A DNA stretch of 64,000 nucleotides from Octopus vulgaris (lineage: Eukaryota). Shown in pieces: positions 1 through 64,000 of the stretch (positions are counted from its first letter, which is position 1; each line of letters begins with the position of its first letter). Where the stretch lies: positions 103,974,001-104,038,000 of the forward strand of contig OX597821.1 of the NCBI GenBank assembly GCA_951406725.2, in the 5' to 3' direction. The position numbers were made by a program, and so were the translations under genes. The notes under the pieces are model-generated. The model saw only the letters and a list, made by a program, of their open reading frames with translations, ran no database searches and was not told the origin of the DNA.

Positions 1-271
1 ATAGACACGAACATATATCAGAATAATTGGTTGGAAACATCAAATAATAAATTTTGACAAGTGAGTAAGAACATTGTTACATTTAACAAAACATGTATTA
101 GCCTCAAGCAATAGATATATGATATTTTAAAAGGAAGTCATGTATAGTTTATAGGTAATAGATGTAACAAGCTTTTGTCGTTGGATACAGGCATGCGTAC
201 AAGCCTAACCTCTCCTACGCACGCACGTACGCACGCACGCACACACTCACGCATAACACACTTATATATAT

Positions 272-322
<51 letters not shown>

Positions 323-421
323 TACATATATATATATATATGTACGCGTACAGAGATAGATTGATAGATAGATATGTGTATGTGGTGTATATCTATACAC
401 TTAAAAATAGCTCTACACGTA

Positions 422-545
<124 letters not shown>

Positions 546-833
546 ATATTTATATGCATATGTCGTAAAAAATGTGCACCCAGTACTTGAGAATTGAGAC
601 TTGAGACAGTTTTTAATTATTGATTTTTACGTTATTATTAAGAAGCTATGTCAACAGATTCACTATGAAACAGTTTTAACTTACCAGAAATATAATCATA
701 CAAATATGTATGTACGTATGTATGTATAATTGTATCTATGTTTATATATATATGTATATATACATATATTTATATATATACATATAGACGATGAAAGAAG
801 TCACCAGACGATGAAAGAAGTCACCCCCACCTG

Positions 834-1475
834 GTGGACGCCCGGGAGGAGGTTTTGAATGAGAAACCTGCCCGGGAAGTGAACCCAGGTGCAAGTTCTC
901 CAACCGGCAGCAAGGGCCATGGAGACGCAGAACCCGGTGAAGAGGTAGAGGGAGGAAGAAGAACTAAAAGAAGGACTGGAAGAGCTAAAGGAAAAGAAAA
1001 AGCTCAAGCAGGACCAAAGAGTGAAACAACCAGAAATAGAAGTGGAACCGCAAAGGATGGAACCAAACAGCGCACACGGGTGTGTATGTTCTACCTGAGA
1101 GGTTCCTGCTGGCATGGAAAGGAAGGTGCAGGCTGCCGCTTTGCACATCGGGGACCCTGCCACAGAGACACGAGGCAGATGGACAAACCATCAACACAAA
1201 GAAAAGGGATGGACCACGCACCACCTGCCCCAAAGCGGAGGTACGCAGATGTTGTGCGCGCCACAAACAGCCAACATGATGTTGTCGAAAGAGCAGCTGC
1301 TGAGCAACAATCTTTTTTGTGCATGGCACAAAAGATTGTACAGCAGCTGACCTGGCTTCATCAAACCCAAGCCCGCAGGTGGGACTACCCACTATATACC
1401 AGACCACCACAGCAAACAGACACAGGATGGACACCGCCGGCAACAACGTACACCTCACCTCGATACTCCTACTGA
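834..1475 (+). CDS. LINE ORF1 (probably N-terminally truncated), basic region plus CCCH zinc finger
   Basis: CMFYLRGSCWHGKEGAGCRFAH = C-x7-C-x8-C-x3-H after a Lys/Arg-rich stretch; overlaps the ORF2 frame. Confidence 0.75.
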   Translation: MDAREEVLNEKPAREVNPGASSPTGSKGHGDAEPGEEVEGGRRTKRRTGRAKGKEKAQAGPKSETTRNRSGTAKDGTKQRTRVCMFYLRGSCWHGKEGAGCRFAHRGPCHRDTRQMDKPSTQRKGMDHAPPAPKRRYADVVRATNSQHDVVERAAAEQQSFLCMAQKIVQQLTWLHQTQARRWDYPLYTRPPQQTDTGWTPPATTYTSPRYSY

Positions 1476-4423
1476 ACATCAGAGGACTGCAAACACTCAG
1501 TAACAGGACAAAGATCCCGTTCCTGAGAGACTTTGTTGCATGCAATCAAGCCATATGCATAGCACTTACAGAAACGCACCTGAAACCGGACATAGCAGAT
1601 GCGGAGTTACACATACCACAGTATGCTGTACTACGGACCGACAGGAAAGAAAGGAGTCATGGAGGTGTTGCTATGTACATCCGTGAGGACCTCACACCCC
1701 AGGTCCTCTTGTCATACTCAAACTCGGTGTGTGACACACTAATTGTACATATTAGGCAACTTGATGTAGTTGTGTGTGCTACATATCGCCCTCCAGATGC
1801 CCCAAGCCATGTGGGCAAGTTTGAAGACTGCCTTATAAAAATAGAAGAAATTCTAACCACTTTAGAACAACACATAGGTGTGCTTCTTATGGGAGACTTC
1901 AATCTGCCCAATGTCAGATGGCCCGAGGGCCTTTCTCTCCCAGGAATGACAAGATGTGAACGAGGACAGGCGAGGTCCCTCCTGAACCTCATCAACACCC
2001 TGTACATGGAGCAGGTAATACTCCAACCAACCAGGGCAGGTAACACACTGGATCTCTGCTTCACAAATGACATGGATCTCATCCATAATGTGAAAGTGAC
2101 ACCGACACTACTCTCGGATCACAACATGATAGAGCTGACCATGTACGGGCCAAAAGAGAGCACGGACATGCAGCCTACAAGAAACCCTCAAAATCTTTCC
2201 AGCTTGAACTACCATAAGGCAAACTGGAAACAAATTGAGAAAGAGATCCTCAAACAAAACTGGCCTAAATGTCTCTCCTCGCCAGACATCGACGTGAAAC
2301 TTTAACAATTCATGTCTGTAATGCAAGCCATATGCTACAAATGTGTCCCAGAGAGAAAGGCCACTGTACACAAGAACAAAATCCCCAGAGAGAGGAACAT
2401 TTTAATGAGACGGCGTACGAAATTTTCAAATCGCCTAAACAAACAGATTGAAAGCAGTGAAAAGTCCCGCCTAAAAATAAAACTGTTGGAAATCGAAAAA
2501 TGTCTGCAACTCTCCCATGAAAAAGAAAGAGCAGACAAAGAAGCCTGGGCTATAGAAAACATAAAATCTAACCCCAGAGCTTTCTACAGGTATGCCAAAG
2601 AAACAGCTACAGTGCACTGTAGAATAGGGCCACTCCTCGAAAAGGATGGCACACTTACAGGAAAACCAATGAGGGTAAGTGAAATACTGAATGAGCAATT
2701 CAAGAGTGTTTTCACTCCACCCCTTGGGCATCTCCAAATCACCAATCCAACTGACTTTTTTACCACTGCAGATATAAAATCAGAGGCGGCGACGATAGAT
2801 TACATCGATATAAAGGAAGACGATGTAACCAAGGCTATAGATGAAATGAAAACAGACTCAGCTACTGGCCCCGATGGATTCCCGGCAATCCTCCTAAAAG
2901 CATGTAAGAGAGTCCTAGCAAGACCACTGCAGTTCCTCTTTCAGAGCTTCCTTGCAGCTGGCAAACTTCCAGGAAAACTGAAGGAAGGTAAAATATGCCC
3001 CATTCATAAAGGATGTAGCAGAGCGGAAGCCAAGAACTATAGACCTATCTCTCTGACCTCACACATCAGCAAGGTCATGGAACGAATAGTCAGAAGGAAG
3101 CTGATCACCTTCCTTGAAGAGAATGACTTGCTGCCTGACACCCAACATGGTTTCCGACCAGGGAGAAGCTGTTTAACTCAGCTCCTACAACACTATGACT
3201 GGGTGCTGAAACGGCTGCTCAACCACTCAAATGTGGAACTGATATATCTCGACTTTGCAAAGGCCTTTTATAAAGTCGATCATGGAATGATATGTCACAA
3301 ACTACGTGATCTCAACATAGTTGGAAAACTGGGAGAATGGCTTCATGACTTTCTGAAGGATAGAAGTCAGGTGGTAGTAGCCAATGGGGCCACCTCCATT
3401 AACACACAAATAGTGAGCGGTGTTCCGCAGGGCACTGTTCTGGGACCACTACTGTTCATAATGGCCCTCTCAGACATGCCCTCAGCCACGCAGAGAGCCA
3501 CGATCACAAGTTATGCAGATGATACAAAAGTTTCACAGGCAATACAGAACCCTGAGGACACTAAACACCTGCAATGTGAGCTGGACGAAATATACAAGTG
3601 GGCTGAAAAGAATAGCATGCAGTTCAATGCTGGAAAGTTTCAAGCTTTATACTATCAGCATGCAAAACTGAATGCAATACCCAATGAATACACTGGACCC
3701 GGAGGGATTGCAATCCCAGAGGCACAATCAGTGCGTGACCTGGGTATTCACATGAGTGATGACGCGACCTTTCATGTACATGTTGCTAAACTGACAATGA
3801 AATGTAGACGGCTGGCTGGATGGATTCTTAGAACCTTTAGAACAAGAGAACAAGAAACCATGATGGTCCTCTGGAAGACACTTGTTCTAAGCCACTTTGA
3901 CTATTGCTCTCAGCTATGGTCACCATCCAGTGTCAAGTTGATCACAGAACTTGAGGCGATCCAACGAAGCTACACAAAGAAGATAGCCTCTATGCAGAAT
4001 GTAAGCTACTGGGAAAGACTCAAGAGATTAAAATTATATTCCCTGGAGCGTAGGCGGGAAAGATATGCCATAATATACATCTGGAAGATCCTGGAGGGAA
4101 GTGTCCTGAACTTTGGCATCGAGAGTTACGCAAATGCCAGAACTGGGCGCCACTGCGTGGTGCCTAGGACTCCAAACCTGCCATCAAGATGTAGGACAAG
4201 ATTCTGTGATAGCCTGGGCTTCCGAGGCCCACAGCTCTTCAATATCCTCCCGAAGAACCTGAGAGACCTGCATGGGGTGGATACAGATGTCTTTAAAATG
4301 AAGCTGGATCTCTTCCTGTCAGGTGTCCCAGATGAACCAACTTCACGGCAGGAGGGGCAGATGAGGGCAGCTGCATCGAACTCTCTCATGCACCAAATAG
4401 CAGTTGCTAGAAAGCCTCCATGA
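1427..4423 (+). pseudogene. LINE ORF2 (APE endonuclease + reverse transcriptase) broken by one in-frame stop
   Basis: ORFs 1319-2305 and 2312-4423 share a frame, separated by TAA at 2303-2305. APE motifs NIRGL, LTETHL, YRPP, GDFNLP, LDL, SDHN; RT motifs NYRPISL, QHGFR, GVPQGTVLGP, YADD (3512-3523). KAFD reads KAFY (TAT 3269-3271). Confidence 0.92.
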
Positions 4424-4525
4424 AGTGAAACCAAGTAGCAACACCAAATGGCGGTGCCCCAGCATGGCCACAGCTCATAAGCTGAAACTAGAATCAATCA
4501 ATCAATCAATCAATATTTATATATA

Positions 4526-4925
4526 GGCGCAGGAGTGGCTGTGTGGTAAGTAGCTTGCTAACCAACCACATGGTTCCGGGTTCAGTCCCACTGCGTGGCA
4601 TCTTGGGCAAGTGTCTTCTGCTATAGCCTCGGGCCGACCAATGCCTTGTGAGTGGATTTGGTAGACGGAAACTGAAAGAATCCTGTCGTATATATGTATA
4701 TATATATATATGTATGTGTATGTTTGTGTGTCTGTGTTTGTCCCCCCAACATTGCTTGACAACCGATGCTGGTGTGTTTACGTCCCCGTCACTTTGCGGT
4801 TCGGCAAAAAAGAGACCGATAGAATAAGTACTGGGCTTACAAAGAATAAGTCCCGGGGTCGATTTGCTCGACTAAAGGCGGTGTTCCAGCATGGCCACAG
4901 TCAAATGACTGAAACAAGTAAAAAA
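4526..4925 (+). mobile_element. SINE family A (tRNA head, CORE-like box, internal microsatellite, LINE-like 3' tail), full length
   Basis: A-box-like GTGGCTGTGTGGT, B-box-like GGTTCAGTCCC, CTTGGGCAAGTG CORE-like motif, A-rich end; many further copies in the window. Confidence 0.88.
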
Positions 4926-5729
4926 AAAAGATATGTATGTATACATATATAGGGACGCATATACATATATATAAATACGTATATCTGCACAGGCATACAC
5001 TTACACACACACACACATACACACTCTCTCTCTCTCTCTCTCTCGTATATATTCATATGCTCACACTTACATATCACAAACGTGTATACATATTAAAATT
5101 TTTTAAGGAAAACTTTGAAAAGGACTTCATTGTTTCAGTCTATTCACCTTCATCAAACAGTGCCTTAATTAGTTTCTTTTTGGCTTTATATCGACAATAG
5201 CCAGACGTCTCTTTTTGAAACTAGCAAGATGTTTGATTTTTATCAGTAAGTGTTGTCATTTGAATGATGACCAGGTGTATAAGTAGACTGGGAAAGTAGT
5301 TGTTTAGGAAGGGAACGGAAAATAAGGGGAAAAATTTATGTTCGTTGATCGATAGACAGCTGTAGTGAAGGGATTTCTTTTAGTTTGCGGTTTGAATTCA
5401 AATTTCAATTTGGTGGAAGTAATGTTGTAACTAGATGTGTCAAATTTACATCACAGTATTTTTATATACAATTTTGTAATCACGTTTTAGGATCCACAAA
5501 AGAAAACTGGTTGATAAATCGGTTGGTAATACCTTATAGGACAAACTAAGGTATACAAGCAATTTATGCCTGCATAGGAGTTACATGCGTTTGCGTGCTC
5601 CGGAAAGCACTGTGTGAACTAAAAGTTGTACATTTGAAAAGTATGTAATAATAATTACATCCAATTGAGTTTCCTTTCTCTATGCTAACGATCACTTTGC
5701 ATTTCGTATTCCACAACAAATACCATACA

Positions 5730-8330
5730 CATTCATCTTCTATCAACCAACCTATGGTTGATCGGAACTCCATTGACGATCCCTTTCCACACTACACGGT
5801 CCTACATTACTTTGTTCAGATCTCTAATATCCAGTCCTGAGTTCCGAGATATAGTATCTGGAAATGTCAGTTTTCTGGAGCAAACACTTCCAGTGGGATG
5901 CCATAGGAACATGGATGGGATAACCTCTTTCTCTGTTCGATGACAGAAGCCAGCAAATTGTAGCCGTTTCTGCTTTAGCTTGAGGAATATTGGTATCAGA
6001 TTTCTGTAGATGTTACTAAGTGTTGAGTGTGATCTTCAACTGATGTTCTGTATCTTTCTGAGCAGGTTGGTATATGTCCCATCTAGTTGTTTTTCTAAGA
6101 GAGCCGATAAGGTCCAGGTCCCTCATCCATAGAGAAGGACCGGCTCAGTCAGTGTTCTAAATATTTTAACTTTTAATTGGGATAAAAGGTTTGAGTACCA
6201 GATCTTATCAAGTCTGTTATATCCATGCCAAACAAGAGCTTTGTGGACGCGAAAGTCCTTTTGGGAGTCTATTATGTGTGACCCAAGATATTTGAAGTCA
6301 ACGTTTTTGGTTGATATATTATTCAGCGATTTAAGTTCAGTTAACTTGGAGGAGGCTGTGATACACGCTGTCGTACTCTCTTGTTGCAGTAAAGGCTGAC
6401 CTGGTTTGCCACTTTCTCCAGTGCTTGTAACAAAGATTCTGCATCTTTAATACAATGGGATATCAAGGCAAGATTGTGAGCAAAGTCAAACCAGTTAAAT
6501 ATTGTGCACAATGCCAACTGCTCTGGTGGGGTTTAAAAAGGCGTCCCTCTCCCTCCATGCCATCTAGGGAAATGCGTAGAACGTAGTCGAGAACAATGAT
6601 GGACAAAAGGGGTGTTCTGCAGGGTGGGTGTGTCACCCTGCAGAACACTTGCTTCAACTTCAAAGAAATCAGTCTCTCCATCAGGCGATATAACATTGTG
6701 GCAGTAGTGTTTGTGTGCAGTACTCTGATAGCATAAAAAATCCTCGGAGGAATACTATTGAGTGCAAGTATTTTAAATGTAAGATCTCTGCTGATGGTAT
6801 CAAATGCCATGCGAATGTCGACAAAACCGATTATGACGCTCTTGTTAAACATTTTTCATTTCTTCCAGTATGCGACAGGTGGATAGGATTTGAGCAGTTG
6901 TTGACCGACCCATTCTAAATTCATTCTGATTCTTACGAAGAAGTGTATCGAGCATAGGTGCAATGCTATTAAGCAGAAGTTCGTTATAAACCTTTGCTGC
7001 AATCGGGATCAGTATAATGCCTCTGTAATTTACTGCACTTGTTAGATCACCTTTTTGGGGGTGGGGACAGGGACAATTCCCCGCTTCAACCAAGCTGATG
7101 AAGGTGAATGATGTGCACATGTGTCATTGCAGAAACGTAGTAAGGTTTCATGAAATATTGGATCTTTCCACAGTAATGTTGGTATGTAATCTAGTCCTGG
7201 TGCTTTATTGCTAGCAAAACTACCGAGAGCAACTTTGAGCTGAGCTCATCCAACGTGGAAAGGTCCCTGTTGATATCTAATACATTAGATATTTGGCGTA
7301 GAGGAAGTGGGCAACCGCTAGTTGGTGGTGGTTCTGCAAGAAGTTTCTGAAAGCGGTCAAACCAGTTGGCTTTGCACTTCTCAGAGGAACCAACTTTAAG
7401 ACTGATGGAGTGCTTAAATATTTTTCCAGTTAGTGTGTTTATTATTTTCCATACAACAGCATATTCCTTTGCAGTATGCAAATTTGCAATTTTGTCAATC
7501 TCAGCGAGAATGTAATCCGTTTTTATATTGGCACATGCCTCGTCTAGTGTCCCTTAATTTTTAAAAGCATCTTTGAATTTATTTTTATTAGGCCTCTGTT
7601 CATTTTTAAAGTTCGATCTTTCTAGATGCTTTCTTGCTTCTCTCACACGGATATCTGCATGAATTGATATGTGCGATATTCTTTCCTTCTTTGCTCGTTT
7701 TGAAAGGGTAATTTCTTCTGTGGCTGTTACGAAGTTATTATATTGTGTTTCAACGTCGTCATTGTGCTCTGACGGTTTTTAAAGTCTACTGCAAATGAGT
7801 GTACTAAGTCTTTATCTGATGATACCGTGGACCAGTCCACTTATTTCATGGGGTTTGGGACTGGTGGTTTTGATGATCTAAGACTGAGAACAGTGCATAT
7901 GGAAATAACTCTATGGTCAGAGCCAATAGATGCGCAGGAGGAGTATGCCTGTGCATTTCGGATATTGTTCTTCTACTTGTTTCCTCTAGTGAATTTGTGA
8001 ATAAGATCCAGATTGGCGCTGAAATATCCACAACCGCTTTGGGCATTTCAGGAACTTTATGTTTGCAATCTGAAGTAGAAACTTGTGAAGAAAATCAATC
8101 AGTTTTATCCCGTTCCGGTTAGTCTCCTTGTTATAGGTGAACAGAGCATCATCCCTCCCTATTTGGCCATTAAAATCACCTGCTATAAAAAGGACGTTGT
8201 GGTAAGGGACACGTTCCTTTGCTCCCTTCAGATCGCAGTAGACGTCGTCTGCAAGTTTCTCACCACTTGTGTTAAATGGGCAATATTCGCAAAGAATGTT
8301 GTTTGAGGGTTACTAAAATTATGCGGTCAG
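5730..8330 (-). mobile_element. Decayed RTE-clade LINE (APE and RT fragments, many frameshifts)
   Basis: Minus-strand fragments VPYHNVLFIAGDFNGQI (~8160-8210), NYRGIILIPIAAKVYN...LRKNQNEFRMGRSTTAQIL, FVDIRMAFDTI, and C-terminal RLQFAGFCHR...DRVVWKGIV. Ends approximate. Confidence 0.85.
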
Positions 8331-8838
8331 ATATGAATTTGTAATATTTTCACGTATTTCAGTACTCAACGACATGATGCGTTATAATATAGTCTCTAGA
8401 GTTTAACACTGAAAGTAGACACAGCATAAAACCGGGTGAAACTATATTAGGTAGGTTTGACAATTAGCGGTATAACTGTCACATTTGTAATAATGGCTTC
8501 TATCAGTAAATTTAAATAAATTTCACTGCAATTTCTAGTATACAGACGAAACATGAACTGGCACCTTGTTTTGTATATACGTACTCGCCTCTATTAGGGG
8601 CCAATTTTAAACTGATCAAGGAACAAGAAGACATTTTGTCATTATTATTCCCAAAAAGCAATGGGGGTATGATGGCAAGGAATATATGAAGGGGACATAA
8701 TCTTCTGTAAATACTTTCTTACTACGAACTGATTTTCTCACATTTGCGAATTCCACTTCCAGAATATTCTAGCTAATCACCAACTCCTACTGTCGACGAA
8801 TGACTTATACATACATACATACATACATACAAATATAC

Positions 8839-8900
<62 letters not shown>

Positions 8901-8929
8901 CCATCTCTGTCTATATATCTACACTCTTT

Positions 8930-9195
8930 ATAAGGTTATTAATTAACATGAAAATAATTATATGTATTGATGGAGAACTTCTATAAACATTGCTCAACAT
9001 TTTAAAACTGTTGTAATACTTAGAATGTTTAATAAAATGTTGTAGCGTGAAACAATCGTACCAAATTACCGAATATATTCTTGTTGCTTATTTTGATTAT
9101 AATCACCCCAGGGATTTATGTGGATAAAACCGTGCAAAATTCTGGTGCATCTAACTTAAGTACCATATTCATTCGAATCTAAATCTTGTTGAACG
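8930..9195 (+). repeat. Diverged inverted homolog of the element end at 13513-13730, between TA tracts
   Basis: TTGTTGCTTATTTTGATTATAATCACCCCA is the reverse complement of 13583-13610; flanks are also colinear. The hammerhead CTGAAGA box is lost in this copy. Confidence 0.75.
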
Positions 9196-9350
9196 TATAT
9201 ATATATATTTATATATATATATATATATCACAATCAAGGAACGGCCATAATAGGCCATTCACCCACTAGAAATAACAGCCAAAAGCTTTAACCGCAAAAT
9301 AACGTTAATTCCGTAAACCAGGAGAAAATTGAAAAACATTTACCCTGTAA

Positions 9351-9554
9351 TTTCTTAGACGATGCACCGTTTTATCCTCTGTTTAATGGAAAACTAACCT
9401 GATTAAATTAAATCAAGCCAATCTACCATAGGCCCTTAGATTCATCAGTAAGAAATAACGATGCACCGTTTCATCTTCTGTTTAATGGAAAACTAACCTG
9501 ATTAAATTAAATCAAGCCAATCTACCATAGGCCCTTAGATTCATCAGTAAGAAA
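9351..9554 (-). ncRNA. Tandem pair (99-bp period) of type I hammerhead ribozyme motifs
   Basis: Minus strand: TTTCTTA-CTGATGA-ATCT...AGAT-GAAA-CGGTGCATCG-TTA, then TTTCTTA-CTGATGA-ATCT...GGAT-AAAA-CGGTGCATCG-TC-TAAGAAA. 7-bp helix I, 4-bp helix II, near-palindromic helix III. Confidence 0.75.
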
Positions 9555-9610
9555 GCCAAACCGGAACAAATATTTTTCACGAGGCATTCTCATTGCTATC
9601 ATTGTAGATG

Positions 9611-9648
<38 letters not shown>

Positions 9649-10717
9649 GCACACACACACACACACATCCACATATATAAGCATTTTCTGGTTTATGCAT
9701 TTCGCAATTGAAGATATTTGGTCAATGGTTTCAATAGATGCACCTCTTTAAATCTCACCGAATGTACCACACTTACCAACACATGTAGTTATGTGAAAGT
9801 ATAGTGAAAAGAGAAATAAATGCAATTCTCACAGCTGCATAATATATATTGTGGTATAATGTCTTTGGAAATTTAGATAATACTAGCACTGCCGGTTTTT
9901 AGAGAAATGTTTCGATTTGAATTACACAGTTTATCACTGGAATTCTAAAGGTTAACGTCATGCAGCGAGCTTAAACGATAGTAACTTCAATTGGTAGAGT
10001 ACATTTCTTATCACAGAGCTTTGTAAATATTTCTACAATTCGTTACAATGTCCACTAAAATTATCACACGTAATTCTAAGTGATAACACCATGGTTAGAA
10101 AGGAAAGATGTACTGGATTTTGGAAAATGAATAATTCTTGATTCTTTTCAATAGGTTTAACTTACTTGTATTTAATCAGATACGAGAAGAGGTTAATGAC
10201 TTTTCCAAATAGTTTGTCATTGATGGCCGTTTTTATTATTGTTGCTGTTTAGTAGAGTGAGTAGGTGTGTTATCATGAGCATTCATTCCGTCAGATTAGA
10301 AACCATATAATACCTCGGCGTTTCCTTCCTTTTCGTAAGATATTCGGATATTATTTGAGGAAAATCTATTTGCTATTTCTTATAGATATAGCAACCACAT
10401 AGTTGCTTCACTCAATTCCAGGAAGTGAGGTGAATTGAGTGAAGCAGTTATTGGAAAGAAAAAAAAGGAAAAAAGAGCGTTTCTCGGTATTATTTTATGC
10501 GCTGTTTTGTTTCTGGATCTGTAGATGATTTGGTTCATGGTGTTTCACCTTAAATGTTTCACCTACATGCCATATGAAAATTTTATAAATAATATCAATA
10601 ATTAAACATACATACATACATACATACATACATACATACATACATACATACATACATACATACATACATACATACTCACATACACACACACACACACACA
10701 TACACACACACACACAC

Positions 10718-12300
10718 AAATATATGTTCAAATGTTCTTCCTTCTCTGGTCAAATCTATAAGCAGTCAGTGGTATTGCTATGGGCACCAGGATGGCCCCC
10801 AATTATGGCAACCCCTTTGTAAATTATGTAAACGAGCAAATCTTTGCTCACTTGTCTGGACCCATCCCAGAACATTATGGTCGTTACATTGACGACTGCA
10901 TTGGCACTACAAGCCTTCACGGACAACAGCTCAACGATTTTATTTCTTTCGTTAACACCTTTCACCCAACATTGGAATCTACCTACATCATATCTGATAT
11001 TTCTCTTTGCTTTCTGGACTCTCCGTCAAAATACACAATACACACTTCTCCACCACTGTCTACTATAAACTTTCAGACTCCAGCTCCTACCTTTACTACT
11101 CGTCCTTTCACCGCAAACACATACAATTTTTGTATACCTTTCTCTCAATTTATTCGCCTTCGATGACTTTGCAGCATCGATTCGGAGTTCGAATTCCATA
11201 GTAAAATGAAGCGACATTTTTTTCTATATCGAGAGTATCCTCCATCAGTTGTCGACCCGCCACTCCACCAAGCCCCAGGCATCAACCGCACCGCAGCTCT
11301 GCTACCATCTTCACGAACTTCCACCAACTGTATTCCACTCTCTCTCACCCACCAACCTTCTAAATCACAAACTCACCCACAACTTTCGTTTCCTTCTTTC
11401 TGACCCAACAACCGTCCCTATCTTTCCCACACCGCATCTTCTGTCTTTTAAAACTGATAGGAGTCTTAGAAATCTCCTTGTCAGAAGGTTACCAGTTCCC
11501 AGCTCTGCACAACCAGGAACTTATAAATGTTCTCGCCGGCAATGTAACACATGTCCCTACATCAACAATATTACCACGATCACGGGGCCCAAGAAGACAA
11601 TAACTCATAACACACCACTTCTGTTACACTGTTCCGAATCTCATATATTGCATCATATGCAAAATCTGCAGTGCTCTTTATATTGGACAAACAGGGCGAC
11701 GCCTTGTGGATCGCTTTCGCGAACTCATTAGTAGCATAATGCTACGTATGCCAGGCCAACCCTTCTCCACGCACTTCAACAGTGTGAATCATTCTATAGC
11801 AGCTTTATCATTGAGTGAGATGGCCTTGCACCACGGAACCCCCTTCTGTAGAAAACGAAAGGAGCAAAGTCTCATATTTGATCTTGGTTCTATGCCCTGA
11901 CAGGTACAAATGAACGTTTTTCCTTTCACCTCCTCTTAGTTATTTCTACCTTTGAAGTCCTCCTTCCACACTCTCTCTGCAACATTCCCGTATTTACTTA
12001 CCTCTATTCTCTCCATCACACCTTTCCTCCTCCTTTCGGCTCGCACTCTCGTATAACTTCTGTTTCATATTAGCAGCCCCTGTTATTCTGCGTCCATTAT
12101 CAGTTTCAGTCAGTTTTTCAAGCTAAGAGGATGTAAACTCTGATTTTCTTCTCTTTGTCTTCTCTCTTTCTCTAACCCCTGACGAAGGGGATAGATTATA
12201 ATTATTAACCAACTTGTCATCTTCTATTGAAAGAACTGAACAGTTGTATAGATGTATACACAATTTTGTCTTCTTTCTTTCTTCCTTCTTTCTTTCCTTC
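10718..12300 (+). mobile_element. Decayed Penelope-like element (RT C-half, thumb, GIY-YIG, 3' pLTR-like region)
   Basis: AMGTRMAPNYGN, YGRYIDDCIG, IPFSQFIRLR, linker CSRRQCNTCP, IYCIICKIC..LYIGQTGRRL.DRFRE, HFN, EQSLIFDLGS across shifted frames. Confidence 0.9.
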
Positions 12301-12333
12301 TCTTTTCCATTGACACTCCTTTCAGATACATAG

Positions 12334-12378
<45 letters not shown>

Positions 12379-12910
12379 CAAAAAAAAAACACACATAACT
12401 CTCTCACACTGGAGAATGAGGATAACGATGATAATGATCCAGACAATTTTTTGAAAAATAACTTTTATCAAAACAAGACCCCGCCTTAGAGTAGCCACCT
12501 GGTCTTGCTATTTTTAAAGGCCAGGAATCAACTCATCACTTTCTATTGGAGGAACTGACCAGCTGTATAGATGTAAACGCATTTTTTCTTCTTTCTTTCC
12601 TTCTCTTTTCCATTGTCACTCCTTTCAGATACACAGGCACACACACACGCGCATACACACACATACACACACACACACTCGCTCTCTCACTTTCTCCCAT
12701 TCTTCACTCTCTTTTACTATATCTCTCTCCAACCCTACACACCCAATAATACTATAAAAAGAGACAAATCCTCTCAAAAAATTCAAATCTGAGAAATCTA
12801 CTAGAGTAGATGCAAGCGTTAAACTTATGATTTATGAAAACGTATGACATATTAATAAAAATCTGTAAATGTGCAACCATCCAGATCTCTGAGTACCTTA
12901 TTTTTTCTAA
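12222..12910 (+). repeat. Partial tandem duplication (12222-12350 / 12541-12680) followed by a short repeat related to 45211-45460 and 54960-55345
   Basis: TTCTATTG..GAACTGA.CAG.TGTATAGATGTA...CACTCCTTTCAGATACA recurs at a ~319-bp period; 12785-12910 matches the AATAAAAATCTGTAAAT..AACCATCCAGA..TCTGAGTA family. Confidence 0.7.
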
Positions 12911-12913
12911 TAT

Positions 12914-12993
<80 letters not shown>

Positions 12994-13475
12994 TTTAGCA
13001 GAGTTGGAGGTGGGAATAACCGTCTAAATGATAACCGGCCTTGGGGCACTTATAACATATGTTACTTCTTTATGATTTTACTTTTCATTTACCTCTTTAT
13101 CTAAATCTACCCGTATAACCATCTTAATAGCTTGCCGTTTGTTTTTAAATTTAACTGACCAAATTAAATGGAACACTGGACTTTGGTTAATCCCATTATG
13201 GACAATAAGTGTTTGGTCTTTATCGGTAAGTAAATAAATGTAATTAATTCATGGGAATTTTATTTGGATAAAATATTAATTAGTACTATTAACATAATCT
13301 TAAGAACTATTACGATTACTTCTACCCGTTATAGCACTATCACTCACTCGTTTTCTAGACCTATTGGCCTATCCCGTTATACTAATGTACTTATTTTCTT
13401 TTATTATTTATACACCCTGTTACCACCTCTGTCGTCCGCTACGGTCTTGTTCTGTCTTTTGGGAGTTTTATATAG

Positions 13476-13516
<41 letters not shown>

Positions 13517-13626
13517 CAAAATTTAGATTCAGATGAATATGGTATCAGAATTTTGTATGGTATTATCCATATAAATCAAATGGGGTGATTATAATCAAAA
13601 TAAGCAACAAGTATATCCGAGGTAGA

Positions 13627-13712
13627 GCAGTACAATTGTTTCATGCTACTTCATTTTATTAAACACTGTAAGTATTAGATCAGTTTTAAAATGTCGAGCA
13701 ATCTTCAGCCAC
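13627..13712 (-). ncRNA. Type I hammerhead-like motif with long loop II
   Basis: Minus strand GTGG-CTGAAGA-TTGCT-(~49 nt)-AGCAT-GAAA-CAATTG-TA-CTGC. Core boxes intact, palindromic helix III ACAATTGT, weak GU-rich helix I. Confidence 0.55.
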
Positions 13713-14084
13713 TTATAGAATTTTCCAGTCAAACGGACAATGCACATTCTTATCTCTATTTCATTTGCCAACATTATAAAGCGGGTAGATATATAGACAG
13801 AGAGGTTGATTTCATTCCTAAGAACATGATAGTAGCAAATTCACTCTTTGACTGTAGATTTTATCACTGAGTTTATTTTGTTATTTAGATCTGTCAATGG
13901 GGTGGGGGATTTTATTTTTGGTTGGATGGAGACAAAGAATTATTTCTATTTATAGATATAGGAAGGGGTAGTACAAATGTCAAAACCATAAACCTATTCC
14001 CATTTTAAGTAATTCAGTTAAGACTCATTTGAATGTATTATAACAAAAAGCTAGTAGGTTGAAGTGAGAGGGGTAGGAGAACAT

Positions 14085-14245
14085 AGACTACTAGTGCTCT
14101 CGATGTTTTAATGTCCCTTACCATGTAACATCCAGATTCCATATTAAGAAATCTAAGTAAATATTCTTTAGACAATTTCCTAAAGAATTTCAATAAATAT
14201 ATCAGTTACTTATATAGGGATAGAAAAAATATAGATATCATTTCA

Positions 14246-14308
<63 letters not shown>

Positions 14309-15240
14309 TATTAATATATAATCATAATTAGCTAGTAAATGGTGATTTTTTTTAATGAGTTGAATTAAGAAAATGATGGACATAATATCTACTAACTGTG
14401 GAAAAAAACTATATTAATTTAGCACATATCTCAGGAGTCAATAAGATATATTAAGAAGTAATGCAAGGGAGGTAATCATGATGAACCAAATAATTTTCCT
14501 GGATATGTAGAATTTTCTTGTAATTATTTCATATTGATATATCTCTATTTCTATTAATACAGAATCATAATTAGCTAGTAAATGGTGATTTGTTTTATTA
14601 ATGAGTCGAATTAAAACAATACGTTAGACATAATATTTACTACCTGTGGAGAAAATCTTTATCAATTTAGTAAATATATCAGGAGTCAAAAGGATATATT
14701 AAAAACTAATGGAAGGGAGGTAATCAAGATGAACCAACTAATTTCCCTAGATATATAGAATTTTCTTGTAATTATTTCATATTAATATATCTCTTTTTCT
14801 ATTAATACAGAATCATAATTAGCTTGTAAATGGTGATTTGTTTTATTGATGAGTCGAATTAAAACAATATGTTAGACATAATATTTACTACCTGTGGAGA
14901 AAAACTTTATCAAATTAGTAAATATATCAGGAGTGAAAAAGATATATTTTTTCCACAGTTAGTATATATTATGTCCATTATTTTCTTTTAATTCAGCTCA
15001 TTAAAAAAATCACCATTTACTAGCTAATTATGATTATATATTAATAAAAATTGATATATATATATATACATTTATATAAATATGAAATGATTTCTATATT
15101 TTTTATCCCAATATAAGTAACTAATATTTATTGAACTTCTTTAGGAAATTGTCTACAGAATATTTACTTCGATTTCTTAATATGGAATCTGGATGTCAAA
15201 TGGTAAGGGTCATTAAAACATCTAGAGCACTAGCAGTCTA
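14085..15240. repeat. Large fold-back: ~300-bp inverted arms around ~2.5 tandem units of ~245 bp
   Basis: 14085-~14410 is an imperfect reverse complement of ~14945-15240; ATCATAATTAGCT.GTAAATGGTGATTT starts at 14321, 14564 and 14812. Confidence 0.85.
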
Positions 15241-15246
15241 TCGTGC

Positions 15247-15288
<42 letters not shown>

Positions 15289-15305
15289 GCATTTAATGTA
15301 AAATA

Positions 15306-15711
15306 CCCTCCCCAATGTGGTTAGCCATGATAAGATGGCTTCTATACTTTACATTATCGAGCGATTACTGTTTCAATCTCATTCTGAGATTTAATTATGC
15401 TTACTGTTCGTTTTTCGACATCAGTGGCAGACGTCGTTAGAAAAACTTATATCTATTTGCAAAGGAGCCTTCTCTTTCATCGCTACCTGGTGGTTACCGC
15501 CCGTTGACGAAGGACAACAATCCCGAAACTAGTTCGAGCGTATCACTCAGGCTTGCGAGGAAGGGATGGCCTCCCTTTGCAAATACTCCAAGGACACAGA
15601 TATTGTGTCTAAAGCCAGCTTGAGACGAAGGTCACTTGGGGCTATAAAGCTACAGTAACACCCCCTCCCCAATGTGGTTAGCCATGATAAGATGGCTTCA
15701 ATACTTTACAT
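15306..15711 (+). mobile_element. Retrozyme-like element: 357-nt monomer plus 49-bp terminal redundancy, one hammerhead-like motif (15498-15540)
   Basis: Direct repeat 15306-15354 / 15663-15711; CGCCCG-TTGACGA-A-GGA CAACAA TCC-C-GAAA-CTAG-TT-CGAGCG; colinear with 60541-61206. Confidence 0.7.
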
Positions 15712-16109
15712 AATATACTGAATTCTATATAAATAAATAGTAATAAATTAACAGAACAATTCAAGTTGCTTTTATAGGAAAATATAGACACATATCATGT
15801 TACATTCTAAAAGGCGTGCTCCCAACACGTGACATAGATTTGACTAATTATTGCTGAGTATCGAAGTTCATGACAATTTCAAACTACTTTATCATGTCCA
15901 CTGTCTCATCTTTGTAAATGTTTGCAAATGAACAGAATGGATCTTCTTCATTCTGTAAAGTCTAGTTCTATCTATCAGTTCACGGAAATTTATTAAGATT
16001 AACCGCCACAGGCACTTCCGGTGATTTACTTTGCTTGGAAAATTAGATTAGTTTTCGCTGTTACACTGATAAGAGTAATTGCATTATGGCTCTTTATAAT
16101 TGTCTAGAC

Positions 16110-16741
16110 CAGTGGCTGTCAACAAGTTTCTTACCTATGGACTCTTTTAATTTCTGTTTCACCCGGGTGAACCCTCATACCCATTCACTGTTTAAAATAT
16201 CCTCTCATATTTTTATAATTAAATGTTCTTTTCTACTCGAGGCACAGGACACGATATATTTGGGGAGGGGGCCTGTCGATTAGATCGACCTCAGTATGAA
16301 ACTGTTATTAATTTATCGATCCCGAAAGGATGAAAGGCAAAGTCGAGCTCGGCAGAATTTGAACTCAGAACATAACGACAGACGAAATACCTACTTCTTT
16401 ACTACCCACAAGGGGTTAAACACAGACAGGACAAACAAGGAAAGGCAAACGGATTAAGTCGATTATATCGACCCCAGTGCGTAACTGGTACTTAATTTAT
16501 CGACCCCGAAAGGATGAAAGGCAAAGTCGACCTCGGCGGTATTTGAACTCAGAAAGCAACGGCAGACGAAATACCACTAAGCATTTCGCCCGGCGTGCTA
16601 ACATATTACATCAAATTCTATAATAAAATTGTTAAAATATTTTGTATATCTAGGTATAAGCAATTTATTGTGAATAAACATTAACAACCAAATTTTATAT
16701 GGACCGCCATGGATCATAAGGATCCCGGTTGAGGGCCAATG
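16110..16741. mobile_element. hAT (Charlie-like) MITE interrupted by a SINE
   Basis: Imperfect TIRs CAGTGGCTGTCAAC / GTTGAGGGCCAATG (11/14); left flank GTCTAGAC resembles the Charlie target; similar layout to 63067-63347. Confidence 0.55.
16226..16602 (-). mobile_element. SINE family C, internally duplicated (dimeric) copy
   Basis: Two copies of TTATCGACCCCGAAAGGATGAAAGGCAAAGTCGACCTCGGCGGAATTTGAACTCAGAAC ~180 bp apart; tRNA-like head on minus strand. Confidence 0.85.
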
Positions 16742-17267
16742 GTTTTCAGTCTAAACTTTATGCAAATGGTGAGCAAGTCAATATTCATAAACATTTATAG
16801 GTATTTCGATAATTGGTGAAGAGAGGAAGTTGAAATAAGAGCTGAAACTAGAAAAAGAGTTTCCAACAGAGAACATTCTGTTAAATGAAACAAAAGAACA
16901 GTTGTTGTTTGTTGGACGTTGTACAATGGGTAACGAACGATGTTTGTAACACAAACCGGGCACTTCGACAAAGTTTTACGCTTTACTGTCTACGAATTTG
17001 CAAGTTTCGATGAGAATAAACAAACCTTTGCCATATGAAGTCTTAAGAAAATAAACACTAATCAAAATTCATAAATTTATGCGATGTGTGATATTATTGT
17101 CCTTTGAAGAATACAGTAAATGTGCGCGTGCACACAGACATACAAGCTGAAAACACACACACACACACACAAACAGACATACACAGACTCATTCACACAC
17201 AAATATACATTATATATTGGGTTGTTAGAAAACGTTTTTCCATTTATTTCAACAAATTTATTTTAGA

Positions 17268-17675
17268 TGTAGGTATGCCTGCGTGGTAAGAAGTTTGCTT
17301 CTCAACCACATAGTTCTGGGTTCTGACCCATTGCGTGGCACCTTGGACAAGTTTTCTTCTACCTACTATAGCTCCGGGGCGACTAACACCTTGTGAGTGA
17401 ATTTGGTGGCCTGAAACTTCCTGAATGCCAATAATACATATACGTATATATACGGATAAAAACCCCAAATTGATGTGCGCAAACCGAAACTTGTTACCAG
17501 TTCAATATGATTTAGGAATATTGAAACCGGTAAGAAAACCATTCACTGTGTTTTGTCATGGAGGAGGAGATAGCTACTCCGAAATGCATAAATGCAGCGG
17601 CCTGGGTAGGGGGCGCTTCGAACTGACTTGTTGGATTTACACCGACATATATACATACATATATATATATATATG

Positions 17676-17748
<73 letters not shown>

Positions 17749-17990
17749 CTATCTATGTATCTATATATGTTTGTATCTATCTACCTACAAATGAATGTAC
17801 AATGTGTTTGCATTTGTGTTGGTCTTCCACACGGTTTCATAACTAGTGTCTGTCTGTTTACGTTTCAGCAACATAGCGGTTCGGCAAAGTAAACTGATAT
17901 AATAAGTATCAGGCGATAGAAATGTTCTCGCGTTACCCCAGCATGGTCACAAACAAGTGAATGAAGGAAGTAAAATGATAAACGAAACAT
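17268..17990 (+). mobile_element. Degenerate, interrupted SINE family A copy
   Basis: Head GCGTGGTAAGAAGTTTGCT..CCTTGGACAAG at 17280-17425; tail AGCGGTTCGGCAAA..CCCAGCATGGTCACA at ~17875-17955. Confidence 0.6.
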
Positions 17991-19428
17991 GATGAATGAA
18001 ACCACATGAAACAGAAACAAAAGAACTTTTGTTGAAAACTTCTGGTTACTAATTACTAATGATATAACAAAATAATGGGATAAAAAATGTAACTGTTGAC
18101 TAAGTGACGTTACTAGTGAGAGCTTAGTGGACATGAATTTAAAAGCTAAGTCATCCGAACAATATGTACAGCAGTTCAAACGCAATAAGCTGTCGACCCC
18201 TCAGATGGGAAAATATCCAATATGAGGTCGTCCCTGGGATGACCAAAATGAGAATAGATTCAGTTGGAAATTTCGAGATCTGTACCAAAATTGATAAGTA
18301 ACTGAAGAAGACCAAAGTGTACAACAGCTGCTATGTTGTGACTATAATTATTGTGAATATATTACTATGAAATTATAAAAATCTCATCGTAATTATTGAT
18401 ACATAATACACAAATATGCACACTCTCTCACTCACACACACACATGCGTATTTACATTATATACATAGTATATACTTAATAGTTACGTTACATTGATGCA
18501 ACGTTTTCAATGAGTGAACGGAGATGCTAGGCTTTTGTAGACACACTATGAAATTCTTTCTCAGTAATTTCCTCCGTCTAAAATTATAGATGTCCGTAGT
18601 CATATTTGACGATAATTTTATTTTGATCTTTCATTTTCAGATAACTACGTTCCTAATTACTACGTGTCGTTCAATTTGTACAAGTCCGTTATCTTTTATT
18701 TATTGTAAATGCATATATATTATATCCATTATACACACACACATGCGCATATTCATACATATATTTCATTATACAAACTATTTTCACACTATCATTTTCA
18801 CTACGCCTGTACAGAAAATATTTATCCTTTACCCAATTGATAAATAAAGATTCATGCTTACATCAATGGTCATTAATATAGATTTATATTTTCCATTAAC
18901 CATACGATGTTTGCCAAGTTATTTCGCATTTATTTCTAGTAGTGTATACACTTGAAATGTCTAGTCTTAATGTTCTTTTTCATCATAGCCTGAAGGTCGG
19001 CAACGAGGAACTCAGACCAAAAATTATTAACAGTACAGTAAATTCTCTGTCTATATATCTACATTTTAAGTGCTTAGATATTTAGATTTTGGGCAAAATT
19101 AACCATTATCAGGACAAGCATAATAGCAACAACTAGAGAATACATATAATAATGTTTCATATTACAGTAATATTTTGGACACCAAAATTCATTCAAATAT
19201 AGAATTACTGTTTGTAGAGATATATCCGAATATTGGTGGTTTATCTGGAATTTGTCTAGGAATCATTTGAATGTTATCTGATCTTTTCTTTCGCTAATGA
19301 GCCTTGACAAGATGTTAAAGGAAGCAGAGCTAGTTGAAGTGAAGTAGTTTTGTCTTAGGGTTGTGATGTGGTGCGAGCGGACGGCACAATAAACTAGACT
19401 TGAATGTATTTTAAATTTGATACCTATA

Positions 19429-19828
19429 TCATTTTCTACATTAGACACAAGGCCCGAAATCTTTGGGGAGGGGAGCAGTCGATTAGATCGACTCCAGTAC
19501 GCAACTGGTGCTTAATTTATCGACACTGAAAGGACGAAAGGCAAAGTCGACGTCGGCGGAATTTGAACTCAGAACGTAAAGATAGACGAAATACCTATTT
19601 CTTTACAACCCACAAGGGGCTAAACACAGAGAGGACAAACAAGGACAGACAAACGGATTAAGTCGGTTATATCGACCACAGTGCGTAACTGGTACTTATT
19701 TAATCGACCCCGAAAGGATGAAAGGAAAAGTTGACGTTGGCGGAATTTGAACTCAGAACGTAAAGATAGACGAAATACCTCTAAGCATTTCGCCCGGCGT
19801 GCTTACGTTTCTGCCAGCTCGCCGCCTT
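19429..19828 (-). mobile_element. SINE family C, full-length dimeric copy with long TSD
   Basis: Same duplicated core; flanked by TTAAA(T/G)TTGATACC(T/A)ATATCATTT at 19411-19434 and 19827-19850 (22/24). Confidence 0.88.
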
Positions 19829-21509
19829 AAAGTTGATACCAATATCATTTGGGTAATGCTGATGGAATACTTTCCATATACTGCAAATGATATATCTATA
19901 TATTGATGTCTACCAATCAAACAATCACTTAATCAATCATTCGAACAATATATAAAAACATGTATGTGTGTGTATTTGTGGGTGAGTAGGTATATATAAA
20001 TGTATGTAGAATTCAGTGGAAGGTAATACTTATATAACTTTAGTAATATATGTGTGCCTCTGTATGACAATGTATGTGTGTATATATACATGCTTTGTGT
20101 ATAATTAGATAAACTCACACACACATAAAACAGACACACAGACAGACACACACATGGCTGTATATATATATATATATAACTATTTGTAGTAGGAAAGAAT
20201 TTACTAGTGCATCAGAATTTGATATACATGCCTATATCTTCTGACTCCATTGTAAATTTTCCCAGTCCGCAAATTTGATTAGGTTTCTTCAAAAACCGAA
20301 ACAGATTTTACCTTCTTCAGATAACCTAGTGAATGATTGCTTCCTCACATTGGCAGACCAATCACTCTTTCCTATTCACTCGATCCGCTGCCAGCAGCCA
20401 TAGATTTCAACATGTGAATATATCGATACGTATCCATTGACACTGATATATTACAGCTACAATACGCGCATTAGCATTTGAAAAGAAATCGTTACAACTC
20501 GAATAGACTTTCATATGTGGTAACCATTAGGATTCGAGATAGAATTCATGGCGAATAATAGATGTAAATATGAGGCTTCTAATACGTCTCGATGTATATG
20601 AAATACAAGGAAATATAAATAGGTAGCTTGCTATTATAGAAGTAAAGAATATAGACAAATTTACGAAGAAATATATATATATATATATATATGTGTGTAT
20701 GTACATCGATACATGTACTATTTACTGGAAATGCAGCTACGATCCAAAAGAAATAAATAAGTTGGTAATGGAATTAGTAAATAATACTTACATCTTACAA
20801 ATTCATTTGAGACACGAGTATTTTAACATCAAGAAAAATAACACGTCTCGTATATTTTTGAGGCAACAAGCCAATTTTCTTAGTTAAGGTTTGCAGAAAG
20901 AGCCTCAAGGGAGACAACCCAGAAGTCATCAAAGTTGTTACTCTAGACATAGAGAATAATTGAGATTGGGAGTAAATTTGATGAATATAAAGAAATGTAA
21001 TAAAAAAATGACAAAAGAAAAAACGAAACAAAGTAGTATCAGCCCCACCTTCACCCCTTAAGGCAAGAAATACATGTATAAAATGGTAAAATGAAAAAAA
21101 ATACGTTACTAAATGAGCATCGAGAGGATTCATTGGCAGGCTATACAAAACACATGAGAAAAGTTGGTAGTTTCTTTAAAACTTGTTATTGTTGAAGGTT
21201 GTCGCTTTTTGTTTTCCTTTTTTTTTTTTTGTTGGCAATGTCCGAGCAGTACTTTTTTGGTAATGTCCATGCGTGGTTTATATTTTATTTAGTGACTGTA
21301 GATTAGTCAAGCTATATTTAACACAGAGGTACTTATCGAGTAATAGTCACAGTTTTATCACCCACCTGAGAACGGATTATAGACACAGAAACTGGATTAT
21401 TATTATGTGATCTTTACAAAGCAATATCGAAAGAAAAAATGAAACAAACCAGACGTCATAACAGAATACAGAATGGAACACGACACTGAATAATACAAAT
21501 ACCAACGCT

Positions 21510-22345
<836 letters not shown>

Positions 22346-22922
22346 TAGTTGTTCAAATATATATTTACTCAATTAGAAGAGTGTGTATATTAATGCAGAC
22401 ACAGACTAACACATGCACATATAAACACATACATTCATTCATAAAATAACATAAATACACTTGTGTATTTCTCTGGAAGTATGTATGTATAACATATATA
22501 TATATATATATTTATCTACGCATGTATGTATATGTGCGTGCACGCGAGTTTGTAGCATTAAGCTATATAACAATTCCTATATTGAAGAAGCAACATTTTT
22601 CATAAATTTAAATATTCGTTATTTATGGATGACTCACAAATATATATTTATAAAGATGTCTGGTGTTATTTATTATTTACAAACTATCCATACACAATTG
22701 ATTTTATTGAACAATTTTCAAAGGACTGTAAACTTTGTAAATTGCAAATTATTTAAAACGACAAGAGTAGAATCGATTGTATGACTTCAAGTCAGAAAGT
22801 ATCCAGCGATAGAACTTTGTAGAGAAAGTCACCAATATATATACACCTACATACATATATATATATATACATATATGAATATACATATACAGAGGTTCAT
22901 AATAACATCTCTCTCTCCCTCC

Positions 22923-22961
<39 letters not shown>

Positions 22962-22975
22962 CATAAACATATATA

Positions 22976-23137
22976 GGCGCAGGAGTGGCTGTGTGGTAAG
23001 TAGCTTGCTTATCAACCACATGGTTCTGGGTTCAGTCCCACTGCGTGGCGCCTTGGGCAGGTGTCTTCTACTATAGCTTCAGGCCGGCCAAAACCTTGGG
23101 AGTGGATTTGGTATGAGGAAACTGAAAGAAGCTCGTC

Positions 23138-23174
<37 letters not shown>

Positions 23175-23179
23175 CATAC

Positions 23180-23224
<45 letters not shown>

Positions 23225-23425
23225 TAAGTGTGTGTGTGCATATGTTTGTGTGTGTGTTTGGCCCCCCCAACATCGCTTTACAACCGATGCTGGTGTAACC
23301 TTGCGGTTCGGCAGAAGAAGACCGTTAGAATAAATACTAGGCTTAAATCCTGGGGTTGATTTGCTCGACATGCGGTGCTCCAGCATGGCCACAGTCAAAT
23401 GACTGAAACAAGAAAAAGAGTAAAG
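22976..23425 (+). mobile_element. SINE family A, full length
   Basis: Colinear with 4526-4925, including the internal TA tract and the CAGTCAAATGACTG hairpin tail. Confidence 0.88.
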
Positions 23426-23526
23426 AGTACACGTTTCTCTCTCTCCATAAATATATTTATATATATGTATACATATAAATCTATTTATATATATATATAT
23501 TTATATAATATATATATATGTATATA

Positions 23527-23576
<50 letters not shown>

Positions 23577-23655
23577 TACCTATATGTATATATGTGTAGT
23601 TTTATATATACATATATAAATACATACATGTATGCATATATGTATATCCATTATA

Positions 23656-23724
<69 letters not shown>

Positions 23725-24207
23725 ATTTGTATAGATGTATGTATTTATCTATGTATCATGTATACCAATCTCTATGGCAGCAAATGAACCAGGCTAACAT
23801 TTAATCAGCCAACCGACGACTACTAATCAACTAATACCTTAATCAGCTATTCATTCGACCGTCCAGTGGAGATTCGACCAAGCAGTAGACATGAAATACA
23901 ATCAGATATTTATGAAATAATAAATCATACAGGGAAAAACCAGCAAGGTTATAAATGTGTGCAAACAAATGGTAACTTAAATAACGAATCAATCTTGTCA
24001 AAATGTATCTGATTTGATGATTTAAATAATCGACAGTTGCTACACTGCCTAGACAGGAAAGTTACGTCTGACAATCAAATCAGCCGGATATAAGGACATA
24101 TAATAGACGAGTTAGGTGACAACGCAATCAATAAATGCCTAACTAATAATGAATTAAGTAATTATCAAAGCAGTTTACGAAATGTTCTGGTTGGCGATAC
24201 AATCGTT

Positions 24208-24522
24208 TGTCATGTACGCTTCTTCACATCACCGTTATCATGGCCGCTTTGCCTGCCGTTTTGCGCTTTTTCTGTTATGAGAGCTGCAGTTTGATTGGCC
24301 GGGTAACTAAAATTTTAGTCTCGATTTTAGTGGCTCCCGTACAATTGACCTGTACGTCGCACAGCAATTTGTCTCCGATTATTCCTGTTTTGAGTGCAGT
24401 CACTTGCTAAAGTGATGCCGATATGCTTCAGATCTTTGAAGGTGACACGACATGTCTTCGTGGCTCTCCCTCTCTTTCTTCGTCCTTTTTATAGTACCCA
24501 TTGTATAGCGGCCAGGTGGTAT
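24208..24522 (-). mobile_element. Probable 3' fragment of an RTE-type LINE
   Basis: Frameshifted minus-strand reading IQG-TIK-GRRKRGR-PRR resembles the RTE C-terminal GxRxRGRP motif. Confidence 0.45.
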
Positions 24523-24580
24523 TCGTTCTTCTGTCAGTCGACAGTCGACAGTTCCTACACTGTCTAGACAGGAAAGTTAC

Positions 24581-24960
24581 TTCTTATTTCTTTATTGCTC
24601 ACAAGGGGCTAAACAAGGACAGACAAAGAATTAAGTCGATTACATTGACCCCAGTGCATAACTGGTACTTGATTTATCGACCCCTAATGGATGTAAGGCA
24701 AAGTTGACCTCGGTGGAATTTGAACTCAGAACGTAAAGACAGACGAAATACCAATTTTTTAACTACCCACAAGGTGCTAAACACAGAGAGGACAAACAAG
24801 GACAGACAAACGGATTAAGTCGATTATATCGACCCCAGTGCGTAACTGGCACTTAATTTATCGACCCCGAAATGATAAAAGGCAAAGTCGACCTCGGCGG
24901 AATTAGAACGTAACGGCAGACGAAATACTGCTAAGCATTTCGCCCGGCGTGCTAACGTTT
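24581..24960 (-). mobile_element. SINE family C, dimeric copy with 27-bp TSD
   Basis: CCTACACTG(T/C)CTAGACAGGAAAGTTAC at 24554-24580 and 24961-24987. Confidence 0.88.
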
Positions 24961-26961
24961 CCTACACTGCCTAGACAGGAAAGTTACGTCTGACAATCAA
25001 ACCAGCCGCATATAAGGACATACAACAGACGAACTATGTGGCAACACAATCAATAAATTCCTAACTAATTATGAATTAAGTAATTATCAAAGCAGTTTAC
25101 GAAATGTCCTGGTTGGCGATACAATCGTTCTTCTGTCAATGCAAGAAATATAACCTAAAAATCTCACTCTTTTTTCTGCCACAATTTCCTATCTTGCTGC
25201 TCGTATTCACAATTTTCAGAACATCAGCGCTTCCGATTCTGACGCTGTAGGTGATATCGAGTTTTCTGCATAGACGCCGTTAGTGGAATGCAACCACTAC
25301 AGAAATTACAACAACAAAAAACAAAATATATCATTTGAGGAGTAAGTGAAGATCGTGAGGGTTTTAGTCACGTTTCGTTTGTTATGTTATTAATTCTTTC
25401 TTGCAGATGCGATTTCATACTATAAAACATTCCAGATATGAATGGAATAATAATAGGAGGTGAAATAAGGCGATCCAGTATGTTGAAATCAGATGTTTTG
25501 TCCTTTCTCTATTGTTTTTTTTTTTTTTATCTTTTACCTGATTGGTAAAAGAATTTAGTCTAAAATCCAAGCCTACCCCATCTCAGTACATATTTTTATA
25601 AAAATCTGGTGCTCATTCTATCGATCCACTTTAAGGGGACAGAAGCAAAGCAATAGTCTTTGTCAAGCGATATGAAAGGCATAAACAAACACAAATCGCA
25701 TATACCCATATATACATACGCAGAAACACACACACACAAACGCACACTCATACAGGACACGCATAACACACAACACATATGCATACACAAAAATATACAT
25801 ATATATAACGGACTGAATTCCTTTACAAGGCATTTTTTGGCTATATTAAAAGACACTCAACGATTGTCTCGAGAAGTGGGACCGAACTCTGAACCGTATC
25901 GTTGCAAAGCCACTTTCATAACCATACAACTATGTTTATGGAAATAATTGTGTCCAACAAAATGTGTTGATATATTTTTACGACCATCCGAAATCTTCGT
26001 CATTAAGACTATGCGCTGTTGTGAAAGCAACTAAGTCGTATATTTAAGAAGGACGGGGCTTGTCAATACTCAAGTTTTTTTAAGAAAGATTAAAGTAGCA
26101 AAAACGGATTAGAAATTTCTGTAAATCCGCAATCACAGCGTAGATTTCAATGTCAGTCAGTCACTTTCAACAGCTCCCCTTTGATGTTACTGCTGTTACT
26201 ATTGTTATTTAATCCCAGGTCAGACCTGATTGAGGAGATCTGTAATCATAAGTTTTCAAGCCGTAATCATTTTCTCTTCGCCTAACACCTAATAAAAACT
26301 TGTGTGAATAATTCTCCTCCCTCATCAAATAAAATAAATTGTGATTTGAGAGAAATACGACTGCTATTTCTTGTATATTACAACACCACGATTAGGCTCC
26401 ACAAATAGCAGATATGTATTTATGTTGTTGCTAATCCACCCTTAACATCATACATAGCTATTCTATAACATTCTATAGCATTCTTATTTTACTAGTCAAG
26501 TCCAATAATTTTTTTCAATATATTCCATTTCGTGTTTTCCCTCTCATCAACCCTGCTATCATATACATTAGCTTCATTTAAAGATCTTACATACATGATC
26601 CTTCCTTTGTTTTATTATGACAATGGATAATATACTAGCTACCATTATGCAGTTATTTTACGCTAATAAACCCCAGAGGATATTTCATAAGAGCTTTCTA
26701 GTTGAAGAATCTAAGATCTTAGAAATTTAATCGTTTTTTTTTTCCCTATTAGGATAATGTATGGAATCCGTATTTCTCTTATGCGATTACTTTACAGCAG
26801 TTAATCCCATCGGAATTTTAATAACAAATTCTCGTTGAATAAAGTAACAATTTACTTCTATTATGTATAATTATCTCCTTCCAGCCTCCCGATGTATCCA
26901 TATCCTTATTGTCTAACACCTCACACACCACACCATATCTATCCATCTATCTATCTATCTA

Positions 26962-27036
<75 letters not shown>

Positions 27037-27054
27037 ATATCTATCTATCAATCA

Positions 27055-27085
<31 letters not shown>

Positions 27086-27388
27086 CATCCATCCATCCAT
27101 CCATCCATCCATCCATCCATCTCTCTCTCTCTGTATATATATATATATATATACAAGTGGGCAAACGAAGGGAAGAAAGTATCGCACCACCACATTTAGT
27201 AGGAGTTGTAGATATTTTCAATAACGACTTGAGGCGGTTGCACCCATCTCATCAGTTGCTTGGATCAGTGGGGTTCTTTGCTCGTTTCTCGACTGTACTA
27301 TCCTCCAGCTTGAGCAATTTCGTTGTTTACAATTTTACTTTCTATTGCTCTTAATGAATTTTCGGCTTTCGTGGCCAGTAATGAAAAC

Positions 27389-27960
27389 TATTATTATTAT
27401 TTACTTTCAATCCACTTGTTTGTTGCAATCACTTGTCGCGACACATCCAGCGTCCTGGGGCGAGTGAAGGATAAGAGGCGTTACAGTATGACTGAACGCT
27501 TGGGGAGGGGATTCGGCAGGCACAAAAGCGAAATATTTTCATGTAATACAACACAGACATTTCAACTGGCAGGCTTTTTCAAAGGATGTGGGCTGTACTT
27601 ATCAGCACAATCTTTGGGATTTCTCTGAGACATGGTTCTCCTGGGATATTATCTAGATGTTTTTTAAATCCCTTTCTTATCATATCGAAGGCACCAACAA
27701 GAACAAGAACTGTTCTCGTTTTAAGATGCCACATCTTTAGTATTTCAATTCCCAGGTCCTTATAATTACTTCATTTGTGAAATTCCTTTACGGTTATATT
27801 TTTATTAGTAGTAACACTTATTTCTATTAGCGTACAAGTATTTTCTTTTGGGTCTTTAATGATAATGTCTGGTTGAATAACCTGGATCGTTCTGTCGGTG
27901 TTGACTGGAAAATCCTAGAGGACAGTGACATTTTCACCTTCAACAACTGGCCTAGGATAA
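27389..27960 (-). mobile_element. 3' fragment of an R4/Dong-clade LINE (restriction-like endonuclease domain) with (TAA)n tail
   Basis: Minus translation PVVEGENVTVL*DFPVNTDRTIQVIQPDIIIKDPKENTCTLIEISV...YKDLGIEILKMWHLKTRTVLVLVGAF...IPKIVLISTAHIL; TAA repeats at the 3' end. Confidence 0.85.
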
Positions 27961-28009
27961 TGTGTAAGGTATTACACGTCCATCTCCTTTAACCAATTAT
28001 ATATGTCAT

Positions 28010-28237
28010 TACTCACAGTCGTTAATTTGGCAAACCGTTAAGTTAAAGGGGACGCAAAAACAACACCACCTGTTACCAAGTGGTGAAAGGGGTCAACCAC
28101 AGACACAAAAACACACCCACAGAGATACATACATATACATACATACATAAACATAAACAAATATATATATATATATATACACATATATATATGTATATAT
28201 ATACATACATATCTATCTATGTATGTATGTATGTATG

Positions 28238-28315
<78 letters not shown>

Positions 28316-28500
28316 CACACACGCACGCACACACACACATATATATATATATATATAGTTTCATTCCGCCAATTCCACTCACAAGGCTTTGCTCGGTCCA
28401 AAGCTGAAGTACAAGAAATATTCCCAAGCCTCCACGCAGTAGGGCTGAACCCGGAACGATGTTGTTGAGAAGCAAGCCTCTTACCACACTGTTAATCCTG
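28010..28500 (-). mobile_element. Degenerate SINE family A copy
   Basis: CCACTCACAAGGCTTTG..CCACGCAGTAGGGCTGAACCCGGAAC..CTTACCACAC; expanded internal microsatellite. Confidence 0.6.
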
Positions 28501-29049
28501 CACCTTGTCCCAAATGCCATATACTCTACATCGTGTTGTCACCTTTCCCTCATGCTCGTATTTCTTCAAGCCCCTCGTTTGCAGTGCTTGATCATGAGTT
28601 CCTATTATAAGACTCTCTGTTCTTTTTCCTTTCCCTTTATTTTTTCAATAAAGTCCAGGACTTTCTTCCACATACACCTTCAATGGCTTTGTAAAACTGA
28701 ACATGCGAATGTTTGTCATTAATCTGCTTGACTCGTTCTCATTCTATCTTTTCGTTCTTCTTCTTTTCTCCTTTTCCAGATTCGATCATCTATCCTTCGC
28801 TGTCTGCGTTCAAATTCCGGCGGGAACGACCTATCGGTGTCGATAAAATCAAATCCAGTTCAGTACTAGTGAGAACACCTAGGCCTCTGCAGCAAATTTC
28901 AGGCCTTGTACTTATAGTAGAAAGAATTATTATTATTGTTGTAGTGTGTATACAAACTCTCGATGTCGTTTGTCTTTGTAATGACCTAAAGGCTTTTTCT
29001 TGCTTTGTGGCCGATAATGAAAGTCATATTATTATGATTACCTGTGCGG

Positions 29050-29430
29050 AGGCGCAATGACCCAGTGGTTAGGGCAGCGGGCTCGCGGTCGTAGGATCGC
29101 GGCTTCGATTCTCAGACCAGGTGTTGTGAGTGTTTATTGAGCTTAGCCGCTTAAAGCTTTACGAGGCTCCGCTAGGTGGTGGTAGCGAACTCTGCTGTAC
29201 TCTTTCACCACAACCTTCTCTCACCCTTTCTTCCTGTTTCTGTTGTACCTATATTTCAAACAGCTGGCCTTGTCCCATCCTGTGTCACGCTGAATCACCC
29301 TGAAAACTACGTTAAGGGTACACATGTCTGTGGAGTGCTCAGCCACTTGCACGTTGATTTTTTGAGCAGGCTGTTCTGTTGATCGGATCAACTAGAACCC
29401 TCGTCTTCGCAACCGACGGAGTGCCAAGAT
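29050..29430 (+). mobile_element. SINE family B (tRNA head), 3' tail type 1
   Basis: GGCGCAATGACCCAGTGGTTAGGGCAGCGG..GGCTTCGATTCTCAGACC head; shared body TGTGAGTGTTTATTGAGC..GTACTCTTTC; a diverged tail-1 copy lies near 62830-62980. Confidence 0.82.
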
Positions 29431-30306
29431 TGTCACCTGTCAAATAGCGAAATAATAGTTCTTTGTATGGACTTCTTATATTCCCTTCAATACAACTAAG
29501 AAATTTCTCCAAGCTGTTTTCATTAATCTGTAACGAGACCTACGTTTGCCTCTATAGCTATTTACTTACTCTTTTTTGTAACACAAGCATAATATGAATC
29601 GACTAAACGACTCTAAGAAGCAAAGCAAGTAAGCGAACAAATGCATATATACTAGTTTAAATATAGTGTTCTCCGAAGTGAAAAACATTAAGCTCCCGAC
29701 GAATGAAAAAATATGTCTACGAGACTGGTTTTTTTCGTTTGTAGCAATTTAAGTAAGATATATCAATAATGTGTTTCACAAAAATGGAAATGTTTCAGCC
29801 CGCATTTTCTCTTTCCACTAAATTCAATGGACTTCATTCTCCAATGGCTTACACCTCTTATTAGGTATTGTTCAATATTTGACGTTATCACATTTGTATG
29901 CAATAAATAAAATATTGTAACTTTCTAATCATTTCTGGACAATCTATATAAGTTTGAGAACAATGGCTTATCTTTGAGCTGTGTAGCGAAAGTTGTTAGG
30001 CTTTTATGCTTCCCACCGAACATATGCAATAAAATAATAAGTTAATATATTCTTTGTGTTGCAGAAAAAAGGCGCTGAATAGGATTTTCTATACTTTGGT
30101 TGAATATTGTGGATTTGGTTTTATTCTGTTTTCCGGCAGAATGTAAATGGTGAAGAACATCGAATATTTACTGCTGCAAGAATCGTGGACTTGAACACTT
30201 TAAAATGTAATGTGTTTTATGGTTGGATTGTGTACTAAAAATTGTCATTGATACAGAAACCGATATGTTACATGTAAGGATATACATACACACACACACA
30301 CACATG

Positions 30307-30341
<35 letters not shown>

Positions 30342-30358
30342 GTACGAACATACATACA

Positions 30359-30394
<36 letters not shown>

Positions 30395-30395
30395 C

Positions 30396-30438
<43 letters not shown>

Positions 30439-30440
<2 letters not shown>

Positions 30441-31650
30441 GACATGACAGAAATATGTATACATTGTTTTATGTTTATTCTCGCGTGTAAAGATTTATAA
30501 TTTTTTTATTAATTAACATTTTTGCGTTTCAGGTTCTATATGTGAGTGTTTAATCATACCGTGTACAAAGCAACGCTCGGAACTGTCTGAATTTGGAAGA
30601 GGCCGTATTGTGTCATTTTGCATGTGGACATAGCGTAAAATCGCAGAAAAGCTTGGGATCCTGCTTTCTACAGTTAATAGGGTGATTGTGCAATTCAGCC
30701 GCGAGAGTAAGGAGTCCATATAAGCTCGCCCAGGTCAACCAGAGCTATCTAACAAGTCTCTTTGCTGAGGGACGTGTGGAGGATAATCTTCATTGCAAGG
30801 CCTCTGACATAGCAGAAAAAGATGATGACAGTCCTAGAACAGCTATCAGGTATCTCCACAAACGTCGTTACTATGGCTGAGCAGCAAAAAGGAAGCCACT
30901 TCTTCGACTAGCCAACATGAAGCGAAGAAAAGATTGGGCCAGTTGAGATGGTGGAGAGGCAACTAGCATTTTGGGACACTGTCATATTCTCTGATGAGTC
31001 CAGATTTGCTGTATTTCCTGACAGTGGTCGGGTGTGGGACTGGAGATTCTGTGATCAAGAATTTGATGTGAAAAGATTGCAGCCAACAATGAAACATGAC
31101 AGATATTCTGTGATGGTCCGGGGTGCAATTTAGAGTAATGGTTGATCAGAGCTGGGGGACTGTGAGGGAAACATAAACTCAGATAAATGTGCGTCCATAT
31201 TGCAGAAAGGAATCCTTCCAATCTTCTCTAGTAGTAAAATGATTAAAGAAGACTCCTTTTTCATGGACGTTGGGACTCCTTGTCACACGGTTAAAATGGT
31301 CCAAGATTTGTTGAATGGGAATGGCATTAAAACGGTTCCATAGCCAAGCCAGTCATCAGATATGAACCCTATTGAATACGTCCGGGACCTAATGGACAAG
31401 ACACTTCATAGAAAGAACAAGAAATCATCTTCAAAGCCAGATCTTTTGAGATTATTGCAGGAAACTCGGCAAGAAATTCCGCAGGAAAATATTCATCATC
31501 TGATGCCTAATAGGGTCCTTGCATTGAAAAATGCAAAGGGCACGTCTACTAAATATTAAATATTCGCATTATAACAATTAATAAATAATTTGAATGTATA
31601 ATCTCATGTTTATTGTTTATAAGGTAGTCTGTTTACTTCTGCCATGTGTG
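30439..31650 (+). mobile_element. Tc1-family DNA transposon, near full length, transposase pseudogene
   Basis: ELSEFGRGRIV..RKIAEKLG..STVNRVI HTH; VIFSDESRF, FMDVGTPCHT, PSQSSDMNPIE (DD34E spacing if GTT at 31269 is a mutated GAT); TIRs CAGACATGACAGAAATA / TACTTCTGCCATGTGTG (14/17), TA on the right flank. Confidence 0.88.
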
Positions 31651-31689
31651 TATATGTATGTGTGTTTGTATCATGTGTGTGTGTGTGTT

Positions 31690-31721
<32 letters not shown>

Positions 31722-32127
31722 TGTATGTTGATAGAGAGACTGAGCTAATGAGCGACACAAACATTTGATCAAGGTTAACAAATCACTTGTGCAGGTCGTT
31801 CGGCATTTGCCGAACGGTCATATGTAGTCTTCCATGGCGAGGCCATCACACACACACACAGACACACACACATACACACACACACACACACACATACACA
31901 CATACACACGCACACACTCAAACGCACACAAATACACATACACACACACGCGCATACACACACATTAATGTTCAGTTGTAATAAAAGCAATTTTACATTA
32001 CCTAATGACTTACTCTATTCTTCGTAGAGCAACAATTTATTATTCATAAACAAGGATGTTGTTCACGCATACACACACGCACACACAAACATTCCCACAC
32101 ACACACGCGCACACACACACACACACA

Positions 32128-32203
<76 letters not shown>

Positions 32204-32890
32204 AAAGAAAAACAAACTTAAGACAAGTTTCGAAGTATGTATCATCCGTTTCCCCGAGAATAGTCCTTTATTATTTACTAATACTTTAAATAATTAAACA
32301 AAATAACAAAATAACCAAGTCATATCATCAGGCGTTGATTTGAGTTACTGTACATTACGATACAAACTTTGAAAAATGAATTCCAGCAACCAAGTAAAAT
32401 GTTTTGAGGGAAGTGTGTATATTTATTTTCTACCTAGATCTAATGCTGTCACTACTTATTGTACTCTCATCATTACTTGTACTAGCAGAAAAACCGCCCC
32501 CCGCTGACATATGTGTTGTGCATGTTGCTAAATATATATAAATATAGATATGATACATAAATTATAGAGGAACTTGACAATATGCTCATGAATTGAACAA
32601 AGTCTGTTATAGTTTATTCTGTAATCAGTAATAGAATCCACTTAGAAAAAAGACGATAATGAGAATTGGGAAAGTGATGAGACTGTCAAGGGAAAATGTT
32701 CCTGAATTTTCACATGAGTGGGACATAGATGCTCTGGTGGGAATTAATGAATTACATTTACTAATATGATGAGTTGAGTTTTGCTATATTGTTGTTTCAA
32801 TATATTCACTTATAGACGGCTTAAGTGTCTCTAGTGTCCATTTCCTAGCAATTAAAAAGAAATTTAAATACATTTCAATTAAAAGAGAGT

Positions 32891-33269
<379 letters not shown>

Positions 33270-34009
33270 TATATGTACAAATATGTATGTATGTGTGTGT
33301 GTATTTATGTGTGTCCTTGTTTCTGTGTTTCACCCTCCTACCATCGCTTGACAACTGATGTCTCACATTACTGAATATGTTTTTTTTTGCAGGCACAACT
33401 GTCAGCAAATGGACACTTTTCATTTATGTCTGTTAATATTTTTATAGTTTCTTTTCTTGACGCTCTTGGTAATGCAACATACATCTGACTATGTGCGAAG
33501 AATTGTGTTGGGAAATGATATTATTGATTAAATAATTTCAAAGTGGTACTCAAGCATGACCGCAGACGAACACAATTTGAAAGCTTAATTCTATTAAATA
33601 AGGATTATTCTTTTGCAATACGTAACACTTTTAAGAATAATTTACTCACTTGTGTGTTGTTATATTTTTGTCACTTTATCACATTTTTTACGAACGCGAA
33701 GGAAAGTTATTTGTAATTCCAACGGAAGTTGACATCTAAAACAGAAGCAAATCTGGTAATACTAAGCATTATAATTTATGTTTAATATACAAATAAACTT
33801 TATAGTTAAAAAATTTCTTTTAATATTCGTTTATAATTTCTTCAAAATAATATGACTTTTTTTAATAATGTGGGGAAAAAAATAAACTGGATACAGCCCC
33901 GCACTTCTTCACTCATTATAATATAGACGCTTCGTTAAAAAGTCGTCTGCTTTCCCCATCAGCATTGAAGATAAAGTTTTTTCGATTATGCAGCTGTACT
34001 GTTTATTCT

Positions 34010-34210
34010 TTTGTTTGTTTCAGTCATTTTCACTGCGGCCATGTTGGACCAGCGCCTTTTAGTCTATGAAATCGACCCCAGGACTTATTCTTTGTAAGCT
34101 TGGAAACTTATTCTATCCGTCTTATTTTGTCGAACTGTTAAGTTAAGGGTGGTAAATACACCAACATCCGTTGTCAAGCGATAGTAGGAGGGAGAAACAC
34201 AGACACAAGG
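34010..34210 (-). mobile_element. SINE family A, 3' half
   Basis: TTTCAGTCATTTTCACTGCGGCCATG..ATCGACCCCAGGACTTATTCTTTGTAAG. Confidence 0.7.
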
Positions 34211-34253
34211 ACACAGATAAATACATACATATATTTATATATATGTGTGTATA

Positions 34254-34300
<47 letters not shown>

Positions 34301-34464
34301 ATAAAGAAAAGTAAAAGATATGCAATTAAAAGATATGAAACAATATATATATATATATATACATACATATACATATATATACACACACATATAATATATA
34401 TATATACATATATATACACATATATATACGAACGCATGGAAAAAAATCGCATCTGCGTTGTTCA

Positions 34465-34600
34465 ATTTACGGTTGAACACTGGAGCAACGTAAAATGAAA
34501 TGTTATGACCAAGGACATAATATACTGCCCGATCCAGAAATCGAAACCTTAATCTTGCGATCATGAGCGCAACACTGTCACAGCTAGGTCACGCGCCTTT
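34465..34600 (-). mobile_element. SINE family D, 5' fragment
   Basis: ACTGGAGCAACGT.AAATGAA..TCGAAACC..CGATCATGAG matches 41960-42040. Confidence 0.55.
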
Positions 34601-34699
34601 ACGTTATTAAACTTCAGGCAAAGGTACCGCTTGGTTTTTGAAATTTCCGTTATGTGTTGTTGCATACTACGATGGCCACACAAGAAAATAAGAAAGCTC

Positions 34700-34850
34700 T
34701 CAATGAGTAAATGATTGAAAGCATGTTTCAGTAAATGTGGTAATACCAAATATCTGCATGAAGAGGTGTCCCATCCTTTCCACATCTGTAAAAAAGAGTA
34801 TAGGACCCAAGCAGGTCTGAAAAGCTGCATCCGTGCTTGTTTTAAGAGAA
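34700..34850 (+). pseudogene. Possible remnant of the C-terminal zinc finger of an RTE-type LINE
   Basis: FHICKKEYRTQAGLKSCIRAC resembles the CxxC..GLxSHxRxH ending of RTE ORFs with degenerate ligands. Confidence 0.35.
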
Positions 34851-35874
34851 TGATCAAGGGTTCCTCTTGTTCCAAATCGACTTGCAGACATCATATTGGT
34901 TTTTCAATAGTAGATTACAAATTTGTGTCTGGAACTAGTGTTTAAATGTTTGTGGTCATCTATCGAACAAAAAGTGAATATTGCGCAACACTTTTCGATA
35001 ATGAGATTGTAAATTTTATTGCGCAAGAAACTAGCAATTATTATATATCTTGCGCTTATTTTAGATGAAAATAAGTGTAAAACTTGTCCTTAAGAAAAAG
35101 TGATATATTTCGTTATTTGTCTGTTTGCACCATACAATTATATAATGCTTTACCGCCGTTTAAGTGTTAAGGATGAATAGTTTTCAAAGTGTGATCAACA
35201 AATAAATAAACAAATAAATAAATAAATAAACACTCAAAAAATAAATAAATAAATAAATAAAGTCTGAGTGTTGCATTTGTTGATTTTTCGAAATAATGAT
35301 GGAGTTAAACCAGACGTTTAATGAGATCAGGTATAAAAGAATTTCCCATACACACGTCTGTATAATGCGACAGAACCAATTAACACATGCATCACTCATT
35401 TGTTCTGTCGACTGAAATTGCAGTCTTTATCCAACATAACATGTGCTTTGCTTCTTTATGGAGGAGTTACGATCATTGTAATTACGAATATGCTTTCAGT
35501 AATGAGCTTGTGGTCGTTGTAAGTAGGGGTAAATATAAATCAGGCATTTTTACTCAATATTCTTCAGATCCGAACGATATTTTTTCAAGAAATTTTAGTT
35601 GTTAACTAAAGTATGTAGCTTCATTTGTTTAACGCGTTTTGCTTATTTAATATTTATACTTTTTTTTGTAGCATAAAGATTTGAAACAAAATAATAATGT
35701 GGTAATGATGGAATTATTTGGATATATTTTTAATTATTTTATTACAATGTACAGCGTGAACGATCGTTCGGGTTGTGTGTCCTGTTCCTTGATGTGGAAC
35801 TTTGAGCAAGTGAACACAGACACACACACAGACACACACACACATACACACACACTCACACAAACACATACATA

Positions 35875-36093
35875 CTCTTTTACGTGTTTCAGTGCTTTGA
35901 CTGTGGCCATGCTGGAGCACCGCCTTTAGTCGAGCAAATCGACCCCAGTATTTATTCTTTGTAGGCCTAGCACTTATTCTATCGGTCTGTTTTGCCGAAA
36001 CGCTAAGTTACGTGGACGTAAACACACCAGTATCGGTTGTCAAGCGATGTCGGGGGAACAAACACAGATACACAAACATATACACACACATAC

Positions 36094-36166
<73 letters not shown>

Positions 36167-36325
36167 CGACGGGCTTTTTCTCAGTTTCCATCTACCAAAT
36201 CCACTCAAGGCTTTGGTCGGTTCGAGGCCATAGTAGAAGACACTTGCTCAAGGTGCAACGCAGTAGGACTGAACCCGGAACCATACGGTTCGTAAGCAAG
36301 CCACTTACCACACAGCCACTCCTAC
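35875..36325 (-). mobile_element. SINE family A, full length
   Basis: Reverse complement of 4526-4925 throughout. Confidence 0.88.
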
Positions 36326-37370
36326 ACCTCTCTCTGTCTCTCTCCATCTCTCTCTCCCTCCCTCTCTCTATCTGTCTCTCTCTCTATATATATATATATA
36401 GCTAATTAATAAAACAAATATCAGGAAAGAAGCACACTCTAAAGAATAGAGAAATAATTGTTACAACAAAAAAAAATTATATCTTGGACATAGTCTTACG
36501 CAAGGCTTCATATCTACAAAGCCAAAGCCTTGTGGACAGCTCGTCAGACACTATAGATAAAGACGAATATTTAAAATTTCTTCGTCGAGAACGTGAGGAA
36601 ACGCTCAGAAACCAAGATATACGTCTTAACAAAAACAAGACATTATTGAGGACTGGTTGTCTCCCCTGAATCAGAGGATAAAACAACTCTTATAGACCCG
36701 AAAAGACCTACTCAGCAAACAAGGAGATCCAATTTTCCAGTTCGTATTGCTCGAGGGGGACACATTTAGAATTCTCTTCTTTACAACTATTTAACTCGCC
36801 AGGTTTCGTATAGTCCTTAAGAATTTTGGCTCTCTCTAGATCTTGCAACAGCCACTTCCATTAATATATGGGCCTGGATGATCGATTATTTTCCACCGCA
36901 TATCATACGGGGTCCTTTGAACTTTGAGGTCTCACACATGTCGGGCCAGGGACGTGAGAAACTATCTTTCTGGGACTCTGAAGTATGACTGGTGGTTAAG
37001 AAAACGTCGTTTGAAAGAAGTACTGGCAGATCCAATACGTTAACAAAAATAGAATGTGGCCATATTCGCACCCCTGCTAATATATATAGCGGGATCGGTC
37101 ATCCTACAGGTGTCGAAGATAGATAATTATTTGGTCATTATCTGTGGTGGTTGTAATGGGAATGCCGGACACAACCTCCATGTTACTGACCCTGGATTGG
37201 TCATCATCGTTAGGTCATTTTCGTACTCTTTAGGTCATTAACAAACATTCATTATCATAAGCGAGATTGAAGAATTTGTCTCTTTTTATGTATCTTTTTA
37301 CCAGCCTCTTTTTATCAGACATTAAGGAAACTAAACAAAACAACGATATTTGTTTGAAATTTTTCTATAG

Positions 37371-37588
37371 TTAACTCTTTACCATTCATATTACTCTGTT
37401 AAATATAATGCTTATTTTTGTCACATTGTTTTGAACCGATCATTGCTTGAAGGTTTTGACGATGTGATTGTCTACTTTTGGAATGACATTGTAGGTTACG
37501 TGTGAGAGGCGAGATATTGCCAGTTTAAACTTAAAACATGTAGAATATTTGGGCCTTGATATGACTGGTTTAAGTGCTGATTAGTTAA
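37371..37588. mobile_element. Possible decayed piggyBac-type MITE
   Basis: TTAA at both ends with weak TIR remnants (TTAACTCTTTACCATT / AAGTGCTGATTAGTTAA). Confidence 0.3.
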
Positions 37589-38232
37589 GGAAATTCAGAT
37601 ATTAAAATCTATAGCCGAATTTCCGCGAAATGTAAGCAAGTGTTGTGGGGAGGTTGGGCTCCAGGAAACATGATTTATACCTCAGCTGATCCGCCGACAT
37701 ATTAAAATCGCAGTATACGTGTTTACGCGTTTGAGGACCTGTCGCTGTCTCTGCTTTACAACTTCACTTCTTGCTGTTTATTACTAAAACGCATACCAAC
37801 ACAACCAGTTGTACCAATGACGATGAGTACACGTATAAAAACATTATCTTTGCAAAGAAATTTTAGGTTCTGAAGTAGTTACCCATAAAAGCAATAAATA
37901 TTTTATTTTTCAATAATTTATAATTTTCTAATAAAAATATTTCGCAACTGCCGGCCATCTGTTTCCTATTATCCGGGCATATCAGTACGAATATATGTGT
38001 TTATATTTGGCAGTAGCACCAATTTAATGTAACAAATAGTATTTATATATTTATGTAAACCACAGCAAACCGTATATTTAATAAAACGACTTATGCTTTA
38101 GAAATTTCGAATTCATCGATCCAATAGAAAAAAATAGAAAAAAGATTATATATATGTAAATATATATGCATAGTGTGTGTATATTTATATATCTATGTAT
38201 TTGTGTGTGTGTGTGTGTAAGTGTGTGTGTGT

Positions 38233-38310
<78 letters not shown>

Positions 38311-39084
38311 GGAGAAGAATAAATTCCAGCTCATATATTTGGTTTTTGATGTGAAAACACCGCCGCTAGTACTGTTTGCTTTCTTATTTTTAAAAAGAAA
38401 TTTTTTTGCCAACGTTTGGCACAATTTGTTTTTCGAGCATGTTCCCACACACGCACACACACATACACACATACACACACAAACACTCATACACACACAC
38501 ACACACAAACACAAAAGCGATCAGTCAAAAAATATTAGAAGCGCACCCAGGCTCGTGTGCACATGTACACAAATAGTGCACAATCTGTCAAAGAAGCATT
38601 CGCATACATTCATACATACATACATACATACACACATGCACACATACACACCTACATACATACATACATACATACATACATACATACATACACTCATACA
38701 TAAATACATACATACATACATACATGCATACACACATACATACATATATACATACATACATGCATGCATGCATACATACATACGTACATACATACGTACA
38801 TGCATACATACATACATACATAATACATACATACATAATGCATACATACATACATACATACATACAGACAGACAGACAGACAGACAGAAACACTCAAAGA
38901 CATATATTTGCAAGCGCATAGACAATGCGAACACACAGGCATACATACACACACAGTCAATCTTACATGTACGTAGACATAGAAACAGTTTTCAGGATTA
39001 CTTTCCTAATGAATAACAGCAAAGAATAAGATGAAATTATCTTCAGAAAGAATCCGAGGGTGTTTTGTCTGCTTGTTGTTGTTG

Positions 39085-39468
39085 CTGATGCTGTTGAGCC
39101 TTCGTCCCAGAGCTCGTAAGATCGCGCCTCTGTAGTAGGAGAAGTCCGATTCAAGGTCCTTTGCTATTCGTAAGACCCGCAGAAGAGAAAGCAGGTCAAC
39201 CCCCGACACCGAAAGCATCGACGGATGGATGAATGCGCATCTAGGCTCAGCAGTTGCGTAGGAAGTCGGGGACAAGAAACAGGAAGAAAGAGTGAGAGAA
39301 ATTTGGAGCGACAGAGTACAACAGGGGTCGCCACACCCCACCCCCTGCCGGACTCGTGGAGCTTTATGTGTTTTCGCTCAATAAACACACACAACGCCCG
39401 GTCTGGGATCCGAAACCGTGATCCTCCGACCGCGAGTCCGCTGCCCTAACCACTGGGCCATTGCGCCT
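39085..39468 (-). mobile_element. SINE family B, 3' tail type 3 ending in (CAA/CAG)n
   Basis: Full head (reverse of CCCTAACCACTGGGCCATTGCGCC); distinct ~190-bp tail; TGTTGTTGCTG on both flanks is a possible TSD. Confidence 0.82.
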
Positions 39469-39499
39469 CAACTGTTGTTGCTGTTGGTGGTGATAGTGG

Positions 39500-40310
39500 G
39501 AGAATCTGTCTCAGTATAAACGTGTGCGTGCGTGTGTGTGTATGTGTGTGTGTGCGAATGATTTCGTGTTAGTGTGTGTGAGTTAGTATGTACGTGACTG
39601 TAAATTTTTTTCGCTTTTGTGGACGTTTGTGTTTGGGTGTGAATGATTCTGTGTGTGCGCGTGTGCGATTGCGCGTTTCTGTGTATATGAATCTGTGTGT
39701 GTGCGGGCTTGTCTGTGTATGACAACGTGTGTTTATGTTTATGTATATGTATCGGTATGTGTATGACTGTGTATATGTATGCCAGTGTGTATATGTACGA
39801 ATGTGTGTGTATATGTATGACCGTGTGTGTATATGTGTGTGTATTTGTATATTTGTGTGAGTGAGAAAAAGTGTATGAGTGTGTGTGCACGCGCGCATTT
39901 CTGTGTATATGACTCTGTGTGTATGTGCATGTGTGTGTGTTTGTCCATGTGTGTGTGTGTGCGTGCGCCTGTGTGTGTGCGTTTGCATGTGTATGGCTGT
40001 GCGTCTATGTGTGTTGATGTTTATGTGTGTATTTGAGAAAAAAATTGTATTTGTGTATATGTGGGTGTCTGTTTGTGTGTGCGTATATTTGTGTGAGCGA
40101 GAAAAGTGTGCGTCTTTGCGTGTGTGTATGTGTGTGTATACGTACGTGTTTAAGCATATTTGTAGGTATGTGTGAAGCTGGTTTTGTGTGTATGTATGTG
40201 AGGAAACGTGCATATGTGTGTGTTTGTATCTTGCGCATTTGCATTTGTTTGCGTGAGTGCGTCTTTGTGGTTTTATGTGCGGATGTGTGTGTTCAAGAGT
40301 GTATTTTCGT
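39500..40310. repeat. Long degenerate (TG)n tract
   Basis: Directly visible; yields His/Thr-rich pseudo-ORFs. Confidence 0.9.
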
Positions 40311-41842
40311 CGATAGAACAATTTAACCAGATCTTAAGCCACCCTCAACCAGTTAATGTAGCAGTCACGGAGGAATTGTTTGTGAAGCGCTCTTCCTCTT
40401 CATCTACCATTTTGGGAACCACAAGTGAATGCTAAAGCCCGAGCTTCCATCGAAAGATCAAAAACAAGAATTTTCCTTGATCGGGCGTCATTCCAATAGA
40501 GATTTTCAAACGGGATCGTTACAGCTGCAAAGAAGCGCTTCATCGCCACATCTCATAAGAGTAGAACCAAAAGTATATACATCAAAATTATAAGGATGCT
40601 CTCTATCACCGTCACCGTTTAGACAAATAACGGAGATAGATGTATAACACTTTTGTACATTCTGGGTGGGTGCTATTCAAAGCAGAGCTCAGAACGTCGA
40701 TAATCGCCAACGTTACATCAAAGTCATGACGTGACATCCTTTGAAACGAGGATCAGTGGATATAACCTTCATAACAAAATAGTTATTCGGGAAACGCAGA
40801 GAAGAAAATATTCGTTCATTGTATTTGTGGATCGTTCATTGAATTTGTGGATCTGTCAAAAGTTGTTAGCATTAAATGGGAAATGTTGTAAAAAAAAATT
40901 CCGTTTTTTTCTTTCTTTATGAAGTTTTGTTCTTCACTCCAATATTTGAATCTCCGAAGCCTGTTTCGCACAAGAATGGTAACTGGAGTTATCGTTGGAA
41001 ATCAGAAGCTGAGTCGTTTAGTCTGAAAATAAGTTAGGTAGGGTTGTATAGTTCCTCCTGTACTAGCTTCTACTCCTGCTTGAAACTTTATCTTCTCTCA
41101 AGGTACAAATGCCCCTCTAGATTCTGCTTCATGAAAAATCTAAGCTTATGTAAAATAGACAAAAAGACAACATAGTTATTATACATATAAACTAGGTGAC
41201 CTATAGAAATACATTCAATACCCATTCTATAATTAATTGTCGTTAAGCGTACATACAATCATACCTTATATAGTAGTTACTATTTTTTGCCAAATAAACA
41301 CACGGACTACATATTCGTTCTTCACATGAGATTTATATTTGGTCTTATTTTACGTCCTTTGTCAGGAAATCTTTCGTCACACTTCAGTGACTCTCTATTC
41401 CACGGGTCTCCTGTTCTGTTTTCCCTTCTGTGTTTCTGTGATGTGTATCTTTAACTGCGCGTGAAGTTGCGTCTGAATCTATGTGCGTGTGTGTGTGTGT
41501 GTGGGGGGGGTACGTGTGTGTATGTGTTTTGTGTGTGCGTATGTAAGTTTGCTTACTATTTTGCTTGTATCCGTGCTTTTTACTTTAGATTTTTTTAAAT
41601 GGGAATTAACAAATCACAATATGTAGAATTACCCAGGTCTGTAAGAACAAACCTTATAAGGTTACTCTATAGAATTAAAATTCCTTAAGAAAAACTAAAA
41701 ATTTCCAATGAGTGGATATAAATAAGAAATAAAAAAATAATATATCAGATGAATTATAGGTTCATAATGGGTACACAGGCATGACAATGAAAATTGCGAG
41801 TGTATATTTGGACAAATATATGTATGGATATTCTTCTTAATC

Positions 41843-42057
41843 CTTTTTGCTCCTTGTGGAGCAGAAGGCCGGTTTCTCAGTTTCAGTGGCATAGAAATTC
41901 CCCACCTGGACGGGACGCCGGTCCGTCGCAGGATTACTCATTTTTGCCTGCTGAGTGGACTGGAGCAACGTGAAATGAAGAACACAACGCATCGCCCGGT
42001 CCAGGAACCGAAACCACAACCTTACGATCATGAGTTCAACACCTTAACCACTAAGCC
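41843..42057 (-). mobile_element. SINE family D (tRNA head)
   Basis: Minus head GGCTTAGTGGTTAAGGTGTTGAACTCATGATCGTAAGGTTGTGGTTTCGGTTCC; body CCTGCGACGGACCGGCGTCCCGTCCAGG. Confidence 0.7.
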
Positions 42058-42569
42058 TAAAAAGAAGGTCGAAAGAAAGGGAGATAATAATAAAAAAGAG
42101 GTTGAATGAAAGTGAGATAATAAAGTGGTAGTGACCCCAACAAGTGGAGTTGCTCGTGGGGGGTGGGTGTATGTCAGAATGGTAGATGGGTGTGTGTACG
42201 TGTGTGTGTGTGAATAGGGGCGAGTGACTCTGACGTGTGTGCGTGTATGTGCTGTGTGTAGTTCTTGATGTGTGATTTTTACGTGGCGTGAGTGTGTCTG
42301 TGACCAAACAGTGTGCATGTGTATGGGGTATGTATATGGACGAAAGTTATCTCTGTCTATGTATGCTGCGTATGTTACTGCGTGTTACGTGTGTATGTAT
42401 ATATTGCCCGTGCTCAAGTATTATGTGCTTCCATGGGTGTGGGATTGTGCACGATGGTGTGTGGTCTGTGTACTGAGTTAAGCAATAAGGAGACGGTATT
42501 GATGATGGTGTGTGGAGTGAGTGCTGGGAAGTGGTCAGTGCTAGTGTGTGTGGAGTGGTGTGGCTTGGT

Positions 42570-43290
42570 ATGAGAAAAAAGGAGGGACATGAGGTTGATG
42601 TCAGATGAAGGGAGGAGGTGAGTTGAGCCCATGTGGCGTAAAGAGCGAAGAGAAAAGATTAATAACTGTTCACGGCAAAGGTGGGAGACAATATTGCCCC
42701 TGTGCAAAAATAATCCGATCACATATAGATGTTGTAGCGATTGACCGATAGAGCGAAAATGGCGAGAGACAGGGTTTTCCTTGCCGAGCCTGAGGTCTCG
42801 GAGATGCTCCGCGAACCGGTGAGTCAGGCGGCGTCCCTGAAGGACAGGAAGGGCAGGAGATGCATTAAATGTTATTACTAGATGTTCAGGTAAAGGAGTC
42901 GGTGATGTGATAGGGACAACGATTGATGCCTGTGAGGATGGTGATATGGGACTGGTAGGGGCAAGTGCGACACCGTGGGCGGAATCAGGGGAATGATTCA
43001 CGCTGGGAGGTGGGGATAGGGAAGAAGCTGCGGACCAGGAGGTTACGCAGGTTCTGGACTCGTTTGAAGGAGGGAAGTGGTAGGTTGGGAAGGATGTGCC
43101 AGGTGAAGGGGCCGGACTGGAGTCGCCAGAAAGCTCGGAGAATGGTGCGTTGGAGAGGCAGAGTAGAGGGGTGGTTGGTGAGGGGAAACATTAGTTGGTT
43201 AATGGCAGGTCGGGTGCGAGGAGAAAAAATAGAGGCACGGTTCACAGATTTTGATCCGGCAAGAGTAGTGTGGTTAGTGGTGAGGGGATA
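42570..43290 (-). mobile_element. Decayed Penelope-like element 3' fragment (linker + GIY-YIG)
   Basis: PLPSFKRVQNLRNLLVRS, GRRLTHRFAEHLRDLR..PVSRHF..REQLLIFSLRSL, paralleling the motifs at 11450-11900. Confidence 0.8.
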
Positions 43291-43855
43291 CCTATGTTCT
43301 GAGTTCAAATTCCGCCGAGGTTGACTTTGCCTTTCATCCTTTCGGGGTCGATAAATTAAGTACCAGTTACGCACTGGGGTCGATGTAATCGACTCAATCC
43401 GTTTGTTTGTCCTTGTTTGTCCCCTCTGTGTTTAGCCCCTTGTGGGTAGTAAAGAAATAGGTATTTCGTGTGCCGTTACGTTGCGAGTTGAAATTCCGCC
43501 GAGGTCGAATTTGCCTTTCATCCTTCCGAGGGCTATAAATTAAGTATTAGTTACGTACTGAGGCCGATCTAATGGGCCCCTCTCCTAAAATTTCGGGCCT
43601 TGTGCCTAGAGTAGAAAAGAATATTTTGCAGGATTTTAAAGCGGCGAGCTGGCAGAAACGTCAGTACGCTGGGCGAAATACTTATCGGTATTTCGTCTGC
43701 CGTTACGTTCTGAGTTCAAATTCCGCCGAGGTCGACTTTGCCTTTCATCCTTTCGAGGTCAATAAATTAAGTACCAGTTGCGTACTGGGGTCGATCTAAT
43801 CGACTGGCCCCCTCCCCAAAAGGTTTGTGCCTTGTTCCTAGAGTAGAAAAGAGTA
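43291..43855 (+). mobile_element. Two adjacent SINE family C copies (truncated dimer 43291-43622; monomer 43638-43855)
   Basis: Three copies of the GAGTTCAAATTCCGCCGAGGTCGACTTTGCCTTTCATCC core; two CCTAGAGTAGAAAAGA tails; head AAGCGGCGAGCTGGCAGAAACG at ~43639. Confidence 0.88.
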
Positions 43856-44470
43856 TATTACGGTTACTTCTTTTTTCCAACTGTTACAAAAACGTTAAGT
43901 GCATATCATTCTCTCTTACACTCCCCATGCATTTACACCAAGCTATAGTTTCAATATACCACAGCACTTCATTATCATACGAAGCTAGACAGAAAAATAT
44001 TTCCGGAGAATACATCTATATCATATCGATATCTGTGCACAATAGGTGACTAATTATAAAAACAATATTCATATCATGACACAGAGGTAATAATGACGCA
44101 ACAGACAAACTGGATAAGTAATTGACGTAGTTTAACTCTGTCAATTCGTGCCAGTAAATTGTGCATAAATAGAAATCAGTGCAAAAGCGACATTACAAGA
44201 ACCTGCTGCTTTTTGGCCTGAAAATGAGCTTCAGATAATGTAGAAAAGCCAACTCAAATAATGTAAGTGTCTGATACGCAAATAACGAAAAATACTAATA
44301 AAATGGATTGAAATGGAACATACTGCAGATTTTAATCTTTTATGCGAAAAAAAAATTGTTCCCTATTTATGTACATACATATATATATATATATATGTAC
44401 ATATATATATATATATATATGTATATGTATATATCTACTTACCTATCTATCTATCTATCATTCTATATCC

Positions 44471-44756
44471 CCGTGACTGACCATGTTCTCAGACTTTGCT
44501 GCACATCGCTGGTCACAATGCGCTTCCATTGTTTTAACCTTCAAAGGACGCCACCCCGCTGCCTAAGCGAGGAGGGCAACAGAAGAAAGAGTGAGAGAAA
44601 GTTGTGGCGAAAGAGTACAGCAGAGATCGCCTCCACCCCCTGCCAGAGCCTCGGGGAGCTTTAGGTGTTTTCGCTCAATAAACACTCACAACATCCGGTC
44701 TGGGAATCGAAACCCCGTTCCTTCAACCGCGAGTCCGTCGCCCTAATCACTGGGCC

Positions 44757-44758
<2 letters not shown>
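44471..44758 (-). mobile_element. SINE family B, 3' tail type 2
   Basis: Reverse complement of 32891-33175. Confidence 0.8.
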
Positions 44759-44814
<56 letters not shown>

Positions 44815-44828
44815 TTATCTATCTTTAT

Positions 44829-44898
<70 letters not shown>

Positions 44899-45134
44899 TT
44901 ATGTATATGTATATGTATGCATCTATATATATATCCATATCAACATATGTGTATCCCTACCCATCTGTCTTTTTATCTATGTTGTTTATTAATTTTTATG
45001 TTTTTTTGTTTGTCATTTTCATTAAATATTCCCGTTCTCATAACTCGCCTTTATTTACGGTTCAGTGTAGATGGTTTGTCTTTCCTTGTTTTACTACTCT
45101 TACTGCTTTTTTTTGTTCGCTTTTTGAATACGTA

Positions 45135-45189
<55 letters not shown>

Positions 45190-45210
45190 CATATATGTAC
45201 AGGTATTATA

Positions 45211-45452
45211 TATTAGAATAAATGAGGTACTCAGAAATCTGGATGGTTTTATATTTACAGATTTTTATTAATTTGTCACATGTGCTTATAAATCATATAT
45301 TAGCCCTTGCATCCACTCTAGTGGATTCTCAGTTCTGAAGAAACCACTAGAGTGGATGCAAGGATTAATATATGATTTATAAAAAAACATATGACACATT
45401 AATAAAAATCTGTAAATATAAAACCATCCAGATTTCTGAGTAGCTTATTTCT

Positions 45453-45460
<8 letters not shown>
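45211..45460. repeat. ~250-bp palindromic element between TA tracts, with a degenerate hammerhead at its centre
   Basis: Arms TACTCAGAAATCTGGATGGTTTTATATTTACAGATTTTTATTAAT and its complement; centre CTGAAGA-AACCAC TAGA GTGGAT-GCAA; relatives at 12785-12910 and 55200-55345. Confidence 0.8.
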
Positions 45461-45513
<53 letters not shown>

Positions 45514-45514
<1 letters not shown>

Positions 45515-45864
45515 TTTATTTTAAGCAGCAGAAAATTCAACAAAATCTGTTACTCTGAGTTTCTCGTTGCCGTTCATCAGACATATTTTTGACCTTTTTG
45601 TTTATCGCTCGAAGATTGACCGTTTTTTCTAAAGGGCCAATCAAACAAGTCCATTTCTTTTTAAAGGTGTAGCGTTTGTAAGAGTATAGATTGAATTAAT
45701 ATATATGTTCCATTCTAGCAAAAACTGTCTGATGAACGGCAACGAGAAACTCAGAGTAACAGATTTTGTTGAATTTTCTGCTGCTTAAAATAAAGCATAT
45801 TACTCTACCACTGGTATTTGAGTACTCTTTTTTCCACCTTGTTTCACATTTATGTGTTTACTCC

Positions 45865-45866
<2 letters not shown>
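45514..45866. mobile_element. Fold-back element with a hammerhead motif in each arm and a one-sided 71-bp tail
   Basis: Arms ~45514-45590 / ~45720-45795; CTGT-CTGATGA-A-CG GCAA CG-A-GAAA-CTCAGAG-TA-ACAG at 45725-45762. Confidence 0.8.
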
Positions 45867-45932
<66 letters not shown>

Positions 45933-46093
45933 GCATTCTGCCTTAGAGTGTCATGTATATGTATTCACAATCAAAGGTGTAGAAATGGCGTGCTCCGAAT
46001 GAGTAACGTGATGTACTCCAATGATAGAGAGAGACCTGTGAATCAGGTTCTCCAAAACAGTCGGAAGCGTGTAAGGGTGCAGTAAATATTCAA

Positions 46094-46502
46094 TTCAAAA
46101 ATAGAGAAAAAGAGAAGTAAAGAAACAAGCGTGAAGACGTAGTACAAGAAATGTATTAAGGTGACGCTCGGAAGAAGAAAAGAGTTGTTGGTTTACGTTT
46201 CGTTCATAGCTCTTCTTCGGAAACTGGAAAAACAGTAAAGTTCAAAGGAAAAGAAGGAAGAAAAATTACCAACAGTCAACGTGCAGTTACATTGAATTCA
46301 GAAATGCAACTGCACGTGGACGTATGGCGATTTTCCACCTTCATCCTTCTTTCCCTTTGAACGTTCCTGTTTTCTCTGTTTCCGATAAAGAGCAATGTTC
46401 GAAATGCAAAACAACAACTCTCTTCTTTCTCCGAACGTCATATTAATACATTGCTGCTGCTACGTCCTCGCGCTTGTTTGTTTCTTCTTCTCTTTTTTTG
46501 AA
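46094..46502. repeat. Old ~410-bp palindromic element with degenerate hammerhead motifs
   Basis: Imperfect arms about a centre near 46297; CCGAAGA-A-GAGC TAT GAAC-GAAA-CG-TA (minus, ~46191-46224) and CCGATAA-A-GAGC AAT GTTC-GAAA-TG-CA (plus, ~46382-46410). Confidence 0.7.
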
Positions 46503-46547
46503 TCGATTACACACACACACACACACACACACACATGCACACACATG

Positions 46548-46599
<52 letters not shown>

Positions 46600-47946
46600 T
46601 TTCGACCGAATCTCCTGCAAGTTAAAATGAGATTCTTTGACGGCGATGTAGACTTTATTTGATTAAGGTATCGAGTAGCTAGTAGATTAACCCTCATTTA
46701 GATATTAACTACTTCCGAGTGTCTGCTAGGTTTGAAACATATGTTGCCAGGATTTTATCTACTCCATTCCATTATTTTGGATTTTATCCGCATAACCACC
46801 CACCCCTGCTGTTAAGCGTGTGTACTATATAATAACCTTTTTCAGCTCATCCAACTTCGATATGGAAAAATATCTATAACCTTCTACATCAATATACCTA
46901 TCATTTTATACCTTCAACAGATTGCTCGGATCTTTTTAACTACGTACACCTTGATCCTTCGTTCTTACCATTACATGTCTAAATACATATACGTATGTAT
47001 TTATACAGGGGATGCAGACAAGTTTTTGCTTTAAGAGTGTCACGAAAGGCCACGTTGGAGGCTCTATATCCTGAGTTCTTTTACAGTGCCTAGAATAACT
47101 AAAGGATCACTGCAATTAGTTTGTTAATCTGAGACTGGAATATTTTGAATTAAATCATAATTAACTGATCGTCGTGTATATTTCTTAGCCCAAGTCAAGA
47201 TCTTTTCGGCATTCCTTCGTAGGTATAACCATAGCTGCAATCCATAGTATTTTGTACAAGCAGAATTGGTCGGGAAATAATCTGACGGTGTGTGTAGTTT
47301 TACACCAAACTATATTTCTGACACCTTGTGTATAACATAACATCCATTGAGTTATTATTCAGTCTATGGTTAGGAAGTCAGTAACTCGTTTTGGACAAAA
47401 AGTTAAAATTCTGTTAAACATGTCAAGACAAATTACTATACTTTTGTTTTGTAAGAATTATTAGTAGCATCCAATGTAGGCAATAAAAACCGCTAAAGTG
47501 TAGCGAGACCGGCGGACATTTTATTTGGTCGAAGGAAAAGTCATGAACGGTGGCCAAGAATGGTATCTGCCGTCCAATTTGTTACTGAAACGATCAATTT
47601 TTTTTAAAGAATATACTCATTCAAGTTTATGTAAAATAAACTATTCGTAAAATTTCACATTCTATGTTCTCTCTCTTTCGCTCCTGCTTTGTTTTTTCTT
47701 TCTTGTTTACATTCTTCGTTTTATTTCCGCCTCTCCACCAAACACATATGTGTGCGTATGCGTGCGTGCGTGTATGCATGTGTGTGTGTTTGTGCTTGTG
47801 AGTGTGCGTGCGTATGTATCCATATAATACATACATTTACAAAAGCCACATACATACATATTCTACAAAATGTATCTTTTTCAAAAATTATCTTCTATGT
47901 AAGCACGTACATTTGTATGTACGTATGTATGCATGTATATATATAT

Positions 47947-48082
<136 letters not shown>

Positions 48083-48379
48083 ATGTATATATGTATCTAT
48101 ATATCTATAAAAGCCAACAGAGGGAAAGAAAAATAGAAAAAACAATGATAGATGCAGAGAGAAAGACTGAAGGATAACTGCATGAAAGTTATTATTCAAA
48201 CGATCATGTGATCATTTAATATGAGTTTCAATGAAAGTTTTATTTTATATAAAATTATAAAATATAAAAAAGTAAACTGAAACAAAAAAAATGAAACGTA
48301 ATAAGGCATATAAACACACATGTACATATAGATATATATATATATATAGACACATGTACGTAACGTAGATATATATTAT

Positions 48380-48434
<55 letters not shown>

Positions 48435-48951
48435 TGTGTATACGTATGTATATGTATATATATATAGTCATAAAGATGAAATGTAAACATCAAAAGATTT
48501 TCCTTCCTTCTGTAATCTCATTTAATTTTCAACATGACTGATTTTGAAAACTTATACAAAAGCGCACTTCTGTTTATATGTACCGAAATATATTCGTTAT
48601 GTACGCATTTGTACATAATCGCTACAAAATATATGGGTTTTATATATTTATGTGTATTACAAATATAAGCAGTTACGTTTTTTTGAACATCAGTAGCTCG
48701 CCTTCTTCCACTCTCTCTCTCGTTGTCTGTTGATGTCACTCTTCCTCTCATTCTCTTATTATATATATATATATATTTGCATGTATACATACTTACACGT
48801 ACACCTATTGCATTCATTTAACCATCCAGCCAAACCTCACTCCATTCAATACACGCATGTATGTACATACATATACTTTCATATACTTAAATACATACGA
48901 ACATATGCGAAAATATATCTACTACCAGCAACAATTAAATACTCAAAATAG

Positions 48952-49016
<65 letters not shown>

Positions 49017-49266
49017 AAAATGTATATGCGCATATACGTATGTGTGTGTGTGTGTGTGAGTGTATATATATGTGTGTGTGTGTGTGTGCATGTCTGTGTG
49101 TCTACGTGTATGATGTAATGTCGAATAGCTACAAACATGTACCAAAAACATTTCTTTCTTTGTTTTTCTCTCCTCCATTCGTATTTACATAAGTACATAT
49201 ATATATTTGCCAATGCTTTTTACGCATTTGTGTGCATATGTAGGCATACATTCGTGTTATAGAAAG

Positions 49267-49308
<42 letters not shown>

Positions 49309-49461
49309 TTACATGCATACACACATTCATGCAAGCGTACATTGTTACAGGGACGCCGTCACACAACCGTATATAGGGAATAAATATAGAACAATACGTG
49401 CATACATGCACGAATACACACACACAAATATGTATATACATAACATATATATATATATATC

Positions 49462-49535
<74 letters not shown>

Positions 49536-49550
49536 CACATATATATATAT

Positions 49551-49597
<47 letters not shown>

Positions 49598-49751
49598 TAT
49601 ATTTACAACAGAACTACTATGTTTATATATATATATCTATAAATAAATATATATATATATATATATATACTTTGATACTTTGATACTACTATGTTTATAT
49701 ATATATATATCTATAAATAAATAAATATATATATATATATATATATGTATG

Positions 49752-49784
<33 letters not shown>

Positions 49785-50323
49785 TTATATATGTATATAT
49801 ATATATATATATATATGTAATGCAAGCATGCCTACATACAAATTTACTTATGTATATAAGAACGTATGTTCTTATATATATATATATATACAAAATATGT
49901 TAACACACATACACATCAATATTTAAAGACATATGCATAGGAGCATCAGATTTGCTTTCCCTCTTATAGTTCTGATTTAAAATATGTTCCATTTCTATAG
50001 CAATTGTTTTGTTGTTATTTTGTAAATGCAGTTAAATATTTATGTTTTTCAGCACTAGAACATTTGGGAGACATATACCCTCTAGAATTACTTTAATGGT
50101 GATATCGGCAGTCTTAGTCGCTCTGGGAATCGTAATGATAGTTGCTGTTATTATGGCATCCATCAATATTAAAAAAAGAAAAAAATCACTCTTATGAAAT
50201 TTTTATGTCGTATGTTATAGAAATAGTTCAATTTGTTTTTTCTTACTATGCAGAATCTCTCGTTATCTTTCTAACTCTCTTTCGTTCTGTTCGTAAGTAT
50301 CTATGCCTTTATGTATGTATGTA

Positions 50324-50405
<82 letters not shown>

Positions 50406-50479
50406 ATGTATATGTATTGTATGTATGCATGTTTGCATGTATGTATGTATGTATGTATGTATGTTTGTACGCATGTATG

Positions 50480-50510
<31 letters not shown>

Positions 50511-50684
50511 GTGTATGTATTCATGTACTCACGTATGTATGTATTCATCTCTTTGTCTATCTGGATATCTGTCCATCAAGCTATCTATCTATCTATTTAT
50601 CTGTCTGTGTGTCTCTCTGTTCCCGCTCTCTCTAGGTAGTTTGATATATATATCAAACTACCTAGCCATCAGCATTAAGATGCC

Positions 50685-50733
<49 letters not shown>

Positions 50734-50915
50734 AAGCATCTATCGATCTATGTATGTATGCTTGTATGTATGTTTTTAATGTATGTATGTATGTATGTAA
50801 GTATTTTATGTATGTATGCATGTATGTATGTATATATGTACGTATGTATATATCTATCTTTATCCGTCTATCTATCTATCTATCTATCTTTGTAACTTAT
50901 ATATATACATATATA

Positions 50916-50947
<32 letters not shown>

Positions 50948-51586
50948 CATGTACATATATATTTATTTATATATATATACATATATATATATGCATATGC
51001 ATGTACATATATATGCATATATTTATTTGTCTCTGTGTCCTCTCTGTACTTACACATACACACATATACACACACATCTCTTTAGCTATGTTAAATATAA
51101 TGTCTGTGTGGAAAAATCCACTCACGACCTAGCAAACACTGAAGAAAAGAACAAAAGAACAAGGGAATAAACGAATCAAACATTCACATAATCGTTCCAT
51201 TGTTTTCTTTTCTTTTTAGATTTCAAATTTAATTCTGATTTTACGTTCGTTATACATACATTCTCTTTCCCAGTGGGACCGAAACGTTATGTACCTACCA
51301 AGAACTCAATCTCATAGTCTTGGTAAGCATACGACGGTTATCCTAGTTGGCAAACCACATATAAGCCATCATCCGCGTTTCAGAAAATGGTTTCTGTTCT
51401 AGGCTTTAGCACTAATAAGTTTCCGTATGACTTTCCGCTCTGTTAAAATCTGTCCCCTTAAACTCTTAGGGAAGATGTATCTAGTATTTATCTCCTATAT
51501 ATACAGCGCCCATGCTGGGACATAGCCTACAACAAATTTTAGTCGAAGGAATCGACACCAGTCTTTATTTGTATACACACTCACAC

Positions 51587-51629
<43 letters not shown>

Positions 51630-51654
51630 TATTCTCTTTTCTTTTCTTTTATTC

Positions 51655-52005
51655 TTTACTTGTTTCAGTCATTTGACTGCGGCCATGCTGGAGCACCACC
51701 TTAGTCGAGTAGATCGACCCTAGGACTTATTCTTAGAACCACTAAGTTACGGAACGTAAACACACCAGCATCGGTTGTCAAGCGATGTTCGGAAGGGGTG
51801 GACAATCACAAACATACACACACACATACATTCATATTAACATATATACGACGGTCATCTTTCATTGTCCGTCTACCAAATCCACTCACAAGGCATTGGT
51901 CGGCCCGAGGCTATAGTAGAAGACACTTGCCCAAGGTACCACGCAGTGGGACTGAACCCGGAACCATGTGGTTAGTAAGCAAGCTACTTACCACACAGCC
52001 ACTAC
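51655..52005 (-). mobile_element. SINE family A with internal deletion
   Basis: Tail TGTTTCAGTCATTTGACTGCGGCCATGCTGGAGCACC through head CTTACCACACAGCCAC. Confidence 0.85.
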
Positions 52006-52116
52006 TACATCTATATATATGTACACACACACACATATATGTATATATATATATATACATATATATATATACATACATACACACACACATATATATATAT
52101 ATACGTACACACACAC

Positions 52117-52154
<38 letters not shown>

Positions 52155-52397
52155 GGTAGAATCTTCTAATTCTTATGCTTTCCAAAACTTGATTTCGAAA
52201 CGTACGTCCGTAGGTAACTTAAAATTGTATGATAGATTGCCGTCATTTCATTCTTTCTTACCTGTCTGTGTTTGCCTTTCAAGAGCTGTGTTTTTACTGA
52301 GATCTCCTTTTAGTAGAAGGAATAGCTATATATATTTGACTGCTATTTCTAAATTCGGTGTGCGGTGAGGCAATTCGTTGCTAAACCCTTAATTGCT

Positions 52398-52470
<73 letters not shown>

Positions 52471-52898
52471 TACATACATACACACACATATACATCCTCC
52501 TATATTTTTCACGGGCATTGGTATAGTGCTACTAAAACGAAGATTTCGGAATCCAGGAACTAATCAATCTATGAGATTCTTAGTTTTACAATCTCATGTT
52601 TGGCTGCGCTAATAAGCAGAATTTTCGTAATTGTGCCCAGAAGATTTGTAAACATTTTAGTGAAAGAGTTCCGCACACCGAAAGAGTTATGTGGTGATCT
52701 GTTGTAAGTTTGTTGATTTGATACCATTAGAGGCCATCCATATGGAAAATGTTTGCACGACGAAATGAAATAAACTTCACCTTCTCTTCTTTTTATTTCG
52801 ATCATGTTTTTCTTGGCTTTCTTGTTAATATCCATATATACGCACATGCATGCATACATACATACATACATGCACACACACACGCACAAGCGCGCACG

Positions 52899-52993
<95 letters not shown>

Positions 52994-52995
<2 letters not shown>

Positions 52996-53184
52996 CTGCA
53001 CGCATTTTTTTCTCTCCTTCTTTCTGTGTTTTTCTCTCTCTGTGTATCTTTCTGTTGAAGAGCGTAGGCTCGAAACGTTAAAGACTTGTTTTATTTATAT
53101 TTCCTGAGCGCCATACTAATACAATTGTTCGTTTGTTTTCCACCTGCCTTCGTCTTTTGTTTATTTTCATAAAGCTTCCCGTTA
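52994..53184 (+). mobile_element. Short element in (TA)n with a hammerhead-variant motif (53047-53084)
   Basis: TCTTT-CTGTTGA-A-GAGC GTAG GCTC-GAAA-CG-TT-AAAGA; second copy inverted at 55454-55640. Confidence 0.7.
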
Positions 53185-53263
53185 TATATATATAGATAGG
53201 TATATAATATACATATATATATACATACATATATATATATATGTATACAAACACACACACGTA

Positions 53264-53348
<85 letters not shown>

Positions 53349-53834
53349 GCAGAGTGAAAGAGAGTTCATGAGAGAGAGAGAGTGAGAGAGAGAGTGTGTG
53401 TCATAGAGAGTGAGAGAAGACTATGCTACGCTAAACTCTTAGAACCACTGTGCGAATTCTTTTCTGTGTCAATAAAATATTACGTAACTCTAATTTTGTT
53501 ATTCGAATGCTATTTTCGCCAGCATATTTTCGTAGTTATGAAATGATCGTTAATGTTTGAATAGCGAATGTATGCCGATTATTATTTCTCAATTATTTCG
53601 TGGTATCCATTTCGTAAAAGTTCAATCTCTCCCTCTCTCTCTTTCCACTTCTCTCTCTATCTCTCTTTCTTTCTCCCCCCCCTCTCTCTCTCTACGACGC
53701 TGTAAGATGTGTTGTTTGTCGTTAAAATGTCTATGAGAAGCAAGTATCTGAAATCGTTTATTACATGTGTTAGATCAATATGGAATAATTTATTCTGAAA
53801 AGTTTTACAACGAAATATCAGCAGAGGAATTAAA

Positions 53835-53909
<75 letters not shown>

Positions 53910-53911
<2 letters not shown>

Positions 53912-54086
53912 GGAGTAAACACATAAATGTGAAACAAGGTGGAAAAAGAGTACTCAAATACCAGTGGTAGAGTAATATGCTTTATTTTAAGCAGCAGAAA
54001 ATTCAACAAAATCTGTTACTCTGAGTTTCTCGTTGCCGAGAAACTCAGAGTAACATTTGGTTGAATTTTCTGCTGCTTAAAATAAA

Positions 54087-54087
<1 letters not shown>
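53910..54087 (-). mobile_element. Second copy of the 45514-45866 element, folded back inside the hammerhead
   Basis: 53910-54038 is the near-exact reverse complement of ~45737-45866; arms 53980-54032 / 54037-54087; (TA)n on both sides. Confidence 0.88.
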
Positions 54088-54145
<58 letters not shown>

Positions 54146-54619
54146 TGCGCAATATAATACTTTATACTACACGTCTCTTGTTTTCCTATTCTTGTGTATA
54201 CAGCACATTTATTTTACTCTATAGGTCGTACCAGGTATAGATTTGGAATATAGCATTACAAAGCAACGAAGTCTTTGTGAATTACGCAATGTTTGCTTAC
54301 CTTTGACTATACGCAAATGTCTCGTTATGAGAGCTTCTGTGTGCTCACGTCAGCTGCTACAAATAGCAACGTGATTTCACTCGTATGTTACTTGATTGTC
54401 TGAGAAAAATGGAGAAAATAACACATTAGATAATATATTACGAGATGTCATTAAAAAGGCAGAGAGTTCCCGACTGGAGTTTTTTTTTTTCTTTTTATGC
54501 ATTTCATCCCAACCTACTGAAATAACTGAAACAACAGCAACAACAGCAACAACAACAACAATGTAACAATTATTAATAAAGAGTTTGTTTAAGGCTTTGA
54601 TGCACTTTATTTCTTTTTG

Positions 54620-54935
54620 ACTCTTTTACTAGTTTCAGTCATTTGACTGTGGTCATGTTGTAGCACCGCCTTTAGTCGAGTAAATCGACCCCAGGACTTA
54701 TTATTTGTAAGCCTAGTACTTGTTGTATGGGTCTATATTGCCGAACCGCTAAGTTACGGTGACGTAAATACACCAGCATCAGTTGTAAAGCGATGTTGGG
54801 GGGACAAACACAGACACACAAATATATGCACACACATAATATATATTTACGTATAGATACGACGGTCTTCTTTCAGTTTCCGTCTACCAAATCCAGTCAC
54901 AAAGATTTGGTCGGCCCAAGGCTATTTTTTGAAAA
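54620..54935 (-). mobile_element. SINE family A, 5'-truncated
   Basis: AGTTTCAGTCATTTGACTGTGGTCATG..TTTCAGTTTCCGTCTACCAAATCCA. Confidence 0.82.
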
Positions 54936-54959
54936 GTGACATTTTGCCCCTCTTTGAGT

Positions 54960-55345
54960 AAACATCCTATTAAGACCAACAAAACAATTCTTTCTTCTTT
55001 CTCTCCCTTTTCTTCCTTTCCTTCTTTTTCTTTAACGACTCTTTCAGATACCAAAAAACACACACACGCACACACACACATTCTATCTCTCACTTTCTCT
55101 CCATTAAATCACCCTCTTGTACTATCTTATATCCCTCCCCACCACTACACACTTATTAACACTATAAAAATGGTCAAATTTTCCCCAAGAACTTAGTTCA
55201 ATTTGAAAAACTCCACCAGAATGGACGAAAGCGCTAATATATGATATATTATATATGATGTATAAAAACATGTAATATACAAATAAATATCTGTAAATAT
55301 AAAACCATCCAAATTTCTGAGTACCTCATTTCTTCTAATATAAAA
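54960..55345 (+). repeat. Diverged homolog of 12580-12910 (Penelope pLTR-like end)
   Basis: Pyrimidine tract, CTTTCAGATAC, (CA)n, ACTATAAAAA, TCCA..TGGACGAAAGCGCTA and ATCTGTAAATATAAAACCATCCA in the same order. Confidence 0.6.
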
Positions 55346-55368
55346 TACCTGTACATCATCTCCAAGCC

Positions 55369-55453
<85 letters not shown>

Positions 55454-55455
<2 letters not shown>

Positions 55456-55640
55456 AGAATTCACAAAAAGCAAAAAACGAAGACAGGTGGTGCAGACACC
55501 AGATGTGTTAGTATAACGCTCGGGAAGTTAAAAAAGTCTTTAACGTTTCGAGCCTACGCTCTTACACAGAAAGGAACACAGAAAAAACAAGGAGAGAAAA
55601 TAAAGAATGTGTAGTGGCTAGCGATCTATCATGGCACACA
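55454..55640 (-). mobile_element. Diverged copy of the 52994-53184 element
   Basis: GTCTTTAACGTTTCGAGCCTACGCTCTT is the exact reverse complement of 53058-53085; flanks more diverged. Confidence 0.75.
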
Positions 55641-56149
55641 AAGAAAAAATAATAGGGCAATACGGTAGTATTGCTTTCCAGTAAAACAAAGCACCCTCAG
55701 CTTAAAACATAAATACAATAGTGGTACAACAATGCGCCAACATTTATATAGCTGAGAGATGATAACTGGAGGTTCTTCGTTAAGAGGACACTTGTTAGTA
55801 CTCAAAATACTCAAACTTAAATTCCAATGTCTGTACAAGGGATTATTCTACAACGTAAAGAAAATCTATAATAGGGATCAAGTCAAGCGGGTATAGAGGC
55901 AATTGTGCGGATTTACTAATTAGGTACATCAAATAAATTACATATATTAAATATAGTAAATGAGTAGTTTGTGCATGAAATAGAAAATACGCATGTATGT
56001 ATACATGTAAAAAGAGAGATAGCAAAAGGTGGAGTCTTTCAGATGATGTTTATTTTTTAGTGTACGTTGGATCTATCAATACAGGTCCAACTTATACAGA
56101 TTACAAATGACAGAGAAGATTAAAGGATAGGAAGATGGAACGAAGGCCT

Positions 56150-56770
56150 GATGAGATATTTAGCGCTAAAATTGGGGAGTCTGCTACAGAGACATTGAGC
56201 AGGTTTTGGTAACTTTACAGCAACGTAGCAATGGGTCGTATGCAATGTTTTGAGTGACATGGCCGCCTCAAAAGCTGAAGAACGTCTCTGAAGGACGATA
56301 AGCGATCTGGAAGACCGTTCACGAGAGTCACAACCGGAAATAAAGGAAATTTAGTAACTTTGTGCATAAGGATCATCTGAGGACAATAAATGACATTGCT
56401 TAAGATGTTAGTCTGTCGTATGGATCTGTGCAGGCAATACTAACATCTGGATCGTTCACTACGACGATGTATCCGGTCACCGGGCTCTGTTCACCCGTGA
56501 GTTTCTCGCTAAAATCAACATAATATCGCTCCCACACCCACCCACCCTATTCGTGAGATTTAGCACCTCTGGACTTCCATCACTTCCCCAAGAAGAAAAT
56601 GTAGATCAATGGTCAGCGATGTAGTACCATGGTCGTGATCCAGAGCGTATTGCAGAAGATCCTTCATTTGCTTACGGAAAACGTCTTCCAGGTAGGTTTC
56701 TGAAAATGGCAAGAATGCTGGGACTGGTGTATTTCTGTGCAAGGTGACTATTTCGAAGGAGATGATGTTA
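56150..56770 (+). mobile_element. Internally deleted mariner-family transposase remnant
   Basis: SATETL..AMGRMQCFE*H..RTSLKDDKRSGRP, EFLAK.NI.SLPHP..PYS*DLAPLDF, KWQECWDWCISVQGDYFEGD. Confidence 0.82.
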
Positions 56771-57004
56771 AAACTTAAGTTAAAAAAATGGAGACCACCT
56801 CTCCCTGTGGGATGATGATAAAATAATAGACAGAGAACGCCACTGAAACATACCAAAACTAAAAGAAGCAGGACATACCCTAGGGCACAACAACCTCCTA
56901 AACAGACCGAGTGCAGATATGAAGAACATATGGAAACGGGAAAGATAGGAAAGTATTAGATTTATAAGCCCTAAAATTCACTGCATAATTGTCAACGGGC
57001 ATAG

Positions 57005-57345
57005 GGCATAGTCGTTATGAGCGCGGCTACTAACCCCAAGATTTCAATTTCGATTCCAAGCAGGGACCTCAACAATAATAGTAATTATAACATTGAAAAT
57101 CACTTTAGGAATGAGAACCTATTTTCGAAAGTTGTCCAAGACACCTGATGAAGGCTGGAGGGTAAATGAGCCAAAGAAGATGAGGAAAAATATCCATCAA
57201 ATGTATATTACTTTTCATTAAACACAACCGTCTCGTATGTATATACGAGTATGTATTTTCCAAAGTGTCGTCCCTGTCTTGAAACGGTGTGACTTGAGTG
57301 AGAATTTCTTGGGTATTTCCAGCATATCGAAGAACCCGTTAGGGG
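57005..57345 (+). mobile_element. Degenerate tRNA-headed element containing a partial hammerhead motif
   Basis: GCATAGTCGTTATGAGCGCGGCTACTAACCCCAAG..TTTCGATTCC head; CTGATGA-A-GGCT..AGCC at 57145-57172 with the GAAA box missing. 3' end uncertain. Confidence 0.4.
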
Positions 57346-57612
57346 TTCCCTTGTTTCAAACTTGTAACGAACATGATGTTTGCTTTTTTTTTTTTTTTTG
57401 ATAATGTCTAATATCAATTTTATGTTTGTTATTTTTTTGTATTAACGACAATGCGGTTGGTAATGCTGTTGCTGGGAATTTGATGTTGATGCTGTTGTTG
57501 ATATAATAGAATGTTGTTAAAATGGGATGTGGTATTCTTAAAGACAATTTTAATGTTGATTGCTGAGATTGTGGGGGAAATGATGAAGTAGCCGCAGGAA
57601 TAATAGTAGCTA

Positions 57613-57822
57613 ATGATGACGTCTTGTGATAACGATGACGACGAAGATGCGAACAACGACGACGACGACGACGACGATGATGGAGATGATGGTGATGATG
57701 ATGGTGATGATGATGGTGATAATGATGATGATGATAATGATGATGATGATGATGATGATGATGACGATGATGAGGATGATGGAGATGATGATGGTGATAA
57801 TGATGATGATGATGATGACGGA

Positions 57823-57874
<52 letters not shown>

Positions 57875-58374
57875 GTGGTGATGATGATGATGATGGTGGT
57901 GTTGTTGTTGGCGTTGTTGTTGGTGGTGGTGACAATAGTGCTGGTGCTGTGGAGTGGTGGTGGTGATGATGATGATGGTGATGATGATGATGATGATGAT
58001 GATGGTGTTGTTGTTGGCGTTGTTGTTGTTGTTGGTGGTGATAATAATGTAGGTGCAGTCGAGTGGTGGTGGTGGTAGTGGTGGTGATTGTGATGATGAT
58101 AACGATGATGGAGATGGAACTGGAGGTGGTGGTAATCATGTTGATGACAATGATGATAGTGATGATGATGGCGATGATGTTAGTCGTTATGGGAGTAGCA
58201 ATGAATATGAAGATGGCACTGATGACGACGTCGACGAAGGAGATGATTATGATGATGATGATGCTACTGCTGATGATGATGATGAAGATGATGATGATGA
58301 AGATGATGACGATAATGATGATGATGATGATGATGATGCTGCTGCTGATGATGATGATGAAGATGATGACGATA

Positions 58375-58406
<32 letters not shown>

Positions 58407-58963
58407 AATGGTAATAAAAAAGGGGAGAAGAGAGCGGGGAGGAAGCGGGAGAGGAAGAGAAAAAAGAAAAAAAAAAGAAAAAGAAGTAATGAAAACAAAG
58501 AAAAGATGGAGTAAAAAGAGTAGGAGATAGCGGTGACTGTTTCCATGACGACGACGTTGGTGATGACAAAACTGACGACGGATATAAACATGATGATGAT
58601 GATGATCAAGATGATGATGGCGATGACTATTATGATAATAGTGATGATGATGATGATGATGATGATGAAGACGCTGATGAAGACGACGTCGACGACGACG
58701 ACGATGACGTTGGTGATGACGATGTTTTATGATGATTTTAATGACGTCAGTACATCCGTTTGCAGCTGTTGTTTGTGGAATTACTGCATTATACTTCTTG
58801 AAGTAGTCGTTATTACTGCTTTTTATTGCTCTCCTCTTCTTCTTCTTCTTCTTCTTCTTCTTCTTCTTCTTCTTCTTCTTCTTCTTCTCCTCCTCCCCCT
58901 CCTCCTCCTCCTCCTCCTCCTCCTTCTTCGTCTTCTTCTTCTTAATATTATTATCATTTTTAA

Positions 58964-59006
<43 letters not shown>

Positions 59007-59250
59007 GCCGTTTTTGTTAACACCATCGTCATCAACTTAGTCGTCATTATCATCGTCATCATCATCGTCGTCGTCGTAGTCAACATCATCATCAGCATCA
59101 TCATGATCGTCGTGGTCATCGTCGTCGCCGTCATCGTCACGATCTCCATCACCATCTTCATCACCGTCATCAACATCCTCGTGGATGTCGTCATCATCAT
59201 CATCATCACGATCATCGTAATCATCATCATCATCATCATCATCGTCGTCG

Positions 59251-59293
<43 letters not shown>

Positions 59294-59309
59294 TGTCGTC
59301 GTCGTCGAG

Positions 59310-59350
<41 letters not shown>

Positions 59351-59373
59351 CATCATTATTATCATTCTATCAC

Positions 59374-59410
<37 letters not shown>

Positions 59411-59536
59411 TATATTATTTTTAATATTATTACTATTATCATTATTGTTATCCTTTTCTTCGTATCATCATCATCATAATCATTATTATTATTAATTATT
59501 ATTATCATTATTATTATTATTATTATTATTATTAAG

Positions 59537-59586
<50 letters not shown>

Positions 59587-59615
59587 GATTATTATTATTA
59601 TTATTATTATTATTA

Positions 59616-59647
<32 letters not shown>

Positions 59648-59678
59648 TATTATTATCATTATCATTATTATTATCATT

Positions 59679-59727
<49 letters not shown>

Positions 59728-59756
59728 CATTATTATTATTATTATTGTTATTATTA

Positions 59757-59816
<60 letters not shown>

Positions 59817-59970
59817 CATTATTATTATTAATATTATTATTATTATCATTATCATTATTAATATTATTATTATTATCATTATTATTATTATTATTATTAT
59901 TATTGTTGTTGTTGTTGTTGTTGTCATTCCTGAAACTGTTCTTGTCGCCGTTGTTGTTGTTGTTGTTGAT
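57613..59970. repeat. ~2.4-kb compound trinucleotide repeat field (GAT/GAC/GGT, CTT/CCT, ATC/GTC, ATT, GTT)
   Basis: Directly visible; source of the poly-D/M/S/H/I/N pseudo-ORFs. Confidence 0.95.
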
Positions 59971-60473
59971 TATTTGCATTGACATTGTTGCATTTCTCGT
60001 GACATTTTTTTGTTCTTTTTGTTTTTCGTTTCTTGTTGCCTAAACTGCATTTGTTTTGCTCACTTTTACAGTTGTTTTACTATTGGCTGTTGTTAGTGTT
60101 GTTGCCTTCATTTCCGTTTCTTCTCCTTTTCATCTTATTTTATTTTTCCTATCTTTATCGATGTTGCAGCTGTTAGTAGTTACTACAATAACCGTAGTTA
60201 TCGCTTTTGATGTTTATATATGCCTTTATTTATTCATTTCTTTGGGGGGTTTTTTTGTTTATTTATTTATTTAATTTTTCCGTTAGTTACTGCAAAGACC
60301 AATGCTTAGTGAGTCCAGCTTGAATTTGTTACTGAATACAATTTTTAAGGTGCAGATATATTAATATGGCAGCGAAATAGAATTAAGGCATTGTCATACT
60401 GCTGCAGTTGTTGTTCTTGCTTTGTATATACCTTTGAAAAAAAATTACACACATACACACACAGACACAGAGG

Positions 60474-60539
<66 letters not shown>

Positions 60540-60540
60540 A

Positions 60541-61206
60541 TGATGCATATTTGCCATTTGAATATGGCTAACCCATAAGGGTGGATGCTACTGTAGTTTG
60601 TAGCCCCAGGAAGATATCTCCTCTCGCTGGCTATAGACACACTATCTGTGTCCTCTCAGTACTTGTGAAGGGGAGTCATCCTCCCCGTCTTCAACACATG
60701 ATACACACGTACCCGAGTTTCAAGGTGTTTACCTTTCATTAGCGTGTGACAATCATGGTTGTCGATGAGAAGTCAGATCCCTTCACAAATACATATACTT
60801 TTTCCAGTGTCAATTTGACACTTATATAGAAAAAGTGAAATCAAACAATGATAAATCTCAGAGCGAGTTATAAACAGTAGCGGTAACACATCGTGATGCA
60901 TATTTGCCATTTGAAGGAATCTGACTTCTCATCGACAACCATGATTGTCACACGCTGATGAAAGGTAAACACCTTGAAACTCGGGTACGCGTGTATCATG
61001 TGTTGAAGACGGGGAGGATGACTCCCCTTCACAAATACAGAGAGGACACAGATAGTGTGTCTATAGCCAGCGGGAGGAGATATCTTCCTGGGGCTACAAA
61101 CTACAGTAGCATCCACCCTTATGGGTTAGCCATATTCAAATGGCAAATATGCATCACGATGTGTTACCGCTACTGTTTATAACTCGCTCTGAGATTTATC
61201 ATTGTT
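60541..61206. mobile_element. Retrozyme-like element in fold-back arrangement: 353-nt terminally redundant monomer (minus) joined to an inverted partial copy (plus)
   Basis: Near-perfect arms 60541-60785 / 60912-61156; 60844-60915 is the inverse of 61135-61206; TGATGCATATTTGCCATTTGAA at 60541 and 60894; (TA)n flanks. Confidence 0.85.
60949..60993 (+). ncRNA. Minimal type I hammerhead ribozyme with complete core
   Basis: CACACG-CTGATGA-AAGGT AAAC ACCTT-GAAA-CTCGGG-TA^CGCGTG; predicted cut after 60987. The mirror copy (60704-60748, minus) has a perfect helix I but CTAATGA. Confidence 0.85.
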
Positions 61207-61236
61207 ATGTATATATATATATATATGTGTATATTA

Positions 61237-61288
<52 letters not shown>

Positions 61289-63066
61289 TTTCCATGCTGA
61301 CGATAAACATAGGATAATTCATTCACCTATTTTTATATATATATATATATGGTTGTGAAGGATGCTTCTCACCACAGAGCACTGCTGCATATGTGTGTGT
61401 GTGTACATATATTACCTTTAAGCAATGCATATTCGCGAATGCAGTATAATTTGGCGTTTGGCCTATGATATATATTTATCAATAATCTGCATCTTGATTA
61501 GCCATGCTGGTATTCTGCGTTTGAAGATTACAAAATGTATAATGTTGTGATTATATTTGTTACTAATCCGGTTTCTGAGTTTACTTCTCTTGTTTCATTC
61601 TTGTTGCTACTGTGGTTTAACTCCTAAATCAGTAGTCAAGAGAAAAGTCTTTCCCAAAATGGTGACCTTATAAAGTGTCATTGACGCAACCGTCTATCTT
61701 TTGAATGAATATAATGTTAGCTACACACCTTGCAGGTTTTATTTGGAACATAAAGGAATCAAATCGAAATTAAAACATGAACTTCGAGGACTGTGATCCT
61801 TGACTGAGGTTAATACAAAACAGTGAGATGCTACCAGAAGGGTCCTTGCAGGGGACATTTCACTGTATATATTAGACCCATAAATGACTTACCTTGACTA
61901 CGTATTCGGGGCTAATATACACTTGATTTTAAGTATAGTACATAGCGAACAGGCGAACAACATTGGTACTAATATACATTGTTTCGAAGCATTGTAGATG
62001 GCGAATTGTAGAGTATCGAAGGAAGTGCCTTACGCTATTTTATCCCGGTTTCTTATAGAATTCAAGTCCTGCAAAAGTAAACATTGCCTTTTACACTTCC
62101 AGTGTCAGAAATTAGTTTTTCTGTACAGTTAAAATTAAAACTCCCGACATGATACCTTGCGTTATTTCTTCTGGGACTTATTATTCTGCACTGGGTTCAA
62201 ATTCTACAGTGGCTTATTTTGGATGACAAAACGTAATATATGATCTCTTTAGCGGGATCTATTCTTATCTAAGTATTCAAACAATATATCCTGCAGGAAA
62301 ATTCCTTCTTCGCTACATCTCTTTCACTTTCACCATATCCGAAACCCTATAAAGGGCCATATTTACTGTCTTTCATACTTTGTTAGCAATGTGATGAAAG
62401 AAAAGAAATTCAAGAATTAAATCAGTTATAACGTGATAGAAATTGTCAGCTGCTGCTAACACATTCTTAGATATTGCATCTAAACTGAATGTTTCGATAT
62501 TTCTCTTTCCTGTGTTTGAATTCTCCCACTTGATTAGTCGTCTAGTTACATTGAAGAGTATCGTTTGGAGGGAAGAACACTTCACGTGTGTTACATCGGT
62601 TTTAAAATAATTTTTTTATGTCACTAGTGTTGATTCACGAGGCGCAGATTTTGCTAAAGACGGTCGTTTTGCCCTCATGAAATTCGGGGTTCGTTGCCAC
62701 TACCTACTATCTTGGACAAATGTAATCTTGCATAGCCTAGGGGCCACCCATATCATGCGAGTGCAAGTGAACCTGGGCAGAAATGAATTAAAGACGGCTG
62801 TGGGTTTGTACATGTATTTGAATAGAGACAGCTTTCTCTCTCACTGTCATCCTGGTTCTTCAGAATTACGTTAAGGGCACGCATATCTGCGGGATTCTCA
62901 ACCGCTTGATTTTTTATTCATAAGCAGTTAATTCCTTTGCTCGAATAACTGAAACCTCTTTGTTGACTGAGGAAGACTCACATCCAAATGTTGAGTCCTC
63001 AAAACTGCATTTGTTGTTGTCATTGTAGTTGTTGTATTTGTTAGTGAAATTCTTCTAGATTTAGGG

Positions 63067-63347
63067 CAGGGATTCCCAACCTTATTTTGCTTGTGGTCCT
63101 CCTGAGAGCTATCTTATCATCTGTGGACTCCATATATGCACATGTAAATTTTTGAAATAAAATATGTGTTTGTAGGTTTGTAAAAAACTAACAACGAAAC
63201 AATTTCATTTTATTCATAACATAAATTCCAAATACAAATCTTGAAAATTTCAAGTAATAGGATTTATAAATGGACTCACAAATTAGAATTTTTTTACTCG
63301 TGGAACCCCCTTAAAGCTCCTGTGGACCCCTGGACTGGGAACTCCTG
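63067..63347. mobile_element. hAT (Charlie-like) MITE
   Basis: TIRs CAGGGATTCCCA / TGGGAACTCCTG (10/12); 8-bp flanks ATTTAGGG / TTTTAGGC (6/8); subterminal GGACCCC motifs. Confidence 0.6.
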
Positions 63348-64000
63348 TTTTAGGCCCTGCTCATTACAATGTTATGTTAGTTCTGGTTGTACAATAAGTA
63401 CAATCTGTTGATCGTTGGACGAAATTATTTGCGATATTTCGTAAAAGTCCTTCAAACAATTGAGGCGAAATCCCGAGCAACTTTGCATGTCATCTTGCAA
63501 GAATCAATAAAACAATATTCAAGTCAAATATTGGTTCGATTTAATGAACTATAAACTTCTATCAAATTTCGAGAACTTCTGTCGATATTGGAAATCAATA
63601 TTATTGATCTCGTTCAGGGTGGTCATAAAACGGATAGAATTATAAGATCAAGAAAGCGCCAGACAAAATCTCTTGTTTTGTGTGTGAACTTTAAGTTGGC
63701 GCAAATTTGCCTCTCATCATTACAGGGTCCGTAAAGTAAGTACCAGCCATATACTGGGGGTCAAGTAATCAAATATACAGCGTTCCCAACATCGATGACA
63801 TTGCGGTAGCCTTAAAAATCACTTTTATGGATTTCGTTAATCCTAACTACAATATTTTAATACAAATTTGTGCCCCCAAAGGCTTAAGGGTATTATATTG
63901 CAAAGGACTACAAAGAAAGAAAAGGGTCCTAAAATTGTAAGAGATATCGATTGGCAGAATGTTTAAAGGACTGAATATCATAAAGCAGAGGAACGCAAGA

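Follow-up and report, generated by a model that had tools for sequence, protein, structure and literature searches.

A tandem pair of hammerhead ribozyme copies lies on the minus strand of the window, by which we mean the whole 64-kb stretch of DNA analysed here. A repeat search on this strand resolved two 97-nt copies with a period of 99 nt, which are 98% identical and differ at 2 positions (9373 and 9377). They are part of a repeat element with the following features.

9228..9611, minus: whole repeat element, 384 nt with the duplication and about 285 nt without it, 36% GC
9210-9227 and 9612-9637: (TA)n tracts that bracket the element and set its probable outer limits
9555..9611, minus: upstream flank, without the 2 nt that family copies carry beside helix I
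9458..9554, minus: copy 1, which supplies the catalytic core of the composite site and terminates at U16.1
9554-9548, minus: helix I 5' strand of copy 1, UUUCUUA
9547-9541, minus: CUGAUGA of copy 1
9540-9537/9476-9473, minus: helix II of copy 1
9528-9485, minus: loop-II hairpin of copy 1
9472-9469, minus: GAAA of copy 1
9469-9458, minus: palindromic helix III segment of copy 1
9456..9457, minus: 2-nt spacer UA, identical to the 2 nt preceding helix I in family copies
9359..9455, minus: copy 2, with the layout of copy 1 shifted by 99; it gives the helix III 3' strand and U16.1 (9359)
9448-9442, minus: CUGAUGA of copy 2, also intact
9351..9358, minus: cleavage strand, with C17 at 9358, the predicted scissile bond at 9358/9357 and the helix I 3' strand UAAGAAA at 9357-9351
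9228..9350, minus: downstream part, with high depth of family contigs at 9236-9350 and a small hairpin near 9260-9240 at its end

The minus-strand letters confirm the defects that a first-pass annotation had assigned to the two copies. Copy 1 has intact CUGAUGA and GAAA motifs, ends at U16.1 and has no helix I 3' strand. In copy 2, a G12A substitution at 9373 changes GAAA to AAAA, and GUC and the 7-nt UAAGAAA strand are kept. The second difference from copy 1 is an A-to-G change at 9377 in helix II, where the pair is U-A in copy 1 and U.G in copy 2. Neither copy alone has every core element of a type I hammerhead. A composite type I site is complete, with C3-U4-G5-A6-N7-G8-A9 and G12-A13-A14-A15.1 from copy 1 and U16.1-C17 from copy 2, and three helices of 7, 4 and 12 bp can surround this core. 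The helix I 3' strand forms 7 of 7 Watson-Crick pairs with the 5' strand of either copy (8 with that of copy 2). The reciprocal second site is incomplete, carrying G12A and having no helix I 3' strand.

Helix II comprises 4 bp and opens with an A10.1-U11.1 pair. The helix III segment (ACGGUGCAUCGU) is near-palindromic as previously described, with 6 of 6 positions self-complementary when G.U is counted; it is not minimal, and 4 bp with a UGCA tetraloop could close locally. Loop II (about 60 nt) consists of an 8x8 internal loop and a 44-nt hairpin (9429-9386 in copy 2), and no recognisable motif for a loop I-loop II contact was seen in it by eye. A distal extension of helix I is possible with the family flanks and impossible for copy 1; judging from the letters of loose contig ends, 9347-9345 could extend helix I with the family upstream flank after a 3-nt bulge. 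When G12 was relaxed to a purine, a type I descriptor matched once in the real window and in 0 of 200 random windows, which were order-2 Markov windows of 64 kb. In Rfam, nothing in the window reached the gathering score, and the 23 matches at E<=10 within 9200-9700 include no hammerhead family, presumably because loop II is long.

The minimum free energy (MFE) structure of 9351-9554 is the composite, in which helix I forms between copy 1 and the terminal strand, helix II within copy 1 and helix III between the copies, leaving the core and C17 unpaired. Its fold z-score is -5.19 with 0 of 200 shuffles equally stable, a value inflated by the duplication. Structures were sampled for nine flank choices at 25 and 37 °C (1000 structures each). 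The 12-bp inter-copy helix III appeared in 806-903 of 1000 sampled structures, and the complete composite site in 0-323 of 1000, depending on the flanks: about 300 in the absence of flanks, 75-180 when both are present, 9-16 for 9240-9605, and 0-2 with the upstream flank but a short downstream partner. In the folding, part of the upstream flank 9555-9611 pairs with the downstream flank, closing helix I, and part competes with the core if the downstream flank is absent. An alternative AAUCUA/UAGAUU stem, which had been raised as a possible dominant fold, was rejected as such; it occurred in at most 2 of 5000 and in 0-1 of 1000 samples (at most 0.1% of sampled structures), its 3' strand being held in the loop-II hairpin, which formed in 900-967 of 1000 samples.

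Constrained energies place the composite 0-1.1 kcal/mol over the MFE in three of four contexts and 4.5-4.7 kcal/mol over it in the fourth. The own hammerhead of copy 2 costs 10-15 kcal/mol within the dimer, where it was found in 0 of 1000 samples. For a single unit, the hammerhead fold lies 5.0-5.7 kcal/mol above the MFE, and core UGAUG pairs with CAUCG of helix III in the predicted fold; even with family letters, a single unit reached its own hammerhead fold in only 0-5 of 1000 samples. By these computations, the composite fold would be favoured and the monomer fold disfavoured. Since the energy models disregard Mg2+ and tertiary contacts and the folding was made without a known-active ribozyme as a control, the dependence on a dimer is a prediction.

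The element belongs to a repeat family that is abundant in public contigs. A query with 9236-9605 (370 nt) listed 24 public runs under three organism codes and one metagenome, 20 with part of the query (a share of 0.07 in X20, of 0.00 in X21-X24) and none with at least half of its 31 words; all of these data are contigs. Family contigs from 4 of the 24 listed runs (X1, X2, X13 and X4) were aligned to 9236-9490 (255 of the 370 nt). They number 1933, 5518, 29 and 55, respectively, in many variants, indicating a very high-copy repeat, although contig depth is not copy number. The contigs span all of 9236-9457, and their loose ends resemble 9555-9584 of the window. At 9451-9457, each of the 6 loose-end rows listed (27 contigs, 4 runs) runs on into the upstream flank; in 3 runs, the alignment of 22 contigs extends to 9457 and gives way there to the upstream flank. 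Pieces such as records 19-20 of X2 and record 25 of X4 lead from loop II past GAAA and the cleavage site to the downstream flank. The listed family units are single and complete. Within the 64-kb window, no second copy of the family was found. Pattern scans for the family gave 0 matches in viral contigs and 1 in metagenome contigs; the latter was discarded as a chance match of 20 nt within a bacterial gene for EF-G, for which BLAST found nothing similar in the window.

Position 9373 is G12 in 42706/42706, 367043/370690, 34.8/34.8 and 178/178 of the family depth (99-100% in 4 of 4 runs). Since the family keeps G12 and its units are single with the upstream flank, the defect of copy 2 appears to be a local mutation and that of copy 1 a truncation. 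G12A slows hammerhead cleavage from >500-fold to ~10^6-fold, as reported in PMC2553840, so copy 2 alone is expected to be effectively dead. C at 9377 makes up 62% of the depth in X2 and is therefore not private to the locus. At 9390, both window copies carry the minority letter, the other letter holding 88-96% of the family depth; since the copies share such family-minority letters, they seem to derive from one local source. Position 17 is A in 57-92% of the family depth in the four runs, versus C17 at the locus. A17 also gives a cleavable triplet by the NUH rule.

The tandem is known from the assembly alone. The same duplication, which the first-pass annotation proposed to look for in other copies, was not recovered: of 7583 pieces, 32 are listed, and not one of these spans 9457/9458. 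Depth beyond this junction is absent in X13 and X4, and in X1 and X2 it may come from single units that fit copy 1 better. We weighed whether the duplication or the G12A letter could be an artefact of assembling or polishing a high-copy repeat. X1, the top holder of the family, has no contig with the window letter at 9373 in the filtered 80% of the run and no listed piece that spans the junction, as an artefact would have it. However, contigs drop rare variants, the junction offers no overlap for a graph assembler to loop on, the spacer is real family flank and the stretch has no N; we regard an artefact as improbable.

The idea that the two defects complement each other fared unevenly. The strand topology and the 9358/9357 bond stood up in the MFE structure and the energies, whereas a designed or conserved complementing unit did not, given the intact G12 and the single units of the family. 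In its strongest form, the idea makes the pair a natural double hammerhead with a single site, in which complementation is obligatory and which selection has maintained for some function of the host or of the element. Such selection would be in keeping with the favoured composite fold and with the place of G12A, which hit the core not required by the composite site, but it would rest on one locus with two substitutions and no gene context, in a family whose contigs carry G12A in at most 1% of the depth, if at all, and are single units where listed. We consider selection of the pair highly improbable. Since G12A and the duplication look particular to the locus, complementation appears incidental, and since the composite site would predate G12A, nothing would have needed complementing.

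The family itself carries signs of a dimer mechanism. Positions 9364 and 9365 change jointly, with the same depth and contig count in X1 and in X13, and the change is seen in 4 of 4 runs; it converts the loop UGCA to UAUA and keeps the palindrome. Since both bases pair only in the inter-copy helix III, this change, a single event, speaks for a dimer mechanism in the family. Loose ends in X1 point to a subfamily with mutually complementary helix I strands ACUUUA/UAAAGU, unlike those of the window, and C at 11.1; the two strands sit on different contigs (3 and 2), so their linkage is presumed. In the loop-II hairpin, the pair 9425-9390 is mostly A.A or U-A in the family, and pairing is kept in 4 of 5 variant cases. 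Since 23 of 38 transitions would keep pairing regardless, these variants do no better than chance and the hairpin gives no sign of conservation. Judged by its sequence, the family appears to carry a genuine type I hammerhead of the dimer type, whose loop II holds a long hairpin.

Family contigs of X4 on 9254-9399 show dense T-to-C (12 places) or A-to-G changes. These fit A-to-I hyper-editing of family transcripts in both orientations, where X4 being RNA is a guess. Such editing would also strike core adenosines.

We consider it most probable (roughly 0.68 for the whole explanation) that the locus is an old copy of a ~285-nt high-copy, non-coding repeat that underwent a local duplication and a later G12A change and thereby holds an incidental composite site. 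As part of this joint explanation, complementation would be a side effect of the duplication of a ribozyme of the dimer type, and nothing points to selection or to a role for the host. The element would most likely be a solo pLTR or a non-autonomous derivative of a Penelope-like element (PLE). A piece of 97 nt, from helix I through U16.1, would have been duplicated locally and inserted two bases upstream of its source, and G12A would have arisen in copy 2 after the duplication. In a minus-strand transcript, the two palindromic helix III segments would zip into a 12-bp duplex, freeing the CUGAUGA of copy 1 from the self-pairing that blocks a single unit. The copy 1 core would then act on the GUC of copy 2, giving one cut at 9358/9357, with the reciprocal site dead.

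The order of events and the local origin of the duplication are drawn from the letters of the copies and of the family. The spacer matches the 2 nt before helix I in family copies and is thus the upstream flank of copy 2. Since the spacer equals family flank and copy 1 lacks those 2 nt, a single local insertion is the simplest event. Templated DNA repair could insert such a local copy. A plain 99-nt tandem duplication would have retained the 2 flank bases that copy 1 lacks, which counts against local duplication in this plain form.

These missing flank bases also bear on another origin, in which self-cleaved RNA left the duplicated piece behind as a fossil. In this scenario, reverse transcriptase (RT) would have initiated at the 3' end of the 5' cleavage product, or switched to it, with N17 lost. 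Insertion of this sequence at a nick immediately upstream of a copy already present would then have produced a partial tandem of the Penelope type. Copy 1 indeed starts at the first base of helix I and ends one base before the scissile bond, and the junction between the copies shows no microhomology. Of the ~142 possible 3' endpoints that would leave the core intact, only 3 fall within 1 nt of the bond (2%), but given that the locus was selected for a missing helix I 3' strand, the chance is about 3/19 (16%), and DNA hairpins formed by the palindrome and the helix I arms could fix the same breakpoint. Partial tandems are described as typical of PLEs in 10.1101/2021.04.23.441226, and PMC11167929 proposes nicks within the AT-rich pLTR of the element itself. 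On the other hand, in PMC11167929 the template in vitro was mostly uncleaved RNA, and RNA-seq showed no ends at the cleavage position. In the present data, no loose end falls at 9357-9360 among 23 listed of 98 rows, and the shared minority letters favour a local DNA template. We consider a fossil of cleaved RNA unlikely.

A broader version joins this origin to a property of the family: the family would be dimer-gated, a solo copy being locked by CUGAUG/helix III pairing and switched on by a nearby second palindrome, and the locus would record RT copying of a self-cleaved RNA end. We hold this combination to be quite unlikely. If true, it would be genomic evidence for in vivo cutting by Penelope-type hammerheads and for cut RNA as a template, the latter in contrast with the one in vitro system described in PMC11167929.

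As to catalysis, a single composite cut site at 9358/9357 is plausible from the modelled fold. Detectable cleavage in vitro at high Mg2+ has about even odds by our estimate, and meaningful activity in vivo has lower odds than that. Any real activity of the composite is probably weak, and it may be slow because the distal helix I extension of the family flanks is absent. A reading that is compatible with our preferred explanation on the origin of the locus, but differs from it on activity, is that the locus is catalytically silent, either with no minus-strand transcription or with a composite that folds yet cuts negligibly. The A10.1-U11.1 pair, the 4-bp helix II, the 8x8 internal loop and the missing distal helix I would then leave no loop I-loop II contact. 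PLE hammerheads are reported to be low in activity even as dimers and trimers (PMC4209133), and tertiary contacts to be worth up to ~1000-fold (PMC2553840). The composite fold is lost depending on the flanks, and Pfam finds no host gene in 240 frames, both of which fit silence. Against it, the composite has all the invariant core bases and lies at or near the MFE; family sequence also occurs in hyper-edited contigs of a run guessed to be RNA, which says nothing on the locus itself. The chance that the locus is silent seems to us only a little short of even.

Dimeric activation through a palindromic helix III, which the first-pass annotation had cited for newt satellite 2, the avocado viroid ASBVd and Penelope motifs, is well established in the literature for newt and axolotl repeats, ASBVd and Penelope motifs (PMC4209133, PMC7229834, PMC6466107). 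As in newt and axolotl satellite 2 and in ASBVd, where the monomer is weak, head-to-tail motifs merge a palindromic helix III and each core cuts the other copy, according to these sources. Helix III has 1-2 bp there versus 4 bp and a tetraloop here. The present case differs further in that monomer failure is predicted from mispairing between the core and helix III, one of two sites is complete, the spacing is 99 nt and the tandem is apparently one-off. Double-hammerhead self-cleavage was reportedly described by Forster et al. in 1988 in the context of newt satellite 2 and ASBVd. One-site dimers have been engineered in the viroid literature by mutating one GAAAC.

The metazoan PLE pLTR hammerheads, as characterized by Cervera and de la Pena in 2014 (PMC4209133), resemble the family in being type I, with a palindromic loop 3, an AT-rich insertion context, very high copy number, mostly single motifs and several covarying subfamilies; their dimers and trimers cleave weakly in vitro. 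In contrast to those described there, the present copies have no extra base between A9 and 10.1, an A10.1-U11.1 instead of a G-C pair, a helix I of 7-8 bp, a helix II of 4-5 bp, a ~60-nt loop II and a real helix III, and no RT/GIY-YIG ORF is linked to the family here. PLEs are described with microsatellite targets and partial tandems (10.1101/2021.04.23.441226), and the locus has two such pLTR traits, insertion between (TA)n tracts and a partial tandem, the origin of the tandem being uncertain. The family is probably Penelope-derived, with no ORF linked to it in the present data.

Animal non-LTR retrozymes, as outlined in PMC7229834 and bioRxiv 10.64898/2026.07.22.740005, are similar in that the unit is non-coding, 150-450 bp long (about 285 here), below 50% in GC and strongly self-paired when folded, carries a type I hammerhead and occurs alongside PLEs; solo monomers are described for them as well. 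The bioRxiv text derives solo retrozyme monomers from pLTRs and asks of a retrozyme at least 2 consecutive units, each with a complete hammerhead. At the locus neither unit is complete, and the tandem unit is a 99-nt internal piece. Since each unit holds an incomplete ribozyme, the locus cannot release a monomer or a circle. In the literature searched, where older and subscription papers are thinly covered and supplements excluded, we found no account of the family or of a natural complementing hammerhead pair; the supplementary alignments of PMC4209133 could include the family. The sole cephalopod mention found was of 235 hammerhead matches in the giant squid (PMC6962438).

The locus thus looks like a known dimer mechanism with one live site in an accidental local arrangement. 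As a natural one-site double hammerhead, it offers an inexpensive in vitro test of inter-copy catalysis. The family is more useful than the locus: it is abundant, is missed by Rfam, and combines a type I hammerhead and a long hairpin in loop II with covariation in helix I and loop 3. According to 10.1101/2021.04.23.441226, it is unclear what hammerheads do in endonuclease-bearing Penelope elements. If copy ends pile up genome-wide at the scissile bond, this role becomes testable from sequence alone; if they do not, the repeat is an ordinary decayed one.

The window is eukaryotic in character, with many microsatellites and abundant remnants of retroelements. A Pfam scan of 240 frames (15 + 106 + 119) gave only retroelement domains and two weak matches below the cutoff, without any host gene, and no RT/GIY-YIG ORF linked to the element was found in the flanking frames 9660-10580 or in the Pfam scan. 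A broken Penelope-like element lies at 10762-12200 on the plus strand, 1.2 kb from the element, with RT-like frames, a CxxC linker, a weak GIY-YIG match (E 0.006, below the cutoff) and a truncated hammerhead 5' half at 12179. This remnant is on the other strand from the element, and the two have no BLAST match. Look-alikes at 18780-18990, 45720-45880 and 52150-52400 have 47% mean column identity when aligned, and no homology is claimed for them. On the plus strand, 1319-4423 holds a nearly intact LINE endonuclease and RT frame with one stop near 2303, the best named relative of its RT being from Argonauta hians (58% identity) and another relative reaching 88%. The Argonauta relative makes an octopod cephalopod the likely host. 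A second, decayed LINE on the minus strand at 6100-8310 retains RT fragments (Pfam RVT_1, E 0.0003 at 6848-7123).

A second, minimal hammerhead family is seen at 45514-45900 and 53910-54092, with CUGAUGA at 45729 (plus) and 45580 (minus), GAAA, the palindromic CUCAGAG and UA. It forms inverted partial copies between (TA)n tracts, whose pieces are 97-99% identical, an arrangement typical of Penelope pLTR insertions. The CUGAUGA motifs at 57145 and 60955, both on the plus strand, look like decayed Penelope-type hammerheads, and the latter sits in a perfect 72-nt inverted repeat (60844-60915/61135-61206). A 15-nt motif is common to 9266-9280 (minus), 52338-52352 (plus), 26359-26373 (plus) and 8524-8538 (plus), giving 4 matches versus 0.41 expected, although the pattern was drawn from two of them. 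It lies near the 3' end of the element and of a (TA)n-flanked short repeat at 52155-52390, which has a GAAA-palindrome-UC stretch. A tandem repeat with a 243-nt period and an adjoining inverted copy at 14329-15067 is another partial-tandem/inverted structure in the window.

What the first reader, a model, noticed from the sequence alone, without database searches (positions are those of the whole stretch)
60541..61206. Retrozyme-like family: 353-nt monomer, intact hammerhead and covarying helices shared with 15306-15711
Seen: the minus strand 60915 to 60541 is a 353-nt monomer plus 22-nt redundancy, fused to an inverted partial copy. It is colinear around the whole unit with the 357-nt monomer at 15306 (TACTGTTT..TCTGAGATTT; GAAAAA.TATAT.TATTTG..AAGG; TCATCG; hammerhead; GGACACAGATA.TGTGTCTA.AGCCAGC; TGGGGCTA.AAA; GGTTAGCCAT). 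Pairing survives sequence change: enclosing helix TATTTGTGAAGG/CCTTCACAAATA vs TATTTGCAAAGG/CCTTTGCAAATA; helix I CACACG/CGTGTG vs CGCCCG/CGAGCG; helix II AAGGT/ACCTT vs GGA/TCC; helix III ACTCGGGT vs ACTAGT. The copy at 60949-60993 has every core nucleotide. Inference: a structured, non-coding, self-cleaving ~355-nt RNA copied from circular or tandem templates into (TA)n, probably by Penelope enzymes. This is the best candidate here for an undescribed system.
Basis: partly seen in the sequence, partly recalled or inferred. Interest (0 to 1): 0.88.

Follow-up and report, generated by a model that had tools for sequence, protein, structure and literature searches.

The report
Penelope-copied hammerhead retrozyme family
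This is one decayed copy of a family of small protein-free jumping repeats, thousands strong in this animal genome, that carry a predicted self-cutting RNA; the shape of their insertions matches that of a Penelope-type retrotransposon in the same genome, which likely copies them, so it is a new member of a known kind (animal retrozymes).

Summary
60537-61206 is a two-armed insertion of a 353-nt non-coding unit with a type I hammerhead; 15298-15714 is a 357-nt sister subfamily, about 65% identical round the whole unit. A shared motif has 4,694 exact genome hits (control 1); ten sequence clusters keep one predicted fold with compensatory changes. Corrections: neither window arm is perfect (minus core G5A; plus helix I mismatch), and the 22-nt redundancy is random 5' truncation. 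In 106 loci, 152 of 164 arms end at one of two fixed points 42-46 nt apart, mostly in (TA)n, and 43 of 51 back-to-back pairs use one of each. An intact Penelope-like family in this genome shows the same footprint, but the unit is not the pLTR of the PLE families checked. Most arms read through the predicted cut, and both arms share private variants, which fits one re-ligated circle or an uncut multimer as template. Cleavage, circles and the partner enzyme are untested. It is a new member of the animal non-LTR retrozymes, not an undescribed system. This scan already reported sister families on other DNA of this genome.

The parts
60537..60915 (-). Arm 1: about 1.07 units, 5'-truncated, ending at the family's short fixed 3' end
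60912..61206 (+). Arm 2: 295 nt, 5'-truncated, ending at the long fixed 3' end
60912..60915 (.). 4-nt microhomology at the back-to-back junction of the two arms
   Evidence: sequence; junction overlaps across the family
61161..61206 (+). 46-nt tail between the short and the long fixed end, present on this arm's end only
60949..60993 (+). Type I hammerhead, complete core, predicted cut after 60987; private helix I mismatch at 60990
60704..60748 (-). Second hammerhead copy, perfect helix I, private core change G5A at 60740 (predicted inactive)
60780..60793 (-). 5' strand of the central helix that separates the hammerhead domain from the ~235-nt second domain
61025..61038 (+). 3' strand of the central helix (plus arm)
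60474..60536 (.). (TA)n target, left
61207..61285 (.). (TA)n target, right
15298..15714 (+). Sister subfamily B: single 417-nt arm of a 357-nt unit, ending at the homologous short fixed end
15498..15540 (+). Subfamily B hammerhead variant (U3 core, palindromic helix III, predicted cut after 15534); private change at 15511

Best explanation
The unit is a non-coding, hammerhead-bearing repeat dispersed in thousands of two-armed, 5'-truncated copies, and it is likely a non-autonomous retroelement (animal non-LTR retrozyme) whose RNA is likely copied into (TA)n by the enzyme of an intact Penelope-like element. Shown: unit, copy anatomy, fixed ends, conserved predicted fold, and the same footprint in an intact PLE family. 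Inferred: a tandem copy is transcribed; the hammerhead cuts it to unit length; the long helix I holds the ends together for ligation to a ~355-nt circle; a PLE GIY-YIG endonuclease opens (TA)n; the two DNA 3' ends each anneal by about 2-4 nt to one of two fixed AU-containing sites 42-46 nt apart on the same RNA; the RT copies round the template and stops at variable points; the two cDNAs are joined back to back by microhomology. The best partner candidates are the AT-rich 781-aa family (L132) and its relative (L143), not the 884-aa family (L087). The window copy is a passively decaying insertion.
For: Two fixed 3' ends in 152 of 164 arms from 106 loci; 43 of 51 back-to-back pairs have one short and one long end, none has two of the same; a TA run follows 112 of 154 fixed ends (107 loci). 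The intact 781-aa RT+GIY-YIG family has the same build: 5 of 5 two-armed loci with one short and one long end about 40 nt apart, in (TA)n. This is the PLE anatomy described in PMC8557442. Target-like bases replace template bases at the short end: in family A 7 of 12 terminal copies lack the G at -3 that 42 of 43 internal passes have. 125 of 164 arms run through the predicted cut site, 11 twice; 47 of 72 in the motif-selected set. Opposite arms of one locus share rare variants 1.8-3.0 per 1000 sites against 0.16-0.22 between loci, and share minor marker alleles in 27 of 35 and 10 of 12 cells against about 15%. Circular folds have z -8.5 (A) and -4.8 (B); 22 of 101 consensus pairs change on both sides. 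Hammerhead domain in 13 copies: 89% paired, 9 pairs with double changes, slid controls 31-50%; the core 3-8 pair occurs as C-G, U-G and U-A. Longest ATG ORF on any of ten circles is 72 aa.
Against: No cleavage, circle or transcript was shown. No sequence similarity links the unit to any PLE end tested (best z 2.9 of 60 comparisons), so the partner is assigned by footprint alone, and tail lengths differ (about 31, 40 and 42-46 nt). Arrays are short (longest arm 896 nt in loci up to 3.6 kb), unlike the long retrozyme tandems of coral or axolotl. Shared variants and read-through are equally explained by an uncut, homogeneous multimer transcript. Several subfamilies have non-canonical cores (U3, C4, A8), which may cut slowly; 8 of 9 Xenopus retrozyme dimers did not cleave in vitro. 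Two of ten medoids fold weakly (z -0.5, -2.2). Covariation counts are not corrected for relatedness.
Confidence: 0.72

Rival explanations
1. Same PLE mobilisation, but the template is a linear, uncut tandem transcript; the hammerhead is slow or incidental and no circle is needed.
For: Autonomous PLEs here make the same partial tandems from 4.7- and 6.2-kb units; read-through of the cut site; variant cores fixed in several subfamilies.
Against: Subfamily A keeps a canonical core in essentially all of 30 loci with votes; the hammerhead fold covaries across subfamilies; about 355 nt is kept by nine of ten clusters; a linear source would need a longer homogeneous array than any seen. A small excess of 5' ends at the cut (9 within 3 nt against 3.3 expected) hints that some templates were cut.
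Confidence: 0.15
2. The unit is the pLTR (3' end) of an autonomous PLE that I did not sample, and most copies are its 5'-truncated insertions.
For: Identical insertion anatomy; in Xenopus 24 of 57 retrozyme families matched catalogued TEs, 21 of the 22 being PLEs, at their termini. Only the best 40-150 of thousands of candidates were scored per search.
Against: 73 of 166 arms exceed one unit and wrap back into the unit rather than into an ORF. 5' flanks of 53 single-arm loci share nothing contiguous except one pair with a common host repeat beyond a TA run. Where unit and PLE are neighbours (L097, L136, L143) a TA run or unrelated DNA separates them. PLE ends checked are unrelated in sequence.
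Confidence: 0.08
3. The copies are endogenised pieces of an independently replicating viroid-like circular RNA, or a DNA-level satellite or foldback repeat.
For: Viroid-like size, branched fold with about 63% pairing, hammerhead.
Against: Hammerhead on one strand only; thousands of copies in graded subfamilies of 65-91% identity; fixed sense-strand 3' ends and target-derived terminal bases are signatures of target-primed reverse transcription.
Confidence: 0.05

Closest known systems
Metazoan non-LTR retrozymes (Cervera and de la Pena 2020, PMC7229834; seen: abstract start, passages, section 14; mussel units 350-390 bp)
   Same: Non-coding 150-450-bp unit, GC under 50% (41-44% here), canonical type I hammerhead, tandem copies, highly self-paired predicted circle, thousands of copies, PLEs in the same genome.
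   Different: Here copies are mostly 0.3-2.5 units, dispersed and often back to back, with two fixed ends in (TA)n; the searched passages give no such anatomy ('inverted' and 'microsatellite' 0 hits). Cleavage and circles were shown there and are untested here.
Vertebrate retrozymes as non-autonomous PLEs (Li, Clavereau and Pollet 2026, bioRxiv 10.64898/2026.07.22.740005; seen: parts 1-3 of 5, abstract to discussion; supplements closed)
   Same: Same conclusion: retrozymes use PLE machinery; monomers dispersed over chromosomes.
   Different: Their evidence is co-occurrence and pLTR homology in Xenopus. Here no pLTR homology was found; the link is the insertion footprint. Their pipeline needs at least two full tandem units, which most of these loci lack.
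EN+ Penelope-like elements (Craig et al. 2021, PMC8557442; seen: abstract and passages)
   Same: 5' truncation, partial tandems, adjacent inverted 5'-truncated copy, tail at one end only, (TA)n preference, type I hammerhead.
   Different: No ORF; unit 355 nt instead of several kb; tail 42-46 nt against the 30-40 bp described; full-size hammerhead with long helix I instead of the minimal PLE form.

Membership tests
Animal non-LTR retrozyme | Small (about 150-450 bp) non-coding repeat unit, low GC | tested here: met
   352-358 nt in nine of ten clusters, GC 0.41-0.44, longest circular ORF 72 aa
Animal non-LTR retrozyme | Type I hammerhead in each unit | tested here: met
   Canonical core in subfamily A; covariation; Hammerhead_1 32.2 bits in a sister subfamily, just under the cut-off of 34; variant cores elsewhere
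Animal non-LTR retrozyme | Head-to-tail tandem copies (dimers to multimers) | tested here: met
   73 of 166 arms exceed one unit, 10 exceed two; longest 896 nt. No long arrays seen in the sample
Animal non-LTR retrozyme | No LTR, PBS or PPT | tested here: inconclusive
   The terminal redundancy is variable truncation, not an LTR; PBS and PPT were not searched for
Animal non-LTR retrozyme | Self-cleavage in vitro | not testable with these tools
   Prediction only
Animal non-LTR retrozyme | Accumulates as circular RNA | tested here: inconclusive
   Only contigs of runs guessed to be RNA were available; wrap-around joints also occur in runs of unknown kind and in genomic tandems
EN+ Penelope-like element (autonomous) | RT plus GIY-YIG ORF | tested here: not met
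   No ORF in or contiguous with the unit
EN+ Penelope-like element (autonomous) | Partial tandems, inverted 5'-truncated copy, one-sided tail, (TA)n target | tested here: met
pLTR of a resident PLE | Sequence homology to the 3' end of an ORF-bearing PLE | tested here: not met
   Five PLE ends by local alignment with shuffles and ORF-selected loci by blastn; sampling of PLE families is incomplete

The most novel reading that the evidence does not exclude
The ~235-nt second domain is a conserved, covarying RNA module that docks a Penelope RT without sequence homology to its element and presents two fixed, telomerase-like short priming sites on one circle, so that both ends of a cut in (TA)n copy the same molecule. 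The family would then be a mimic of PLE RNA rather than a pLTR derivative, and a minimal natural substrate for reconstituting PLE retrotransposition.
Probability: 0.3. Interest if true: 0.72.

Novelty: new member of a known kind. Interest (0 to 1): 0.42.

Why it matters
PLE mobilisation of animal retrozymes has rested on co-occurrence and pLTR similarity. Here many copies record the reaction itself: two fixed priming sites, target bases left at the ends, both arms from one haplotype, and the same footprint in an intact PLE family. PMC8557442 names an in vitro PLE system as the next task; a 355-nt RNA with mapped priming sites and ten natural sequence variants is a practical template for it. 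It also suggests that several thousand short structured, ribozyme-bearing insertions in this genome may be missed or left unclassified by searches that need full tandems. The class itself is known, and this scan has reported sister families in the same genome.

Tried and rejected
Rfam at gathering score on the window: 0 matches; E-value mode on five loci gave only sub-threshold hammerhead hits and microsatellite artefacts, nothing for the second domain. RNA evidence: no RNA holder listed; contigs of four runs guessed to be RNA cover the unit and three or four show wrap-around joints, but so do three of four runs of unknown kind, so this says nothing on expression or circles. Unit as pLTR: apparent neighbours L097, L136, L143, L033, L034 are separate insertions. 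The 884-aa PLE family as partner: one 3' end and no inverted arm within 1.5 kb in two overlapping sets of 30 loci; longer inverted arms would be missed. A search with a third PLE end (window 52994-53185) returned nothing, which shows nothing. A small hairpin before the long end looks alike in the unit and the 781-aa family, but alignment was not above shuffles. A 119-bp array of the priming module (L315) looked like a mini-circle but includes target (TA)n in each unit, so it is a later DNA duplication. A loose-end variant led to 13 older copies of the same unit, not to an autonomous element. RNA editing fixed in copies: shared rare variants show no A>G excess (2 of 7 and 2 of 9). Excess of 5' ends at the cut site is weak and post hoc, and several of those junctions are ambiguous. 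Literature: 'octopus' with 'hammerhead ribozyme' gave 4 listed papers, none on this; searches gave no paper on this family; PMC13282606 has no 'ribozyme' or 'retrozyme' in its main text. Repeat libraries (Repbase, Dfam) and supplements were not seen and may already hold the unit. A look-up of earlier notes by sequence found nothing.

Full report
Observation. The minus strand 60915-60541 has a 353-nt period with a 22-nt exact repeat and abuts an inverted partial copy ending at 61206, between (TA)n runs. The 357-nt unit at 15306 aligns round the whole circle (score 309; shuffles 130 +/- 7), at about 65% identity between the subfamilies. The plus hammerhead has a full core with a predicted cut after 60987. 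Against the family, each window arm carries a private lesion: G5A in the minus core and a helix I mismatch in the plus arm.

Family. Searches of the own genome (2.8 Gb; the window is G000:C8:103974001-104038000) gave 2,220 and 1,741 first-look candidates for units A and B, of which 40 each were scored, at 93-100% identity. A motif from the central helix has 4,694 exact hits against 1 for the control; a second motif has 5,325 against 0. Eighty-three full monomers cut from fetched loci fall into ten clusters of 65-91% identity and 342-358 nt. Contigs under several organism labels also hold the unit.

Structure. Folded as circles, eight of ten real medoid copies have z between -3.3 and -8.5, two are weak (-0.5 for a deleted copy, -2.2). 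The consensus fold has 101 pairs, 22 with changes on both sides, half of them outside the hammerhead domain. A central helix separates a hammerhead domain with a long interrupted helix I from a branched ~235-nt domain that holds both fixed ends. In 13 hammerhead domains 89% of cells pair, 9 of 27 pairs change on both sides, and slid controls fall to 31-50%; the tertiary 3-8 pair occurs as C-G (8), U-G (2) and U-A (2). Relatedness is not corrected for. No circle has an ATG ORF over 72 aa.

Insertion anatomy. After dropping overlapping and duplicated loci (L015, L028, L046, L048, L159, L165, L177, L180), 106 loci gave 164 arms. 77 end at a short and 75 at a long 3' point, 42-46 nt apart and homologous in all subfamilies; 12 end elsewhere. 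Of 51 back-to-back pairs, 43 have one end of each kind, 8 include an odd end, none has two alike. 5' ends scatter, junctions mostly overlap by 0-5 nt, and TA runs follow 112 of 154 fixed ends (which still counted L180). The A and B sets are best hits and so biased to long arms; the motif-selected set shows the same pattern. At the short end the last template bases are often replaced by target-like ones, which by established TPRT logic points to priming on a few paired bases (inference). The window locus is a textbook case: short end at 60537, long end at 61206, 4-nt junction microhomology.

Template. 125 of 164 arms read through the predicted cut, 11 twice; 47 of 72 in the motif-selected set and 11 of 44 in a set chosen on the end module. 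A cut linear monomer cannot be the main template. Opposite arms and successive passes of one locus share rare variants about ten times more often than different loci and agree at marker sites, so both arms come from one haplotype. That fits one re-ligated circle, or an uncut homogeneous multimer; the data cannot separate them. A slight excess of 5' ends at the cut is only a hint.

Who copies it. A PLE RT remnant in the window and the GIY-YIG family led to intact RT+GIY-YIG families: an 884-aa family in 6.2-kb tandems and a 781-aa family in 4.7-kb tandems, both with near-identical copies and (TA)n targets, plus relatives. The 781-aa family has two fixed ends about 40 nt apart, one per arm in 5 of 5 two-armed loci (three of them picked because they showed opposite-strand pairs); its relative L143 has a tail of about 31 nt. 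The 884-aa family showed one end and no nearby inverted arm. None of the PLE ends resembles the unit in sequence, no unit continues into an ORF, and 5' flanks of 53 single-arm loci share no contiguous sequence. I did not assign the PLE families to named clades by a tree.

Comparison with what is known. Size, GC, type I hammerhead, tandem habit and co-occurring PLEs match animal non-LTR retrozymes, for which circles and a PLE-driven cycle were shown and proposed respectively (PMC7229834). A 2026 preprint argues that they are non-autonomous PLE derivatives from pLTR homology. Partial tandems, inverted truncated copies, a one-sided 30-40-bp tail and (TA)n bias are described PLE traits (PMC8557442). 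It works like a PLE passenger and meets the sequence-level tests for a retrozyme; the biochemical ones are open. My searches found no paper on this family, but repeat libraries and supplements were not seen. Earlier notes of this scan describe sister families in this genome with the same reading; I had the two-end anatomy before reading them, and took from one the idea of testing for a single template.

Verdict. Real, well supported, and ordinary in kind: a new member of the animal retrozymes with unusually clear genomic evidence of PLE copying. Interest 0.42; the bolder reading, a structure-only docking and twin-priming module on a circle, has about 0.3 probability.

Noticed in passing
window 10762-11731 (+) and 42414-43431 (-): Broken Penelope-like RT/GIY-YIG remnants; the first was used as the query that found intact families.
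   Followed up: partly
window 52994-53185 (+), weaker at 55465-55635 (-): 5'-truncated 3' end of a PLE family (99% to L094) with a minimal hammerhead, inserted in (TA)n.
   Followed up: partly
window 1304-4423 (+): Nearly intact LINE: APE endonuclease and RT frames separated by one stop codon.
   Followed up: no
window 14304-14948: 248-bp tandem repeat, 2.6 copies, 89% matches, 350 nt upstream of the B copy.
   Followed up: no
L086-L088 (G000:C10:97804800-97825140): Young PLE in 3.3 direct 6.2-kb tandems at over 99% identity, with a proline-rich N-terminus, about 2 kb of CA-rich sequence after the ORF and a minimal hammerhead with a fixed C4 core.
   Followed up: partly
L132:4830-4880 and L143:4500-4550: By eye, the 781-aa family and its relative carry variant minimal hammerheads with palindromic helix III (U3-A8 core in one, C4 core in the other); the same core variants occur in retrozyme subfamilies.
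   Followed up: no
L148:4790-4970, L091:9560-9600 (-), L097:1947: Another short (~200 nt) TA-flanked repeat with its own hammerhead and long helix I, seen in three or more unrelated loci.
   Followed up: no
L088:2218-2452 and L148:9060-9130: Further unrelated hammerhead-bearing fragments with canonical core and palindromic helix III.
   Followed up: no
L315:1079-2030: 119-bp array, seven copies, of a unit's 3' end together with target (TA)n; likely a later DNA duplication.
   Followed up: yes
L323-L335: Older copies of the unit (79-90% to the medoids) end at the same short point but mostly in T-rich, non-(TA)n DNA; the search pattern itself required a T-rich end.
   Followed up: partly
L180 and L185 (G000:C1:21.14 Mb and 22.18 Mb): The same insertion lies in an inverted segmental duplicate, 97.6% over 2 kb.
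   Followed up: yes
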